Shown here one piece after another: positions 1 to 64,000 of a stretch of 64,000 nt of DNA (positions are counted from its first letter, which is position 1; the number at the start of each line of letters is the position of its first letter). Source of the stretch: an uncultured Acidobacteriota bacterium. Lineage in GTDB: Bacteria > Acidobacteriota > Thermoanaerobaculia > Gp7-AA8. The notes under the pieces were generated by a model, which had not been told where the DNA came from, made no database searches, and saw only the letters and a list, made by a program, of their open reading frames with translations. The translations under genes were made by a program, and so were the position numbers. The stretch lies in NCBI GenBank assembly GCA_963822445.1, contig CAWGHO010000002.1:1280001-1344000 (forward strand), read 5' to 3'.

Positions 1-549
1 GTGCTGATGTACCGCGCCATTCGCAAAGCGTGGCCGCAACTGGCGACGGTGGAGCAGGACTCGACGCCGTCGTACTTCATCGAGATGTATTACCCGCGCC
101 GCTATGCGGAGCACATCGACGAATATTCGAAAGAACGCAATCTCGATCCGAACCTCGTCCGCGCGCTGATCCTGCAGGAGAGTTACTACAACCCCAAAGC
201 GCGATCCTCGGTCGGCGCCACCGGCCTGATGCAGCTCATGCCGCCGACCGCGAAGGAGCACGCAAGGAAGCTCGGGATCACCTTCGCCACGTCACGACTG
301 GAGAACCCGGAGGTGAATGTCCGCCTCGGCACGTTCCACCTGCGCATGCTGCTCGACATGTTCAAGGGAAACACGTACCTGGCCGTCGCCTCGTACAACG
401 CCGGCCAGGGGAACGTGCTCAAGTGGCGCCGCGCCGCGCCATCGAAGCCGATGGACGAGTTCCTCGAATCGATTCCGTTCTCCGAGACGAGGAACTACGT
501 GAAGCGGGTGACGATGCTCAGGAGCTCGTACGAACGGCTGGCGCTGTAG
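1..549 (+). CDS. Lytic transglycosylase, SLT domain (C-terminal part, 5'-truncated by the window)
   Basis: SLT motifs ALILQES, GATGLMQLMP, ASYNAG and ETRNYV. Confidence 0.92.
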   Translation: MLMYRAIRKAWPQLATVEQDSTPSYFIEMYYPRRYAEHIDEYSKERNLDPNLVRALILQESYYNPKARSSVGATGLMQLMPPTAKEHARKLGITFATSRLENPEVNVRLGTFHLRMLLDMFKGNTYLAVASYNAGQGNVLKWRRAAPSKPMDEFLESIPFSETRNYVKRVTMLRSSYERLAL

Positions 550-555
550 GGCGCT

Positions 556-975
556 CTACTTCTTTCTACTCGCCCGCACGCCTCTCACGCGCAAGGCGCT
601 CGTCAGTTTGCGCGGCCTCCTGATCTCTGGTGCGTCAGCCCTATCGAAACGCGGGACCGCGCCAAGCTCTGCGCTGATCCGCTCGCGCTCGACGTCGAGG
701 TCATGATCCATCTGCAAACCGAGCCAGAATCGCTCGGAGGTTCCAAAGTATCGCGCCAGGCGGAGAGCGGTATCAGCAGTTATGGCGCGTTTGCCGAGAA
801 GGATGTCATTGATGCGCGGGGGAGAAACGCCGATGTCCACGGCGACCCGGTAAGCAGAGAGTCCCATGGGAACGAGAAACTCCTGTTCGAGGATCTCGCC
901 GGGGTGTACCGGTGCGAGCCGGTTGGCCGGCTTCGCCCCGTCAGTGATAGTCAACGATTTCGACGTTGTACGCAT
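556..975 (-). CDS. higA: HigA-family addiction-module antitoxin (HTH), no adjacent toxin
   Basis: PVHPGEILEQEFL...AITADTALRLARYFGTSERFWLGLQ signature. Start placed at ATG 975 inside the longer 556..1485 ORF. Confidence 0.85.
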   Translation of the reverse strand: MRTTSKSLTITDGAKPANRLAPVHPGEILEQEFLVPMGLSAYRVAVDIGVSPPRINDILLGKRAITADTALRLARYFGTSERFWLGLQMDHDLDVERERISAELGAVPRFDRADAPEIRRPRKLTSALRVRGVRASRKK

Positions 976-994
976 GGCCTTCTTGTTGCGGCTT

Positions 995-1072
995 GGAGCG
1001 CAGGCGTCCCGCGCCTGCGCCGGGGGGGCCGGCGGGACGCCGGCGCACCAGCCGCCGGAACGGCGGCGCTCC
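995..1072. repeat. REP-like palindromic element, family A (GCCGGCGGGACGCCGGCGC)
   Basis: Intergenic inverted repeats; the core is shared with 8936-9026. Confidence 0.7.
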
Positions 1073-1076
1073 GCCG

Positions 1077-1664
1077 CTACGTCTTCCACTTGATCGTGCA
1101 ACCGAACGCGCGCGTCTCCGTCAGGGCGACCTCGCGGCCGTCCAGCAACGAGCCCAGCGCGTCGCTCAGACCGGTCGTCTTCCGCTCTTCCGGTTTCGCC
1201 GAATCGTCGACGTAGCCGCGGTAGCGAACGACACCGCCGCCGTCGACGACGAACACATGCGGCGTCACGCGCGCGCCGTACGCGCGGGCGGTCTTGCTGT
1301 CGCCGTCCTTCAGATACGGGAACGGATATCCCTTCTCTTCCGCGCGCGCCTTCATGTTCGCGAGCGTCTCTTCGGCGTACTTCGCGTCGTCGTTCGGGTT
1401 GACGGCGTAGAACGTCACGCCCTTCGGGCCGAAGCGCTTGGCCAGATCCATGATGCGCGTCTCGAACGCCTTCGCGTACGGGCACTGATTGCAGGTGAAG
1501 ACGACCACCTTCAGTCTTCCGTCATCCGCTTTGAGCGTAACGGTTTCGCCGTCGACCGCGTTCACCAGCGAAAACTCCGGTGCCCTCGCGCCAACGGCAA
1601 GCTCCTCCGCGCCGGCGACGGTGGCCAGCATTACCAATGCTCCGATCAACAAATGCTTCTTCAT
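1077..1664 (-). CDS. Secreted thioredoxin-fold (AhpC/TSA-like) redoxin
   Basis: Signal peptide, VGARAPEFSL, CNQCPY (CxxC), TPHVFV, YRGYVDD and GCTIKW. Confidence 0.88.
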   Translation of the reverse strand: MKKHLLIGALVMLATVAGAEELAVGARAPEFSLVNAVDGETVTLKADDGRLKVVVFTCNQCPYAKAFETRIMDLAKRFGPKGVTFYAVNPNDDAKYAEETLANMKARAEEKGYPFPYLKDGDSKTARAYGARVTPHVFVVDGGGVVRYRGYVDDSAKPEERKTTGLSDALGSLLDGREVALTETRAFGCTIKWKT

Positions 1665-2155
1665 CGAGTCCTCCCGAGTAATTTGCGCAACTGCGCAATG
1701 GTCTTGTCGCGATCAATCCGTCCCTGATGGCGCCAGAGCTCTTTCCCGCGCGCGTCGTAGACGATGGTCACCGGCATCTCGCCGGAGAAATTCAGGTACT
1801 CGCCGAGGTCATCGGCGTTGCCGGTGTAGTAGATGTTGGGAAAGGCGATCTTCTGCTTGTCGAGAAACGCCGCGACCTGCGCCGACTTCGCGCCGGGGAT
1901 CATGTCGTCGAGCGACACGCCGGCGAGCATCACCTCGTCGCCGAAGGTCTGATCGATCAGCCGCAGGTCGGGCATCTCCGCGACGCACGGCGCACACCAC
2001 GTCGCCCAGACGTTCACCACGCGCAGCTTCGCGGTCTTCGGGAACACCGCGGCGATCTTCGCCGGCTCTTTCAGCGGACGGAGATCGGCGCCGAGCGCCG
2101 GAAGCGCGAGCAGCGCGCTAAGGGATAAAGCCGCGAATCGTGCGGACTCTCGCAT
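1661..2155 (-). CDS. TlpA-family disulfide reductase
   Basis: NVWATWCAPCVAEMP motif and signal peptide; overlaps the next gene by 4 nt. Confidence 0.88.
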   Translation of the reverse strand: MRESARFAALSLSALLALPALGADLRPLKEPAKIAAVFPKTAKLRVVNVWATWCAPCVAEMPDLRLIDQTFGDEVMLAGVSLDDMIPGAKSAQVAAFLDKQKIAFPNIYYTGNADDLGEYLNFSGEMPVTIVYDARGKELWRHQGRIDRDKTIAQLRKLLGRTR

Positions 2156-3905
2156 CGGGTTTGTCGACCTTCACTTCAATGGTTCGGTACGCGGTGTCGT
2201 TCTTCGAGCTCTCGGTGCGATACGTCAGAAGGTATTGCGAGCGGAGATCGGCTTCGAGTTTTCTGTACGTCTCGGGAAGCTGTTTCACGTTTCCGATGAT
2301 GTACGCGACGCCGCCCGTCTCGGCCGCCAGCGATTTCATCCGGCCTGCGCCGCCGAAATCACCGAACGTGAATCCGATTCCGATGAAGTAAAGCGGCACG
2401 CGCGACGCCCGCGCGTAGCCGAGCATGTCGTCGTACGAAAGCCGCGAGGACGTGTCTTCGCCGTCGGTGATGACGACCAGCGCCTTGCGGCCCTGCACGG
2501 TTCGGAAGCGATAGAGCCCGGTGACGATCGCGTCGTACAGCGCGGTCGCGCCGGCCGGGTCGGCGATCGCCTTCACTTGCTCCTCGAGAATGCCGGCGTC
2601 GTTCACGAACGGCGTGCTTCTCTCCGGGCCGCTCGAGAAACCGGCGATGAACGCGCGATCGCTCTTGCGGACGATGCTCCGGAAGAACTCCGCCGCGGCT
2701 TCCTTCGCCGTCTCCATCCGCTCCTTCATGCTGCCGGAGTGGTCGAGCAGCACGCCGAGGGTCAGCGGAAGATTCGCGGCGAAATTGAAATCGGAAATGG
2801 GCTTCGGCTTGCCGCTCTCGAAGATCTTGAAGTTCTCGCGTTTCAGATCGGGAACAGGCATTCCGCCGGCGTCGGTGACGATGACCGGCAGCTCGACGAC
2901 GTTCACTTCGATCTCTTCGATGTAACGGTCGCCGCTGAGGAACATCAGATCGCTGGCTTCGTAGCCCGTTGAATCGATGACCGAGGCGCGAACGAACTCG
3001 AAGCCCTGCAGCCGCGAGGTGGGGATGTCGAACGCGTACGGCGGCCGCGCCCAGGAATGCAGTTTCTTGTCGCCGGCGAAGAGCTCCGCGGAGGTGATGA
3101 GCGTGTTCTTCGGATTCATCACGCTGAGCTTGAAGCGGGAGAGTCCGTCCGGCGTGACCGTGCGGGTGATCTTCACTTCCAGCGGCGTCTCGCGCTCGTT
3201 GACGACGAACGCGTCGGCATCGACGTAACGCCCCTGCGCGTCGTAGCCGACGGCCCGCACCTCGACACGCTTCGGCAGCTTGCCGAGGTCGAGCTCCGCC
3301 GTGTAAGGCGGTGCGTTGCGGGCCATGATTTTCTTGCCTTCGACCCAGAACTCGACGCGCTTGACCGGCGCCAGCGTTTCGACTTCGACGATGAAGAGGT
3401 TGATCGCGACGTCGCGCCGCGGCGGACGGATCTTCACCGCGCCGGGAACATCCGGAACCGCCCCTTCGGCAAGCATCGCCTCGGCGCCATCCTCGGCGCT
3501 GGCAACGTAGACCGTGTTCGTCTTCGCGACGGTGTAGGTGTCGATGGTCTTTCCGAGCAGCAGCGGCGTCGTGTCCTCGGTCTCGGCGATCAGCCGCGTT
3601 TCGACCTCGATCGGTCCTTCCTGAAAAGCCTGCACGGTGCTCATCGCGCCGCCGTGGTCCGTGACCACGACGTATCGGAAATTGCGTACGACCTGGCCGC
3701 CCTGCATCAGCGATCCCTGCAGGACCATCGCACTTCCCTGCATCACCTCGGGCGGCAGGGCGAAGCGGAAAGAGATCCGCACGACCACGCCGGCGTCGCT
3801 GTCGCCGAGTGGGGTGAAGCTGACGCTGACCGGCTTGTTGTCCTCAGCCGCCGCAAACGGCGCGAGAAACATGACGAGCACAACCGGGAGCAGCCGTTTC
3901 AGCAT
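2118..3905 (-). CDS. Secreted VWA-domain protein with Ig-like N-terminal region
   Basis: Signal peptide MLKRLLPVV...AAA; MIDAS motif DHSGS, TALYDAI, VITDGED and AETGG. Confidence 0.85.
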   Translation of the reverse strand: MLKRLLPVVLVMFLAPFAAAEDNKPVSVSFTPLGDSDAGVVVRISFRFALPPEVMQGSAMVLQGSLMQGGQVVRNFRYVVVTDHGGAMSTVQAFQEGPIEVETRLIAETEDTTPLLLGKTIDTYTVAKTNTVYVASAEDGAEAMLAEGAVPDVPGAVKIRPPRRDVAINLFIVEVETLAPVKRVEFWVEGKKIMARNAPPYTAELDLGKLPKRVEVRAVGYDAQGRYVDADAFVVNERETPLEVKITRTVTPDGLSRFKLSVMNPKNTLITSAELFAGDKKLHSWARPPYAFDIPTSRLQGFEFVRASVIDSTGYEASDLMFLSGDRYIEEIEVNVVELPVIVTDAGGMPVPDLKRENFKIFESGKPKPISDFNFAANLPLTLGVLLDHSGSMKERMETAKEAAAEFFRSIVRKSDRAFIAGFSSGPERSTPFVNDAGILEEQVKAIADPAGATALYDAIVTGLYRFRTVQGRKALVVITDGEDTSSRLSYDDMLGYARASRVPLYFIGIGFTFGDFGGAGRMKSLAAETGGVAYIIGNVKQLPETYRKLEADLRSQYLLTYRTESSKNDTAYRTIEVKVDKPDARVRTIRGFIP

Positions 3906-3990
3906 GGGTAAGAGAAGCGAGCATAAGGGCACGGCATTTCGTCAGCCGTTTCAAAACACCAAATGCTGCGGGCGTACAATCTGCGCCCTC

Positions 3991-4656
3991 ATGACCACGG
4001 CCCTTCGTTACCGGGCGGTGTTGTTCGATCTCGACGGCACACTCGTCGACTCCTATACCGCGCTCGCGGAAGCGGTGAATCACGCGCGGCGGACGCACGG
4101 ACTGCATGACCTGAGCTCCGCGCGCATCCGCGAGTTCGTGGGAGACGGCATCGAGCGTCTGCTTCAGCGCGCGTTCGAGCGCACCGATGTCCCCCGGTCG
4201 GTTCTGACGGCGTTCGAGTCGCGCTACGACGAGGTCTGCTGCGGTGAATCGAAGGTGCTGGCCGACGTCGAAGCCACGCTCGAGTCCCTCGCCGAGCTCG
4301 GCGTCCGGATGGCCGTCTGCACGAACAAGCCGACGATTTTCTCGAAGAAAATCCTCGATTTTCTCGGACTTTCACGCCACCTGCGATCGATCGTCGGCCC
4401 CGATCTCGCCGGAGCCCGGAAGCCGGAAGCGAAGCATCTTCTCTACACGCTCGACACGGTGGATTGCGCGCCAGCCGAGGCGCTGTTCGTCGGCGACATG
4501 CCCATCGACGTTCGCACGGCCCGGAACAGCGGCATCGACATCGCCGTCGTCCCCACCGGCTCCTCGACGCGCGAACAACTCGTGGCCTCGGAGCCCGATC
4601 ATTTTCTGGAGCGGTTCGGGGATCTGGTGAAGATCGTGCGCCGGGAAGCGGCGTGA
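3991..4656 (+). CDS. HAD-family hydrolase (phosphoglycolate phosphatase-like)
   Basis: FDLDGTLVDS, CTNKP, KP and FVGD motifs; TACAAT 10 nt upstream. Confidence 0.88.
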   Translation: MTTALRYRAVLFDLDGTLVDSYTALAEAVNHARRTHGLHDLSSARIREFVGDGIERLLQRAFERTDVPRSVLTAFESRYDEVCCGESKVLADVEATLESLAELGVRMAVCTNKPTIFSKKILDFLGLSRHLRSIVGPDLAGARKPEAKHLLYTLDTVDCAPAEALFVGDMPIDVRTARNSGIDIAVVPTGSSTREQLVASEPDHFLERFGDLVKIVRREAA

Positions 4657-5294
4657 GAGCGAAATACCGCTTCGTCTTCTTCGACGTCGACTCCACGCTC
4701 GTCACCATCGAGGGGATCGACGTGCTCGCGCGAGGGAACCCTGAGATCGTGCGGCTCACCGAGGCGGCCATGAACGGGGAGATCCCGCTCGACGAGGTCT
4801 ACGGGCGGCGGCTGGAGATCATCAGGCCGACGCGCGAGGAGATCGAAGCGCTCGGCGCGCAGTACGTCGCCTCAATGGTCGATGGTGCCGAAGAGACGAT
4901 CTCGACCTTGCGCGAGGCCGGTGCGCATATCCATCTCGTCACGGCCGGCGTGGCGCAGGCCATCGCCCCGCTCGCAGAACGTCTGGGCATCCGCAGAGTG
5001 CATGCGGTTCCGCTGCAGTTCGATGCGGACGGCCGATACGCGGGCTTCGATCGGACCTGTCTGCTGGCCCGCTCCGGAGGCAAAGAGCTTGTGGTGCGCG
5101 ACGTGCTCTCACGATCGAAAGGAACATCCGCATTCGTGGGCGACGGCGTGACCGATCTCGAGGCCAAACCGGTCGTCGATCTCTTCATCGGCTTCGGAGG
5201 AGTTCACGAGCGGGCGAGAGTCAGGGACAATGCAGAGGTGTACGTGACCGAGCCGACATTGAGGGCCGTGTTGCCGTACCTCATCGAATCATGA
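4653..5294 (+). CDS. serB: Phosphoserine phosphatase (HAD-IB)
   Basis: FFDVDSTLV, TEAAMNGE and FVGDGVTD motifs; GTG start overlaps the upstream TGA; lies in an operon with serA. Confidence 0.8.
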   Translation: MRAKYRFVFFDVDSTLVTIEGIDVLARGNPEIVRLTEAAMNGEIPLDEVYGRRLEIIRPTREEIEALGAQYVASMVDGAEETISTLREAGAHIHLVTAGVAQAIAPLAERLGIRRVHAVPLQFDADGRYAGFDRTCLLARSGGKELVVRDVLSRSKGTSAFVGDGVTDLEAKPVVDLFIGFGGVHERARVRDNAEVYVTEPTLRAVLPYLIES

Positions 5295-6365
5295 CCGCAA
5301 AATTTTTCGTCCCCGGCCCCACCTGGGTTCGCCCCGAGATTTTGAGCGAGCTGACCCGGCCGATGATCGGCCACCGCAGCGTCGAGTTCAAAGAGCTCTT
5401 CCGGCGGATCAACGGCGATCTGAAAACGCTCTTCGACACCGGCCAGCCGACGTTCGTCATGACCTGCTCGGGCACCGGCGTGATGGAGGCGGCGCTGCAG
5501 AACTGCGTCGCGCGGCGGGTCCTCGTTACGACCTGCGGCGCCTTCAGCGAGCGCTGGTACAACATCGCCGAGTCCCTCGGCTACGAGGTCGATCGCCTCG
5601 ACGCCGGCTGGGGCAACGTCGTCGACCCCCAGGCGCTGGCCGATCATCTCGCCCGTCATCAGCGCGCGCATTACGACGCTGTCACGATCACGCACAACGA
5701 AACCTCGACCGGCGTGACCAACGACGTGGCCGCGCTGACCGCTGTCGTTCGCGAGGAAGCGCCCGACGCGCTCGTCCTCGTCGACTCGGTCTCCTCACTC
5801 GGCGGCGTTCCGGTGCAGTTCGACGCGTGGAACATCGACGTCTGTTTCGCGAGCGTACAGAAATGCATCGCCCTGCCGCCGGGCATCAGCGTCGTGGCCG
5901 TTTCGAATGCGGCGCTCGCCCGCGCGAAGAAACATCCCTACCGCGGCACGTACTTCGACTTCATCGCCTACAAAGACAAAGCCGATGAGGACAGCGTGCC
6001 GTCGACGCCGTCCGTTCCGCACTTTTACGCACTGGCCGCGCAGCTCGAGCACATCGTGCGCGGCGAAGGGCTGCAAGCGCGTTTCGCACGCCACGCGCGC
6101 ATGCGCGAGCTGGTCCACGAGCGTACGGCGAACTTCGCGCGGCTCGCGTCGAATCGCGAATTCGCGTCGGCGACCGTGACCGCGCTCTCGCCGGTGCTTC
6201 CACCCGAAAAAATCCGCGACGACATGAAGAAGCGCGGCTACACGCTGGGCGGCGGCTATGGCGTGTGGAAGGACAGCACGTTCCGCATCGGGCACATGGG
6301 GGACATCTCCCCTCGCCGACCTCGAGGCGATGCTCGCGGAGCTCGCCGAGGTGGCTCGCGGATGA
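5291..6365 (+). CDS. Class V PLP aminotransferase (probable SerC-role enzyme); +1 insertion near 6310
   Basis: PGP, HNETSTG, DSVSS, SVQKC and FRIGHMG motifs. Removing one C from 6309-6312 gives ...ISLADLEAMLAELAEVARG* ending at TGA 6363-6365. Confidence 0.82.
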
Positions 6366-7948
6366 CCAAACACCGCGTGCTGGTGACGGACACCCTCGCC
6401 GATTCCGGGCTGGAGATTCTCCGCGCCGCGGATGACGTCGAGCTGGATTACCGCGCTGGACTCAAAGGCGAAGACCTCCTGCGCGCGGTCCGTGAATCGG
6501 ACGCGCTCATCACCCGCAGCGGCACGGCGGTCACGCCGGAGCTGGTGAACGCCGGAACGCGCTTGCGGATCGTCGGACGCGCCGGCGTAGGTCTCGATAA
6601 CGTCGACGTCGATGCCGCGACGACGCGTGGGATCCTGGTCATCAACGCGCCGACGGCCAACATCATGTCGGCCACCGAGCACACGATGGCCATGCTCCTG
6701 GCGCTGTGCCGCAACATCCCCGAGGCTCATGCGAGCGTGAAGCGCGGCGAGTGGACGCGCTCGAAGTTCATGGGCATCGAGCTGAACGGCAAGACCCTCG
6801 GCATCATCGGTCTGGGCCGCATCGGCACACGCGTCACCGTGCGCGCCCGCGCGTTCGGCATGACCGTCATCGCTTACGACCCGTACGTCACCGATGCGGC
6901 CTTCGAGAAAGTCGGCGCGGAGAAAGTGTCGCTGGAGCGGCTGCTCGAGCAGGCGGACATCATCACCGTGCACACGCCGTCGACGGATGAGACGCGGGGA
7001 ATGATCGGTGCGCGTGAGATCGAGCGGATGAAGGACGGCGTGATCGTCCTCAACATCGCCCGCGGCGGAATCTACGACGAACAGGCTCTCGCCGATGGAC
7101 TGAACAGCGGCAAGATCGCTGGCGCGGCTGTCGATGTGTACGAGGCCGAACCGCCGGCGAAAGATCATCCGCTGCTGACGGCGAAAAACATCATCCTCTC
7201 GCCGCACATCGGCGCGAACACCATCGAAGCGCAGGACCGCGTGGCCGTCCAGACTGCGGAGATGGTGATCGAGGCCTTGCGCGGCTCGATTTTCGTGTCG
7301 GCGGTGAACCTTCCGTTCGAGGGAGTATCGGATGCCGACGCCGCGCCGCTGATCCGCATGGCCGAGAAGCTCGGCCTGTTCGCCGCGCAAACGATCGGCG
7401 GCGCCGTCGATCGCGCGGCGATCGAGCTGTGGGGCATTGAAGAGCGTTTGACGAAGATCGTTTCCGTGGCCGCGCTCAAGGGCCTGCTCACGCCGCATCT
7501 GTCGGAGTCGGTGAACTTCGTGAACGCCGAGCAGATCGCGCAGACGCGCGGCATCGCCATCAGCTCCACCACCCATCCGGTGCCGCGCGATTACGCGAAC
7601 CTCATCACCTTCCGCGTCTCATCGGCGACGGAAGAGATGTGCGTGTCGGGCACGGTGTTCCACGAGAAGAACCAGCGCATCGTGTCGGTGAACAGCTTCC
7701 GGGTGGAGTTCAAGCCGGAAGGGCATCTGATCTACATCATCAATCGCGACGTTCCCGGAGTCGTCGGCAAAGTCGGCACGCTCCTCGGCGACCGCGAGAT
7801 CAACATCGCCGAGTACAACCTCGCGCGCAGCGGCAGCGGCGGCCGCGCGATGGCCATCATCACCGTCGACTCGCCGCTCGATCCGGATACGCTCAGCTTT
7901 CTGCGGTCGTACCGGGAGATGATCGAGGTCCGACAGGTGAAACTCTGA
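6362..7948 (+). CDS. serA: D-3-phosphoglycerate dehydrogenase with C-terminal ACT domain
   Basis: GRAGVGLDNVD, GLGRIG, NIARGG and PHIGA motifs plus ACT domain (NRDVPGVVG); ATGA overlap with the upstream gene. Confidence 0.95.
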   Translation: MTKHRVLVTDTLADSGLEILRAADDVELDYRAGLKGEDLLRAVRESDALITRSGTAVTPELVNAGTRLRIVGRAGVGLDNVDVDAATTRGILVINAPTANIMSATEHTMAMLLALCRNIPEAHASVKRGEWTRSKFMGIELNGKTLGIIGLGRIGTRVTVRARAFGMTVIAYDPYVTDAAFEKVGAEKVSLERLLEQADIITVHTPSTDETRGMIGAREIERMKDGVIVLNIARGGIYDEQALADGLNSGKIAGAAVDVYEAEPPAKDHPLLTAKNIILSPHIGANTIEAQDRVAVQTAEMVIEALRGSIFVSAVNLPFEGVSDADAAPLIRMAEKLGLFAAQTIGGAVDRAAIELWGIEERLTKIVSVAALKGLLTPHLSESVNFVNAEQIAQTRGIAISSTTHPVPRDYANLITFRVSSATEEMCVSGTVFHEKNQRIVSVNSFRVEFKPEGHLIYIINRDVPGVVGKVGTLLGDREINIAEYNLARSGSGGRAMAIITVDSPLDPDTLSFLRSYREMIEVRQVKL

Positions 7949-8935
7949 ATGCACTACCGCAAGCTCGGCAACACGAACATCAGCGTCTCCGAGATCGGCT
8001 TCGGTGGCTGGGCCATCGGCGGACTGGCGGACGCCGCGGGAACGCCGCTCGGATGGGGACGGACCAGCGATGACGAGTCGCTTGCCGCGATCCGGCGGGC
8101 GCGCGAGTTGGGTGTCACGTTCTTCGACACCGCCGACTCGTACGGATTCGGCCGCAGTGAGTCGCTTCTCGGGATCGTGTTGTCGCGGCATCGCAACGAC
8201 GTCGTCATCGCGACGAAAGTCGGCGTTGCGCGCGACACGAACGGGAAAGTGCAGAAGGACTTTTCGCGCAAACACATCTCCCATGCCGTCGACGGCTCGC
8301 TGAAGCGTCTGCGCACGGACTACATCGATCTCTATCAGCTGCACAATCCGACGCTCGATGAACTGAAGCGCGACGATCTGCACGAGGCCATGGACCGGCT
8401 GCAGGAAGTCGGAAAGATCCGTTTCTGGGGTGTGTCGGTGACGACGCCCGAGGAAGGGATCGAGATCGTCAATCGCGGCTGGGGTTATGCGCTGCAGGTG
8501 CTCTACAACGTGCTCAATCAGGCGCCGGCGCAGGAGCTCTTTCCGCTGGCGAAGGAAAAGGGCTACGGCATCATCGCGCGCGTGCCGCTCGCGTCAGGAT
8601 TGCTGACCGGCAAGTACAGGCCCGACACCGTGTTCGCGCAGACCGACGTGCGCCAGAACTTCCTCACGCCGAAACGGCTCGAGGAAGCGATCGCGCGCGT
8701 GGATGAAGCGCGCTCGATCATCGGCGGGACCGCGCGTTCGCTTGCCGAGGGTGCATTGCGTTTCGTGCTGGCGAACGATGCTGTGTCGACGGTGATCCCC
8801 GGCGCGAAGAACGTGCGCCAGGTGGAGATGAACGTGGCCGCGGATGAAGTGCGGATCCCGCAGGAGGTCGTCGAAAAGCTCCAGCAGCGGCTCGGCGATT
8901 ACAACTTCTACCATCGGCACGGCATACGGATCTGA
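7949..8935 (+). CDS. Aldo/keto reductase
   Basis: SEIGFGGW, FDTADSYG, IATK and SLKRLRTDYIDLYQLH motifs. Confidence 0.93.
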   Translation: MHYRKLGNTNISVSEIGFGGWAIGGLADAAGTPLGWGRTSDDESLAAIRRARELGVTFFDTADSYGFGRSESLLGIVLSRHRNDVVIATKVGVARDTNGKVQKDFSRKHISHAVDGSLKRLRTDYIDLYQLHNPTLDELKRDDLHEAMDRLQEVGKIRFWGVSVTTPEEGIEIVNRGWGYALQVLYNVLNQAPAQELFPLAKEKGYGIIARVPLASGLLTGKYRPDTVFAQTDVRQNFLTPKRLEEAIARVDEARSIIGGTARSLAEGALRFVLANDAVSTVIPGAKNVRQVEMNVAADEVRIPQEVVEKLQQRLGDYNFYHRHGIRI

Positions 8936-9026
8936 GCCGGCGGGACGCCGGCGCAACAGCCGGCGAAGACGCCAGCGCTCCGGAGCGCCGCCGGCCCGGC
9001 GGCTGTACCGCCGGCGTCCCGCCGGC
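8936..9026. repeat. REP-like palindromic element, family A
   Basis: GCCGGCGGGACGCCGGCG ... CGCCGGCGTCCCGCCGGC terminal inverted repeat between convergent genes. Confidence 0.72.
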
Positions 9027-9056
9027 AAAAAAACGGGGCGCCGAAGCGCCCCGTTT
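9027..9056 (-). terminator. Rho-independent terminator of the M6 protease gene
   Basis: Minus strand reads AAACGGGGCGC-TTCG-GCGCCCCGTTTTTTT. Confidence 0.85.
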
Positions 9057-9078
9057 CTCGTACTGCGATAACTGCGTT

Positions 9079-12000
9079 TTAGTGCCGGTACGTGAACGGA
9101 CCAGCCTGCGAGGTGTTGCCGGCGGCGTCGGTCGAGCTGACGTAGTAGGTATAGGTCGTGTTCCGCTTCGCGCCGCTGAACGAGCGGACGTGGCTCGTGA
9201 CCATGGCCGGATCGGAATCCGCGTACGTCGTGCTGCCGATGATGACGTCGCTGGTCGCCCCTTCGTTGGTGGTCCAGCGGATCTCGAACGCACTGCCGTT
9301 GATCTTCACCGCCGTGACGCCGGAGATGACCGGCGGCGTGGTGTCGGCGCCACCGTTGTTCACGTTGACGCTGATCGTGCTCGACGTACCGGAGTTGCCG
9401 GCCGCGTCGTACGCCTTCGAGCTCAGCGAATGCGAGCCGTTGGCGACAGAAGTCGTGTTCCAGGAGAACGAGTACGGCGCGCTGCTGTCCGTCGCGGCGA
9501 GAACGCCATCGACGTAGAACTCGACGCTGGTCACGCCGACGTTGTCCGTCGCCGAAGCGCTGACCGTGGTCGTGCCGGAGACCGTCGCGCCGTTGGACGG
9601 CGAGGTGATCGACGTCGTCGGAGCGGTGGTGTCGGCCGGAACGGAGTTGTCGACCGTCACCGAGATCGATGCGGACGATCCGCTGTTGCCCGCGGCGTCG
9701 TACGCCGTCGAGCTAAGCGAATGCGAACCGTCGGCGACCGCGCTGGTGTTCCATGAGAACGAGTACGGCGCGCTGCTGTCCGTCGCGGCAAGAACGCCGT
9801 CGACATAGAACTCAACGCTCGTCACGCCGACGTTATCGCTCGCGGAAGCCGAGACCGTCGTATTGCCGGAAACCGTCGCGCCGTCGGACGGCGAGGTGAT
9901 CGACGTCGTCGGAGCGGTCGTGTCAGGCGCCGGCGGAGTGGTCTGCGCGACCACGAGGCCGATGTTGTCGACGTACATGCCGCGCGTCGCCGTGCAACCG
10001 GTCTGGCAGGTGTAGGTGTAGATCGCGAACATGAGCTTGACCTGCGTCGCACCAGCCAGGCTGCTCAGGTTGACCTTGATCTCTTCCCACGAGAGATCGC
10101 CGCCGTCCTTGTAGAAGTCCTCGTTGCGCGTCCAGGACGCGCCGTTGTCGGTCGAGGTCCAGAGACGTCCGCGCGAGTAGTTGACGCACGGCAGCTCGGC
10201 CGCGAGCGAGAAGCGAAGCTCCTGCACGTTGGTGCCGGCGGGAATGAGGATGTTCGGGCTGACCCAGACTTCATCCGGGTTGGCGTACGTCACGCCGCCG
10301 GTGGTGACCGGAGCGCGGTAGCTGTTGCCACGCGCGGCGGTCGGGTGCGCCACGAGCGACCAGTCGCCGTGACGGACTGCCGAGGTGCACGCGCTGGGAA
10401 CGAAGCTCGTCGCGGACGTCCAGCCGGCCTTCGCCTGCGCGTCGCCGTCGTCGAACCAGAGGTAGTTGCGGTTGGTCGGCTTGTCGAACGAGCCGCTGGT
10501 CAGGTTCACGCCGCCGACGGAGATCACGTAGTTGAACGACGCGCTCTGGCAGGTGTTGCAGTTCAGCGTCACCGGGAAGCTGAACTCCGCGGTCTGACCC
10601 GGCGCGAGCGAGGCAACCGTCGCCGGCGACGAACCGCCGACAACCGCGTTCGCGGACGCGAGGGTGACGGCGATGTTGCTGGCCGCTGCGCCGGCGCAGG
10701 TGGAGTTGGTTACGCTGACGGTGATCGTGGCGTTCTCGCCATAGTCGATCCACTCGTCGCCGTCGCCACCGGCAGTGCTGGCGCCGGCATAGCTGACGTG
10801 CGCGGTGGTGGCCGTGCCGTAGACGAACGACATCGACGACGATTCAGCGCTGATGCAGCGAACGTCCTTGATGCCCGAGGCGCCGCCGGCGTTGAGCTTG
10901 TTGTGCGGATCGGTCGTCGCGGTGAAGGAAGCCTGGTTGTCGTCGGCCGACAGCGCGGCGCCCGAAACCGGCGCGTTCAGGCCGGTGGTCGTGTTCGCCC
11001 AGCCCTTGCGGAGGACGTTGGCCTGGTACGGATACGTGCTGTTGCCGCCGCCGGAAACGGAACGGTCGCGGTGCCAGATGACCAGGCCGAACTCGGGGAG
11101 GAACTTCTCGTAGTAGCCGACCGCGGCACGGTTCTCGACCATGAACCACTCGTCGACGTCGTTCGGCGACTTCACGCGATGGAGAACGTTGACCGGCGAC
11201 AGGCCACCCATCGGCGCGACGTTGTAGACGCCGTCGGTCGGATGAACGTCCTTGATCTCCGACTCGAGCAGGAAGCCGTAGCTGTTCGCGTCGGTGTCGG
11301 CGTTCAGCTTGATGTCCTGCTTGAGCGGCGTGCCCATGTGCGCCGGGTGCGTGCCCGACTTCGCGCCGTTGTAGCTGCCGCTGTCCATCAGGTCCCACTC
11401 GCCGGCCGGGACGGACTCACCGCCGGTGTCGTAGATGTCCGGGGCGCCGAGGGTGTGCAGGGCTTCGTGCGCGTAGACGCCGACGCCGAAGAACTTCTCG
11501 GTAATGGTCGGGGGATTGGTCGCATAGTTCAGGCCCGGATTGAACTCGGGCTCGATGGCGTAGATGTGACCGGCCGGGATGGTCTTGCCGTCGACGGCCA
11601 CGTTCACGCGCATGTTCCACTTGTGCGACCAGATGTGCATGTTGCCCGGATCGCTGCCGTCGCAGCCGGAGCCGTAGTACTCCTGTCCTTCGCGGGCGTG
11701 CACGACGAAGATCATCAGCTCGGCGTCGGAGATCGTGCCGTTGCCGTCGGTGTCGTACACCGAGAAATCGACGTCGGCGTTGGCCTGCTGCACCGCCCAG
11801 GTGATCAGGTCTTTGATGCCGCCGGTGCTGGTGCCCTTGTCTTCATCGCACTGGCCCATGGTCGTACCGGATTTGCCCCAGTAGGCCATCGTCTGCGGGT
11901 TGGTGTACCAGCCGTCATTGACGAGCGTGCCCGTGCCGGCCTGGCCGACACCGCGCTGCGCTACTTTGACGTTCCACTGGAAGCGGCCGTACGAGGCTTC

Positions 12001-12660
12001 CTTGTAGAAGTGATTGAGGCCACCCTCGACGGTCGGGTCGCCGAGGAGCTTCTGCCAGGTCGGGGCGGAGTTGTTCATGCCCGGGATCGGCTCGAAGCCG
12101 GGCTCGCCGGGGATGTTCGTGCCGTTGGTGTGCTTCCAGTCGGAGAACTCGACCAGGACCACCAGGACGGGAACGGTGGTCGGGGTGAGGTTCACAGCGT
12201 CGCTGCCGGCAGTGAAGCGGCCGGTGCTGCGGACGTTCTTCTTGGAGTTGCGGAAAAGCTCTCCGATCGAGCCGTCGTCCTGCTGCTCGAACGGCGGGCC
12301 GGGGAGCTGGGAGGCGTCGATGGCGGGACGAACGTGCTTGCGCCACGCCGACGGCGCCTTCTCTTTTCCGGGCTTGTACTTCGAGGGTTTGAGCTGATTG
12401 GTTTTGTGGGAGGCCGGGTCGGCGTACACGTACCAGCCGGTGGACTCATCACGGACGACGGTGTGTCCTTCGGCGTCCTCGACGAAGACGATGCGCTCGT
12501 CGCCGATCATCTTTGCCACGAACGGCGTGCCGTCGGGCTGGTAGTAGATGACCGGTTTCGGATTGGCTTTGACGGCGAACGCCTGCTGGGCGCCCGCAAG
12601 AGCGAAAACTACCGCCAACGCGACTGTCGCCAGCCGCGCGGTGCGCGAGATACCTGTCAT
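9079..12660 (-). CDS. Secreted M6-family (immune inhibitor A-like) zinc metalloprotease with tandem Ig-like domains
   Basis: Signal peptide, QPDG N-terminal domain, VLVEFSD, AHEALHTLGAPDIYD, WDLMDSGSY and FMVENR motifs; two DTTAPT Ig repeats. Confidence 0.9.
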   Translation of the reverse strand: MTGISRTARLATVALAVVFALAGAQQAFAVKANPKPVIYYQPDGTPFVAKMIGDERIVFVEDAEGHTVVRDESTGWYVYADPASHKTNQLKPSKYKPGKEKAPSAWRKHVRPAIDASQLPGPPFEQQDDGSIGELFRNSKKNVRSTGRFTAGSDAVNLTPTTVPVLVVLVEFSDWKHTNGTNIPGEPGFEPIPGMNNSAPTWQKLLGDPTVEGGLNHFYKEASYGRFQWNVKVAQRGVGQAGTGTLVNDGWYTNPQTMAYWGKSGTTMGQCDEDKGTSTGGIKDLITWAVQQANADVDFSVYDTDGNGTISDAELMIFVVHAREGQEYYGSGCDGSDPGNMHIWSHKWNMRVNVAVDGKTIPAGHIYAIEPEFNPGLNYATNPPTITEKFFGVGVYAHEALHTLGAPDIYDTGGESVPAGEWDLMDSGSYNGAKSGTHPAHMGTPLKQDIKLNADTDANSYGFLLESEIKDVHPTDGVYNVAPMGGLSPVNVLHRVKSPNDVDEWFMVENRAAVGYYEKFLPEFGLVIWHRDRSVSGGGNSTYPYQANVLRKGWANTTTGLNAPVSGAALSADDNQASFTATTDPHNKLNAGGASGIKDVRCISAESSSMSFVYGTATTAHVSYAGASTAGGDGDEWIDYGENATITVSVTNSTCAGAAASNIAVTLASANAVVGGSSPATVASLAPGQTAEFSFPVTLNCNTCQSASFNYVISVGGVNLTSGSFDKPTNRNYLWFDDGDAQAKAGWTSATSFVPSACTSAVRHGDWSLVAHPTAARGNSYRAPVTTGGVTYANPDEVWVSPNILIPAGTNVQELRFSLAAELPCVNYSRGRLWTSTDNGASWTRNEDFYKDGGDLSWEEIKVNLSSLAGATQVKLMFAIYTYTCQTGCTATRGMYVDNIGLVVAQTTPPAPDTTAPTTSITSPSDGATVSGNTTVSASASDNVGVTSVEFYVDGVLAATDSSAPYSFSWNTSAVADGSHSLSSTAYDAAGNSGSSASISVTVDNSVPADTTAPTTSITSPSNGATVSGTTTVSASATDNVGVTSVEFYVDGVLAATDSSAPYSFSWNTTSVANGSHSLSSKAYDAAGNSGTSSTISVNVNNGGADTTPPVISGVTAVKINGSAFEIRWTTNEGATSDVIIGSTTYADSDPAMVTSHVRSFSGAKRNTTYTYYVSSTDAAGNTSQAGPFTYRH
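9356..9924 (-). repeat. Intragenic tandem duplication of a ~291 bp Ig-like domain
   Basis: Near-identical DTTAPTTSITSPS.GATVSG...AYDAAGNSG units at about 9647-9924 and 9356-9633. Confidence 0.9.
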
Positions 12661-12711
12661 TGATCCCCCTCGGAGTTGTGTTGATTGCTGAAGCTGAAGG
12701 GACGCCTACAA

Positions 12712-12727
12712 GGCAACCGGCGCGCCA
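12712..12727 (-). promoter_or_regulatory. Putative sigma-54 (-24/-12) promoter of the M6 protease gene
   Basis: Minus strand TGGCGCGCCGGTTGCC fits GG-N10-GC; palindromes lie upstream at 12744-12768, 12792-12808 and 12844-12860. Confidence 0.55.
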
Positions 12728-12860
12728 GCTCTGCGCAGAAAGTTAAGTCATTGCCTGGGAGTGACTTAGCTTTTCGGCCACAAACCGATGGGGATCAAAA
12801 CTTAATCACAGACCTCCAAGGACGGGTCAAAGACCGGCCACAAGGATCAGAAATTGATCC

Positions 12861-14630
12861 TCAGTCCAGACGCACGTCGTCGACTTGTAACTGAAACGCG
12901 CCCGGCTTCGGCCCGCCGGCGATGATGATCGCGGTCATGTCCTTGCCGTCGATGCCATCGAAGCTGGCGATGGGGAACTCGTGCTCGGCCCATTCGCTGC
13001 CGGCCACGAACGACTTCATGAGCGGCGTGTAGCCCTTGCTCTGCGTGAAGATCATCACGCGGTAGGTCTGGCCGTCGCCTTTCGCGCGGAAGCGGATGGT
13101 CTTCTTCGAGGAGAGATCGGCGGGCTGGAACATCTGCTTGCCGGGCGTGAACATCGCTCCTGCCCACGCGTACGGAAGCGGCCCGACGATCTCGCCGGTG
13201 ATGGAAAGCGCGCCGTCGACGACCTTGATGTCCGCTTTCGACGTACCGCCGGCGACGGCGTCGGTGGTGACGATCCAGCCCAGGCCGAAGGTCGAATTCG
13301 TAGTGCCGTCGTTGAAGTCGCTGATCATTCCGCCTTCGACGCCCGCCGGTTTCGCGCCGTAATTCGCATTCGCCTCGGCGACGGTTTTCGCGTACGCCGC
13401 GCGATCGAAGGGAACGCCGCTCTTCCAGATGCCGGCGATGTCGCGCGTCGCGGTGATGTCTTTCGTCGGGTCGCCGTTGACGAGGAGGAGATCGGCGCGG
13501 CGGCCGATCTCGATCCGCCCGCGATCGTCGAGGTTGAACGCCCGCGCCGGAGCGCTGGTCGCCGCAATCAACGCTTCGGTCGGCGTCAGACCGGCTTCGA
13601 CCAGCAACTCCAGCTCGCGATGCAGCGCGCTGCCGTGCGAGGTTCCTGGATTTCCCGCGTCGGTGCCTGCGAGGATCGGCACCTTCGCCGCACGAAGCTG
13701 TTTGATCGCGTTGACCGCCGGCGAGTACTCGGGCGGCTTGCGCATCCGGAAGCCGGCCTTGAGCTGCTCGATCTCCGGCTTCGTCAAATACGGCACGACC
13801 CGCTTGTCCTCGACGAGCGGCGCCGCGCCGCCGGTTCCGCCCATGCTTTTCAGCACCGTGAGTGTCGGGATGACGAAGATTCCGCGCTTCTTCGCGTCGA
13901 AGCCGAACGCGGCGTCGGGTTGCTGGTCGACAGTCAGGTGAACGAGCGCGTCCGCACCGGCGTCGATCGCCGCGCGCATGCCGGCCAGCGTCCCCGGATG
14001 CACGACCGCGAGCTTCTTCCGCGCGTGCGCCGCATCGATGACCGCCTTCAGCGTTTCCTTGCTGATCGTCGCAAAGGAGGTTCCGTACGCGCTGCCGTCA
14101 TCGAGCACGATCTTGATGAAGTCCGATCCTTCCGCGATCCGCGCGTCGACGAACGCCTGGGCCTCTTCCGGCTTTGTGATCGTGGGAATGGGCATCCCGT
14201 ACTCGGTGCCATGTCCACCCGGCGCGGTGACGAGAATCCCCGCGGAGACGAGATCGGCGCGGTTCGTGGCCTTGCCCGCGGCCTGCTCCGCTTTCATCGT
14301 CTTCAGCAGATCGACGGTCGTGAACATGTCCAGCTCGGTGGTGACACCGAAGGCCAGCGCGGTCTTCAACGCGTCGCCCCAGGTATGGGTGTGCGAGTCG
14401 ATCAGCCCGGGCAGCAGAGTCTTACCGGTGCCATCGACGACTGTCGCGCCGGTGACCTTCAGCTTGCCGATCCCGGCGATCTTCCCGTCCTTCACCAGGA
14501 CGTCGCGCGTGCCGACGACCTTCTGTCCGTCGAAGAGGCGGACGTTCCGGAAAAGGGTGGTCTGACCCTGGGCGGCGAGGCTGGCGAGGAGAGCCATGCT
14601 GAAAGAAAGGCTGAAGAGCATCTTGCGCAT
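12861..14630 (-). CDS. Secreted amidohydrolase with C-terminal CIA30/CBM-like domain
   Basis: Signal peptide, PGLIDSHTH, AGTDAG and GRIEIGRRADLLLV motifs; the C-terminal ISDF..GW...DGQTYRV region is CIA30-like. Confidence 0.85.
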   Translation of the reverse strand: MRKMLFSLSFSMALLASLAAQGQTTLFRNVRLFDGQKVVGTRDVLVKDGKIAGIGKLKVTGATVVDGTGKTLLPGLIDSHTHTWGDALKTALAFGVTTELDMFTTVDLLKTMKAEQAAGKATNRADLVSAGILVTAPGGHGTEYGMPIPTITKPEEAQAFVDARIAEGSDFIKIVLDDGSAYGTSFATISKETLKAVIDAAHARKKLAVVHPGTLAGMRAAIDAGADALVHLTVDQQPDAAFGFDAKKRGIFVIPTLTVLKSMGGTGGAAPLVEDKRVVPYLTKPEIEQLKAGFRMRKPPEYSPAVNAIKQLRAAKVPILAGTDAGNPGTSHGSALHRELELLVEAGLTPTEALIAATSAPARAFNLDDRGRIEIGRRADLLLVNGDPTKDITATRDIAGIWKSGVPFDRAAYAKTVAEANANYGAKPAGVEGGMISDFNDGTTNSTFGLGWIVTTDAVAGGTSKADIKVVDGALSITGEIVGPLPYAWAGAMFTPGKQMFQPADLSSKKTIRFRAKGDGQTYRVMIFTQSKGYTPLMKSFVAGSEWAEHEFPIASFDGIDGKDMTAIIIAGGPKPGAFQLQVDDVRLD

Positions 14631-14723
14631 GGATGGCAATGTAAGAGAGGTCGGGCGGAGGCGGGAGAAAGAAACGTCAGGGATTCGGGATGACAAAGGT
14701 AACGAGCAACGTTCTCCAACCGA

Positions 14724-17490
14724 ATGCCCTCTCGCACAATCTCCATCCGCGGGGCGCGGACGCACAATCTCAAGAACGTATCGGTCGACATTCCCCAGCG
14801 CCAACTGACGGTCATCACCGGTCCGTCCGGCTCGGGAAAGTCGTCGCTGGCCTTCAATACTCTCTATGCCGAGGGGCAGCGGCGGTTCGTCGAGTCGATG
14901 TCGACGTACGTGCGGCAGTTCCTGGAGCGGATCGACCGCCCCGACGTCGATGAGATCGACGGAATCCTCCCCGCCATCGCCATCGAGCAGAAGAACTCGG
15001 TCAAGAACGCGCGCTCCACGGTTGCGACCGCCACCGAGCTTGCCGATCACATCCGCCTCTTCATGACCTACTGCGGCGAGACCTGGTGCCCCGACTGCCG
15101 GGTGAACGTGCGCAAGGAGAGTCCCGAGTCGATCGCCAGCACGATCCTGGAAACGCTCGCCGGCAAGCGCGTGGTCGTGCTCGCCCCGGTATTCTTCGAT
15201 CCCGCCCATCGCGAAGTGGTCGTCGAGCAGCTCGTGAAAGCGGGCTTTTTCCGCGCCTGGCTGAACAACGCCGTCGTCGATCTCAATGAGCTCGATACCT
15301 CGAAGTTCACCTCGCTGGAGATCGTGATCAATCGCCTCCGCGTCGAGGAAGAACGACGGACGCAGATCACCGAGGCGCTGGAGCAGGCGTTCGAGGTCTC
15401 GAAAGGGACTGTCAATGTCCTCGAGGAATCAGAGGAAGGCTGGCTCAGTCACCGATTCACGTCGCACTTCGCCTGCAACAAATGCGGCCTCGAGTTCATC
15501 GAGCCGACCCCGCACATGTTCTCGTTCAACTCGCCGCTCGGCGCGTGCACGAACTGCCAGGGCTACGGCCGGATCATCGGCATCGACATGGAGAAAGTGA
15601 TTCCCGAACCGCGACCTGCGGCTCGACGAGCTGCCCATCGCACCGTGGAACTCGGCCGGTTACGAAGACTGCTACGAAGATCTGGAGAAGGCCGCGGCGA
15701 AGTACAAGCTGCGCCTCGACGTCCCCATCAAAGACCTGTCCGCGGCCGAATGGGAGCTGCTCTACAACGGCCGCAGCAAGTGGTACGGCATCAAGGGCTT
15801 CTTCGAGTGGCTGGAAACGAAAAAGTACAAGATCCACGTGCGGGTGAAGCTCGCCAAGTACCGCAGCTACGAGCCCTGCCCGCAATGCCACGGCTCGCGG
15901 CTCAAGAGCGTGGTGAACAACGTGAAGTTCCGCGAGCTCACCGTCGGCGAGCTCTTCGCGATGAACGTGAAGACCGCGCGGCGCTTCTGGGAGTTCCTTC
16001 CGATGACGAAGCACGAGGAAGGGCTGGCCGGACATCTGCGGCGGGAGATCGTCAATCGCCTGGTTTATCTCGATGAAGTCGGTCTCTCATACCTCACGCT
16101 CGATCGCCAGACCCGCACCCTCTCCGGCGGCGAGTCCCAGCGCATCAATCTCGCGGCGGCACTCGGCAGCTCGTTGACGGAGACGATGTACGTGATCGAC
16201 GAGCCGACGGTCGGACTGCACGCGCGCGACAGCGAGCGCCTGCTGGCCGTGTTGCGGCGATTGAAGAACGCCGGGAACACGGTGATCGTGGTGGAGCACG
16301 ATCCGACGATCATTGCCGGGGCGGATTATTCGGTTGAACTTGGACCGGGAGCAGGCGAGTACGGTGGTGAGGTGATGTATTCGGGGCCGGTGCGCGTGTC
16401 GGAAGTGCCCGTCCCGCCCAGGTCCCTCGACTCCGCTCGGGATGACATGGGCAAGCTCAAGATCGTCAACGCGCGCGAGCACAACCTCAAGAACGTCACC
16501 GTCGACATCCCCCTCGGCAAGCTCGTCGCGGTGACCGGTGTCTCCGGCTCCGGCAAGTCGACGCTCATCCGCAACTGCCTGTACAACCGCTACCAGCGCG
16601 ATGTGCGCGGCACGGCCGGACTGGAAACGGGCAAGGTCGACGCGATTCTCGGCGTCGACCGGATTTACGACATGGAGCTCGTCGACCAGTCGCCGATCGG
16701 ACGCTCGTCGCGTTCGAATCCCGCGACGTACATCAAGGCCTGGGACGAGATCCGCAAACTGCTCGCCGAAACGACGACCGCGAAACTGAACGGCGTCACG
16801 CCGGGCATGTTCTCGTTCAACACGGAAGGCGGGCGTTGCGAGGTCTGCCAGGGCGCCGGGACGGTGACCATCGACATGCAGTTCCTCGCGGACGTGGAAG
16901 TGGTCTGCGACAAATGCGACGGCCGCCGCTTCGGCGAGCAGGTGATGAAGGTGACGTTCAAAGGGAAGAACGTGAACGACATCCTCAACCTCACTGTCGA
17001 TGAAGCAGCGAAGTTCTTCGTCGCGAAACGCGCGCTGCTCAAGCGGCTCGACGCCCTCCGCTCCGTAGGCCTCGGCTATCTCCGCCTCGGCCAATCCACC
17101 GATTCGCTCTCCGGCGGCGAGGCCCAGCGCCTGAAGCTCGCGTCGTTCCTCTCCGAAGCCGCGAACATCGACAAGCCGCGCCTCTTCCTCTTCGACGAGC
17201 CGACCACCGGCCTTCATCACACCGACGTGCAGGTGCTGATCAAGACCTTCCGCGATCTGCTCGAGCGCGGGAACTCCGTCCTCGTGATCGAGCACAACAC
17301 GCAGCTCATCGAGCAATCGGACTGGGTCATCGACCTCGGCCCCGAGGGTGGGGACGGGGGCGGGGAGGTGGTGGCGGTTGGAACGCCGGAGGAGATCGCG
17401 GGGAATGAGCGGTCGATTACGGGTAGGTATTTGTTTAGGAGTGCGGTGGCGGAAGCCACCGCTTTGGCAGGCAGCGCCGCCGCTCTGTAG
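14724..17490 (+). CDS. uvrA: Excinuclease ABC subunit A (UvrA family); +1 insertion near 15604
   Basis: Two ABC halves ([34 protein letters not shown]) and Zn fingers; ORFs 14724.. and ..17490 join after removing one C at 15603-15605. Confidence 0.92.
16413..16447 (+). repeat. REP family B half-element embedded in-frame in uvrA
   Basis: 16421-16447 GGTCCCTCGACTCCGCTCGGGATGACA is identical to 23799-23825; it encodes part of [10 protein letters not shown]. Confidence 0.8.
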
Positions 17491-17528
17491 CGATACCAGA
17501 GCGGCGGCTTTGCCGCCGCACTCCTAAA
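17434..17528. repeat. REP-like element, family C (GGAGTGCGG...CCGCACTCC), overlapping the uvrA 3' end
   Basis: TTTAGGAGTGCGG / CCGCACTCCTAAA 13 bp terminal inverted repeat with internal hairpins; same family as 60732-60793. Confidence 0.78.
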
Positions 17529-18158
17529 TTACCTCCGCGAATCCAGCGCGTCGATGCGATTCGCCTGGAACACGTTCCCGCGCACCCACTCCCCCTCGAG
17601 CTCCACGTAATCGCCGCGGCGGACGTCGGAGATGTCGATGCCGTAACGGCGGCGATCGGCGCGACGCGCGTCCACGGTGATTTGCCGGCCGCTCCGCTGA
17701 TCGCGGATCTCCATCACGTCGCGGCGGTAATCGATCCGCTGCACCACGCCGGAGACATAACCGTTTCCACCACGGCCACGGCCGCTGTTGTCGTCGTAGA
17801 TGTCGGCGTTGGAGACGTAGATGTATCCGCGGTCGTCGTAGTAGCCGCCGCCGAGGCGGATGTTGATACCGATCGAGAGGCCGCGATTGTGGCCGCGCCA
17901 CGCGGATGACGGCACGTAGTACCACTGGCTGCCGCGATCGAGCTGCACGCGATAGCCATCGCGCTCCCGATGAAGATTGGTCACGCGACCCTGCGCCGAA
18001 AGATTGCGTCGATCATCACGCCGATCTTCGCGACGCTCCTCGCGTCGCTCCGAGCGACGCCAGTCCGCCTCGTTTTGAGGACGCGATTCCGCGAACGTGG
18101 ACGTGGCGAGCAACGTTGAAACTGCGAGAACTGCACTTAACTGCTTGAATTTCTTCAT
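17529..18158 (-). CDS. Hypothetical secreted protein with OB-fold/DUF5666-like repeats
   Basis: GGAGG RBS, signal peptide MKKFKQLS...TFA, and a GVVQRID...DVRRGDYVELEG unit. Confidence 0.7.
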   Translation of the reverse strand: MKKFKQLSAVLAVSTLLATSTFAESRPQNEADWRRSERREERREDRRDDRRNLSAQGRVTNLHRERDGYRVQLDRGSQWYYVPSSAWRGHNRGLSIGINIRLGGGYYDDRGYIYVSNADIYDDNSGRGRGGNGYVSGVVQRIDYRRDVMEIRDQRSGRQITVDARRADRRRYGIDISDVRRGDYVELEGEWVRGNVFQANRIDALDSRR

Positions 18159-18245
18159 GGTCCCTCCTAGGACGATCACTGCTGCCGGGACCGTTTCGCA
18201 ATCGATTGACCAGAATCAGTGCAGCGCTGCTACGGAGCTGTCACG

Positions 18246-18261
18246 TGGCAAAACGGTTGCT
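18246..18261 (+). promoter_or_regulatory. Putative sigma-54 promoter of the OPT transporter gene
   Basis: TGGCAAAACGGTTGCT closely matches TGGCAC-N5-TTGCW and ends 47 nt before the ATG. Confidence 0.6.
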
Positions 18262-18308
18262 GTCGCTAAAGTACAATTCATCCACTTTTCGAGAGCAGGA
18301 GCGACGCA

Positions 18309-20705
18309 ATGAGTGTTGTCCCGCCACAAGACCATCCGGACCGTGTCGGGTGGAAGCCAGACGGACCCGCGCCATTTACGCCCTACATCGCGGCCGACAC
18401 GACCCTTCGCGAGCTCACGCCGCGCGCGGTGATCGTCGGCACGATCCTGGGCATGATCTTCGGTGCGTCGTCTCTCTACCTCGTGCTGAAGGTCGGACTG
18501 ACGGTGAGCGCGTCGATCCCCGTCGCGGTCATCTCCATCACCCTCTTCCGGATTCTCTCGAAGATGGGCGCGCGCAACGCGACGATCCTCGAGAACAACA
18601 TCGTGCAGACCGCCGGGTCGGCCGGCGAGTCGATCGCGTTCGGCGTCGGCGTGACCATGCCGGCCATCCTCATCCTCGGCTTCGACCTCGAGATCACCCG
18701 GGTCATGCTCGTCGCCATCCTCGGCGGCCTGCTCGGCATCCTGATGATGATTCCGCTGCGGCGCGCGCTCATCGTCGCGCAGCACGGCATCCTCAAGTAT
18801 CCCGAAGGCACGGCCTGCGCCGAAGTGCTCAAGGCCGGCGCGAGCGATGAATCCCGCGCGGCCGCGTCCGAAGCAGGCCCGCCGCGAACAGGAAGCGCTG
18901 GGCGGCGCGGGCACGAGCGCGAAAACGATCTTCACCGGCTTCGGCATCGGGCTGGTCTACAAGACCGTCGATGGTCGCATTCCACGGATGGAAGGACGTG
19001 CCGGACGAAAGTCTTCGGCGCGCCGTTCCGAACGCCGCATCCGTTTCCGTCGAGATCTCGCCGGAGCTCCTCGGCGTCGGCTACATCATCGGACCGCGCA
19101 TCGCCGCGATCATGTGCGCCGGCGGCGTGCTCGCGTACCTCGTGCTCATTCCGATGATCAAGTTACTTCGGCGACGGCGCTGACCGAGCCGCTCGCTCCG
19201 GAGACGACGACGCTGATCAGGGACATGGGCCCGGGCGCGATCCGCAACGCATACATCCTCTACATCGGCGCAGGCGCCGTCGCCGCGGGCGGAATCATCA
19301 GCGTCTTCCGCTCGCTGCCGATGATCTGGCACGGCATCAAGGGCGGCCTCGCCGACTCTCGACACGGCGAACGCAGCGGAACGGTCGATTCCGCGGCCGT
19401 GCCGCGCACCGATCGCGATCTCTCGATGAAGGTCGTGCTCCTCGGCATCATCGCCCTCATCGTGGTCATCGCCTTCTGCGAACCCGCTGTACGTCGGCGG
19501 AACGGGCATCGCGGCGCGCATCGCCGCGGCGATCCTGATCATCATCTTCGGATTCCTGTTCGTGACCGTCTCCTCGCGGCTCACCGGCGAGATCGGCTCG
19601 TCGTCGAATCCGATCTCCGGCATGACCGTGGCGACGCTGCTGCTGACCTGTCTCTGCTTCGTGGTTCTCGGCTGGACCGGCAGCAACTACTACGTCACCG
19701 CGCTGTCGATCGGCGCGATCGTCTGCATCGCCTCCTCGAACGGCGGCACGACCTCGCAGGATCTGAAGACCGGGTTTCCTCGTCGGCGGCACGCCGAAGT
19801 ATCAGCAGATCGCGATTCTCATCGGCGCCCTGGCCTCGGCCCTCGATCCTCGGACCGATCCTCCTCAAGCTCAACGACGCCTACTCGGTGTACGTGCCCG
19901 TCGGCAGCGCACTCTCGCCGGAATCACCGCCGGCTCGGCGACGCCGAGCGAAGTCGCGCCGTCGAATCAGTACCACGGCCGCGAGGCGGTGAAAGGCGTG
20001 CTGGCGCAGGGCGGCCGCCGACACGAAGGAGTACAACGTCTGGTTCCGTCACGATCCGTCGGGCGGCAACGCCGAGAAGTACCTCGTCGACGACGCGGGC
20101 AAGCCGGTTTACTTCGTCGATCCCGGCATCAACGGCGCGATCCGCAAACTGCCCGAACGGCGCAGGACGTGCCGAAGTTCGACGCGCCGAAAGCCACGCT
20201 GATGTCGTACATCATCAAGGGCATCCTCGGCGGCGAGCTGCCGTGGGGCCTGGTGCTCCTCGGCGTGATGATCGCGGTCGTGCTCGAGCTGTCGGGCATT
20301 CCCTCGCTCGCATTCGCGGTCGGCGTCTACCTCCCGTTGTCGTCATCGTCGCCGATTCTCATCGGCGGCCTGATTCGCTGGGCGGTCGACAAGTGGATCG
20401 CCAAGAAGCACGCCGGCAAGAACCTGACCGAAGAGCAGCTCGTGGCCGAAGGCGACAAGAGCCCGGGCGTGCTGATGGCCTCCGGTTACATCGCCGGCGG
20501 CGCGATCGCCGGAATCATCATCGCCTTCCTCGCCGGCGTGCCGGGCATGGAAGGCTTCAACGCGGCGATCAACGCGTGGGGCGAGCGGAACCCGCTGCAT
20601 ACCGGTCCGATGTCGGATCTGTTGTCGCTGATCCCCTTCGCGATCCTGATCATCCTGCTCTACCTGACCGGCCGCGAGAAGTTGCTGGCGCACCGCGAAG
20701 TGTAG
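18309..20705 (+). CDS. OPT-family oligopeptide transporter (many apparent +1 insertions)
   Basis: [55 protein letters not shown] and [10 protein letters not shown] motifs spread across shifting frames. Confidence 0.88.
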
Positions 20706-20727
20706 GAACCCAGAATCGAGGGACAAT

Positions 20728-20756
20728 GGCCGGACCCAAAAGGTCCGGCCTTTTTT
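20728..20756 (+). terminator. Rho-independent terminator after the OPT gene
   Basis: GGCCGGACC-CAAAA-GGTCCGGCC-TTTTTT. Confidence 0.65.
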
Positions 20757-23354
20757 ATGTTCCTCACGTTCGTGGCCATCGTCATCGCCGTCATCGCGCT
20801 GATCGTCGCGCGATCGGCGAACCGCCGCGTCGATGAGCTGGAGCGCCGGCTCGCGCCGCGGGTTGACGTGCCCGTTCCACCGCCAGCACCGGTCGCCGAG
20901 CCCGAGATCCCGATCTATCAACCCGAACCCGAGATCCCGATCTACGCGCCGCCACCATCAACTCCACCCCCTCCGCCTCCCCCGCCTACCGCGCCTACCG
21001 TCCAGCAAGCGCCTACCGCCTACCCTCAAGCGACAGCGCCGCGCGCCTGGGCCTTCGATTGGGAGAGCTTCGTCGGAATCCGGCTCTTCTCCTGGATCGG
21101 CGGCATCGCCTTCGTGCTCGCGGCGGTCTTTCTCTTCAAGGAAGCGGTCGAGCATGGCTGGCTGCGACCGTCGTTCCGCGCGGCGATGGGGCTGATCGTG
21201 GGAATCGGGCTGCTGGTCGGATGCGAATTGAAGGTCGCGCGGAACTACGTCTTCACCGCGAACGCGATGGAGGGCGCGGGCATCGCCATCCTCTACGCGA
21301 CGCTCTTCGCGATGCATGCGCAATGGCAGCTCGTGCCGTCGGCGGTGGCCTTCGTGGGCATGCTGCTCGTGACCGCGGTTGCCGTCTTTCTCTCCACGCG
21401 CCGCGACTCCGTCTTCATCGCTCTTCTCGGATTGATCGGCGGCTTCGCGACGCCGGCGTTGCTCTCATCCGGTGAAAACCGGCCCATCGCGCTGTTCTCC
21501 TATCTGCTACTGCTCAACGGCGGGATCTCGTGGATCGCGTACCGCAAACGCTGGCCGCTGCTCACCGCGCTCAGCATCGCCCTGACCGTGTTCTATCAAT
21601 GGTCGTGGGTCGATCGGTTCCTGACCGCGGATCAGTTGCCGCTGGCTACCGTGATCTTTGCGTTGTTCGCGGCGGTGGGTGCGAGCGCTCTCTGGCCGCG
21701 CGGCGGGGACGACGACGTCCGTCCGCTGTTTCGTCGCATCGCCGCGGCCGCGGCGGTCGTGCCGCTGATCTTCGCGTTTTTCACAGCGGTCGTGCCGGAG
21801 TACGGCGCGCAGTACTGGCTGCTCTTCGGATTCCTGTTGCTGATGACCGCCGGCCTGACCGCGATCGCAATCCTGCGCGGCCCGGAGTGGCTGCACAACG
21901 TCGGCGCGGTGGCCACGCTGGTGACCTGGTTCATCTGGCTGACGGTCTCCTACACACACGCCTCGTGGCCCTGGTCGCTGGTCTGGCTGGCGGTGTTCGT
22001 CGCGCTCTATCTCGCAGCCGGTCTGCGGCTGCGCATGATCGCCACATACACGGCGGGACTGTTGTTCTTCGTCTTCATCGCTCTCGCCGATCAGGAGCCC
22101 GCGCGCTCGCTGACGACGATCGGGGCGATGCTGGCGCTGCTGGCGATCGTGATGGTCTTCGCGATCGTGAGGGCGATGCCGATGCTCGCCGCGATCGCCC
22201 TCGGTCTGTCCTCGATCGCGACGATGGTCATGAATCCCGGCCTGCGCATCGAGTTGGTCACACAACTCATCCTCGTAACCGCGTTGCTGGCCATCGCGTG
22301 GATCTCCGGCCGGCACTTCCTGGCAGTGCTGGCCGTGCCGTTTTACGGCGCAGCAATCCTCGCGGCATCGCTGCCGACCGGCGATTCGCAACTGATGTTC
22401 GCCGCCATTCTCTACGCGCCGTTCATCCTTTACCCGCTGTTCCTCGGACGGCGCGTGAAGCAGTCGATGGCGCCGCATTTCGCCGCGGCACTGGCCAGCG
22501 CGGTCTTCTTCATCGCCGCGTACGACTCGCTCGAGCGGATGCGCCTCGCCGACTGGCACGGCGTGATGGCGGTGGGCATCGGGCTGGTGATGGTCGTGCT
22601 TTTGTGGCGGCTCCTGCGCATCGACGAGAACACGTCGCGACTCGCGCTCGTCGCCGGAACCGCACTGGCCTTCTTCACCGCCGCGATCCCGTTGCAGTTC
22701 GAGAACGAGTGGTTGACCGTGGCCCTCGCCCTCGAAGCCGCGGCTCTGGCGTGGCTGTTCAGCAGAATCCCGCATCGCGGTCTGCTTCTGTGGAGCGGTG
22801 GATTGGCGATCGCCGTTCTGATCCGCCTCGTCTTCAATCCGGCCGTTTTCGAATATCACCCGAAAGCGGGGACGCCGGTCTTCAACTGGTACCTCTACAC
22901 GTATCTGATCTGCGCCGCGGCGATGTTCATCGCCGCCTGGATCGCACCGCGCGACGAGCCGAACCTGCGCCGTTTCTACGCTGCCGCGGGGACGATCGAG
23001 CTGTTCTTCCTGCTGAACATCGAGATCGCCGACTACTACTCGGTCGGCGACATGCTCACCTTCAACTTCATGGGCTCATCGCTCGCGCAGGACCTGACGT
23101 ACACCATGTCCTGGGCGCTGTTCGCCATGGCCATGCTCATCACCGGCATCGCTCTGCACTCCCGAGGTGCGCGAGTGGCCGCGCTGGGACTCCTGCTGAT
23201 CACGATCCTGAAGTGCTTCCTCCACGACCTGGCCCGCCTCGGCGGCCTCTATCGCGTGGCTTCGCTCTTCGGCCTCGCGGTGTCGCTCGTGGCCGTGGGG
23301 CTGATGCTGCAGAAGTTCGTGATGATGAAGCGGGAGTCGCAGCCTACAGCGTGA
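20757..23354 (+). CDS. DUF2339-like multi-pass membrane protein
   Basis: Pro-rich linker, [24 protein letters not shown] and C-terminal [17 protein letters not shown]; many TM segments. Confidence 0.85.
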
Positions 23355-23682
23355 AGCGCCGCTGTTCAGCGCGCGACCAGGTCGCGGCGATCCGCTTCGC
23401 CGTCCACCGCGGCAGGATCACCCGCGCCCACCAGAAGTGCAGGGCGATCGCGGCGTTCGTCGCCTCGAGAAGCGTCAGCGACTGATCGCGGTCGAGAAAC
23501 GGCATCCGCATGTCCGGCCAGCGGAGGAAGAGGTAGTCGACGGCGATGATCAACGCGATCTGCGCGACGTCCCGCGCGATCGTCCGGCGCCGGGCTTTGC
23601 GAATCGCGGCCTTGGCGTCGCAGGTCACGGCAGGCGGACAGGCAGCGGTTTTGACTCCCGGGAGCAGCTCGTCTTTTGGCAT
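23344..23682 (-). CDS. Small hypothetical membrane protein
   Basis: ORF with two hydrophobic segments and host-like codon use; start chosen downstream of the REP element. Confidence 0.55.
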   Translation of the reverse strand: MPKDELLPGVKTAACPPAVTCDAKAAIRKARRRTIARDVAQIALIIAVDYLFLRWPDMRMPFLDRDQSLTLLEATNAAIALHFWWARVILPRWTAKRIAATWSRAEQRRFTL

Positions 23683-23726
23683 CGTGGGATGTTTAAAAAG
23701 GAGGTGTGAATAACTATTCCGCACCG

Positions 23727-23825
23727 TGCCATCCCGAGCACCAGTCGAGGGATCTGGCGGGCTCGTGTGCACGATCGGGGCGACCCCCGCTCCGGCCGGG
23801 TCCCTCGACTCCGCTCGGGATGACA
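23727..23825. repeat. REP-like element, family B (TG[T/C]CATCCCGAGC...GCTCGGGATGACA)
   Basis: Long imperfect inverted repeat; same arms as 53007-53071. Confidence 0.8.
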
Positions 23826-25100
23826 TCAACGGTTCCTCAATCGAATCGTCTGCGCGATCAGATTCCCGCGCGTATCCGTAAATGCTTTGATGACAACGGT
23901 ATCGCCGACTTTCAACCCTTCGGCATTCGTGTAAGTGGCGCCTTTCGTCCGCACCGCAAAATCTTCGGACACCCAGACCCGGACCGTGCGATTCAGGTCC
24001 TTGTCCAGCACCGCGATGGTCGCCGCGTCCTCCAGGGTCTCCCGGACCGTACCCGTGAACGTCACCGTGCTGAACCGGACGAACTCGTCGTCCTCGACAG
24101 CCGGCGAGGTGGTCCGCGGCGCGATGCTTCTGTCCCCGGTCGTGAAACGGACCGTCGAGGCCTGGAACATGTCGCCGGCGCGGTTGTAACTGCCGCTGAT
24201 GTCGACCATGTCTCCGGGGCGCATGTCTCGGGCGTGAATCCGCTCGCCGCGCGCGTCCTCGGCATTGCCCATGTCGACGCGGATCTCGCCGCGGGCACCT
24301 TCGACGTACGCGTAGTCGAGCGCGGTGTCGACGCGCAGCACGCGACCGGCGATCGCGGTGATCGTTCCGCCCTCACCGCCGCGGACTTCCTGCACCGACT
24401 GCAGCACTTCGATGCGCCGCGCGGTGATCTCATCGGCCTGCGCGGTGCGCGGGTCGGCTTCGACGCGGATGCGGTCGCCGATCTCGAGATTGGTGATGCT
24501 GAACTGCTCGCCGCGGAACATCACCGGGGTGTTGCGGTAGGTGTTCACGGTGATCATCCGCCGCTGCGCGGTCTGAATCATGATCCGGTTCTCGTCGACG
24601 TTGATCTGCCGCACCGTACCTTCCGCACTCCCCGCAGTCGGTGCGGCGGTCCCCGTCGTGCGGTCATCGGTTGGCGTCGCTGCGCTGTTCGGGGACCGGG
24701 TCTGGCCGACGCCGACCTGTCCGGCCGGAATCGAGCGGCCGAGGAGCGTGATCGTTTCCGCGCGGATGACGTTGTCGCCGCGCGGCGTGCCGCGGATGGA
24801 GATGCGGTCGCCGAGGCGGATGTTGGAGAAGCCTTTGGAGCCGGTGAAGATCTCCGGCTTGCCGGCGATCATCGTCCCAAATCCGAGGTATTGCGTGGAG
24901 ACCGCGTCGGTCTCGATGGAGCTGCGGGCGTAGCGGTCGTCATCGGGCTCGATCGCGAGCCGCCCGCGGCCGTTCTCGATGTCGATGACCGTGCCGGTCA
25001 GCGCGCCTGTCCCCGACTGGGAACCCGATTGCGCGAAAGTGGACACCGCCGCCAGGAGAAAAATCGCGTAAACCATTGAAAAACGGGTGGTTCGTCTCAT
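23826..25100 (-). CDS. Secreted protein with four DUF5666/OB-fold-like repeats
   Basis: Signal peptide; four G-x-V...(L/I/M)xxGDx(V/I)x(I/V) units. Confidence 0.75.
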   Translation of the reverse strand: MRRTTRFSMVYAIFLLAAVSTFAQSGSQSGTGALTGTVIDIENGRGRLAIEPDDDRYARSSIETDAVSTQYLGFGTMIAGKPEIFTGSKGFSNIRLGDRISIRGTPRGDNVIRAETITLLGRSIPAGQVGVGQTRSPNSAATPTDDRTTGTAAPTAGSAEGTVRQINVDENRIMIQTAQRRMITVNTYRNTPVMFRGEQFSITNLEIGDRIRVEADPRTAQADEITARRIEVLQSVQEVRGGEGGTITAIAGRVLRVDTALDYAYVEGARGEIRVDMGNAEDARGERIHARDMRPGDMVDISGSYNRAGDMFQASTVRFTTGDRSIAPRTTSPAVEDDEFVRFSTVTFTGTVRETLEDAATIAVLDKDLNRTVRVWVSEDFAVRTKGATYTNAEGLKVGDTVVIKAFTDTRGNLIAQTIRLRNR

Positions 25101-25154
25101 GAAGCCTCCAGGTTGAAAGGAGATGAGCGCAAGCCTTGGGCCTATCTCACGTCC

Positions 25155-26441
25155 CTATCTGCGTTCTGAGACGATCGAGCCGGCAATAACGCTTCGCAGG
25201 ATGGCGCGGTCATCGCCCATGAAGATCAGCCCGGCCAGGAGATCCTCGAGCGACGAAGCCCGTTGCGTCCGCATGGACAGGAGCGGCGTGGCGTTGAGAT
25301 CGATGATCAGGAAGTCGGCCGATTTGCCCGGCTCCAGGCTGCCGGTCTCGACCGCAAGGGACAGCGTTTTCGCGCCGCCGAGCGTGGCCAGGTACCAGAG
25401 GTGGAACGGGCTCAGTGACACGCCCTGAACCTGCTGGACTTTGTACGCGTCAGCCATGGCGTTGAAGAGCGACGGGGTCGTCCCCGCACCGATGTCGCTC
25501 CCCAGCCCCACGATCACCTCGGCCTCGAGCACACGATGCAAGGGAAAGAGTCCGCTGCCGAGGAAGAGGTTCGAGTTGGGGCAATGGGAAATGCGTGCGC
25601 CGCGGCGCGACAGGAGGTCGAGCTCCTCCGGCGTCAGCCAGACGCCATGCGCGAGCACGGTCTTGTCGTCGAGCAGGCCATAGCGGTCGTAAACATCCGC
25701 GTATTCGGCCTCCGGGAAGAGCTCCTGGACCCAGCGCACTTCGGCCTTGTTCTCGGAGATGTGCGAGTGCACCCAGGCGCCGGGAAACTCTCGTTTCAAC
25801 GATCCGGCCGCGTCGAGGAGCTCCGGCGTCGACGTCGGTGCGAAGCGCGGCGAGATCGAGTACCGAAGCAAACCGCGGCCGTGCCATTTGCGCAGCAACG
25901 CGCGGCTGTCGTCGTACGACTTCTGCACCGAGGTGTCGAGCAGATACTCCGGCGCGTGACGATCCATCATCGTCTTGCCGATGATTCCGCGGAACCCGCG
26001 GCGCTCCGCTTCCTCGAAAAAGATGTCGGTCGCTTCGAAGTGGATCGTGGAGAAGATCAGCGCCGTCAGCGTGCCGTTGCGAAGCAGTTCGTCGTAGAAC
26101 GCTTTCGCGACTTTCCGCGCGTGAACCGGATCTTCGAACTGCTTCTCGGTGGGGAAGGTGTAGCGATTGAGCCACTCCAGCAGATGACCGCCGTACGAAC
26201 CGATCATCTCGATCTGCGGCGCGTGCAGGTGGGTGTCGATGAAGCCGGGCGTGATCAGCGCCGTGGAACCTAGCTCGAAGATCTCGCCGTCGGGATGTTC
26301 GGACCACTCGCCGATCGATCGAATGCGGCCCATGTCGTCGACGGCGAGATAGCCGTCTTCGAAATAGCGGTAGGACGAGGTGATCTCGTTCGAGAACGGA
26401 TCGGACAGCGGGGTGAAGATCCGGGCGCGGTAGATCTGCAC
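25155..26441 (-). CDS. guaD: Guanine deaminase
   Basis: PGFIDTHLHAPQ, LLEWLNRYTFPTE, PRFAPTST, HISEN, HCPNSNLFLGSG and GSDIGAG motifs. Confidence 0.93.
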   Translation of the reverse strand: MQIYRARIFTPLSDPFSNEITSSYRYFEDGYLAVDDMGRIRSIGEWSEHPDGEIFELGSTALITPGFIDTHLHAPQIEMIGSYGGHLLEWLNRYTFPTEKQFEDPVHARKVAKAFYDELLRNGTLTALIFSTIHFEATDIFFEEAERRGFRGIIGKTMMDRHAPEYLLDTSVQKSYDDSRALLRKWHGRGLLRYSISPRFAPTSTPELLDAAGSLKREFPGAWVHSHISENKAEVRWVQELFPEAEYADVYDRYGLLDDKTVLAHGVWLTPEELDLLSRRGARISHCPNSNLFLGSGLFPLHRVLEAEVIVGLGSDIGAGTTPSLFNAMADAYKVQQVQGVSLSPFHLWYLATLGGAKTLSLAVETGSLEPGKSADFLIIDLNATPLLSMRTQRASSLEDLLAGLIFMGDDRAILRSVIAGSIVSERR

Positions 26442-26467
26442 TGGGTCGATTGTACGTGCCGCGCGGC

Positions 26468-27403
26468 CTATAAGCCGGGGATCTCTTCTTCCGGCTTGCT
26501 GGAGTGCGTGAGCTTCTCCAGGACCATGGCCTTCGTCGTGACGACCACTACGTCATCGGGATTGCCGAGCTGCTCGAGGGCGTCGCTGAGGGTCATGGAA
26601 GACTTCGTGACCGACTCCATGAACGTCGGCTCGGCGGGCGGCTCCGGCGGAAGCATCGACATCTGCTCGACCGGCGGTCGGCGCCGCGCGAGGCGCTCTT
26701 CGGCCTCGCGGAAATTTGGCTCGAACTGCAAGAGCGTCGGCTCGAGCTTGTTGTAAAGCTCGCAGGTCGCGCGCACGTCCTCGAGGCAGTAAATGGCGAT
26801 ATCCTCGTGACGGCCCGCGCGGTACATCGTCTCCACCGAACGGCCGTCCATGCCTTCCGTCTTCGAGCTGACCACGCCGAACGACTTGCAGGCCAGGTCG
26901 AGATTGAAGCGCATCTGCCGCGGATTGATCGTGCCGTTGAAATTCAGCACTTCGCGGATGTCGCAGTTGGGATGGAAGCGATAGCGGTTTCCAATGAGAT
27001 CGCGCGTCGGCGGCACGCCGTTGATCGCGGACCGGATCATCAGAAAGGGTCCGTCGAACTGGCGGCCATTGAAGGAAATGAAGCGGTCCTCGCGATCGAG
27101 GTAATCCCAGAATTTCTCGAGGATCTGTTTCTCGCTGCCGGAGATCAGCGTGCGGTTGCCGTCCTTCCGCGTGATCACCTCGTTCTGCCCCGGAACCTCG
27201 TACATCGCACAGGAGCGGCCGGTTTCCGCATTGACGACGCCGATGGCCACGATTTTTCCGGTGAAGGGGGACAGAGCGCCGCGGCGCTTCTCTTCCTCCG
27301 CTTCGGCCTCATTCATTCCTTTGATGAGGTATTCGCGGACATAAGGGTCGTGCTCTTCCCACGGAGTCCCGACGGTCTCGATATCGATGACGAGTTTTTT
27401 CAT
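26468..27403 (-). CDS. PolB-related 3'-5' exonuclease (DEDDy, RNase H-like)
   Basis: ExoI DIET, ExoII SFNGRQFD and ExoIII YCLEDV. Confidence 0.85.
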   Translation of the reverse strand: MKKLVIDIETVGTPWEEHDPYVREYLIKGMNEAEAEEEKRRGALSPFTGKIVAIGVVNAETGRSCAMYEVPGQNEVITRKDGNRTLISGSEKQILEKFWDYLDREDRFISFNGRQFDGPFLMIRSAINGVPPTRDLIGNRYRFHPNCDIREVLNFNGTINPRQMRFNLDLACKSFGVVSSKTEGMDGRSVETMYRAGRHEDIAIYCLEDVRATCELYNKLEPTLLQFEPNFREAEERLARRRPPVEQMSMLPPEPPAEPTFMESVTKSSMTLSDALEQLGNPDDVVVVTTKAMVLEKLTHSSKPEEEIPGL

Positions 27404-27419
27404 TGGGGAGGGGGCTATT

Positions 27420-28349
27420 TTACGCCGGGGTCTTCAACTTCTCGAACAACTCCAGCACCGCGTTTGCCGAGTTCTGCAGTGCGGCCGCTTCTTCCTGGGT
27501 GAGTGTGATCTCGATGATCTGCTCGATGCCGTTGCGTCCAAGCTTCACCGGAACGCCCACATACAGATCATTGAAGCCGTACTCCCCCTGTAAGAACGCC
27601 GCGCAGGGGAGAATCTTCCGCTTGTCCTTGAGAATCGCTTCGACCATCTCCACTGAAGACGCACCGGGCGCGTACCAGGCGGAGGTCTTGAGGAGGTTGA
27701 CGATCTCCGCGCCGCCGTTGCGGGTTCGATCGACGATCGCGTCAATGCGCTCTTTCGAAATGAGCTCGGTGATGGGGATTCCGGCGACCGTCGAGTAACG
27801 TGGAAGTGGAACCATGGTGTCGCCGTGGCCGCCGAGGACGAAGGCGTGGGTGTTCTCGACGGAGACGTTCAGCTCCATGGCGATGAACGCGCGCATGCGG
27901 GCCGAGTCGAGCACGCCGGCCATGCCGATCACGCGCTCGCGGGGGAACTTCGAAACGCGGCGCGCGACTTCGCACATGGCGTCGAGCGGATTGGAGACGA
28001 CGATGAGGATCGCGTTCGGCGAGCGCTTCGCGACCTCGCTGGTCACGCCGGCGACGATCTCTTCGTTCTTCCAGAGAAGATCGTCGCGGCTCATGCCCGG
28101 CTTCCGCGGCAGGCCCGCGGTAATGACCACGACGTCCGAGTCCTCGGTGCCGTCGTAGTTGTTCGTGCCGCGCAGGATGGAGTCGTATTTCTCGACAGGC
28201 GCGGTCTCCATCATGTCGAGCGATTTGCCCTGCGGCACGCCCTCCACGATGTCGACCAGGACGACGTCGGCAAGTTCTTTGAGTGCGATGCCCTGAGCTA
28301 CAGTCGCGCCGACATTTCCGGCGCCAACGACGGTGACTTTCGTTTTCAT
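27420..28349 (-). CDS. mdh: Malate dehydrogenase (LDH-like type)
   Basis: [28 protein letters not shown] and LGGHGD motifs. Confidence 0.95.
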
Positions 28350-28367
28350 GGCGGCGGATTCTATCTG

Positions 28368-29993
28368 ATGCTCAGCAAGTTCACCGTGACGGCCAACGCC
28401 ATCGCAAGTACCACGAAAAAGAGCGAAAAAGAGCGGATTCTGGCCGACTTCCTGCGCTCGCTCGACGACGCTTCGCTGGAGCGGGCGGTGGTGTTTTTCT
28501 CGGGCTCGCCGTTCCCGCGGCGCGAGGAGCGGGTGACCGGCGTCGGCGGCGCGACGATCGGCGACGCGGTGGTCGAAGCGACAGGCCGCACTCACGAGGA
28601 AGTGTGGGAAGCGTGGCCGAAGTACGCCGACCCGGGCGACACCATCGCCGAGTCGTTTCCCATCGATCCGTCGCGGGACATCACGCTGTCCGAAGTCGCT
28701 GAGTATTTCGAGCGGCTGGCGGCGACTCAAGGAGCAACAGCCAAGAAGGACCTGCTCGCGGAGCTCCTTCGCAAAGTCGATTCGCAGGGCGCGCGGTACG
28801 TCGTAAAGATCCTCACGCGCGAGCTGCGCATCGGACTGGTCGAAGGTCTGGTGGAGTCGTCGATCGCCAAGGCCTTTGGACGAAAACTGGCCGCGGTGCG
28901 GCAGGCGAACATGTTCACCGGCGACATCGGTGCGACCGCTCTCCTGGCGAAGAGCGACGCGCTGGAGTCGGTGAAGATGGCGCTCTTCACGCCGTTCGCG
29001 TTCATGCTCGCGCAGCCGGAAGAGGATCCGGCGGAGATCGTCGCCGCCCTCGGCGCCGACGCGCTGGCCGACGACAAGTACGACGGCATCCGCGCGCAGA
29101 TTCACACCGACGGCAACGAGGTCCGCATCTACTCGCGGACGCTCGACAACGTCACTCATCGCTTTCCCGAGCTGGAGACGGCGGCCAAGGCGATCGGCCG
29201 CAGCGCGATTCTCGACGGCGAGATCGTGGCGTTCAGCGATCGCATCCTTCCATTCGCGATCATCCAGAAACGGCTCGGGCGGCGGCAGGTCGGGGAGAAG
29301 CTGCTCAAGGACGCGCCGGTCGTCTACTTTGCGTTCGACCTGCTGTATCTCGATGGGGAGCCGTTGTTCGAGGTGCCGTTGCGCGATCGACTGGAGAAGC
29401 TGCGCGATTTAGTCGGCGGCGGTGCAATTCGCCCTTCCGATCAATCACCCATCAGAGACGCCCAACACGTCGACGAGCTTTTCGACGCCGCCCGCGCACG
29501 CGCCAACGAGGGCCTGGTCGTCAAAGACCCCAATTCGATCTACACGCCGGGGCGCCGGGGCAAATCCTGGCTGAAGTACAAAAAAGCGCTGGCCACGCTC
29601 GATTGCGTGGTCACGTACGCGCAGTGGGGCAACGGCAAGCGCCGCGCGGTGCTGTCCGATCTCACCTTTGGCGTCCTCCGGGACAGCGAGATCGTGAACA
29701 TCGGCAAGGCCTACTCCGGCCTGACCGACGTCGAGATCGCCGAGATGACGGAGCATTTCAAGAAGACGACGATCGAGGTGCACGGGCCGGTGCACCAGGT
29801 CCAGCCGACAGTCGTCCTGGAGATCGCCTTCGACCGGATCCAGGAGTCGAAACGCCACAAAGCGGGCTACGCGCTGCGGTTTCCGCGGATCGTCCGCATC
29901 CGCGACGACAAGTCCGTGGACCAGATCTCAACAATTGACGAAGTTCGCCGTATCTACGAGGGCCAGTTGATTCGCGAAGGCCAGAAGGACTGA
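28368..29993 (+). CDS. ATP-dependent DNA ligase with N-terminal DNA-binding domain
   Basis: KYDGIR, LDGEIV, FDLLY, EGLVVK, WLKYK and LRFPR motifs. Confidence 0.93.
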
Positions 29994-30001
29994 AAACGAC
30001 C

Positions 30002-30186
30002 ATGCCCCTGTATCGCTCTCGTCGCTATCGAATGCTCGCCGGAGTCTGCGGCGGACTCGCCGAATGGCTCGGCTGGAGCCCGACCTGGGTCCGCATTCTG
30101 TTCGTGCTGATCTCGATCCTCTCGGTCGCGTTCCCGGGGATCATCGTTTACATCATTCTGTGGGTGGTGATGCCGAACGCGCCGAG

Positions 30187-30193
<7 letters not shown>
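30002..30193 (+). CDS. PspC-domain protein
   Basis: LYRS...MLAGVCGGLAEWLG...YIILWVVMP. Confidence 0.9.
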
Positions 30194-30295
<102 letters not shown>

Positions 30296-30317
30296 ATTTC
30301 GTTATGCTGCGCGGCTC

Positions 30318-31412
30318 ATGGCCGCGGAGACGTTCATCGCCGAGCCCCCGAAAGAGCTGGTGCTCGCCGACGGCTTTCGCTTCACGCACGGCCAGACCAT
30401 CGCCCCATTCACGCTCGTCTACGAGACGTTCGGTGAGCTGAACCCCGATCGCTCGAACGCGATCATGGTCTGCCACGCGCTTTCCGCGAGCGCGCATTGC
30501 GCGGGCAGGTACTCCGAGGATCCGGATGAGAAGCCGGGGTGGTGGGATGGGCTGGTCGGATACGGGAAGCCGATCGATCTGAATCGCTACTTCGTCGTCT
30601 GCGTGAACCTTCCCGGCTCACCGTTTGGCACGACGGCACCGAAGTCGGTCGATCCCGCGACGGGCAAGCCGTATGGCTCGCGCTATCCCTGGCCGACCAT
30701 CGAGGACATGGTCCAGTCCCAGAAAGCAGTCCTCGACCACCTCGGCATCAAGCATCTGGTCGCGATCGCCGGCGGCTCCCTCGGCGGCATGCAGGTGCTG
30801 ATGTGGTGCGCGATGTATCCCGAGTTCGCGGACGCGATCATCGCCATGGCCACCGGCGCCGCCGTCCCCGTCCACGGCATCGCCTGGCACATCCTCGGCC
30901 GCAAGATCATCGAAGCCGATCACTCCTTCAACGGCGGCGATTACTACGATCACGACGATCCGCTGCGCGGCCTGCAGGTCGCTCGGATGCTCGGGCACAT
31001 GACCTACCTCTCCGCGCAATCGCTGCAGCGGAAATTCGGGCGCCGCCGCCGCGGCGAGACGCGGCAGTTCGAGATCGATTCGTACTTCGAATATCAGGGC
31101 CGCAAGTTCGCGACGGCGTACGACGCGAATTCCTACATCCGCGTGCAGGCAGCGATGGACGAGATGGATCTCGAGGAACAGTACGGAACGCTGGAATCGG
31201 CGTTCTCGCGCTGGCGGGGGCGCACGCTCCTGGTGTCGTTCGATACGGACTGGCTCTTTCCGGTCTCGGAAACGGAGCGCGTCGCGGCAGCCATGCGCAA
31301 GCTCGACATCGACGTGCATCACGAGATGCTCTCGTCGCCGAACGGCCACGACACGTTTCTGCTGGATTACGACCTGATCTCGCCGCGGGTGCGGGAGTTT
31401 CTGGGCACTTAG
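30318..31412 (+). CDS. metX: Homoserine O-acetyltransferase (MetX family)
   Basis: YETFGELN, CHALS, GWWDGLVG, GGSLGGMQ, DWLFP and GHDTFL motifs. Confidence 0.92.
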   Translation: MAAETFIAEPPKELVLADGFRFTHGQTIAPFTLVYETFGELNPDRSNAIMVCHALSASAHCAGRYSEDPDEKPGWWDGLVGYGKPIDLNRYFVVCVNLPGSPFGTTAPKSVDPATGKPYGSRYPWPTIEDMVQSQKAVLDHLGIKHLVAIAGGSLGGMQVLMWCAMYPEFADAIIAMATGAAVPVHGIAWHILGRKIIEADHSFNGGDYYDHDDPLRGLQVARMLGHMTYLSAQSLQRKFGRRRRGETRQFEIDSYFEYQGRKFATAYDANSYIRVQAAMDEMDLEEQYGTLESAFSRWRGRTLLVSFDTDWLFPVSETERVAAAMRKLDIDVHHEMLSSPNGHDTFLLDYDLISPRVREFLGT

Positions 31413-31440
31413 GGCCTCGCGCGACAGAAACCCACGGAGG

Positions 31441-31490
31441 AGCCGCACGTGCACCGGCCTTGGGCAACCAGCGCCGCCGGCCGTGCCGGC
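31441..31490. repeat. Dispersed ~50 bp repeat, copy 1 (family D)
   Basis: AGCCGCACGTGCA-N-GCAACCAGCGC-N-GCCGGCCGTGCCGGC, also at 36976-37023. Confidence 0.75.
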
Positions 31491-31804
31491 TAGCGGAAGC
31501 GCTGGTCGGGCTCGCTCAGGAACTCGACGTCTTCGAAGTCCGCGATCCCCGATTCGCCGTCCAGCAATCGAAAGCCCACGGCGATCGTGCCGTCCTCGAT
31601 GCGCTCGGCCTGGATGACGACGACCGGCGTCGGCTCGCCCACTCCTTCTTCGCGCACGATCGCGCAGGCGGGGAGGTCGATCTCGATCGGTTCTCCGCCG
31701 ACCGCGAACACCGCGCGTCCCGCATTCACATCCATTTCCGTGGCGGCGCGGCCTTCGATCGCCGGAGTGTTACGCCACCGTTTCATGTCGATCGGTTCGT
31801 CCAT
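31490..31804 (-). CDS. Small acidic hypothetical protein
   Basis: 104 aa ORF with host-like codon use; TAAACT 9 nt upstream. Confidence 0.65.
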   Translation of the reverse strand: MDEPIDMKRWRNTPAIEGRAATEMDVNAGRAVFAVGGEPIEIDLPACAIVREEGVGEPTPVVVIQAERIEDGTIAVGFRLLDGESGIADFEDVEFLSEPDQRFR

Positions 31805-31820
31805 TGCGTTGTGAGTTTAA

Positions 31821-33515
31821 ATGCCGCGGATGCGATTCCTGCTCCTCGTGCTCGCGCTCGTGCTCGTTCGTCCCGCCGCATCGCAGACATGGAATCAGTG
31901 GGCCGGCGGCCCGGCGCACAACGGCACGCTCGACGTCACCGGCCAGCGGCTGACGCGGGAGCTGGCGAACATCATCGTCGACCCGTTCGTGCCGCAGGAG
32001 CGCGGCGAAGCGAACGGCAACCTCCTCGTTCACTACCAGACCCCGCTCTCCGACGGCAACGGCGTGTTCATGGAAGTGAAGAGCGGCACGTACACCGGCT
32101 TCCGCACATGGGAGACGCAGACCTGGAACGTGCGCAAGTTCGAATGGGAGAACGGGCAGCTGGTCACGCGGTGGACCGCCGCCAGCGACTGGAAACCGGC
32201 GCCATCCGGAGGACCGCGCTTCGAGCCGGTCTTTCATTCAGCGCTGCGCGGCGATGCGTTGTTCATGGCCGGCGCGGGAGGAACGGTCCTCGAAGTCGAT
32301 CGCGATACCGGCACGATTCGTCAGCGTCACGGACAGTTCGATCCGGTGCTCGACGCGCGGACGTTCGTGATCAGCCCGATCACGATCGATGCGGACGGCA
32401 ACATCTATTACAACGTGGTGCGGATGTCGGAGGCGGCCAACCCCTGGACGTCCGATCACGCCGGCGCGTGGCTGGTGAAGATCGCCCGCGATGGAACGGC
32501 GTCGCGAGCGGCGTACAGCGCGCTGGTGACGAATGCCCCCCCGCCGACGGATGCATGCACCGGCGAGTTTGCGACGGGCCAGCAGCCGTGGCCGCCGTCG
32601 CCGACGGCCACACCACCCGCGCCGCTGTGCGGCTCGCAACGCGCCGGAATGAACGTCGCGCCGGCGGTCGGGCCGGACGGCACGGTCTACACCGTCTCGC
32701 GCACTCATCTGAACAGCCGCTGGGGATGGCTGGTGGCGGTGAACCCCGATCTCACGACGAAGTGGTCGACGTCGCTCCGCAATCGATTCAACGACGGCTG
32801 CAACGTTCTGCTCCCGCCGAACGGATCGCCCGGAGGATGCCGCGAGGGGGCGACGACCGGCGTCGATCCGTCCGACAACCAGCCCGGCTCCGGTGCGGTG
32901 AACGACAGCTCGACGTCGTCGCCCGTCGTCGCGCCGGACGGCACGATCTACTACGGCGCGTACAACCGCTACAACCACTCCCAGGGCCACATGATGCGGT
33001 TCTCCGCGTCGGGGGAGTACCTCACCGCGTACAAGTTCGGATGGGACGTGACGCCGGCGATCTGGAAGCACGACGGAACGTTCTCGCTCATCACGAAAGA
33101 GAACCGCTACGAAGGCACCGGCCCGCGCGTCGCCGGCGATGAGGAGGGCTACTTCATCACACAGCTCTCGCCGGAGCTGAACGTGGAGTGGCAGTTCAAG
33201 AGCACGAACACGCTCAGCTGCGAGCGACAGCCGGACGGCACGATGACCTGCGTCGACAACCGGCCGGGCGGCTTCGAGTGGTGCGTCAACTCACTGGCCG
33301 TCGACCGGAACGGCGTGGTGTTCGTCAACAGCGAGGATGGTCATCTCTACGCCATCAACCAGGGCGGCACGCTTCGCGAGCGGATCTTCCTGCAGCTCGC
33401 GCTGGGCGCGGCCTACACGCCGCTCTCGATGGGAGTCGACGGACGGATCTACACGCAGAACGCGGGACGGCTGTTCGTAGTGGGATCGCAGCCGAAGCGG
33501 CGATCGGTGCGGTAG
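31821..33515 (+). CDS. Secreted beta-propeller-like (PQQ/BamB-like) hypothetical protein
   Basis: Signal peptide, WNQWAGGPAHNG, repeated P(A/V)VxPDGT(V/I)Y blades and Cys pairs; ends in KRRSVR. Confidence 0.78.
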   Translation: MPRMRFLLLVLALVLVRPAASQTWNQWAGGPAHNGTLDVTGQRLTRELANIIVDPFVPQERGEANGNLLVHYQTPLSDGNGVFMEVKSGTYTGFRTWETQTWNVRKFEWENGQLVTRWTAASDWKPAPSGGPRFEPVFHSALRGDALFMAGAGGTVLEVDRDTGTIRQRHGQFDPVLDARTFVISPITIDADGNIYYNVVRMSEAANPWTSDHAGAWLVKIARDGTASRAAYSALVTNAPPPTDACTGEFATGQQPWPPSPTATPPAPLCGSQRAGMNVAPAVGPDGTVYTVSRTHLNSRWGWLVAVNPDLTTKWSTSLRNRFNDGCNVLLPPNGSPGGCREGATTGVDPSDNQPGSGAVNDSSTSSPVVAPDGTIYYGAYNRYNHSQGHMMRFSASGEYLTAYKFGWDVTPAIWKHDGTFSLITKENRYEGTGPRVAGDEEGYFITQLSPELNVEWQFKSTNTLSCERQPDGTMTCVDNRPGGFEWCVNSLAVDRNGVVFVNSEDGHLYAINQGGTLRERIFLQLALGAAYTPLSMGVDGRIYTQNAGRLFVVGSQPKRRSVR

Positions 33516-33944
33516 CGGATCAGCGCTCACCCGCGCCAACCCGCGCGAACAACCGAGTCGAGCTACGGCTTCGGTTCGTCAGTTCGGAGCAGATGCCGAT
33601 AGCGGTTGACCACTACCGCCGTCGCGATCTGGCCGAATATGAATCCGCCGATTCCGGCACCGACGACAACTCCGACCAGGCGCGCATCTTGAGCTTTACC
33701 AAACATGGTACCGAGCCATGTGCAAACGCCGCACGCCAGAAGCCCAAGCCAGGTTTGCCAGTGTCTGAATGCGCGGGAGCTGATTCGGCGCCAAACCCTG
33801 CCGCGTTGGCGCGCGGGTAGGCTGGATAACTCAGGGATGCTCGCGAGAGTCCAGTAGATTCGCATCCGCAGTTCGAAGACTCCAGAATAGCAAACTACGA
33901 CACACGCGGCGCGGGTTGGCGTCGGCTGCAGCGTTGAGTTAGAC
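33510..33944 (-). mobile_element. Solitary integron attC-like site whose 362 bp loop encloses an ORF
   Basis: R'' GTCTAAC, 5 nt spacer, L'' GCTGCAGC, 13 bp perfect inner stem, L' GGTGAGC, spacer GCTGATCC, degenerate R' GCTACCG; two unpaired bases at attC-typical positions. Confidence 0.65.
33563..33865 (-). CDS. Small 2-TM hypothetical protein (100 aa) nested in the attC-like loop
   Basis: MRIYWTLASIPELSSLP... with two hydrophobic helices; more A/T-ending codons than neighbours; TG-C-TATTCT at 33884-33892. Confidence 0.68.
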   Translation of the reverse strand: MRIYWTLASIPELSSLPARQRGRVWRRISSRAFRHWQTWLGLLACGVCTWLGTMFGKAQDARLVGVVVGAGIGGFIFGQIATAVVVNRYRHLLRTDEPKP

Positions 33945-33959
33945 GGTGGGGGCGTCTGA

Positions 33960-36395
33960 CTACTCGTTCGCAGCCGCAACCGGCGTGATCGGCGCCCTGT
34001 AATCGCACTCGGCGTCGTTGCAGTACTCGATGTGCCCCTCGCGCTTGGTCTCCTTCTCCAGGAGATACGGCGCGTGGCACTTCGGGCATTCTCGGGCAAC
34101 CGGGCGATTGTTCAGCGTGAACTCGCACTTCGGGTAGCGGTTGCAGGAGAAGAACACGCCGCGGCGCGAGATGCGCTCGACCAGCTCACCCTCGCCGCAG
34201 GTCGGGCACTTCACACCGGTCGGCTTCGGCGGCGTGGACTTGCGGCCGATCTTGCGGATGGTCTTGCAGTCCGGATAGCCGGCGCACGAATAGAACGGGC
34301 CGTAGCGGCCGCTCTTGAGGACCATTTCCTTCCCACAGTTTTCGCAGGGAGGCTGCGGCTCGCTGGGCAGGTTCGCCGCGGCCTTCATCAGCTTGGGGTC
34401 CTTCGTGTTCTTGCAGTCGGGGTAGCCGGTGCAGGCGAAGAACTGCCCGAACCGCGAGCGCTTGAGCGCCATCGGCTTCCCGCATTTGTCGCAGATGATC
34501 TGCTCGTCGTCCGACGTGGCCGCGGCGGCATCGCCCTTGGCCATTTCCTTCGTGGTCTTGCACTCGGGGTAGTTCGAGCAGGCCATGAACTCGCCGAAGC
34601 GACCGAACTTGATGATCATCGGCGAGCCGCAGTTCTCGCACTTTTCGTCGGTCTCGAGTCCGGAGCCTTTGACCTGGGTCATCTCCGTCGCCGCCCGCTC
34701 GAGGTCGACGTTGAACTTGACCGAGAAATCCTTCATCAGGTCGGTCCAGATCATCTTCCCGTCTTCGACCTCGTCGAGGTCCTGCTCGAGCTTCGCCGTG
34801 TAGCCCTCGTCGATGATGTCGCCGAAGGACTGCTTGAGCAGCGTGACCACGAGCGTGCCGAGGTGGGTTGGGTGGAACTTGCCCTCGTGCTTGTAGGTGT
34901 AGTCGCGGGCCTGGATGGTCGTGAGAATCGCGCCGTACGTGGACGGCCGGCCGATGCCGTTCTCTTCCAGCGCCTTCACCAGCGTGGCTTCGGTGTAGCG
35001 CGGCGGCGGCTGGGTGAAGTTCTGCTTCGTATCGAGATCGACGAGGGAAAGCACGTCGCCTTCGTTCAGCGGCGGCAGCGCCTTCTCATTCTTCTTCTCT
35101 TCATCCTCGTCGTAGTCTTCCGAAGGCTCGTCCTGGAAGACGGCCAGGAAGCCGGCGAACTTCTGCACCTCGCCCGAGGCGCGGAGGGTGAGGTTGCCCA
35201 CGGTGATGTCCGCGTCGGTGACGTCGAACAGCGCCGGCTTCATCTGCGACCCGACGAAGCGGTCCCAGATCATCTTGTAGAGGCCGTACTCCTCGCGGGT
35301 CAGGAAGTCCTTGATCTTCTCGGGGTCGAGCTCCATCGAGGTCGGGCGGATGGCCTCATGGGCTTCCTGCGCTTGTGCAGCTTTTTTGACCTTATAAAAG
35401 TTCGGTTTATCGGGAAGAATATCGTCACCATATTTCGCGGCGATATACGATCTCACTTCTCCGAGAGCGTCGTCGCTGATGCGCACCGAGTCGGTACGCA
35501 TGTAGGTGATGAGACCCGCAAACCCGAACGTGCCGAGCTCTTTGCCTTCGTACAGCTTCTGCGCGACCTGCATGGTCCGCTTCACCGGCCACTTGAACCG
35601 GTTGTAGGCCGTGCGCTGCAGGGTCGAGGTGATGAACGGCGGCGCGGCGGACTGTTTCCGCTCCTTCCGCGCGACTTCGGTGACGACGTACTTGCCGCTC
35701 TTGAGCGCCGCTTCGATCTTCCGGGCCGTCTCCTCGTTCGGAACTTCGGCCTTCTTGCCGTCGACCTTCGAGAGCTTGGCGATGAACTGCGGGGGGACGC
35801 CGGCGGCGAGCTTCGCGGCGAACGTCCAGTACTCGACCGGGGTGAACGCTTTGATGTCTTCCTCGCGGTCGACGATCATCTTCATCGCCACCGACTGCAC
35901 GCGTCCGGCGGAGAGACCGCGGCGCACCTTGTCCCAGAGCAGGGGAGAGAGCTTGTAACCGACGAGGCGGTCGAGAACGCGCCGGGCCTGCTGCGCGTTG
36001 ACCTTGTTCATGTCGATCTCGCCGGGATGCTCGATCGCTTTCTTGACGGCTTTCTTGGTGATCTCGTGGAAGAGGACCCGGCGGACCTTCGAGGCGTCGC
36101 CGCCGAGGAGGTTCATCACGTGCCAGCCGATGGCCTCTCCCTCGCGATCAGGGTCGGAAGCGATGTAGATGGTCGTGGCTTTTTTCGCGGCTGCTTTGAG
36201 CTCGCTGACGACCTTCTCTTTGCCTTCCAGGACCTCGTACTTCGGGAGGAAGGTGACCTCGTCGACGCCGAGCTCGCTCTTGGGGAGATCGCGGACGTGG
36301 CCGACCGACGCTTTGACCAGGTAATCCTTGCCGATGAACTTGTTGATTGTCTTCGCTTTCGCGGGAGACTCGACGATGACTAGGTTCTTGGCCAT
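33960..36395 (-). CDS. topA: DNA topoisomerase I with C-terminal Zn ribbons
   Basis: LVIVESPAKAKTI, DPDREGE, SAGRVQS, ITYMRTDS and EAHEAIRPT motifs; several C4 zinc ribbons. Confidence 0.97.
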   Translation of the reverse strand: MAKNLVIVESPAKAKTINKFIGKDYLVKASVGHVRDLPKSELGVDEVTFLPKYEVLEGKEKVVSELKAAAKKATTIYIASDPDREGEAIGWHVMNLLGGDASKVRRVLFHEITKKAVKKAIEHPGEIDMNKVNAQQARRVLDRLVGYKLSPLLWDKVRRGLSAGRVQSVAMKMIVDREEDIKAFTPVEYWTFAAKLAAGVPPQFIAKLSKVDGKKAEVPNEETARKIEAALKSGKYVVTEVARKERKQSAAPPFITSTLQRTAYNRFKWPVKRTMQVAQKLYEGKELGTFGFAGLITYMRTDSVRISDDALGEVRSYIAAKYGDDILPDKPNFYKVKKAAQAQEAHEAIRPTSMELDPEKIKDFLTREEYGLYKMIWDRFVGSQMKPALFDVTDADITVGNLTLRASGEVQKFAGFLAVFQDEPSEDYDEDEEKKNEKALPPLNEGDVLSLVDLDTKQNFTQPPPRYTEATLVKALEENGIGRPSTYGAILTTIQARDYTYKHEGKFHPTHLGTLVVTLLKQSFGDIIDEGYTAKLEQDLDEVEDGKMIWTDLMKDFSVKFNVDLERAATEMTQVKGSGLETDEKCENCGSPMIIKFGRFGEFMACSNYPECKTTKEMAKGDAAAATSDDEQIICDKCGKPMALKRSRFGQFFACTGYPDCKNTKDPKLMKAAANLPSEPQPPCENCGKEMVLKSGRYGPFYSCAGYPDCKTIRKIGRKSTPPKPTGVKCPTCGEGELVERISRRGVFFSCNRYPKCEFTLNNRPVARECPKCHAPYLLEKETKREGHIEYCNDAECDYRAPITPVAAANE

Positions 36396-36497
36396 TGCGG
36401 AACGCCCCAAACTGACCGCTCGACCACCGTTATTCCGGTGCTCTCGGGAGGCGGGACGATATCAGACCGTTTCGAAAGGGCGCAAAATGGCTACCGC

Positions 36498-36944
36498 ATG
36501 TGGAGAAATGTTGCTCTGGGAACCATCATCGTCGGCTTTCTCGACATCGCCGAAGTGATCGTCTTTTACGCCTTTCGGGGCGTGAAGCCGATCCGGATCC
36601 TGCAGTCGGTCGCGGCCGGACTGACGGGTCGCGATCGAGCATTTTCCGGAGGTACCGAGACCGCGGTGCTCGGCCTCTTCTTCCACTTCTTCATCGCCTT
36701 CGTGGTGGTGCTGATCTACCACCTGGCCGCACGCCGCATCCGTGCGCTGAGCGAGCACCCGTTCGTGATGGGCACGCTCTACGGACTGGCTGTTTACCTG
36801 GTGATGAACTTCGTGATCGTGCCGATGAGCGCGGCCGGCCAGACGGGGCGCGGCACCTGGCCGGTCATGGCCAACGTGATCTTCGCGCATGTGGCCTGTG
36901 TGGGGATTCCGACAGCGCTCCTGGCGCCGCAACGGGATAGGTAG
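36498..36944 (+). CDS. 4-TM hypothetical membrane protein
   Basis: Hydrophobic helices with ILQSVAAGL, GLFFHFFIA and YLVMNFVIVPMS. Confidence 0.75.
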   Translation: MWRNVALGTIIVGFLDIAEVIVFYAFRGVKPIRILQSVAAGLTGRDRAFSGGTETAVLGLFFHFFIAFVVVLIYHLAARRIRALSEHPFVMGTLYGLAVYLVMNFVIVPMSAAGQTGRGTWPVMANVIFAHVACVGIPTALLAPQRDR

Positions 36945-36975
36945 AGTCGAAGTCGCGAAACTTGTGCGCCCCGGC

Positions 36976-37023
36976 AGCCGCACGTGCATGAGCGCAGCAA
37001 CCAGCGCAGCCGGCCGTGCCGGC
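36976..37023. repeat. Dispersed ~50 bp repeat, copy 2 (family D)
   Basis: Matches 31441-31490; again directly after a minus-strand stop codon. Confidence 0.75.
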
Positions 37024-38401
37024 CTATTCGTCTTCTTCGTCGTCCGCGCCGGCGCTCTTGTACTTCTTGGTCTTGTTGTAGAGCGTCTTGTAGGAGATGC
37101 CGAGGATCTCCGCGGTCTTGCGGCGGTCGCCGTCATTGGCGTTGAGCGTCTCTTCGATGACGATCCGCTCCACTTCTTCCATCGGCTGGCCCAGCGGAAT
37201 GCGTGACGCTGTTCTTGGAGCGCTTGCGGCGCCCACCGATCAGCTTGTCCGGCAGGCACTCCAGGGTGAGCGTGTCGCCACGGGCCATGATGAAGGCGCG
37301 GTTGATGACGTTGCGCAGCTCGCGGACGTTGCCCGGCCACTCGTAGGCCTGCAGGGCCTCGATGAAGTCGGCGTCGATCTTGTCGACGTTCTTGTCCTCG
37401 CTCTCGTTCAGCTTCTGCAGGAAGAAGTGCGAGAAGAGCGGAAGGTCTTCGAGGCGCTCGCGCAGCGGCGGCACTTCGATGGGGAAGACGTTCAGGCGGT
37501 AGTAGAGGTCCTCGCGCATCCGGCCGTCGGTGATGGCCTTCTGCGGATCGCGGTTCGAGGCAGCGATGATGCGCGCGTCGATGTTGATCTCGTGATTGCC
37601 GCCGACGCGGCGGAACTTGCCTTCCTCGAGCACGCGCAGGAGCTTGACCTGCAGCTCGATGGGCATCTCCGTGATCTCGTCGAGGAACACCGTGCCGCCC
37701 TTGGCCATCTCGAAATAGCCTTCGCGCTGCTTGATGGCGTTGGTGAAGGCGCCCTTTTCGTGGCCGAAGATCTCGGACTCGATGAGGGTAGGGGAGATCG
37801 CGCCGCAGTTGAAGGCGATGAACGGCTTCGAGCGGCGGCGGGACAGCGAGTGAATGGTGTTGGCGACGACTTCCTTGCCCGAGCCCGACTCGCCGACGAT
37901 GAAGACGTTGGCGTCGGTGTTGGCGACCATCTCGATCTCTTCGAAGAGGCGCTGCATGCGCGGCGACTTGCCGACGAGGTGGCCGAGGGCGCCCATCTTC
38001 TGCAGCTGGCGGCGGAGCTCGAGGATCTCCTGCTTCATCAGCTGCTTGTCTTCGACGGTCTTGAGAATGACCTGCAGGCGAGGGAGGTCGACCGGCTTGG
38101 TGACGTAGTCCTCGGCGCCGACTTTCAGGGCCTTGACCGCGGAGTCGACGGTCGCGTGGCCGGTGAGGATCACCACGGAGACGTCGGGGTAGTTTTCCTT
38201 CACGCGGTGGAGCAGGTCGAGGCCCGAGCCGTCGGGGAGCTTCAGGTCGACGATGGCCACGTCGGGAACGAGCTTGTTGATGGCGTTCCAGCCGGCTTTT
38301 ACGGAGTCGGCGAGCTCGGGCTCGTAGCCCCACTCCTCGACAACGTCGGCCATGCCGGCGCTCGTGGCGCGATCATCATCGACAATCAGGACTCTTTTCA
38401 T
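37024..38401 (-). CDS. Sigma-54-dependent response regulator (NtrC/AtoC family); +1 insertion near 37201
   Basis: REC domain (DDD, DLKLP), [25 protein letters not shown] and WPGNVREL; Fis-type HTH ([14 protein letters not shown]) in the shifted frame. Confidence 0.92.
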
Positions 38402-39036
38402 TGTGCTCCCAGGGGAAAGGACAACCGTAGCGAGACCTTACCACTTTCCTCGGCGGCATACAGCTCGCCACCGTAGGTTTCGGCGATGAGCCTGGCGACC
38501 GCGAGCGACAGGTCAGGATTTCCCTGCGGATCGGTGTAGTAGAACTTGAAGATTCGGGTGGGCTCGAAGTCTTCGGCGGCTGGCGTGCCGGTCACCGCGA
38601 CCGTGTAACTGCCATCGTCGCGGCTGGCGCGGCGGACATCGCCCGCCAGGACCTTCGACGCACCCTCGAAGAACAGCTTCACGGCCTCCCTGATTCTCGT
38701 TTCGTGAGCGGTGACGAGAGCCTGGCCGTCGTTCGCAACACCGTAACTGCTGCAGATCGCGGCAACGTCGACGGGCATCGGCGCCTCGTCGTTTTTCGGA
38801 GGAGTGGAGAGGAGAAAGAAGGCGTCGAAGATGTTGCCCAGGCGCCGCAGCTCGGTCTCCATCGCCCGTGCGTAGGACTCGAGCTTTTCGTCGTCGCCGT
38901 GGCCGAGCTTGCGCATGCGCATGCGCACCAGTTCGAGATTGAGGACGGCCACGTTGAGCGGCGTCTTCAGGTCGTGAGCGGTGTCAGCGCTGCGGCGAAA
39001 GTTCGCGCGCGCGAAGTTCTCGAGCCAGTGCTCCAT
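38398..39036 (-). CDS. Sensor-less histidine kinase-like protein with degenerate ATP-binding domain
   Basis: H-box AHDLKTPLN at about residue 20; RIFKFYYT F-box; GNPDLSL in place of GxGLGL; no N box or DxGxG box. Confidence 0.75.
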   Translation of the reverse strand: MEHWLENFARANFRRSADTAHDLKTPLNVAVLNLELVRMRMRKLGHGDDEKLESYARAMETELRRLGNIFDAFFLLSTPPKNDEAPMPVDVAAICSSYGVANDGQALVTAHETRIREAVKLFFEGASKVLAGDVRRASRDDGSYTVAVTGTPAAEDFEPTRIFKFYYTDPQGNPDLSLAVARLIAETYGGELYAAEESGKVSLRLSFPLGAQ

Positions 39037-39144
39037 ATCGGTGGTGTATCGAACCAGCTAGAGATTAATGCAAGGCGAGAGCCGCGGAGCTGGCTCGGTA
39101 GGGAAATCCCATCCAGGGCAACTCCTCGAGTAAGGAGGAACTCC

Positions 39145-39831
39145 ATGAAGCTTTTCGTTTTCTGTCTCGTGCTCCTGTGCACTGTTGCGGCCGGGGCGCA
39201 GGTCAATGATCTCTCTGCCATGAGGACGCCGCCGGCCGCTGCTGCCGCCGCCGGCGATGACTGCGCCGACGAGCGCGCCTTACTCGACGACTCCGGCACG
39301 CCAGCCACGGCGACGCAGCTTCCGCTCTCGTTTTTTGGCGCTGGCATCGGCGCGATCTCGAGCACCGGCGATGACCGCGTGGAATCTGCGGAAGTCGTCA
39401 ACAACCAGATCGTGGTGACGGAAGACGACGACCTGTCGCTCGGCCCGATCATGGAAGCGCACGCACTGGTATTCACTCTCAATCATTTGTGGGCGCTCCA
39501 CGACGACAAAGGTCGCGTGTACGTTACGCGGGAGAAGCCTTGTCAGGCCGCGGCGCTCTTTCCCACCGTCGCTCACGGACCCTTCGTCGCGCTGCAGCTC
39601 GACTCTGACCAGCTCGTGAGCGCTCTCGGAGTGGGCTGGATGGTCGGCTTCCGCATGAAGCAGTCCGACTCGAGCCTGAACGTCGGCCTCGCGTACACAC
39701 TGCAAAGCGACGTGAAGACACTCGCGGACGGATTCAACGAAGGCCAGGCCCTGCCAGCGGGACAAACAGCGATTCAGTACCACACCGGTCGCGGTTCGGC
39801 GCTGGCCCTCGTGGTGTCGTTCGGTTTCTAG
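39145..39831 (+). CDS. Hypothetical secreted protein, possible outer-membrane beta-barrel
   Basis: TAAGGAGG RBS, signal peptide, alternating beta-strands and terminal LVVSFGF. Confidence 0.65.
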   Translation: MKLFVFCLVLLCTVAAGAQVNDLSAMRTPPAAAAAAGDDCADERALLDDSGTPATATQLPLSFFGAGIGAISSTGDDRVESAEVVNNQIVVTEDDDLSLGPIMEAHALVFTLNHLWALHDDKGRVYVTREKPCQAAALFPTVAHGPFVALQLDSDQLVSALGVGWMVGFRMKQSDSSLNVGLAYTLQSDVKTLADGFNEGQALPAGQTAIQYHTGRGSALALVVSFGF

Positions 39832-40244
39832 TGCTCGCGATTGACGGTGATCATCGCCACCGACTCCTCGAGCCGCGCTTCGACGAGCGCGAACTCGGGG
39901 TCGTGCGATGAGAGGTCCATCAGCTCGCGCTCGGCGCGGCGGCGCTCTTCTTCGGCGGCCGCCGCGTCGATCTCGCCGGGCAGGACGCCCTTCTCGGCGA
40001 GGACGATCACGCGATCGGGAAGCACTTCTGCGAAGCCCCAGGAGATGACCAGCCGTTCGATCTTGCTGCCGGTGCGGTAGCGCAACGGCCCGATCTTCAG
40101 CGTCGCCAGCAGCGGGGTGTGGCCGGGAAGGACGCCGATCTCGCCGTCCGTCGCGGGCAGGATCACCTCGTCGACCTGAACGTCGACGATCTTCCGCTCG
40201 CGCGTGACCACGGTGAGATTGATCTTGTTCGGGAGATCGGCCAT
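39828..40244 (-). CDS. atpC: ATP synthase F1 epsilon subunit
   Basis: GEIGVLPGHTPL and GFAEV motifs; operon position. Confidence 0.95.
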   Translation of the reverse strand: MADLPNKINLTVVTRERKIVDVQVDEVILPATDGEIGVLPGHTPLLATLKIGPLRYRTGSKIERLVISWGFAEVLPDRVIVLAEKGVLPGEIDAAAAEEERRRAERELMDLSSHDPEFALVEARLEESVAMITVNREH

Positions 40245-40260
40245 TTCGGTCTCTGAGTCC

Positions 40261-41742
<1,482 letters not shown>

Positions 41743-42603
41743 TTACTTGCCCGCGGCCGCAGCACCCGAAACGATCTCGATGATTTCCTTCGTGATCGAG
41801 GCCTGGCGGATCCGGTTGTAGGTCAGGGTGAGGTGGCTGATCATCTCGGACGCGTTCTTGGTGGCCGCTTCCATGGCGGTCATGCGCGCGCCCTGCTCCG
41901 CGGCGGCCGATTCGAGCAGCACGCGGTAGAGCTGAAACTCGATGTGCTTCGGGAGGAGCTCGCCGAGGATTTGTTCCGGGCCGGGCGCGTAGAGGTACTC
42001 GATGGCCGGCACGGTGAGATCGACTTCAGGACGCTCCAGCGGCAGCAGACGATCGAGCGAGACGCGCTGGGCGATGATCGATTTGAATTCGTTGTAGAGG
42101 ACGTAGACCGCGTCGAACTCGCCGCTCACGAAATCGGCGATCAGCGATTGGGCGATGTCGCGGACGACTTCCGGCGCCAGCGCCTGCAGCAGTGTGACCT
42201 GCTTCTTCAGCGGCAGATTGCGGCGCTTGAAAAAGTCGCCAGCCTTGCGGCCGATGGTGGTCAGGTGAATGTCCTGCCAGCCCTTTTCGGCGATCGCGTT
42301 CTGCGCCGCGCGGATGATGTTCGTGTTGAACGCGCCGCACAGGCCGCGGTCGGCGGTGACGATCAGCAGGAGGACTTTGTTCTCCTCCTCGCGCGGTGCG
42401 AGAAGCGGGTGCTTGTCCGCTTCGACGCGTGCGGAGACCGAGGCCAGCACCTGCCGCAGCGCGGCGCTGTACGGACGCGCGGCCATCATCCGCTCCTGCG
42501 CGCGGCGCAGCTTCGCCGCGGCCACCATCTTCATGGCCTTGGTGATCTGCTGCGTGTTCTTGACGCTGCGGATGCGACGTCTGAGGTCGATTGTGCTCGG
42601 CAT
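41743..42603 (-). CDS. atpG: ATP synthase F1 gamma subunit
   Basis: ITKAMKMVAAAK, DRGLCGAFN and RQASITKEIIEI motifs. Confidence 0.97.
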   Translation of the reverse strand: MPSTIDLRRRIRSVKNTQQITKAMKMVAAAKLRRAQERMMAARPYSAALRQVLASVSARVEADKHPLLAPREEENKVLLLIVTADRGLCGAFNTNIIRAAQNAIAEKGWQDIHLTTIGRKAGDFFKRRNLPLKKQVTLLQALAPEVVRDIAQSLIADFVSGEFDAVYVLYNEFKSIIAQRVSLDRLLPLERPEVDLTVPAIEYLYAPGPEQILGELLPKHIEFQLYRVLLESAAAEQGARMTAMEAATKNASEMISHLTLTYNRIRQASITKEIIEIVSGAAAAGK

Positions 42604-42609
42604 TGAAGT

Positions 42610-44148
<1,539 letters not shown>

Positions 44149-44191
44149 GAAGTCTCCGTAATGGCGCGCGATATGTCTCGCGTGAAATTGA

Positions 44192-44728
44192 TCAGGTTAA
44201 TGAGTCGCGAAATTTGTGAATCTTTCCGGCGACCGAGGCGTCCCAGATCTCGCTGCCGATCTGGGCCACGAACCCGCCCAGCAGGTTCGGGTCGGTCTTC
44301 ACATCCAGCTCGACCTGCTTGCCGGTCTTCTTCGACAGGGTCTCGGCAAGCTGCCGCAGCTCGTCGGGGCTGAGGCTCTTGGCGCTGCGCACTTCGGCTA
44401 CGGCCACGCCGAGGGCCTTGTTCACCTGCGCGGCGACGGCGGCCAGGATCGAGGAGATGTCGTTGATGCGATGGAAGCGCACCAGCACGTCCAGGGTCTT
44501 CTTGGCGAGGTCGGACATCTTCATCCTGCTCGCGAGCTGGGCGGTGATCTTCAGCTTCGTGGCCTCGTCGATGCCGGGATTCGCGAAAAGCTCGTGAAGC
44601 TCGGGGGAGGTTTTCAGCGCGGTCTCGAAGCGCATCAGCTCACCGCGAAGCTCGTTCGCTTTCTGCGGGCTGCCGGCGGCGTCGATGATGGCGTTGGCGT
44701 AGGGGCGGGCGAATTTTCGGATTCTCAT
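44192..44728 (-). CDS. atpH: ATP synthase F1 delta subunit
   Basis: ARPYANA and DPNLLGG...DASV motifs. Confidence 0.93.
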
Positions 44729-44747
44729 GACGCGACTCCGGAGGGCC

Positions 44748-44834
44748 GAATGCAGAATGCAGAATGCAGAATGCAGAAAGGGGCCTGCACTTGTCTTTCA
44801 GGTTTCTGCATTCTGCATTCTGCTTTCTGCATTC
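44748..44834. repeat. Inverted pair of heptamer arrays, (GCAGAAT)n / (ATTCTGC)n
   Basis: About 4 units per arm around a ~25 bp loop, between atpF and atpH; same unit at 57827-57918. Confidence 0.88.
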
Positions 44835-44837
44835 GCT

Positions 44838-45488
44838 TCACCCCGCCACCTCTCCCACCTGCCGCAAGCTCTCCTGAAACAGCTTGCTCTGATCTTCCGC
44901 GGTGATCTTTTCGCGCAGGATCTGCTCCGCGCGCTCGCTGGCCAGCTGACCGGCATACGCGGTGAGCTCGGTGCGGGCGTGCTTGAGACGGTTGTCGACT
45001 TCGTTCTTCGCCGCGGTGAGGATCTTCTGCGCCTCGGCCTCGGCGGCCGCAATCAGCTCGCGCTTCTGGCGCTCGCCTTCGGCCTGGGCGCGCTCGTGAA
45101 TGGCGCGCACTTCCTGTTCGATCTGGGTGAGCCGCGCCTGGATGTCGCTGGCCATCTGATCGGCTTTGACGCGGCGCTCTTTGGCCTCATCGGCCGTGCG
45201 GCGGATCGCTGCGCTGCGCTCGGCGAAGGCTCGCTTCACCGGTCCGCCGACGAAGTACACCAGCACGCCGATGAACAGGACCATGTTGGCGATCTTCAGG
45301 ATCCAGCCGGGGATGCCGAAGTAGGTTTTCTCGTGATGCTCGGCGCCGGCAGCAGCACCCTCTGTCGGATGCACTTTCTCGTGCGTCTCGGCTTCGGCGC
45401 CGTGCGCCGCGGTGCCGCCGGTCTTGTCGACCTGCGCAAACAGCGCGGGAGTAACGAGCAGCAGAACGATCAAAAGCAGTCTGCGCAT
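44838..45488 (-). CDS. atpF: ATP synthase F0 subunit b
   Basis: N-terminal extension, TM helix (KIANMVLFIGVL) and long coiled coil. Confidence 0.88.
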   Translation of the reverse strand: MRRLLLIVLLLVTPALFAQVDKTGGTAAHGAEAETHEKVHPTEGAAAGAEHHEKTYFGIPGWILKIANMVLFIGVLVYFVGGPVKRAFAERSAAIRRTADEAKERRVKADQMASDIQARLTQIEQEVRAIHERAQAEGERQKRELIAAAEAEAQKILTAAKNEVDNRLKHARTELTAYAGQLASERAEQILREKITAEDQSKLFQESLRQVGEVAG

Positions 45489-45916
45489 CAGACGGCCCTC
45501 CCGAGGATGCGCTCGGCGGCCATGCGGGCCAGGGATTCGGCTTCGCGGGAGATCTGCTCGCGCGCCGCAACCACGTCAGCGCTCAGGCGCTGATCCGCTT
45601 CGGCCACAACCTGCTTGCCTTCGGCGGCGGTGCGGTCGACGAGCTGCTGGCGAAACGCGGCCGCTTCGGCGCGACGTGCATCGCGCACCTGCGCGGCCTC
45701 ACGCTTGGCGACATGAAGCTGGCTTTCCATCTGCGCGGCGGCCTCGTTGAAACGGGCAAGCGCCCCCTCGTACAGCTCCTCGGCGGTGCGCTGTTCCATC
45801 GCGCGCGCCTCGAGGATCTCGTTCACGGGCTGCAGAAAGAACTTCCTCACCACGAAGTAGTTGAGGATGAAGATCGCCATGATCGCGAACAGAGATAGAT
45901 CGGGTATCAGTTGCAT
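45488..45916 (-). CDS. ATP synthase F0 subunit b'
   Basis: PDLSL TM helix, FLQPV..ILEAR and coiled coil ending ILGRAV. Confidence 0.85.
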   Translation of the reverse strand: MQLIPDLSLFAIMAIFILNYFVVRKFFLQPVNEILEARAMEQRTAEELYEGALARFNEAAAQMESQLHVAKREAAQVRDARRAEAAAFRQQLVDRTAAEGKQVVAEADQRLSADVVAAREQISREAESLARMAAERILGRAV

Positions 45917-46039
45917 AGTTGTTCGTGGATGCTTCGAGGCCTGTCTGAGGAGGGCTCCGGAGAGCGCAAAGACCTGAAAAGCCCGCGCTTTTTACCACAG
46001 TGAAAGAACGTTGTCACCCTCCCGGTTCCGCCGTCGTGA

Positions 46040-46603
46040 ATGGCCACGGACGACTACCGGAAGATCCTCGAGCGGGCTGATGAGCACTTCAGTTCGGTGA
46101 TGAAGTCCCAGCCGCAGAATCTGCAGTGCGGCGCGGGCTGCTCGCTGTGCTGCTACGGGCTGTTCGAGATCGGATCGGGCGACGTGCCGATCATCGCCGA
46201 GGGCCTGGCGGCCATGCCGCCTGCGCGGCGGAAGAAAGTCATCAGGCGCGCGCAGGAAATCGTCGACACGAACGACCATCCGAACCTGCGGGAGTGCTCG
46301 CCGGACGAGAAGGAAGCGTTCTTCACGCGGACGCAGTCGACGCCCTGCCCGAACCTCGACGAGGCCGGCCTTTGCCTGATGTACGAGCATCGCCCGCTGG
46401 TCTGCCGGACGTTTGGACTGCCGCTGCGCGACGGCCGCAAGTACATCGGCGACATCTGCGAGCTGAATTTCAAGGAGTCGACGCAACGCGAACGGATGCG
46501 CGCTTCCTGGGACCTGGAATGGGAAGACGTGCTCGGTCCCGAGGATGAGTTCACGATCCCGGAAGTGATCATGATGGTCGCGCGGATGCGCGGCTGGCTT
46601 TAG
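46040..46603 (+). CDS. YkgJ-family cysteine-cluster (CxxCxxCC) protein
   Basis: CGAGCSLCC, CPNL...CLMYEHRPLVCRTFG. Confidence 0.88.
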   Translation: MATDDYRKILERADEHFSSVMKSQPQNLQCGAGCSLCCYGLFEIGSGDVPIIAEGLAAMPPARRKKVIRRAQEIVDTNDHPNLRECSPDEKEAFFTRTQSTPCPNLDEAGLCLMYEHRPLVCRTFGLPLRDGRKYIGDICELNFKESTQRERMRASWDLEWEDVLGPEDEFTIPEVIMMVARMRGWL

Positions 46604-48372
46604 TGCCGGACGCCGCGAGCGCGCGTCGGCCGGTCGTCGTCGAGGATGGTGATGACTACCGAGTCGCGCACGATGATCAGTCCGGACGGATCGCGGAAAT
46701 CGACGTCGAAGGTCGTCAGCGGCTCGGCGACGTCATCGCCGCGGATGCGAATGGCGACGGTTTTCTCCGTCTCGCCGGGCGCGAACGTGACCGTCTCGCT
46801 CATTTCCACGTAGTCATCCGACGGGAACTCGCGCGTCTGCACGACCACGCTGGCCGGCGCCTCGCTCGCGCGGGAGAGCGTCAGCAGCAGCCGCATCTCG
46901 GTCAACGTGTCGCCCTCGACGGTGATCCTGTCTTCGACACGCAGTTGCGGCCACTCCCATTCGCGATCGTCGTCCATGATGATTCCGGTTCCGGGACGGG
47001 AGTCGTACTCGATGCCCTGCGCGGGACCGACGAACAGTCCGAAGTACTCGTCTCCCTCGACCTCGGAATCAGCCACGATCGGAACGGGAATCTCTTTCAA
47101 CACCTCGCCGGGCTGGAAGGTGATCGTGCTGATGCCTTTCGACGCGAAGTCGGGCCCCGACCGCGCCCTACCACCGGGCAGCCAGGCGTCGTTCAGCGAA
47201 TCCGCAGCGACCCAGCGGACGACGATGGGCGTCTCGGACGGACGGGAAAGCTCGAGGCGGAAGACGGCGGTGGTTCCTTCGATGGCGATGGCGTCGTGGA
47301 CCTTCAGCCATCGAACGTCCGTGTCGTCGTCGCGGATCCTGCCGCCGGCGAGGGAATGCTGAAGATTCGCACCATCGGCTTTCGTGAGCTCGACGTCGAA
47401 GAACTCCCAGAAGTACTCCGCCTCGTCGTCGGCCAGCACCTCGACCTCGATCCACTTCACCCGCTCGCCCGGCTCGAACCGCAGTAAGCCGCTCTGCCCG
47501 ACGAAATCGACCTCCTCGGTCGCGGAGCGCTCTTCCGTTTCGTAGAAAACGGAAACGCCGCGGAGGCTCGGTTCGGTGAGGGCCACGCGGAATCGCGCGA
47601 ACGTCGGCAGGCCGGTGCCCTCGATGACGTCGACGTTGTCGATCGAGACGCCGGGCAGCGTGTTCGGCTCGTCGTCGTCGAGGATCGTGAAGACCGCGGT
47701 GGAGCTCAGCCCGTCGAGCTGGAGAAGAAACGTCTCGTCGGCTTCGTAGCGGTCGTCGCCGTAGATGGTGATGGGGACCGCGACCGACTTTCTGCCCGGC
47801 CGGAAGGTAACCGTCTCGTCGACCGGCTTGTAGTCGACGCGCTCGCGGGCAGTGATCGGCGTGGAGAACACCCGCACGGAGTAGGAAATCTCGAACGCCA
47901 CGGGCAGCGTGACGAAGGCTTCGACCTGTTTCTCGAAAAGCTCACCCTCTTGCGCGCTGCCGGGCGTGATCCGCGGCTCGGGATACACGCTGTCGTCCTG
48001 GATGGTGATGGAAACGCGATTCGTGACCGCGACCGCGTTCTCGACGTCGGTCACATCGAGGTAGAAGGTTTCCTCGAGCTCGGCGATGTTGTCATCGACG
48101 ATGACGATGCGGATGATCGTTCCGGATGATGTCTCGACGCGCTTGTTGCTGATGGCGACGTAGTCTTCGCCGGCGACGGCGGTGCCGTCCGCGGTAGAGA
48201 CGCGAAACCGCGCCGGCTGATCTTCCGGAGTGATGACGAAGACGCGGACTTCCGCGGGCGAGTCATCCTCTTTGACGATCTCCGACGTGAGCCGCAACTC
48301 GGGCAGCGCGGCCAGCGCACCGTTGGAGACGACGAGAAAGAACAGCGCCGCAACCGCGCGGAAAGGGGTCAT
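46600..48372 (-). CDS. Secreted Calx-beta repeat protein
   Basis: Signal peptide; about 5 repeats with TADGTA..GEDY, F.PGE..K.(I/V).(I/V) and I.DDD; ends RARGVRH. Confidence 0.88.
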   Translation of the reverse strand: MTPFRAVAALFFLVVSNGALAALPELRLTSEIVKEDDSPAEVRVFVITPEDQPARFRVSTADGTAVAGEDYVAISNKRVETSSGTIIRIVIVDDNIAELEETFYLDVTDVENAVAVTNRVSITIQDDSVYPEPRITPGSAQEGELFEKQVEAFVTLPVAFEISYSVRVFSTPITARERVDYKPVDETVTFRPGRKSVAVPITIYGDDRYEADETFLLQLDGLSSTAVFTILDDDEPNTLPGVSIDNVDVIEGTGLPTFARFRVALTEPSLRGVSVFYETEERSATEEVDFVGQSGLLRFEPGERVKWIEVEVLADDEAEYFWEFFDVELTKADGANLQHSLAGGRIRDDDTDVRWLKVHDAIAIEGTTAVFRLELSRPSETPIVVRWVAADSLNDAWLPGGRARSGPDFASKGISTITFQPGEVLKEIPVPIVADSEVEGDEYFGLFVGPAQGIEYDSRPGTGIIMDDDREWEWPQLRVEDRITVEGDTLTEMRLLLTLSRASEAPASVVVQTREFPSDDYVEMSETVTFAPGETEKTVAIRIRGDDVAEPLTTFDVDFRDPSGLIIVRDSVVITILDDDRPTRARGVRH

Positions 48373-48380
48373 GGGAAGAA

Positions 48381-48752
48381 TTACGCTTTTGCCGCGATGT
48401 TCGTCACGCTGCCGCCCTTTTTGTCACCCATCACGCAGTTGCCCTGGAAGATGGCTCCTTCTTCAATGATGAGCGCTGGCGTGTCGACGTCGCTGTAGAC
48501 CTTGCCGTTGCGATGGATCTCGACGCGCTGCGTGGCGACGATGCGGCCGACCACCGTGCCGCTGATGGCAATGCGGCCGACGTGGAACTCCCCTTCGATG
48601 TGCGCGCTCTCGCCGACGATCAACTCGTTCTTCGAAGTGATCTTGCCGTTGAACTTCCCGTCGATGCGCATCGTGTCCTCGAACTCGAGCTCACCCTTGA
48701 AGGAGGAGCCGCGATCGAGGAAGCCGTTGAGGTCACCACTTTTGTTTTTCAT
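48381..48752 (-). CDS. Bactofilin (polymer-forming cytoskeletal protein)
   Basis: FKGELEF..RIDGKFNG, ISGTVVG and LIIEEGAIFQGNC motifs. Confidence 0.92.
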   Translation of the reverse strand: MKNKSGDLNGFLDRGSSFKGELEFEDTMRIDGKFNGKITSKNELIVGESAHIEGEFHVGRIAISGTVVGRIVATQRVEIHRNGKVYSDVDTPALIIEEGAIFQGNCVMGDKKGGSVTNIAAKA

Positions 48753-48761
48753 AAGTCTCCC

Positions 48762-48830
48762 GGGTTGTCAGGTTATCCGGTTGTCGGGTTGTCGGGCCTG
48801 CACCTGACAACCTGACAACCCGATAACCTG
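48762..48830. repeat. Inverted pair of octamer arrays, (GGTTGTCR)n / (TGACAACC)n
   Basis: 3-4 units per arm between parB and the bactofilin gene. Confidence 0.82.
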
Positions 48831-48835
48831 GTCAC

Positions 48836-49711
48836 CTATCTCCGTCTCCCCATCAACTCATCCACCAACCGAATCAACTCGTCTTCACTGCCGAAGCGCA
48901 CGTGAATCACGCCGCCGCGGCGTTTGCGGTCGATCTCCACTTTGCACCGTAGAGTTCTTTGCAGCCGTTCTTCCGCGTCGCGGGTGAAGACATCTTTTTC
49001 CTTTTCCGGCTCGGCCGCCTTGGGGGAGCTTTCGGCGGCGAGCATCTCCGTTTGCCTTACGTTCAGATTGCGCTTCACGACCCGTTCCGCGAGCTGCTCC
49101 TGCTTCTTCGGGGAGTCCACGGCCAGAATGGCTCGGGCATGGCCCATGGAGAGCTGTCCTGACGCGAGCAGCTTCTTGACCGAATCGGGTAACTTCAATA
49201 GACGCAGGAAGTTAGCGACGGTCGGACGTTCTTTCCCCACCCGCTTTGAGATCTCCTCCTGGGTGAGGCCGAACTCTTCATGGAGCTGGTGATAGGCGTA
49301 CGCCTCTTCGATCGGGTTCAGGTCTTCGCGCTGGATGTTCTCGATGAGCGCGATCTGCAGGGTATCGCTGTCGGTGAGGGTCTCTTTGACGACGACCGGA
49401 ACGAGGGTCAGCCCGGCCTTCTGTGCCGCGCGAAAGCGGCGCTCGCCGGCGATGAGCCGATACTTATTGTCACCAGTGCGGGTGACGACGAGAGGCTGGA
49501 TGATGCCGTGCTCGCGGACGCTCCTCGCCAGATCTTCGATCGACGCGTCGTTGAAGGTCCGGCGCGGCTGGTAAGGGTTCGGCGAGATCTGCTCGATCGG
49601 GACATTGGCCAGACCGGCGCCTTGCGGCGGCGGCGGAGGTGCTTCCGCGACGGGCTTGCTGGGGATGAGGGCGCCGAGGCCGCGACCGAGGGCTTTTTTC
49701 TGGGTGCTCAT
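48836..49711 (-). CDS. parB: Chromosome partition protein ParB
   Basis: ALGRGLGALI, NPYQPR, IAGERRFRA and ENIQREDLNPIEEA motifs. Confidence 0.97.
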   Translation of the reverse strand: MSTQKKALGRGLGALIPSKPVAEAPPPPPQGAGLANVPIEQISPNPYQPRRTFNDASIEDLARSVREHGIIQPLVVTRTGDNKYRLIAGERRFRAAQKAGLTLVPVVVKETLTDSDTLQIALIENIQREDLNPIEEAYAYHQLHEEFGLTQEEISKRVGKERPTVANFLRLLKLPDSVKKLLASGQLSMGHARAILAVDSPKKQEQLAERVVKRNLNVRQTEMLAAESSPKAAEPEKEKDVFTRDAEERLQRTLRCKVEIDRKRRGGVIHVRFGSEDELIRLVDELMGRRR

Positions 49712-50481
49712 GCGAGAACGCTCTCCGCGCGCTGAATGAACTCCTTGGCCAGGTTGACGTACGCCTCGCTGCCGCGGGAGCGGATGTCGTAGAGAATGAT
49801 CGGCTTGCCGAACGACGGCGCCTCGCCCAGCCGGACGTTTCTCGGGATCACGGTGTTGTAGACCTTCGCGCCGAAGTGCGACCGGACCTCATCGGCGACC
49901 TGGCGGGCAAGATTCATCCGCTCGTCGTACATGGTCAGGGCGATGCCTTCGATGTCGAGCGTGGGATTGAGGATGTCCCGGACCCGCTCGACGGTGTTCA
50001 TGAGCTGGGCGACGCCTTCGATCGCGAAGTACTCGCACTGCATCGGGACCAGGACGGAGCTCGCCGCGGCCAGTCCGTTGATGGTGAGCAGCCCCAGCGA
50101 CGGCGGCGAATCGATCAGCACGTAATCGAACTCTTTGGCCACGTCGGCCAGCGCCTTCCGGAGGTGGAACTCGCGGCCGATGGCGTCGGAGAGCTCGAGC
50201 TCGGCCGCGACCAGATCGACCGAGGAGGGGGCGACCTGGAAGTTCGGCAGCTCGGTGGGCTGGATGATCTCGCGGATGTTCATCCCGTCGGTGAGGACGG
50301 GGTACATCGACTTGTCTAGGTTCTTGGGGATGCCCACGCCGGAGGTGGCGTTGGCCTGAGGGTCGAGATCGACGAGGAGCACGCTCCGCTCGCAGGCTGC
50401 CAGGGAGGCGGCCAGATTGATGGCGGTCGTCGTTTTACCGACGCCCCCCTTCTGATTAACAAGCGTGATGATTTTGCCCAT
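49708..50481 (-). CDS. parA: Chromosome partition ATPase ParA/Soj
   Basis: NQKGGVGKTT, DLDPQANAT and EAPSFG motifs. Confidence 0.97.
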   Translation of the reverse strand: MGKIITLVNQKGGVGKTTTAINLAASLAACERSVLLVDLDPQANATSGVGIPKNLDKSMYPVLTDGMNIREIIQPTELPNFQVAPSSVDLVAAELELSDAIGREFHLRKALADVAKEFDYVLIDSPPSLGLLTINGLAAASSVLVPMQCEYFAIEGVAQLMNTVERVRDILNPTLDIEGIALTMYDERMNLARQVADEVRSHFGAKVYNTVIPRNVRLGEAPSFGKPIILYDIRSRGSEAYVNLAKEFIQRAESVLA

Positions 50482-51080
50482 TAAAGATGTTCCACGTGGA
50501 ACGTTAAGACTTTGAGGTAGTTGGATTCGCCACGAGGGAGCCGGATGGCTTCCGTGGCCGTGAATCCCGCGATCTCAGGCGCGTCCGGAGAACCCTGAAA
50601 CAGCGCGACTCGCGCGCCATTCTCCAGATGCCCTTTCAGCGTCGGAACCCACTCTTCCGGCTCCCCAACTGCCCTCGATACGACCAGGGAAAAGCGGAGA
50701 GTCTCGGGAAGCCGGGCCAAAAGGCGCGCCAATCTATCACCGTAAACCAGCGAGTTCAATCCGCACTCCCGCACCACATGCTTCAAAAACGCCCACTTTT
50801 TCTGGTCCGCCTCGCACAGATGAAAGCGGGCCTCCGGCGAAACGATGGCCATGGGGATGGCCGGCAGACCGCCACCGGAGCCGAAGTCGAGGACCTCCCC
50901 TTTCGGCTGGAGGATCTCCGCGGCCGCGACGGCCTCGGCGATGTGGTCGTCGAGGTTCTCGCGCGCCTCGGGACCGATAAGGTTTACCTTTGCCGTCCAC
51001 TTCAGGAGCTCGGACTTATAAGTGGCGAGTGATGAGGGATGAGGGATGAGTGGCCCGCCGCCCGGTATCTTACTCATCAC
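50481..51080 (-). CDS. rsmG: 16S rRNA m7G527 methyltransferase (start uncertain)
   Basis: LLKW...NL, LDFGSGGGLPAI, KKWAFL and VSRA motifs; lies between mnmG and parA. Confidence 0.88.
   Translation of the reverse strand: MMSKIPGGGPLIPHPSSLATYKSELLKWTAKVNLIGPEARENLDDHIAEAVAAAEILQPKGEVLDFGSGGGLPAIPMAIVSPEARFHLCEADQKKWAFLKHVVRECGLNSLVYGDRLARLLARLPETLRFSLVVSRAVGEPEEWVPTLKGHLENGARVALFQGSPDAPEIAGFTATEAIRLPRGESNYLKVLTFHVEHL
50488..50503. promoter_or_regulatory. parS site inside the rsmG 3' end
   Basis: TGTTCCACGTGGAACG, 15/16 match to the palindromic parS. Confidence 0.85.
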
Positions 51081-51096
51081 TCATCCCTCATCACTC
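51027..51096. repeat. Inverted pair of heptamer arrays, (GATGAG[G/T])n / ([C/A]CTCATC)n
   Basis: Spans the mnmG stop codon and the rsmG 5' region. Confidence 0.8.
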
Positions 51097-52974
51097 GCGC
51101 GCGGCGACGCCGCGCCTGACGTGCATTCTCACGATCGCCACCGCCGCCGGGGTCACGCCCGGAATCCGCGAGGCCTGGCCGAGGGACGCCGGGCGCACCC
51201 GCGTCAGCTTCTCCACCATCTCCCGGGACAGGCCCGGCAGCGCGTACGACATCTCGCTGGGAATCCGCAGATTCTCATCCTCGGACATCCGCGAGGCCTC
51301 CCGCTGCTGCCGTTCGATGTAGCCGGAGTAGCGGAGCCGGCTCACGACGCCCTCTTTCTCTTCATCGCTCAGCGCGCGGAACGACTCGGCGAGCTCGGGC
51401 AGAACGCCTTGCGCCGCGTCGACCAGCGTGTCGACATCCAGCGTCGCCCGCTGCATCAGCTTCCCGATCGTGCTCTGCGCGGTGAGCTCGATGCCCGCCG
51501 CCGCCAGCCAGCTCTGGGTGTCGCGATCGGGCCGCAGCTCGATCTCCCCTGCCTTTTCCGCCCGCTGCATCCGCGCGATCCGGGCTTCGACGCGGCGTTT
51601 CCGCTCGTCGTCGAGGATTCCCAGAGATGCCGCGATCGGCGACAGACGCTCATAAACGGAGTCGCATCCGAGGAGCAGCCGGTGCTCCGCCCGGGAGGTG
51701 AACATCCGATAAGGCTCCTCGGTACCGAGCGTCACCAGGTCATCGATCATCACCGCGGCGTAGGCCTGATCGCGGCGAAAGATCACCGGATCACCGCCGC
51801 GAACCACCTGCAGCGCGTTGACTCCCGCGATGAATCCCTGGGCCGCGGCCTCCTCGTAACCGGAGGTTCCGTTGATCTGTCCGGCCAGAAACAGCCCTTC
51901 CACGCCCCGAACCTGGAGCGTCGCCGAGAGCTGTTCCGGGTTCACGAAGTCGTATTCGACGGCGTATCCATAGCGGGCGATGACCGCGTTCTCGAATCCG
52001 GGAAGAGAGCGGACCACCGCGTCCTGGACGTCCGGCGGAAGGGAGGTGGAGATCCCGTTCAGGTAGAGCCAGGGATGCTTCAGCCCCTCCGGCTCGACGA
52101 ACACCTGGTGGCGCTCCTTCTCCGCGAACCGCACCACCTTGTCCTCGATCGAGGGGCAGTAGCGCGGGCCGGTGCCCTGGATCTGGCCGGAGTACATCGG
52201 TGCGCGATGGAGATTCGCGCGGATCAGGTCATGGGCGAATGCGCCGGTGTGGGTGAGCCAGCAGAGGACCTGGGGCTGCTCGAGGCGATCGGTCAGGATG
52301 GAGAACGGCCGTGAACGCTCGTCGCCGGGGGCTTCCTCGAGCCTCGAGAAGTCGACGGTGGTCTTGTCGATCCGCGGGGGCGTTCCCGTTTTGAGGCGGC
52401 CGAGGTTCAGGCCGAGGGCCCGGAGGGAGTCGGAGAGGGTTTCGGCGGAGGGCTCGCCGAAGCGGCCGCCGACGGTCTTCTGTTCGCCGGAGTGTATCAG
52501 CGCCCGGAGAAACGTGCCGGTGGTGACGACGACGGCCCGTGCTTCGAGGCGCGTTCCGTCGCCCAGAACGGCACCGCGGACAGTCCGGCCGTCGATGATC
52601 AGTGAGGTCACCGAGCCTTCGACGATGGTCAGGTTCGGCTCAGCCGCAAGAATCTCCTGAACCGCCTCGGCATACAGATCGCGATCACACTGGGCGCGCG
52701 GTCCCTGGACGGCCGGGCCCTTGGAGCGGTTGAGGACCTTGAACTGAATCCCCGCGCGATCGGTCGCCTCCCCCATCAGGCCACCCAGCGCGTCGATCTC
52801 TTTGACCAGGTTTCCCTTGGCCAGACCGCCGATGGCCGGGTTGCAGGACATCCGGCCGATGGCTTCGCGCTGCATGGTGATCATGGCCACGCGCGCGCCG
52901 CCGCGGGCTGCTACGCGGGCCGCTTCAGCGCCGGCGTGGCCGCCGCCGATGATCAGGATGTCGAAGGAGGTCAT
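51091..52974 (-). CDS. mnmG: tRNA U34 carboxymethylaminomethyl modification enzyme MnmG (GidA)
   Basis: IIGGGHAGAEAA, MSCNPAIGG, RLKTGTPPR, PRYCPSIEDK and GQINGTSGYEEAA motifs. Confidence 0.97.
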   Translation of the reverse strand: MTSFDILIIGGGHAGAEAARVAARGGARVAMITMQREAIGRMSCNPAIGGLAKGNLVKEIDALGGLMGEATDRAGIQFKVLNRSKGPAVQGPRAQCDRDLYAEAVQEILAAEPNLTIVEGSVTSLIIDGRTVRGAVLGDGTRLEARAVVVTTGTFLRALIHSGEQKTVGGRFGEPSAETLSDSLRALGLNLGRLKTGTPPRIDKTTVDFSRLEEAPGDERSRPFSILTDRLEQPQVLCWLTHTGAFAHDLIRANLHRAPMYSGQIQGTGPRYCPSIEDKVVRFAEKERHQVFVEPEGLKHPWLYLNGISTSLPPDVQDAVVRSLPGFENAVIARYGYAVEYDFVNPEQLSATLQVRGVEGLFLAGQINGTSGYEEAAAQGFIAGVNALQVVRGGDPVIFRRDQAYAAVMIDDLVTLGTEEPYRMFTSRAEHRLLLGCDSVYERLSPIAASLGILDDERKRRVEARIARMQRAEKAGEIELRPDRDTQSWLAAAGIELTAQSTIGKLMQRATLDVDTLVDAAQGVLPELAESFRALSDEEKEGVVSRLRYSGYIERQQREASRMSEDENLRIPSEMSYALPGLSREMVEKLTRVRPASLGQASRIPGVTPAAVAIVRMHVRRGVAARE

Positions 52975-52976
52975 GA

Positions 52977-52992
52977 TGTTCCACGTGGAACA
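52977..52992. promoter_or_regulatory. parS site
   Basis: Perfect palindrome TGTTCCACGTGGAACA, 2 nt upstream of the mnmG ATG. Confidence 0.92.
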
Positions 52993-53006
52993 GGCCGTCG
53001 CGGTTT

Positions 53007-53071
53007 TGTCATCCCGAGCGTGAGTCGAGGGATCTGGCGGCACGGGATCCCTCGACTTCGCTCGGGATGAC
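53007..53071. repeat. REP-like element, family B
   Basis: TGTCATCCCGAGCGTGAGTCGAGGGATC...GATCCCTCGACTTCGCTCGGGATGAC. Confidence 0.82.
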
Positions 53072-53088
53072 GGCGGCGTGCGCCGCCG

Positions 53089-54372
53089 TCACTTCCCGAT
53101 ACAAAACTTTCCGAAGATCTCGGTGAGCACATCTTCGGTCGTAATCGCCCCCGTCAGCGCACCAAGCGCATTCGACGCGCGGTAGAGGTCGACCAGTACC
53201 ATCTGCTCGTCGACAGCTGCGGCCAGTGAGTCAAGAGCGGTTTGCAACGCGGCGGCGGATGCGGAGACGGCCTGCCTCTGCCGTTCGTTAACCAGAGCGC
53301 CCTCATCGGCGACAAAGCGCGCACGGACGAGCTCGTCAAGCCGACTCAGCAAGTCGGGAATGCCCTCGTCCGTCACTGCGCTAATCGCCAGCGAGCCCGG
53401 CGGTGCAGCGGCAAGGTCAGCCTTCGTGTAAATAATGAGTGCGTCGGGATATGCGGCCAGCTCGGCGGTATCACCAGTCGTCGCGTCAACGAGGTAAAGG
53501 ATGAGATCGGCGGCACGCGCGGCTTCGCGAGCGCGACTGATCCCGATCCCCTCGACGACGTCCTCGCTTTCGCGAAGACCCGCGGTGTCGGCCAGCGTCA
53601 CCGGGAGCCCGCCGATCTCGATCGTCTCCCGCACGATGTCCCGGGTCGTTCCCGGAATCGGCGTGACGATGGCCCGGTCGCTTCCGACCAGGCGATTCAG
53701 CAGCGTCGACTTTCCGGCGTTCGGGCGTCCGAGGATGACCGCGTTCAGACCGGTCATCGTCGCCTGGCCGCGACGATACGTATCTGCCAAGGCGGATGTG
53801 TTTTGCAGCGCCTCACGAAGACGCGCCGAAGCCTCTTCGCGGGTGATGAACTCGTAACCCTCTTCCGAGAAGTCGAGCGCCGCCTCCAGCCGCGAGATCA
53901 CCTCGAGCAGCGTCTGCCGGATCTCGCTCGCCTTCCGGCTCAGCATCCCCTCCAGATTCGACAGCGACAGCTTCGCCTGCAGCTCGGTGCGGGCGTTGAT
54001 CAGATCGGCGATCGACTCCGCCTGCACGAGATCGAGCTTGCCATTCAGCACCGCCCGTTCCGTGAACTCCCCCGGCTGGGCCATGCGCGCGCCGAGCTCC
54101 ACGCACTTCGCGATCACCTGCTCGACCAGCAGCGGATTTCCGTGGAGGGTCAACTCGACGAGATCGTTGCCGGTGAACGAATGCGGCGCTTCGTACCGAA
54201 TGGCGATGCATTCATCGAACGCGAGACGCACGAGCGTCGCGTGTCGCGCCGGCGGCGTTTCGCCCGCGAGCGACGTGAGAATCGCGCTCGCTTCCGGTCC
54301 GTCGATCCGCACGATCGCCAGCGCGCTTCGCCCCAGTGGCGTAGCCGGCGCGACGATCGTGTCGGGAATCAC
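53089..54372 (-). CDS. mnmE: tRNA modification GTPase MnmE (TrmE)
   Basis: GEFTERAVLNGKLDL, GRPNAGKS, GTTRD, DTAG and FCIGK motifs. Confidence 0.97.
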   Translation of the reverse strand: MIPDTIVAPATPLGRSALAIVRIDGPEASAILTSLAGETPPARHATLVRLAFDECIAIRYEAPHSFTGNDLVELTLHGNPLLVEQVIAKCVELGARMAQPGEFTERAVLNGKLDLVQAESIADLINARTELQAKLSLSNLEGMLSRKASEIRQTLLEVISRLEAALDFSEEGYEFITREEASARLREALQNTSALADTYRRGQATMTGLNAVILGRPNAGKSTLLNRLVGSDRAIVTPIPGTTRDIVRETIEIGGLPVTLADTAGLRESEDVVEGIGISRAREAARAADLILYLVDATTGDTAELAAYPDALIIYTKADLAAAPPGSLAISAVTDEGIPDLLSRLDELVRARFVADEGALVNERQRQAVSASAAALQTALDSLAAAVDEQMVLVDLYRASNALGALTGAITTEDVLTEIFGKFCIGK

Positions 54373-55283
54373 GATTCCTGCGCTGGTTGCTCGTCGGAAA
54401 CCGCGGCGTCCGCGGGACGCCGGATGATGGCCACGCGTTTGTAAAACCCGTCGCCGCGTGACTCGGTCGTCACGTCCGCGTCGTCACGCAATGCGATGTG
54501 CACGATGCGCCGCTCGATCGGCGTCATCGCCGGAAGCAGCTCCTCCCGCCCACCCTCCCGCACGCGATCGGCCACGGCCTTCGCCTGCTGCGCAAGGTCC
54601 TCGTTGCGTCGCTCTTTGAACGCGTCGCAATCGAGCTCGATCTCTTTGTCGACTTTGCGTCCGACCAGCGCTTTGTTCGCCAGAACCTGAATCGCGTCGA
54701 GCAGCTCGCCGTGGCGATCGGTCAACCGCTTTCCGTCCGCGCCGTACAGCCGAACGTGAATCTGCGTGTCGTTTTCTTCGGTGCGAGCAACGACGTCGAG
54801 GTTCGCGTAGGACACGATCTCTTCGCACCAGTCGCGCGCGACCTTGGCCTGCTCCGACTCCGGTCCCTGTTCGGGAACATCGGCGAAGTACTTCTCGAAG
54901 TCGCCGCTGCGAAGGTCACCGCCGCCGCGCGGTCCGCGATCGCGGCCACGACCACCGCGGCCGCCGCCCCGATCCTCGCGATTGCCGCCGCCGCCACCCG
55001 ACCGCCCGCCCCTGCCCCGCGGTCCGCGATCGCGATCCCGCGCCGGACGCGGTCCACGCGCTTCGACCGGCTGACGCTCGATCGGAGCCACCGGTGCCGC
55101 AACCGCCGGCGGCGCCGCGCCCTCATTCACGTCGGCTTCGATGACGACGCGTTTCACTCCGCCGAGGAAGCCTCGCTTCTCGAGAAGGACGTGATAGGTC
55201 AACTGCCAACGGCCTACGCCCAGCGCCTCGGACGCGTGCGTCAGCGCCTCTTCGATGTTCCGACCTTCAAATCGTTGGCTCAT
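54369..55283 (-). CDS. jag: Jag/KhpB RNA-binding protein (Jag_N, KH-like, R3H)
   Basis: EGRNIEEAL, KRGFLG and the R3H motif MTPIERRIVH. Confidence 0.9.
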   Translation of the reverse strand: MSQRFEGRNIEEALTHASEALGVGRWQLTYHVLLEKRGFLGGVKRVVIEADVNEGAAPPAVAAPVAPIERQPVEARGPRPARDRDRGPRGRGGRSGGGGGNREDRGGGRGGRGRDRGPRGGGDLRSGDFEKYFADVPEQGPESEQAKVARDWCEEIVSYANLDVVARTEENDTQIHVRLYGADGKRLTDRHGELLDAIQVLANKALVGRKVDKEIELDCDAFKERRNEDLAQQAKAVADRVREGGREELLPAMTPIERRIVHIALRDDADVTTESRGDGFYKRVAIIRRPADAAVSDEQPAQES

Positions 55284-55290
55284 AGCTCGA

Positions 55291-56949
55291 TCACTTCGCT
55301 TTGACGGTTATCGCGTCGTCGTCCGGGTGCTCTTTCCACCACTTATTCATGATCAACTGCTGAATGATCGTCAAGACGTTCTGCACCAGCCAGTAGAGCA
55401 CGAGACCGCTGGGGAAGTCCTTGAACATGAACCCGAACACCAGCGGCATGGCCAGGAAGATCCGCCGCTGCATCGGATCGCCCGTCGACGGCGTGATGTA
55501 GGTCTGGATGAACATCGTCGCCGTCATCAGGATCGGCGTGATGTAGTACGGATCCTTCTCCGAGAGATCCTGGATCCAGAGGATGAACGGCGCGCCGCGC
55601 AGCTCGATCGCGCGCGACAGCAGGTTGTAGAAGCCCCACAGAATCGGGAGCTGGAAGAGCAGCGGCAGACAGCCCGCCATCGGATTGATGCCCTCTTTCT
55701 GATAGAGCTGCATCATCTCCACGTTCATCTTCTGGCGCTGATCGGGATCGGTCTTGGCCTTCTTGTATCTGGCCTTGATCGCCTCCATCTTCGGCGACAC
55801 CTTCTGCATCTTCTTCATCGAGACGATGCTCTTGTGCTGCAGCGGGTAGAGCACGATCTTGATGAGGATCGTCAGCACGATGATGGCGAAGCCGTAGTTG
55901 TGCGTGAACTGGTTGATCCAGAGCAGGGCCTTCAGGAAGAAGCGGGCAATGACGTCGAACCAGCCGAACTGCAGCGATTCGCCGAGGTCGTAGCGGTCGA
56001 GGACCTTCGCTTCCTTCGGTCCGAAGAAAGCCTTGCCGGCGACGACACCGTCGCTGGCCGCGTTCACCGCCGCGTAGAGATCCGCGCGGCGTTTCTTCGT
56101 CGCCCCGTCGTAGAACGAGACGCGGCGGAGCATGCTCTCGCCGCCGCGCGACGGACGAAGGACGGTGAGGAAGTAGTTGTCCTCGATGCCGATGTAATCG
56201 ACGCCCGGAAAGACCTTGAGGGGATTGCCTTTCTCGCGCGGCAGGATCTTGAAATCACCCGCCTGCTGCACGACGCCGTTGCCGGTGATGATGACCTGCG
56301 TGTCCTCCTCAGCCGCGCCGAGGGTGCGGATGCCCGGGCCGATGGCGACGCGGTACGGAAGGGGCGGCGTGACCGCGATCGCGTAGTCGAAGAGATACGG
56401 CTCCTCGGAAAACCGGAAAGTCTTGGTCGCGGTGACCTTGCCGTCGGAGTAGCGGTACTGCAGCACGCGCTGGCCGCGGTCGCGAACGTCGTTGACCGAA
56501 TACAACGCGCCGTTCAACCGCTGGGCGACGCTTCGATCCGCGGCCTCGATGGCGAACGGGAAATCCGTGCGCGCGGAGCCGCGGGCCTTGACCAGATCCT
56601 CGGAGAGCTGACTCTTTTTCCGCTTGTAGTTCTTGAGCTGGAACGACACCAGTTGCGCGCCGCGGTTGCTCATCACCGCCCGGTAGTCGGGCATGTCGAT
56701 GACCGTGGTCTGAACGGCGGTCGCCGCGACCGGAGCCGCTGGTGGCGGTGGAACATTCGCCAGTGGGGGCGTAGCCGCGGGGGCGCTCGACGTCGTGGCC
56801 GGAGCGGCCGTCGTCGTCGTTGCGGTGTCAGCCGGTTTCGGCGGCACGGGCTTTTTGGCCAGCTCGGGGAAGATCGCCGGCGCGAGCCACGACCAGAGCA
56901 CGAGCACGCCGATAGAAAGAAGAATCGCGACGAAAATGCGCTTTTCCAT
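55291..56949 (-). CDS. yidC: Membrane protein insertase YidC
   Basis: NYGFAIIVLT, GINPMAGCLP, WIQDLS..DPY and PSGLVLYW motifs. Confidence 0.97.
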   Translation of the reverse strand: MEKRIFVAILLSIGVLVLWSWLAPAIFPELAKKPVPPKPADTATTTTAAPATTSSAPAATPPLANVPPPPAAPVAATAVQTTVIDMPDYRAVMSNRGAQLVSFQLKNYKRKKSQLSEDLVKARGSARTDFPFAIEAADRSVAQRLNGALYSVNDVRDRGQRVLQYRYSDGKVTATKTFRFSEEPYLFDYAIAVTPPLPYRVAIGPGIRTLGAAEEDTQVIITGNGVVQQAGDFKILPREKGNPLKVFPGVDYIGIEDNYFLTVLRPSRGGESMLRRVSFYDGATKKRRADLYAAVNAASDGVVAGKAFFGPKEAKVLDRYDLGESLQFGWFDVIARFFLKALLWINQFTHNYGFAIIVLTILIKIVLYPLQHKSIVSMKKMQKVSPKMEAIKARYKKAKTDPDQRQKMNVEMMQLYQKEGINPMAGCLPLLFQLPILWGFYNLLSRAIELRGAPFILWIQDLSEKDPYYITPILMTATMFIQTYITPSTGDPMQRRIFLAMPLVFGFMFKDFPSGLVLYWLVQNVLTIIQQLIMNKWWKEHPDDDAITVKAK

Positions 56950-56950
56950 G

Positions 56951-57169
56951 TCAGGGGACGGGGTCCCAACCTCCAGGATTGAACGGGTGACAGCGGCCGA
57001 GGCGGCGGATGCCCATCCAGATGCCGCGGGCGGCACCATACTTCTGAACGGCGTCCTTCATGTACATCGAGCAGGTGGGCTCGAAGCGGCACATGGGCGG
57101 CAGCAGTGGTGAGATGAATCGCTTGTAGAAGCGGAGAAGGAAGATCGCCAGGCCGCGGACGTGATTCAT
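56951..57169 (-). CDS. yidD: Membrane protein insertion efficiency factor YidD
   Basis: YKRFISP...CRFEPTCS...[14 protein letters not shown]. Confidence 0.95.
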
Positions 57170-57546
57170 GGCGTCCGCGCCTCGTTCACCACGCGTCCGA
57201 GAACGCGGGTGAGGTCGCGGCTGTAATCCTCGAAAGTAGCTTGCGCGGCGTTCGGCTTCACGTTGACGACGATGTCGAGCGGCTGGGCGTCGAGGCCGAG
57301 CGGCTCGCGTTGCCGCCGGTACACCTCGCGGGTCCACCGCTTCAAACGATTGCGAACGTTGGCTTTCCCGACCTTCTTCGTCGCGGTGATGCCGATTCGC
57401 GAGAACGGCAGGCCGTTGGCCGAGAAGAAGAGAACCGAATATCGGGAAAAGACTTTGCGGCCTGTGTCGTAGACATTGACGAACTCGCGACGCTTCGCGA
57501 TTCGTCTCTGTTTCGGTAGAGCCTGATCAGGCCGCGGGGCTTCCAC
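57166..57546 (-). CDS. rnpA: Ribonuclease P protein component
   Basis: [21 protein letters not shown]; GTG start inferred. Confidence 0.93.
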
Positions 57547-57568
57547 CGTCAGTACCGCGAGCGCGCCG

Positions 57569-57709
57569 TTAGACGGCCAGGCGCTTGCGGCCCTTGCGGC
57601 GACGACGCGAGAGAACTGCCTGGCCATCCTTGGTCCGCATCCGGACCAGGAAGCCGTGCGTGCGCTTGCGACGGCGGTTGTTGGGCTGAAAAGTACGCTT
57701 CGATGCCAT
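57569..57709 (-). CDS. rpmH: 50S ribosomal protein L34 (missing from the ORF track)
   Basis: Hand translation gives [46 protein letters not shown]. Confidence 0.97.
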
Positions 57710-57826
57710 TGATTGCTAACCCTCTGAAAATGAAAGCGGGGAGTATAGACGTGAGGTGTCGGACGGTCAAACACCGTCCAACGCGAGCGCCCAAACGGCG
57801 GGGCAGTGAGGGCTATTCCTGGAGGG

Positions 57827-57918
57827 GCAGAATGCAGAATGCAGAATGCAAAATGCAGAAAAGAGGCAGGCTTGTGGCGCCGTCCTTTTCTGCATTCTGC
57901 ATTCAGCATTCTGCATTT
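57827..57918. repeat. Inverted pair of heptamer arrays, (GCAGAAT)n / (ATTCTGC)n
   Basis: Second copy of the 44748-44834 family, in the rpmH-dnaA intergenic region. Confidence 0.88.
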
Positions 57919-57948
57919 TTAATCCCCCTTGCCACGGCCGATCCTTGT

Positions 57949-58011
57949 GCTAGACTCCGTCCCCCTCCGACATGCCCGGAATTTCCACAACTGTGGAAAA
58001 GCTGTGGATGC
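57949..58011 (+). promoter_or_regulatory. dnaA promoter (-10) and DnaA boxes
   Basis: TAGACT preceded by TG; boxes ATTTCCACA (57981), TGTGGAAAA (57992, equals TTTTCCACA) and TGTGGATGC (58003). Confidence 0.65.
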
Positions 58012-58040
58012 TCAAGGAGATAGCGGCATCCCACCCCTCC

Positions 58041-59348
58041 ATGAACACCTGGTCGCAAGTGCTCAGCCGGATCGAGCAAGTCGTTGACAGGACGGAGTAT
58101 GACTCCTGGCTCGCGCCGACACGTTTTCTGAGTCAGAAGGGCGATACGCTCGACGTGGGAGTCCCATCCCAGCGTTATATCGATGAGATCCGGGAGCGTT
58201 TCGGGGCCCAGATCCGCGGCCTGCTCAACGAAATCTCCCCCGAGCGGGTCCAGGTCCACTTCGTGGTCGACACCTCCCGGGCCATCGACGATCTGCCCAT
58301 CCCCATCGCCCCTCCCCCGGCCGAGCTGCCCCAGGCCAATTTCAGCCAGCGCTACCGCTTCGACACCTTCGTGGTCGGCAACTCCAACCAGCTGGCCTAT
58401 GCCGCCTCGAAGTCGATCGCCGAAAACCCCAGCGGCTCCTTCAACCCCCTCTTCATCTACGGCGGGGCCGGCCTCGGCAAAACTCACCTGATCCAGGCCA
58501 TCGGGCAGCAGCTCCGCGAGCAGCGTCCCGGACTGAAGATCGTCTACATGTCCGCGGACAACTTCGTGACCGAGCTGATCTCGTCGATCCGCTACGACCG
58601 GATGCAGGGCTTCCGCGACCGCTACCGGACCGTCGACGCCCTCCTGCTCGACGACATCCAGTTCATCGCCGGCAAGGAGCGGACGCAGGAAGAGTTCTTC
58701 CACACCTTCAACGCCCTCTACGAAGCGCAGAAGCAGATCGTGTTCACGTCCGATCGTCCGCCGAAAGAAATCCCCACCCTCGAGGAGCGTCTCCGCTCGC
58801 GATTCGAGTGGGGCCTCACCGCCGACATCCAGCCGCCCGATCTCGAGACCAAGGTCGCCATTCTTCGCAAGAAAGCCGAAGAGAAGAAGATCGATCTTCC
58901 GCAGGACGTCGCTCTGTTCATCGCCGAGCGCGTTCGCTCCAACGTTCGCGAGCTCGAAGGACACCTGAACAAGATCGCCGTCTTCGCCTCACTCGCCGGT
59001 AAGCGGCTCAACGTCGACCTGGTGAAGGAAGCGCTGAAGGATGTGCTGGCGAAGGAAGACCGCGCGATCACGCCCGAAGAGATCATGCGCGTCGTCGCCG
59101 CGCACTACGGTCTGAAGGTGAGTGAGCTGAAAGAGAAGAGCAACGCCCGCACGAAAGCCTTTCCCCGCCAGGTGGCGATGTACATGTGCAAGGAGCTGAC
59201 GGACCTCTCCTATCCCGAGATCGGAAAGAAGTTCAACGACAAGCACCACTCCACGGTCATGTACTCGGTGCAGCAGATCAAGAAGATGATGGAAGGCGAT
59301 CCGCAGTTCGCGCGGACCGTCGAGACGCTCGGAAAACAGTTCCGATGA
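58041..59348 (+). CDS. dnaA: Chromosomal replication initiator DnaA (start may be 57972 or 58008)
   Basis: FNPLFIYGGAGLGKTHL, DDIQF, RLRSRFEWGL, RQVAMY and HSTV motifs. Confidence 0.98.
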   Translation: MNTWSQVLSRIEQVVDRTEYDSWLAPTRFLSQKGDTLDVGVPSQRYIDEIRERFGAQIRGLLNEISPERVQVHFVVDTSRAIDDLPIPIAPPPAELPQANFSQRYRFDTFVVGNSNQLAYAASKSIAENPSGSFNPLFIYGGAGLGKTHLIQAIGQQLREQRPGLKIVYMSADNFVTELISSIRYDRMQGFRDRYRTVDALLLDDIQFIAGKERTQEEFFHTFNALYEAQKQIVFTSDRPPKEIPTLEERLRSRFEWGLTADIQPPDLETKVAILRKKAEEKKIDLPQDVALFIAERVRSNVRELEGHLNKIAVFASLAGKRLNVDLVKEALKDVLAKEDRAITPEEIMRVVAAHYGLKVSELKEKSNARTKAFPRQVAMYMCKELTDLSYPEIGKKFNDKHHSTVMYSVQQIKKMMEGDPQFARTVETLGKQFR

Positions 59349-59597
59349 CGTTCTCCACAGATCCTGCGGAAAGCGTCACCGCAAAAGATGTGGAGCGTTT
59401 TCACCGAATCGCGAACAACCGTTCCACCTGCGGAAAAAGGCCCGATTCTCCTTCGGTTTTACGCTCTCCGATGCACAGGCTGAAATGACGATGACTGCTA
59501 TACTTCTCAGGCCTTTGCGTCGACCCACGACGAAATCCGCACCACCTACTACTACCACTACAAGAGAACCAAAGATTGGTTTGAAGGAAGAAAGCCC
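59349..59597. other. Probable oriC (dnaA-dnaN intergenic region) with DnaA-trio-like tract
   Basis: Degenerate DnaA boxes (TTCTCCACA 59351, AAATCCGCA 59533) followed by CTACTACTACCACTAC at 59546-59561. Confidence 0.72.
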
Positions 59598-60731
59598 ATG
59601 GAGCTGACCGTCGGAAAAGCGGATCTTCAGAAAGAGCTGCAGCTCTGTCAGGGGGTCGTCGAGAAGCGTTCGACGATACCGATCCTGTCGAACGTGCTGC
59701 TCAAGGCCAGCGACGGACGGCTGCAGATCGCCGCGACTGATCTCGACGTCACGATTCTCTCTTCCTGCGCCGCGCGGGTGACCACGCCAGGCGGAGTCAC
59801 GATCGAAGCGAAGCGCCTTTTCGACGTCGTCCGCTCGATGCCCGACGACGACGTGCACATGACCCTGCAGGAAAACAACTCGATGCTCATCGAGTCGGGC
59901 ACCGCGAAGTTCCGCCTCCTCGGCTTGCCGGCCGAGGATTACCCGACGCTGCCGACGGTGTCGAATGTCGATGGCTACGACATCTCGCTCGACGAGCTCA
60001 AGACCATGGTCGGCAAGGTGAAGTTCGCCATCACCCACGAAGAGACGCGCTTTCAGCTCAACGGCGCGCTACTCAAGCTGCAGCCGAATAAGATGGAAAT
60101 GGTGGCCACGGACGGCCATCGCATGGCATTGATCAACTTTCCCGCGTCCATCACCGGCGGCAAGGGAAAGAAGGGGACCGACCTCACGATTCTCATCCCC
60201 CGCAAGGCGCTCGACGAGATTCTGCGGCTCGAGTCCGGTGCGGAAGGGAACGTCCGTTTCGGCGTTTCCGACAACCAGCTTTTCTTCGAAGCCGGCGACC
60301 GCCGTCTGCTGGCGCGGATGATCGACGTCAACTTCCCGAACTACATGGAAGTCATCTCCCGAGACAACGATCGCCGGGTGATGGTCGACCGCGAGCGGCT
60401 GCTGTCGACGATCAAGCGCATCTCTCTCGTGGCCAACGAGCGGACGCGCGCCGTCCGATTCGATTTCGCGCCCGGCAAACTCACCGTGTCGTCGACCAAC
60501 CCGGAGCTCGGCGACGCCCGCGAGACCGTTCCCATCGACTACGCCGGCCAGCCGTTCTTCGTGGGGCTGAACGCCGCGTACGTGATGGACTTTCTGAGCG
60601 CCACCGACACGCCGAGCGTTTCGCTCGACCTGAAGGACGAGAACAGCCAGTGCATCGGCCGTCCGGCCACCTCGGCGGAAGACCTGCCGTATGATTATTT
60701 GTACGTGGTCATGCCGATGAGGCTTGCGTAG
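59598..60731 (+). CDS. dnaN: DNA polymerase III beta sliding clamp
   Basis: PILSNVLL, ATDL, VATDGHRM and VVMPMRL motifs. Confidence 0.97.
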   Translation: MELTVGKADLQKELQLCQGVVEKRSTIPILSNVLLKASDGRLQIAATDLDVTILSSCAARVTTPGGVTIEAKRLFDVVRSMPDDDVHMTLQENNSMLIESGTAKFRLLGLPAEDYPTLPTVSNVDGYDISLDELKTMVGKVKFAITHEETRFQLNGALLKLQPNKMEMVATDGHRMALINFPASITGGKGKKGTDLTILIPRKALDEILRLESGAEGNVRFGVSDNQLFFEAGDRRLLARMIDVNFPNYMEVISRDNDRRVMVDRERLLSTIKRISLVANERTRAVRFDFAPGKLTVSSTNPELGDARETVPIDYAGQPFFVGLNAAYVMDFLSATDTPSVSLDLKDENSQCIGRPATSAEDLPYDYLYVVMPMRLA

Positions 60732-60793
60732 TTTGGAGTGCGGCAGCTCTGCTGCCGCTTTCAGAAGCGGCGGCAGAGCCGCCGCACTCCAAA
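60732..60793. repeat. REP-like element, family C
   Basis: TTTGGAGTGCGG...CCGCACTCCAAA fills the whole dnaN-recF gap. Confidence 0.82.
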
Positions 60794-61880
60794 TGATCCT
60801 TCGAAGCCTCACCACCCAGAACTTCCGCAACCTCGATCAGGCCGAGACCGCCTTCCATCCCACCTCCAACGTCATCGTCGGCCGCAACGGCCAGGGGAAA
60901 ACCAACCTCCTCGAGGCCATCTACTTCCTCGCCACGACCAAGTCCTTCCGCACCGCGCGGGTGCCGGCGCTGGTCAAATTCGACCAGCCAAGCGTCTTCG
61001 TAAGCGGAGTCCTTCAGCGCGGCGGAGTGGAGCGAACGCTCTCCGTAGGCGTTGAAAGCGGCGAGACCAGGCGCCGCGTACTGTTGATCAACGGCGAAAA
61101 GGTCACTCTGGCGGCCTATCTGAACGCGATGAACGTTTTCGCGTACTCGGCCGCGCGGCTGGAAATCATCCGCGGGACGCCCGAGGAGCGGCGGCGGTTT
61201 CTCGATCGCGGGATCGCCAGCATGAACCCGGCCTACCTCGAGCAGCTCACCCGCTACACCCGCGTCCTCCGCCAGCGGAACGCGCTCCTCGGCGAGATCG
61301 CCTTCCACCGCGCCGCCCAGGCCACGCTCGACGCCTGGGATAACGAGCTCATGGTCGCCGCGGCGGTCGTTCACCGGGCCCGGGCAGCCTACTCCGAGGC
61401 CCTGTCCATGGCCTTCGCGGAAATCGTCGCTGCGCACCGCTACCACGTTGCGAACGTGGAGATGCGTCTACCGCCCGAGCCTCACCGACGATCTGGTCAG
61501 GCACCGCCGCCACGAGCTCAGGGCGCGCATGTCCCTGGCTGGTCCGCAGCGAGATGTCCTCGAGCTTCCTGGTCGATGGCCGGCCCGCGGCGGAGGTCCT
61601 ATCCGGCGGCGAGCAGAAGATGATCGTGCTCTTCCTGAAGTTCGCGAAGCTGGAGCTTTTCCGCCGCCGTCACGACGACGCGCCCCTGTTTCTGCTGGAC
61701 GACATCGATGCCGAGCTCGACCTTCAGATCCTGCAGGATTTGTTGACGAAATTGCCCGTTTCCACACAGGTCTTCGCGACCTCTGCCAAAGAGGCATTTC
61801 TGCAGGTCCTGGAGGCAGGTCCACACCGCCGCCTAACTGTTGAAAACGGAAGAGTTACAGTCGCCCGCGATTTCGCCTGA
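60793..61880 (+). CDS. recF: DNA replication/repair protein RecF; +1 insertions near 61468 and 61565
   Basis: NFRN, GRNGQGKTNLLEA, ERRRFLD, GPQRD, SGGEQK and LLDDIDAELD motifs across three frames. Confidence 0.93.
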
Positions 61881-62009
61881 AATCGCCCCGGAACGGGCAA
61901 TTTCCGGGTACAATTCGGCGTTACCACCCGTGTAGAAAATCCCCGCGAATTCGGCCGCCGTGAGGCGCCCGCGCACCCAGCGAAAAACGCCCCTTAGAAA
62001 GCGAGCCTG

Positions 62010-64000
<1,991 letters not shown>

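Follow-up and report, generated by a model that had tools for sequence, protein, structure and literature searches.

In an integron cassette, as usually defined, the gene precedes a short hairpin site, attC, and the tools used to detect cassettes assume this arrangement and limit the size of the site; in IntegronFinder, the limit is 200 nt. The attC sites behind the IntegronFinder model are described as having an apical loop (VTS) of 20–100 nt (PMC4889954). According to PMC2727003, the loop can be replaced without loss of recombination, and the unpaired bases of the R''–L'' arm lie 6–8 nt apart. A SALIN, as described by Loot et al. (bioRxiv 10.1101/2022.09.11.507474), is a single attC site without an integron integrase, arising from the insertion of a cassette by attC × attG recombination.

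The element described here comes from a soil bacterium and lies in a 64-kb stretch of its DNA, referred to in the following as the window, as a lone cassette wedged between two chromosomal genes, topA and a convergent gene (Table 1). The block from 33516 to 33959 (444 bp) is probably one solitary integron cassette that was inserted by an integrase and carries its gene in the attC loop, possibly since before integration; the gene-in-loop cassette is a single instance. The element reads on the minus strand, and the GTCTAAC box, 5-nt spacer, arms, 362-nt loop and two unpaired bases were all found where the initial annotation of this DNA had placed them. The two attC halves span 33909–33944 and 33510–33546 and contain a perfect 13-bp inverted repeat, 33921–33909 against 33546–33534, with 362 nt separating the arms. 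The unpaired bases, G 33929 and A 33922, are both on the 5' arm, 7 nt apart; if the bottom strand were read, the first of them would be a C and not the conserved G. Following the 3' arm, the minus strand reads CG, GGTGAGC, GCTGATCC and GCTACCG.

Table 1. Features of the element and its flanking genes, with positions in the 64-kb window.
Feature	Position	Strand	Basis or remark
Convergent gene, 564 aa	31821–33515	+	ORF list; weak Pfam PQQ_2/beta-propeller match (E 0.02, below cut-off)
8-nt spacer GCTGATCC and hybrid R' box GCTACCG (33516–33510)	33510–33524	−	Sequence; spacer recurs in C3:17376–17484
3' end of loop and L' arm	33525–33549	−	Covariance model and nhmmer matches
Loop-splitting segment, ~333 nt	33550–33882	−	ORF with 17 nt upstream and ~13 nt downstream; edges ± ~2 nt
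100-aa ORF	33563–33865	−	Small membrane protein; family occurs as cassette cargo
5' part of apical loop (VTS)	33883–33908	−	Conserved in attC family; holds TGCTATTCT, an extended −10-like motif
5-nt spacer (TCAAC) and L'' arm	33909–33937	−	L'' at 33932–33909; unpaired G 33929 and A 33922
R'' box GTCTAAC	33938–33944	−	Fits RYYYAAC
9-nt linker, cassette 5' end to R''	33945–33953	−	Slot where a normal cassette holds its gene
Cassette left end, TCAGAC	33954–33959	−	Putative distal half of R' core, left by integration at the cassette 5' end
topA, DNA topoisomerase I, 816 aa	33960–36410	−	Pfam Topoisom_bac (E 6.6e-120), Toprim, four Zn ribbons

The layout differs from that of a canonical gene cassette in that the ORF lies between L'' and L', with 9 nt preceding R''. 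On the left, the element directly adjoins the topA stop codon (TAG, 33962–33960), and the 3' end of topA is kept in all 35 genomes of the genus. On the right, the stop codon of the convergent gene (TAG, 33513–33515) falls inside the R' box, an overlap already remarked upon in the initial annotation together with the GCT core. This R' is a hybrid: CTACCG represents the stop and last codons of the neighboring gene, which leaves G 33516 as the sole base that the cassette can have contributed.

Judged by homology, the two arms are the halves of a genuine integron attC. When they were joined in silico, they scored 83.9 bits over positions 3–102 of a profile derived exclusively from 20 short-loop attC sites in cassette arrays of the same genus, and which is thus specific to this family and not a general attC model. 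Members of the family score between 51.9 and 104.4 bits (median 87.6), and the best of 200 shuffled sequences reached 0.9. The attC architecture originally proposed for the arms was thereby borne out, with the joined arms scoring as a full-length family member. The 3' part alone scored 17.4 bits with nhmmer. A covariance model of the family, R1, matched both halves, at 33847–33947(−) with 41.3 bits (E 2e-8) and at 33509–33614(−) with 22.4 bits (E 0.0012), and found no other match with E < 0.01 in the window. The 5' half is identical in 60 of 62 positions to a site in a relative's array (L047, genome G023), including all 20 nt that comprise R'' and the 13 nt following it. Across the family, four stem pairs show compensatory changes, and the same two unpaired bases recur throughout.

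As expected of an attC, the element has an R'' of the RYYYAAC type and an imperfect L''/L' stem, in which the perfect 13-bp core is accompanied by flanking pairs and the R''–L'' arm carries the extrahelical bases. It departs from the general description of such sites in two respects. Instead of an R' of the form GTTRRRY complementary to R'', it has GCTACCG, which pairs with R'' at three of seven positions, and instead of a short VTS (about 3–100 nt) it has 362 nt, compared to 29–33 nt in 17 copies from relatives. No later mutation is required to account for the GCT in R', since natural GCT cores occur in the family, at two of the 20 sites of alignment A2 and at C3:17376–17484 in the source genome. 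The inverted repeat by itself is not beyond chance: counting perfect 13-mer inverted repeats with loops of 100–500 nt, there were three in the window and a mean of 1.6 in 60 simulated windows, 78% of which held at least one. We count the feature as real because of its homology to the attC family, not because of the inverted repeat.

In 13 relatives with conserved synteny, where the convergent gene likewise lies beside topA, the two genes are separated by −4 to 628 nt of unrelated sequence, and none of 29 loci has an attC between them. In a contig from a soil metagenome, just two letters stand between 33517 and 33961, so that the block of ~444 bp is missing. An empty site of the kind suggested at the outset was thus found in the contig, and the block is absent from the 13 loci as well. 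Since the contig comes from a relative that is ~90–95% alike and has a 3-nt spacer between the stop codons, the left junction is fixed only to within 1–2 nt; the right edge, at 33517, is known with the same precision and places the end of the block at the G of R'.

The sequences at the two ends of the block are related to those of cassettes. The left end, TCAGAC, agrees in five of six positions with the reverse complement of R'' in the same cassette, and with G 33516 added it would pair with R'' at six of seven. The present R', as noted, pairs at three of seven, the pattern expected after integration into a site that is not an attC. The left end of the cassette is also identical in eight of nine positions to the sequence following the G of R' in two family sites, L125 and L047. 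The cores are noncanonical, with GCT in R' and TC, not TT, at the left end, and the inferred target triplet does not fit GWT, which is given as the target consensus for IntI1 in bioRxiv 10.1101/2022.09.11.507474. Taken together, the ends of the element look like the products of integrase crossover. A GTCTAAC at the gene junction of another genome (G001) was considered as a further R'' and is read as a coincidence; the topA in that genome has a different C-terminus.

The start of the ORF in the loop is supported by N-terminal conservation among its homologs. Its codon use is atypical, as first reported, with a GC3 of 0.66 compared to 0.88 for topA and 0.87 for the convergent gene. Of the two transmembrane segments claimed for it, one is clear in the hydropathy profile (residues 63–86); the second is weaker and does not reach 1.4 when averaged over 19 residues. 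Neither Pfam nor NCBIfam gave a family above cut-off, and a lead from a protein atlas, DUF6170 at 0.89, was not confirmed by Pfam. Neither the ORF nor the segment had a DNA match in 34 genomes of the same genus. In the relatives searched, the ORF is found neither at this locus nor elsewhere, so that its conservation at the locus without the arms, an objection that the initial annotation had raised against itself, was not seen.

A word-indexed protein search returned two relatives of the ORF, and two scans of sequence collections returned 62 and 24 homolog loci, none more than 60% identical, with no near-identical donor cassette among them. In nine of the 18 homolog loci given to the attC model, an attC follows the homolog, starting ~8 nt before the end of the ORF, and R' cores were present 16–48 nt upstream of the start codon in 11 homolog loci. 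No homolog was arranged inside an attC loop in the loci examined. The suggestion that homologs might be flanked by the same arms was therefore not upheld; the closest ones lie upstream of related attC sites in ordinary cassettes. By its composition and its relatives, the ORF is foreign cargo of the cassette type.

The element belongs to an attC family that is widespread in the genus. Among the 26 copies examined, 20 have a 3' arm at normal spacing, comprising the 17 with arms 29–33 nt apart and three in which the 3' arm has diverged. Five loci (L046, L047, L048, L050 and L052) are arrays of four to 10 attC sites each with cassette-like spacing, and in L050 four listed ORFs stop just before an attC in the same orientation. 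Arrays share a contig with an intact intI in genome G013 and adjoin intI fragments in G023. An intI was found above cut-off in 20 of the 35 genomes, including the source genome. Short-loop relatives and integrases, both of which the initial annotation had called for, are thus common in the genus and present in this genome. The window itself contains no intI, as had been stated; the genome has one, at C2:2118113–2119048, ~804 kb from the element. A search for the exact arms missed two further attC sites of the family that form a cluster on C3 of the source genome and that were found with the covariance model. One of these, C3:17376–17484, has the spacer GCTGATCC followed by GCT, as in the element. 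The element itself is a single attC with neither an intI nor a second attC nearby, in agreement with the definition of a SALIN.

According to the reading that we favor, an integrase would have inserted the cassette between topA and the convergent gene, right where their stop codons adjoin, and the element would now be a solitary cassette of the SALIN kind, ~804 kb from the only intI in the genome. The gene-in-loop layout would be a one-off, derived from an ordinary cassette by rearrangement, since the closest homologs of the gene are ordinary cargo followed by related attC sites. We favor a gene that was in the loop before integration, since the smallest of 33 gaps between successive attC sites in the arrays of relatives is ~210 nt and a cassette body consisting of an attC alone would be unprecedented here. 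With an R box that integration into a non-attC target would have broken, and with no partner site nearby, the element is now immobile, which the initial annotation had considered possible. Tentatively, and with more doubt than belief, we suggest that the gene-in-loop attC may have been a working integrase substrate, IntI having excised and integrated a 444-nt circle with a 362-nt loop.

The predicted folding of the element speaks partly for and partly against this reading. The long-range stem can form, its equilibrium probability being 0.46 for the bottom strand and about 1.0 for the top strand, but it is missing from the minimum-energy fold of the bottom strand because internal decoys at 33786–33824 compete with it. 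That segment is complementary to both arms, which is read as chance, since it falls within conserved codons and shows no change in length relative to the homologs. Long loops are reported to lower recombination by up to four logs under the replicative conditions described in PMC8946536.

Expression of the ORF would probably depend on read-through from topA, on the −10-like motif in the loop, or on both. The extended −10 noted previously is present as TG-n-TATTCT at 33892–33884, and 14 of the 20 members of the family have TGnTAnnnT in the loop; a sigma-70 scan found no full promoter, and the two terminator-like matches were both inside the ORF. Four read runs from soil or sediment leave 33579–33857 entirely uncovered, and the share of sampled words present in any one run was at most 0.10.

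It is unlikely that the element was instead assembled in two steps in place, with a gene-less cassette (15 nt plus a 111-nt attC) arriving first and a 333-nt fragment containing the ORF being caught in its loop afterwards by illegitimate recombination, for example through break repair at the tip of the hairpin or a double template switch. The ~333 nt are absent from the short-loop copies, where the arms are 29–33 nt apart, and metagenome contigs join 33544 to 33883 with six letters between. The two junctions of the loop segment point to no known mechanism, which counts against the favored reading and in favor of such a capture: they have neither a G|TT core, and thus no integrase signature, nor a target duplication; inspection by eye found a 5-nt terminal inverted repeat alone. 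A transposon origin of the insert was rejected, as this repeat (GAGTC/GACTC) is the sole terminal match, and the segment encodes neither a transposase nor a reverse transcriptase, as an attC-targeting IS or group II intron would. Duplicated loop sequence flanking the ORF was considered as well and could not be distinguished from chance: extending the nhmmer 3' match into profile positions 46–69 gains 4.3 bits, and the covariance model aligns the 3' end of the ORF to a whole attC at 22.4 bits in total, where an alignment of R'' and spacer made by eye fits about equally well. The loop is also a recurrent breakpoint in this family, since four of the 25 copies in relatives hold the 5' half alone, with unrelated sequence beginning in or near the loop, and a lone 3' half was found too; cleavage of hairpins by SbcCD is established, according to the account in PMC8946536. 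However, this route requires two rare events at one locus. The intermediate was seen at none of the relatives' loci examined, and none of the 33 gaps corresponds to an attC-only cassette. Nor would a random fragment be expected to comprise a complete gene with relatives that are cargo linked to the same attC superfamily.

Improbable, too, is the broader proposal of the initial annotation, that attC sites with a gene in the loop act as self-contained carriers of genes, a functioning class dispersed across chromosomes. The cassette-like ends do suggest that an integrase handled a site with a 362-nt loop, and the VTS is described as dispensable and variable (PMC2727003). Nevertheless, the layout occurs in one of the 26 family copies and in none of the eight sites measured in the genome's own integron, and the closest homologs of the ORF are in normal cassettes. 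Since crossover takes place in R', one attC by itself is unable to excise the loop that it contains; the lone site here has no second site with which to excise, and its R box is broken. The idea of a carrier class is thus not supported.

We consider it very unlikely that the element is what remains of an attC–ORF–attC arrangement, in which two separate deletions removed the 3' arm of the upstream site and the 5' arm of the downstream one, so that the halves would derive from two attC sites. At a stem position that covaries in the family, the element has G opposite G, and this mismatch could mean that the halves come from two different sites. GTGAGC and GCT, both present in the 3' half, also recur at sites with CAC in the 5' arm (L052:3500–3608 and C3:17376–17484), and truncation of attC sites and fusion of cassettes have been described (PMC8876359, section 2.4.4). 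On the other hand, the end points of the two deletions would have to coincide in the loop to within ~3 nt, seven of eight positions in the spacers of the two halves are complementary, and an upstream cassette of just 15 nt would still be needed. Finally, that a chance inverted repeat flanks an ordinary orphan gene is hardly credible in spite of the frequency of such repeats in simulated windows, given the score of the joined arms (83.9 bits against a shuffle maximum of 0.9), the near-identity of one half to an array attC and the absence of the whole block in relatives.

If the gene-in-loop attC was indeed a working substrate, the free loop of an attC would constitute a second cargo bay, one that is invisible to current detection tools. 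The locus offers a natural test case, with a hairpin enclosing a gene, near-identical sisters with short loops, a known empty site and integrase-like ends. It raises the questions of whether an integrase can handle a gene-sized loop and whether genome and metagenome surveys have been missing such cassettes. Should both prove true, the inventories of cassettes and the models of their origin would need to be revised; if not, the element would be the fossil of a rearranged cassette.

Among known systems, the element most resembles a SALIN in consisting of one cassette with one attC, far from intI, at a chromosomal site that is not an att site, with an R' core apparently rebuilt from the target. 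As in the SALINs described in bioRxiv 10.1101/2022.09.11.507474, the cassette lies downstream of an expressed gene. It differs in that the gene occupies the attC loop, whereas it would otherwise precede R'', that the 362 nt between the arms far exceed the 20–100 nt of the IntegronFinder model sites, and that the target triplet is not GWT. With the large-VTS attC sites, the Vibrio cholerae repeats (PMC2727003), it shares the R''–L''…L'–R' order, unpaired bases 6–8 nt apart and freedom of the loop sequence, whereas the known VTSs described there are non-coding and range from 3 nt to a branched structure of 65 nt, compared to 362 nt with a complete gene. Group IIC-attC introns (PMC3001079) and IS1111-attC elements (PMC8876359) are reported as foreign DNA that interrupts an attC, as the segment does here, but the present insert, without reverse transcriptase, transposase, terminal repeats or target duplication, encodes only a 100-aa membrane protein whose relatives elsewhere are cassette cargo. 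Like the fused and truncated cassettes discussed in PMC8876359 (section 2.4.4), the element illustrates how rearranged attC sites may fix genes in new units. While fusion removes the attC between two genes, in this case both halves of one site have survived and enclose the gene.

The initial annotation had described an ORF inside the loop of a solitary attC-like hairpin, and all of the features on which it drew are present in the window sequence where it placed them (see table). The stem has a perfect core of 13 bp; G 33929 and A 33922 are unpaired, and 362 nt separate the arms. The window contains three inverted repeats of this kind (perfect 13-mers, loop length 100-500 nt), compared with a mean of 1.6 in 60 first-order Markov simulations, 78% of which gave at least one such repeat. 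The inverted repeat by itself proves nothing; homology is the decisive evidence.

Parts of the element in their order along the minus strand of the window
Feature	Position	Strand	Remarks
topA stop codon TAG	33962-33960	minus	followed by left end of cassette
TCAGAC, then 9 nt	between topA stop and R''	minus	left end of block
R'' GTCTAAC	33944-33938	minus	followed by spacer TCAAC
5' arm, 24 nt	33932-33909	minus	
5' loop part, 26 nt	directly after 5' arm	minus	
Segment of ~333 nt holding 100-codon ORF	ORF 33865-33563	minus	
3' loop part, 6 nt	between ~333-nt segment and 3' arm	minus	
Complementary (3') arm	33546-33525	minus	followed by spacer GCTGATCC
GCTACCG	33516-33510	minus	CTA inside is stop codon of convergent gene 31821-33515

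Searched as DNA against 34 genomes of the genus, window 33883-33946 proved to be a dispersed repeat with identities of up to 97%, and its copies often occur several per contig at cassette-like spacing. In some relatives' copies, a match to window 33513-33547 lies only a few bases from the match to 33883-33946. Counting the window, 26 copies of the 5' arm were examined in fetched loci. The 3' arm lies 29-33 nt away in 17 of these, and a diverged 3' arm stands at the normal distance in three; four are 5' halves only, with unrelated sequence past the loop, one lacks R'' and is probably a chance match, and one, the window's own, has its arms 364 nt apart. The 20 short-loop copies align over 108 positions, their RYYYAAC and GTTRRRY ends covarying from site to site, and share a 17-pair stem with compensatory changes at four pairs and an unpaired A as in the window. 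A covariance model built from these copies recognized arrays of 4 to 10 attC sites in five fetched array loci (L046, L047, L048, L050 and L052). The relatives of the window's site are an attC family of integrons.

The covariance model matches both halves of the window's site, at 41.3 bits (E 2e-8) and 22.4 bits (E 0.0012). When the arms were joined in silico, as the initial annotation had proposed, here by removing 33550-33882, they scored 83.9 bits over positions 3-102 of a profile made from the 20 relatives only, window excluded. This value falls within the range of the family members (51.9-104.4, median 87.6); the best of 200 shuffles reached 0.9 bits. Both models used for scoring were family-specific, in place of the general IntegronFinder model. 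The folding energy of the joined arms was -33.7 kcal/mol, versus -23.8 +/- 2.9 for shuffles. Orphan 5' or 3' halves of the same family occur in relatives (L117, L118, L120, L048:4489 and L049), where unrelated sequence begins in or beside the loop. These broken halves suggest that the attC loop may be a recurrent breakpoint, either fragile or tolerant.

In the 13 relatives that have both genes on one locus, topA and its convergent neighbour are separated by -4 to 628 nt, and the content of this interval differs from that in the window, with, for example, REP-like hairpins or other ORFs. No attC was found between the two genes in 29 loci; the best match, 21.1 bits, lies inside topA. A soil metagenome contig from a relative ~90-95% alike joins 33517 to 33961 with two letters between, and in other metagenome contigs six letters separate 33544 from 33883, corresponding to the short-loop form. 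The initial annotation had suggested looking for an empty site beside topA; the block is absent there in these relatives and in the soil contig. The junction in that contig puts the right edge of the block at the G of R', and in classical integration the last base of the cassette is this G. TCAGAC, the first six bases of the block, matches the reverse complement of the cassette's R'' at 5/6; together with the G of R' it would pair with R'' at 6/7, and the present R' pairs at 3/7. The first bases also resemble cassette starts after sister sites (8/9). Ends of this kind are the mark of a single insertion by an integrase at a site other than attC, and we infer that the block arrived in this way, with the junction fixed within 1-2 nt. 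The target would have been the meeting point of the two stop codons, that of topA and that of its convergent neighbour.

In one same-genus locus, L016 (G001:C103:230-240), these two stops overlap within a GTCTAAC/GTTAGAC heptamer, which is core-like and lies exactly at the position where the window carries the cassette. REP-like hairpins starting TTT(A/G)GAGTGCGG are found in the window at 17434-17517 and 60732-60782, and the same kind fills the gap beside topA in several relatives (L025, L030, L037). Hairpins of tandem heptamers, GAATGCA at two of the sites and GATGAGG at the third, lie at 44748-44823, 57827-57906 and 51025-51087 and look like intergenic repeat elements.

An intI gene above the curated cut-off was present in 20 of 35 genomes of the genus; the counts take in the unpublished genomes G002 and G041, and no conclusion depends on either. 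In G013, which has an intact intI, the array begins ~1 kb downstream, and the cassette ORFs mostly end just ahead of each attC and run in the same direction, which shows that the cassette (top) strand is the minus strand of the window. The initial annotation had seen no intI in the window; a search of the source genome located one at C2:2118113-2119048 (456 bits). It heads a complete integron at C2:2118113-2138199 (L010) with at least 12 cassettes in the same direction. This array uses a different attC family with unusually long sites, about 190-215 nt, in which the R' motif lies 185-197 nt from the 5' half (8/8 measured sites). Two attC sites of the window's family (75.4 and 37.2 bits) lie at C3:16792-17484 of the source genome, with a 94-codon ORF between them and no integrase in the cluster; one shares the window's GCTGATCC spacer plus GCT core. 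In the classical layout intI is divergent from the cassettes; the two are co-directional in the genus, both in L050 (G013:C59) and in the source genome's own integron. Another relative (G023:C370:14565-15391 and G023:C284) has the integrase in fragments only, beside an attC array, possibly as a pseudogene; contig ends could also explain this.

The ORF in the loop has a GC3 of 0.66, versus 0.88 and 0.87 for its neighbours, and its hydropathy profile contains one clear hydrophobic segment and one weaker one. Pfam and NCBIfam gave no family above cut-off, and the protein atlas gave a lead only. No DNA match to the ORF segment was found in 34 same-genus genomes, nor was the ORF found in those searched, apart from two weak matches inside long open frames. 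Relatives at 30-60% identity occur at 62 metagenome loci and in 24 species genomes from several phyla, and those most alike in the C-terminus are carried as normal cassette genes. In 11 loci the homolog start codon is preceded by a GTTRRRY core at a distance of 16-48 nt. The covariance model was run on 18 of the 86 homolog loci, selected for visible cassette features; in nine of the 18, an attC recognized by the window's family model starts ~8 nt before the end of the ORF, whose stop codon lies inside R''. The best protein match (L096) sits in a five-site array, and its attC has the window's R'' and arm start. This gene family and the attC superfamily are thus carried together, in the usual cassette arrangement.

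No attC-only cassette was found among 33 inter-site gaps, the smallest being ~210 nt. The rearrangement may therefore have taken place in a donor array, with the integrase then transferring the cassette as it now stands, a tentative reading to which we give somewhat less than an even chance. Neither a G/TT core nor a duplication marks the loop junctions, which have only an inverted repeat of 5 nt. Alternatively, two independent deletions in an attC-ORF-attC stretch could have left halves of two parental sites, at which a G-G mismatch at one covarying stem position hints; however, both deletions would need the same loop position as endpoint, and the two halves have spacers that are complementary at 7/8. 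Simple integrase reactions (excision, loop-site integration or loop-loop recombination) leave R boxes beside the gene, whereas here it is flanked by L boxes.

The equilibrium probability of the long-range stem is 0.46 for the bottom strand and ~1.0 both for the top strand and as RNA, and the minimum-energy fold of the bottom strand favours internal decoys over the long stem. Passages in PMC8946536 report that long and short loops recombine similarly when delivered single-stranded, and that long loops lose up to 4 logs of recombination when conditions are replicative. Regardless of how it folds, the element is fixed in place, because it lacks a partner site and its R box is broken. A scan of the window revealed no terminator-like site between topA and the ORF, which makes read-through from topA likely. 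The loop motif TGnTAnnnT, at 33892-33884 in the window, ends 18 nt upstream of the ORF start codon. Its presence in 14 of the 20 family members aligned (A2) indicates that it belongs to the attC and not to the gene. Resembling an extended -10 and often lying within a GTAG...CTAC mini-hairpin, the motif may serve the next cassette as a promoter borne on the attC, or its role may be purely structural.

The initial annotation had inferred that attC sites may act as self-contained gene carriers dispersed on the chromosome, and had suggested checking whether homologs of the ORF lie between the same arms. The general inference is not supported: no homolog is enclosed by the arms, and the layout occurs in one of 26 family copies. 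On a narrower and bolder reading, integrases may be able to mobilize a gene carried within the hairpin loop. Among the literature records and passages searched, none described a gene within the loop of an attC. Earlier reports describe related arrangements: solitary cassettes (SALIN, single attC sites without integron integrase) and attC x attG insertion (bioRxiv 10.1101/2022.09.11.507474), as well as fused cassettes and attC-targeting IS elements and introns (PMC8876359; PMC3001079). The apical loop of attC, the variable terminal structure, is described in sections of PMC2727003 as replaceable and of variable size, from 3 nt to a branched structure of 65 nt, and a passage in PMC4889954 gives 20 to 100 nt for the IntegronFinder set.
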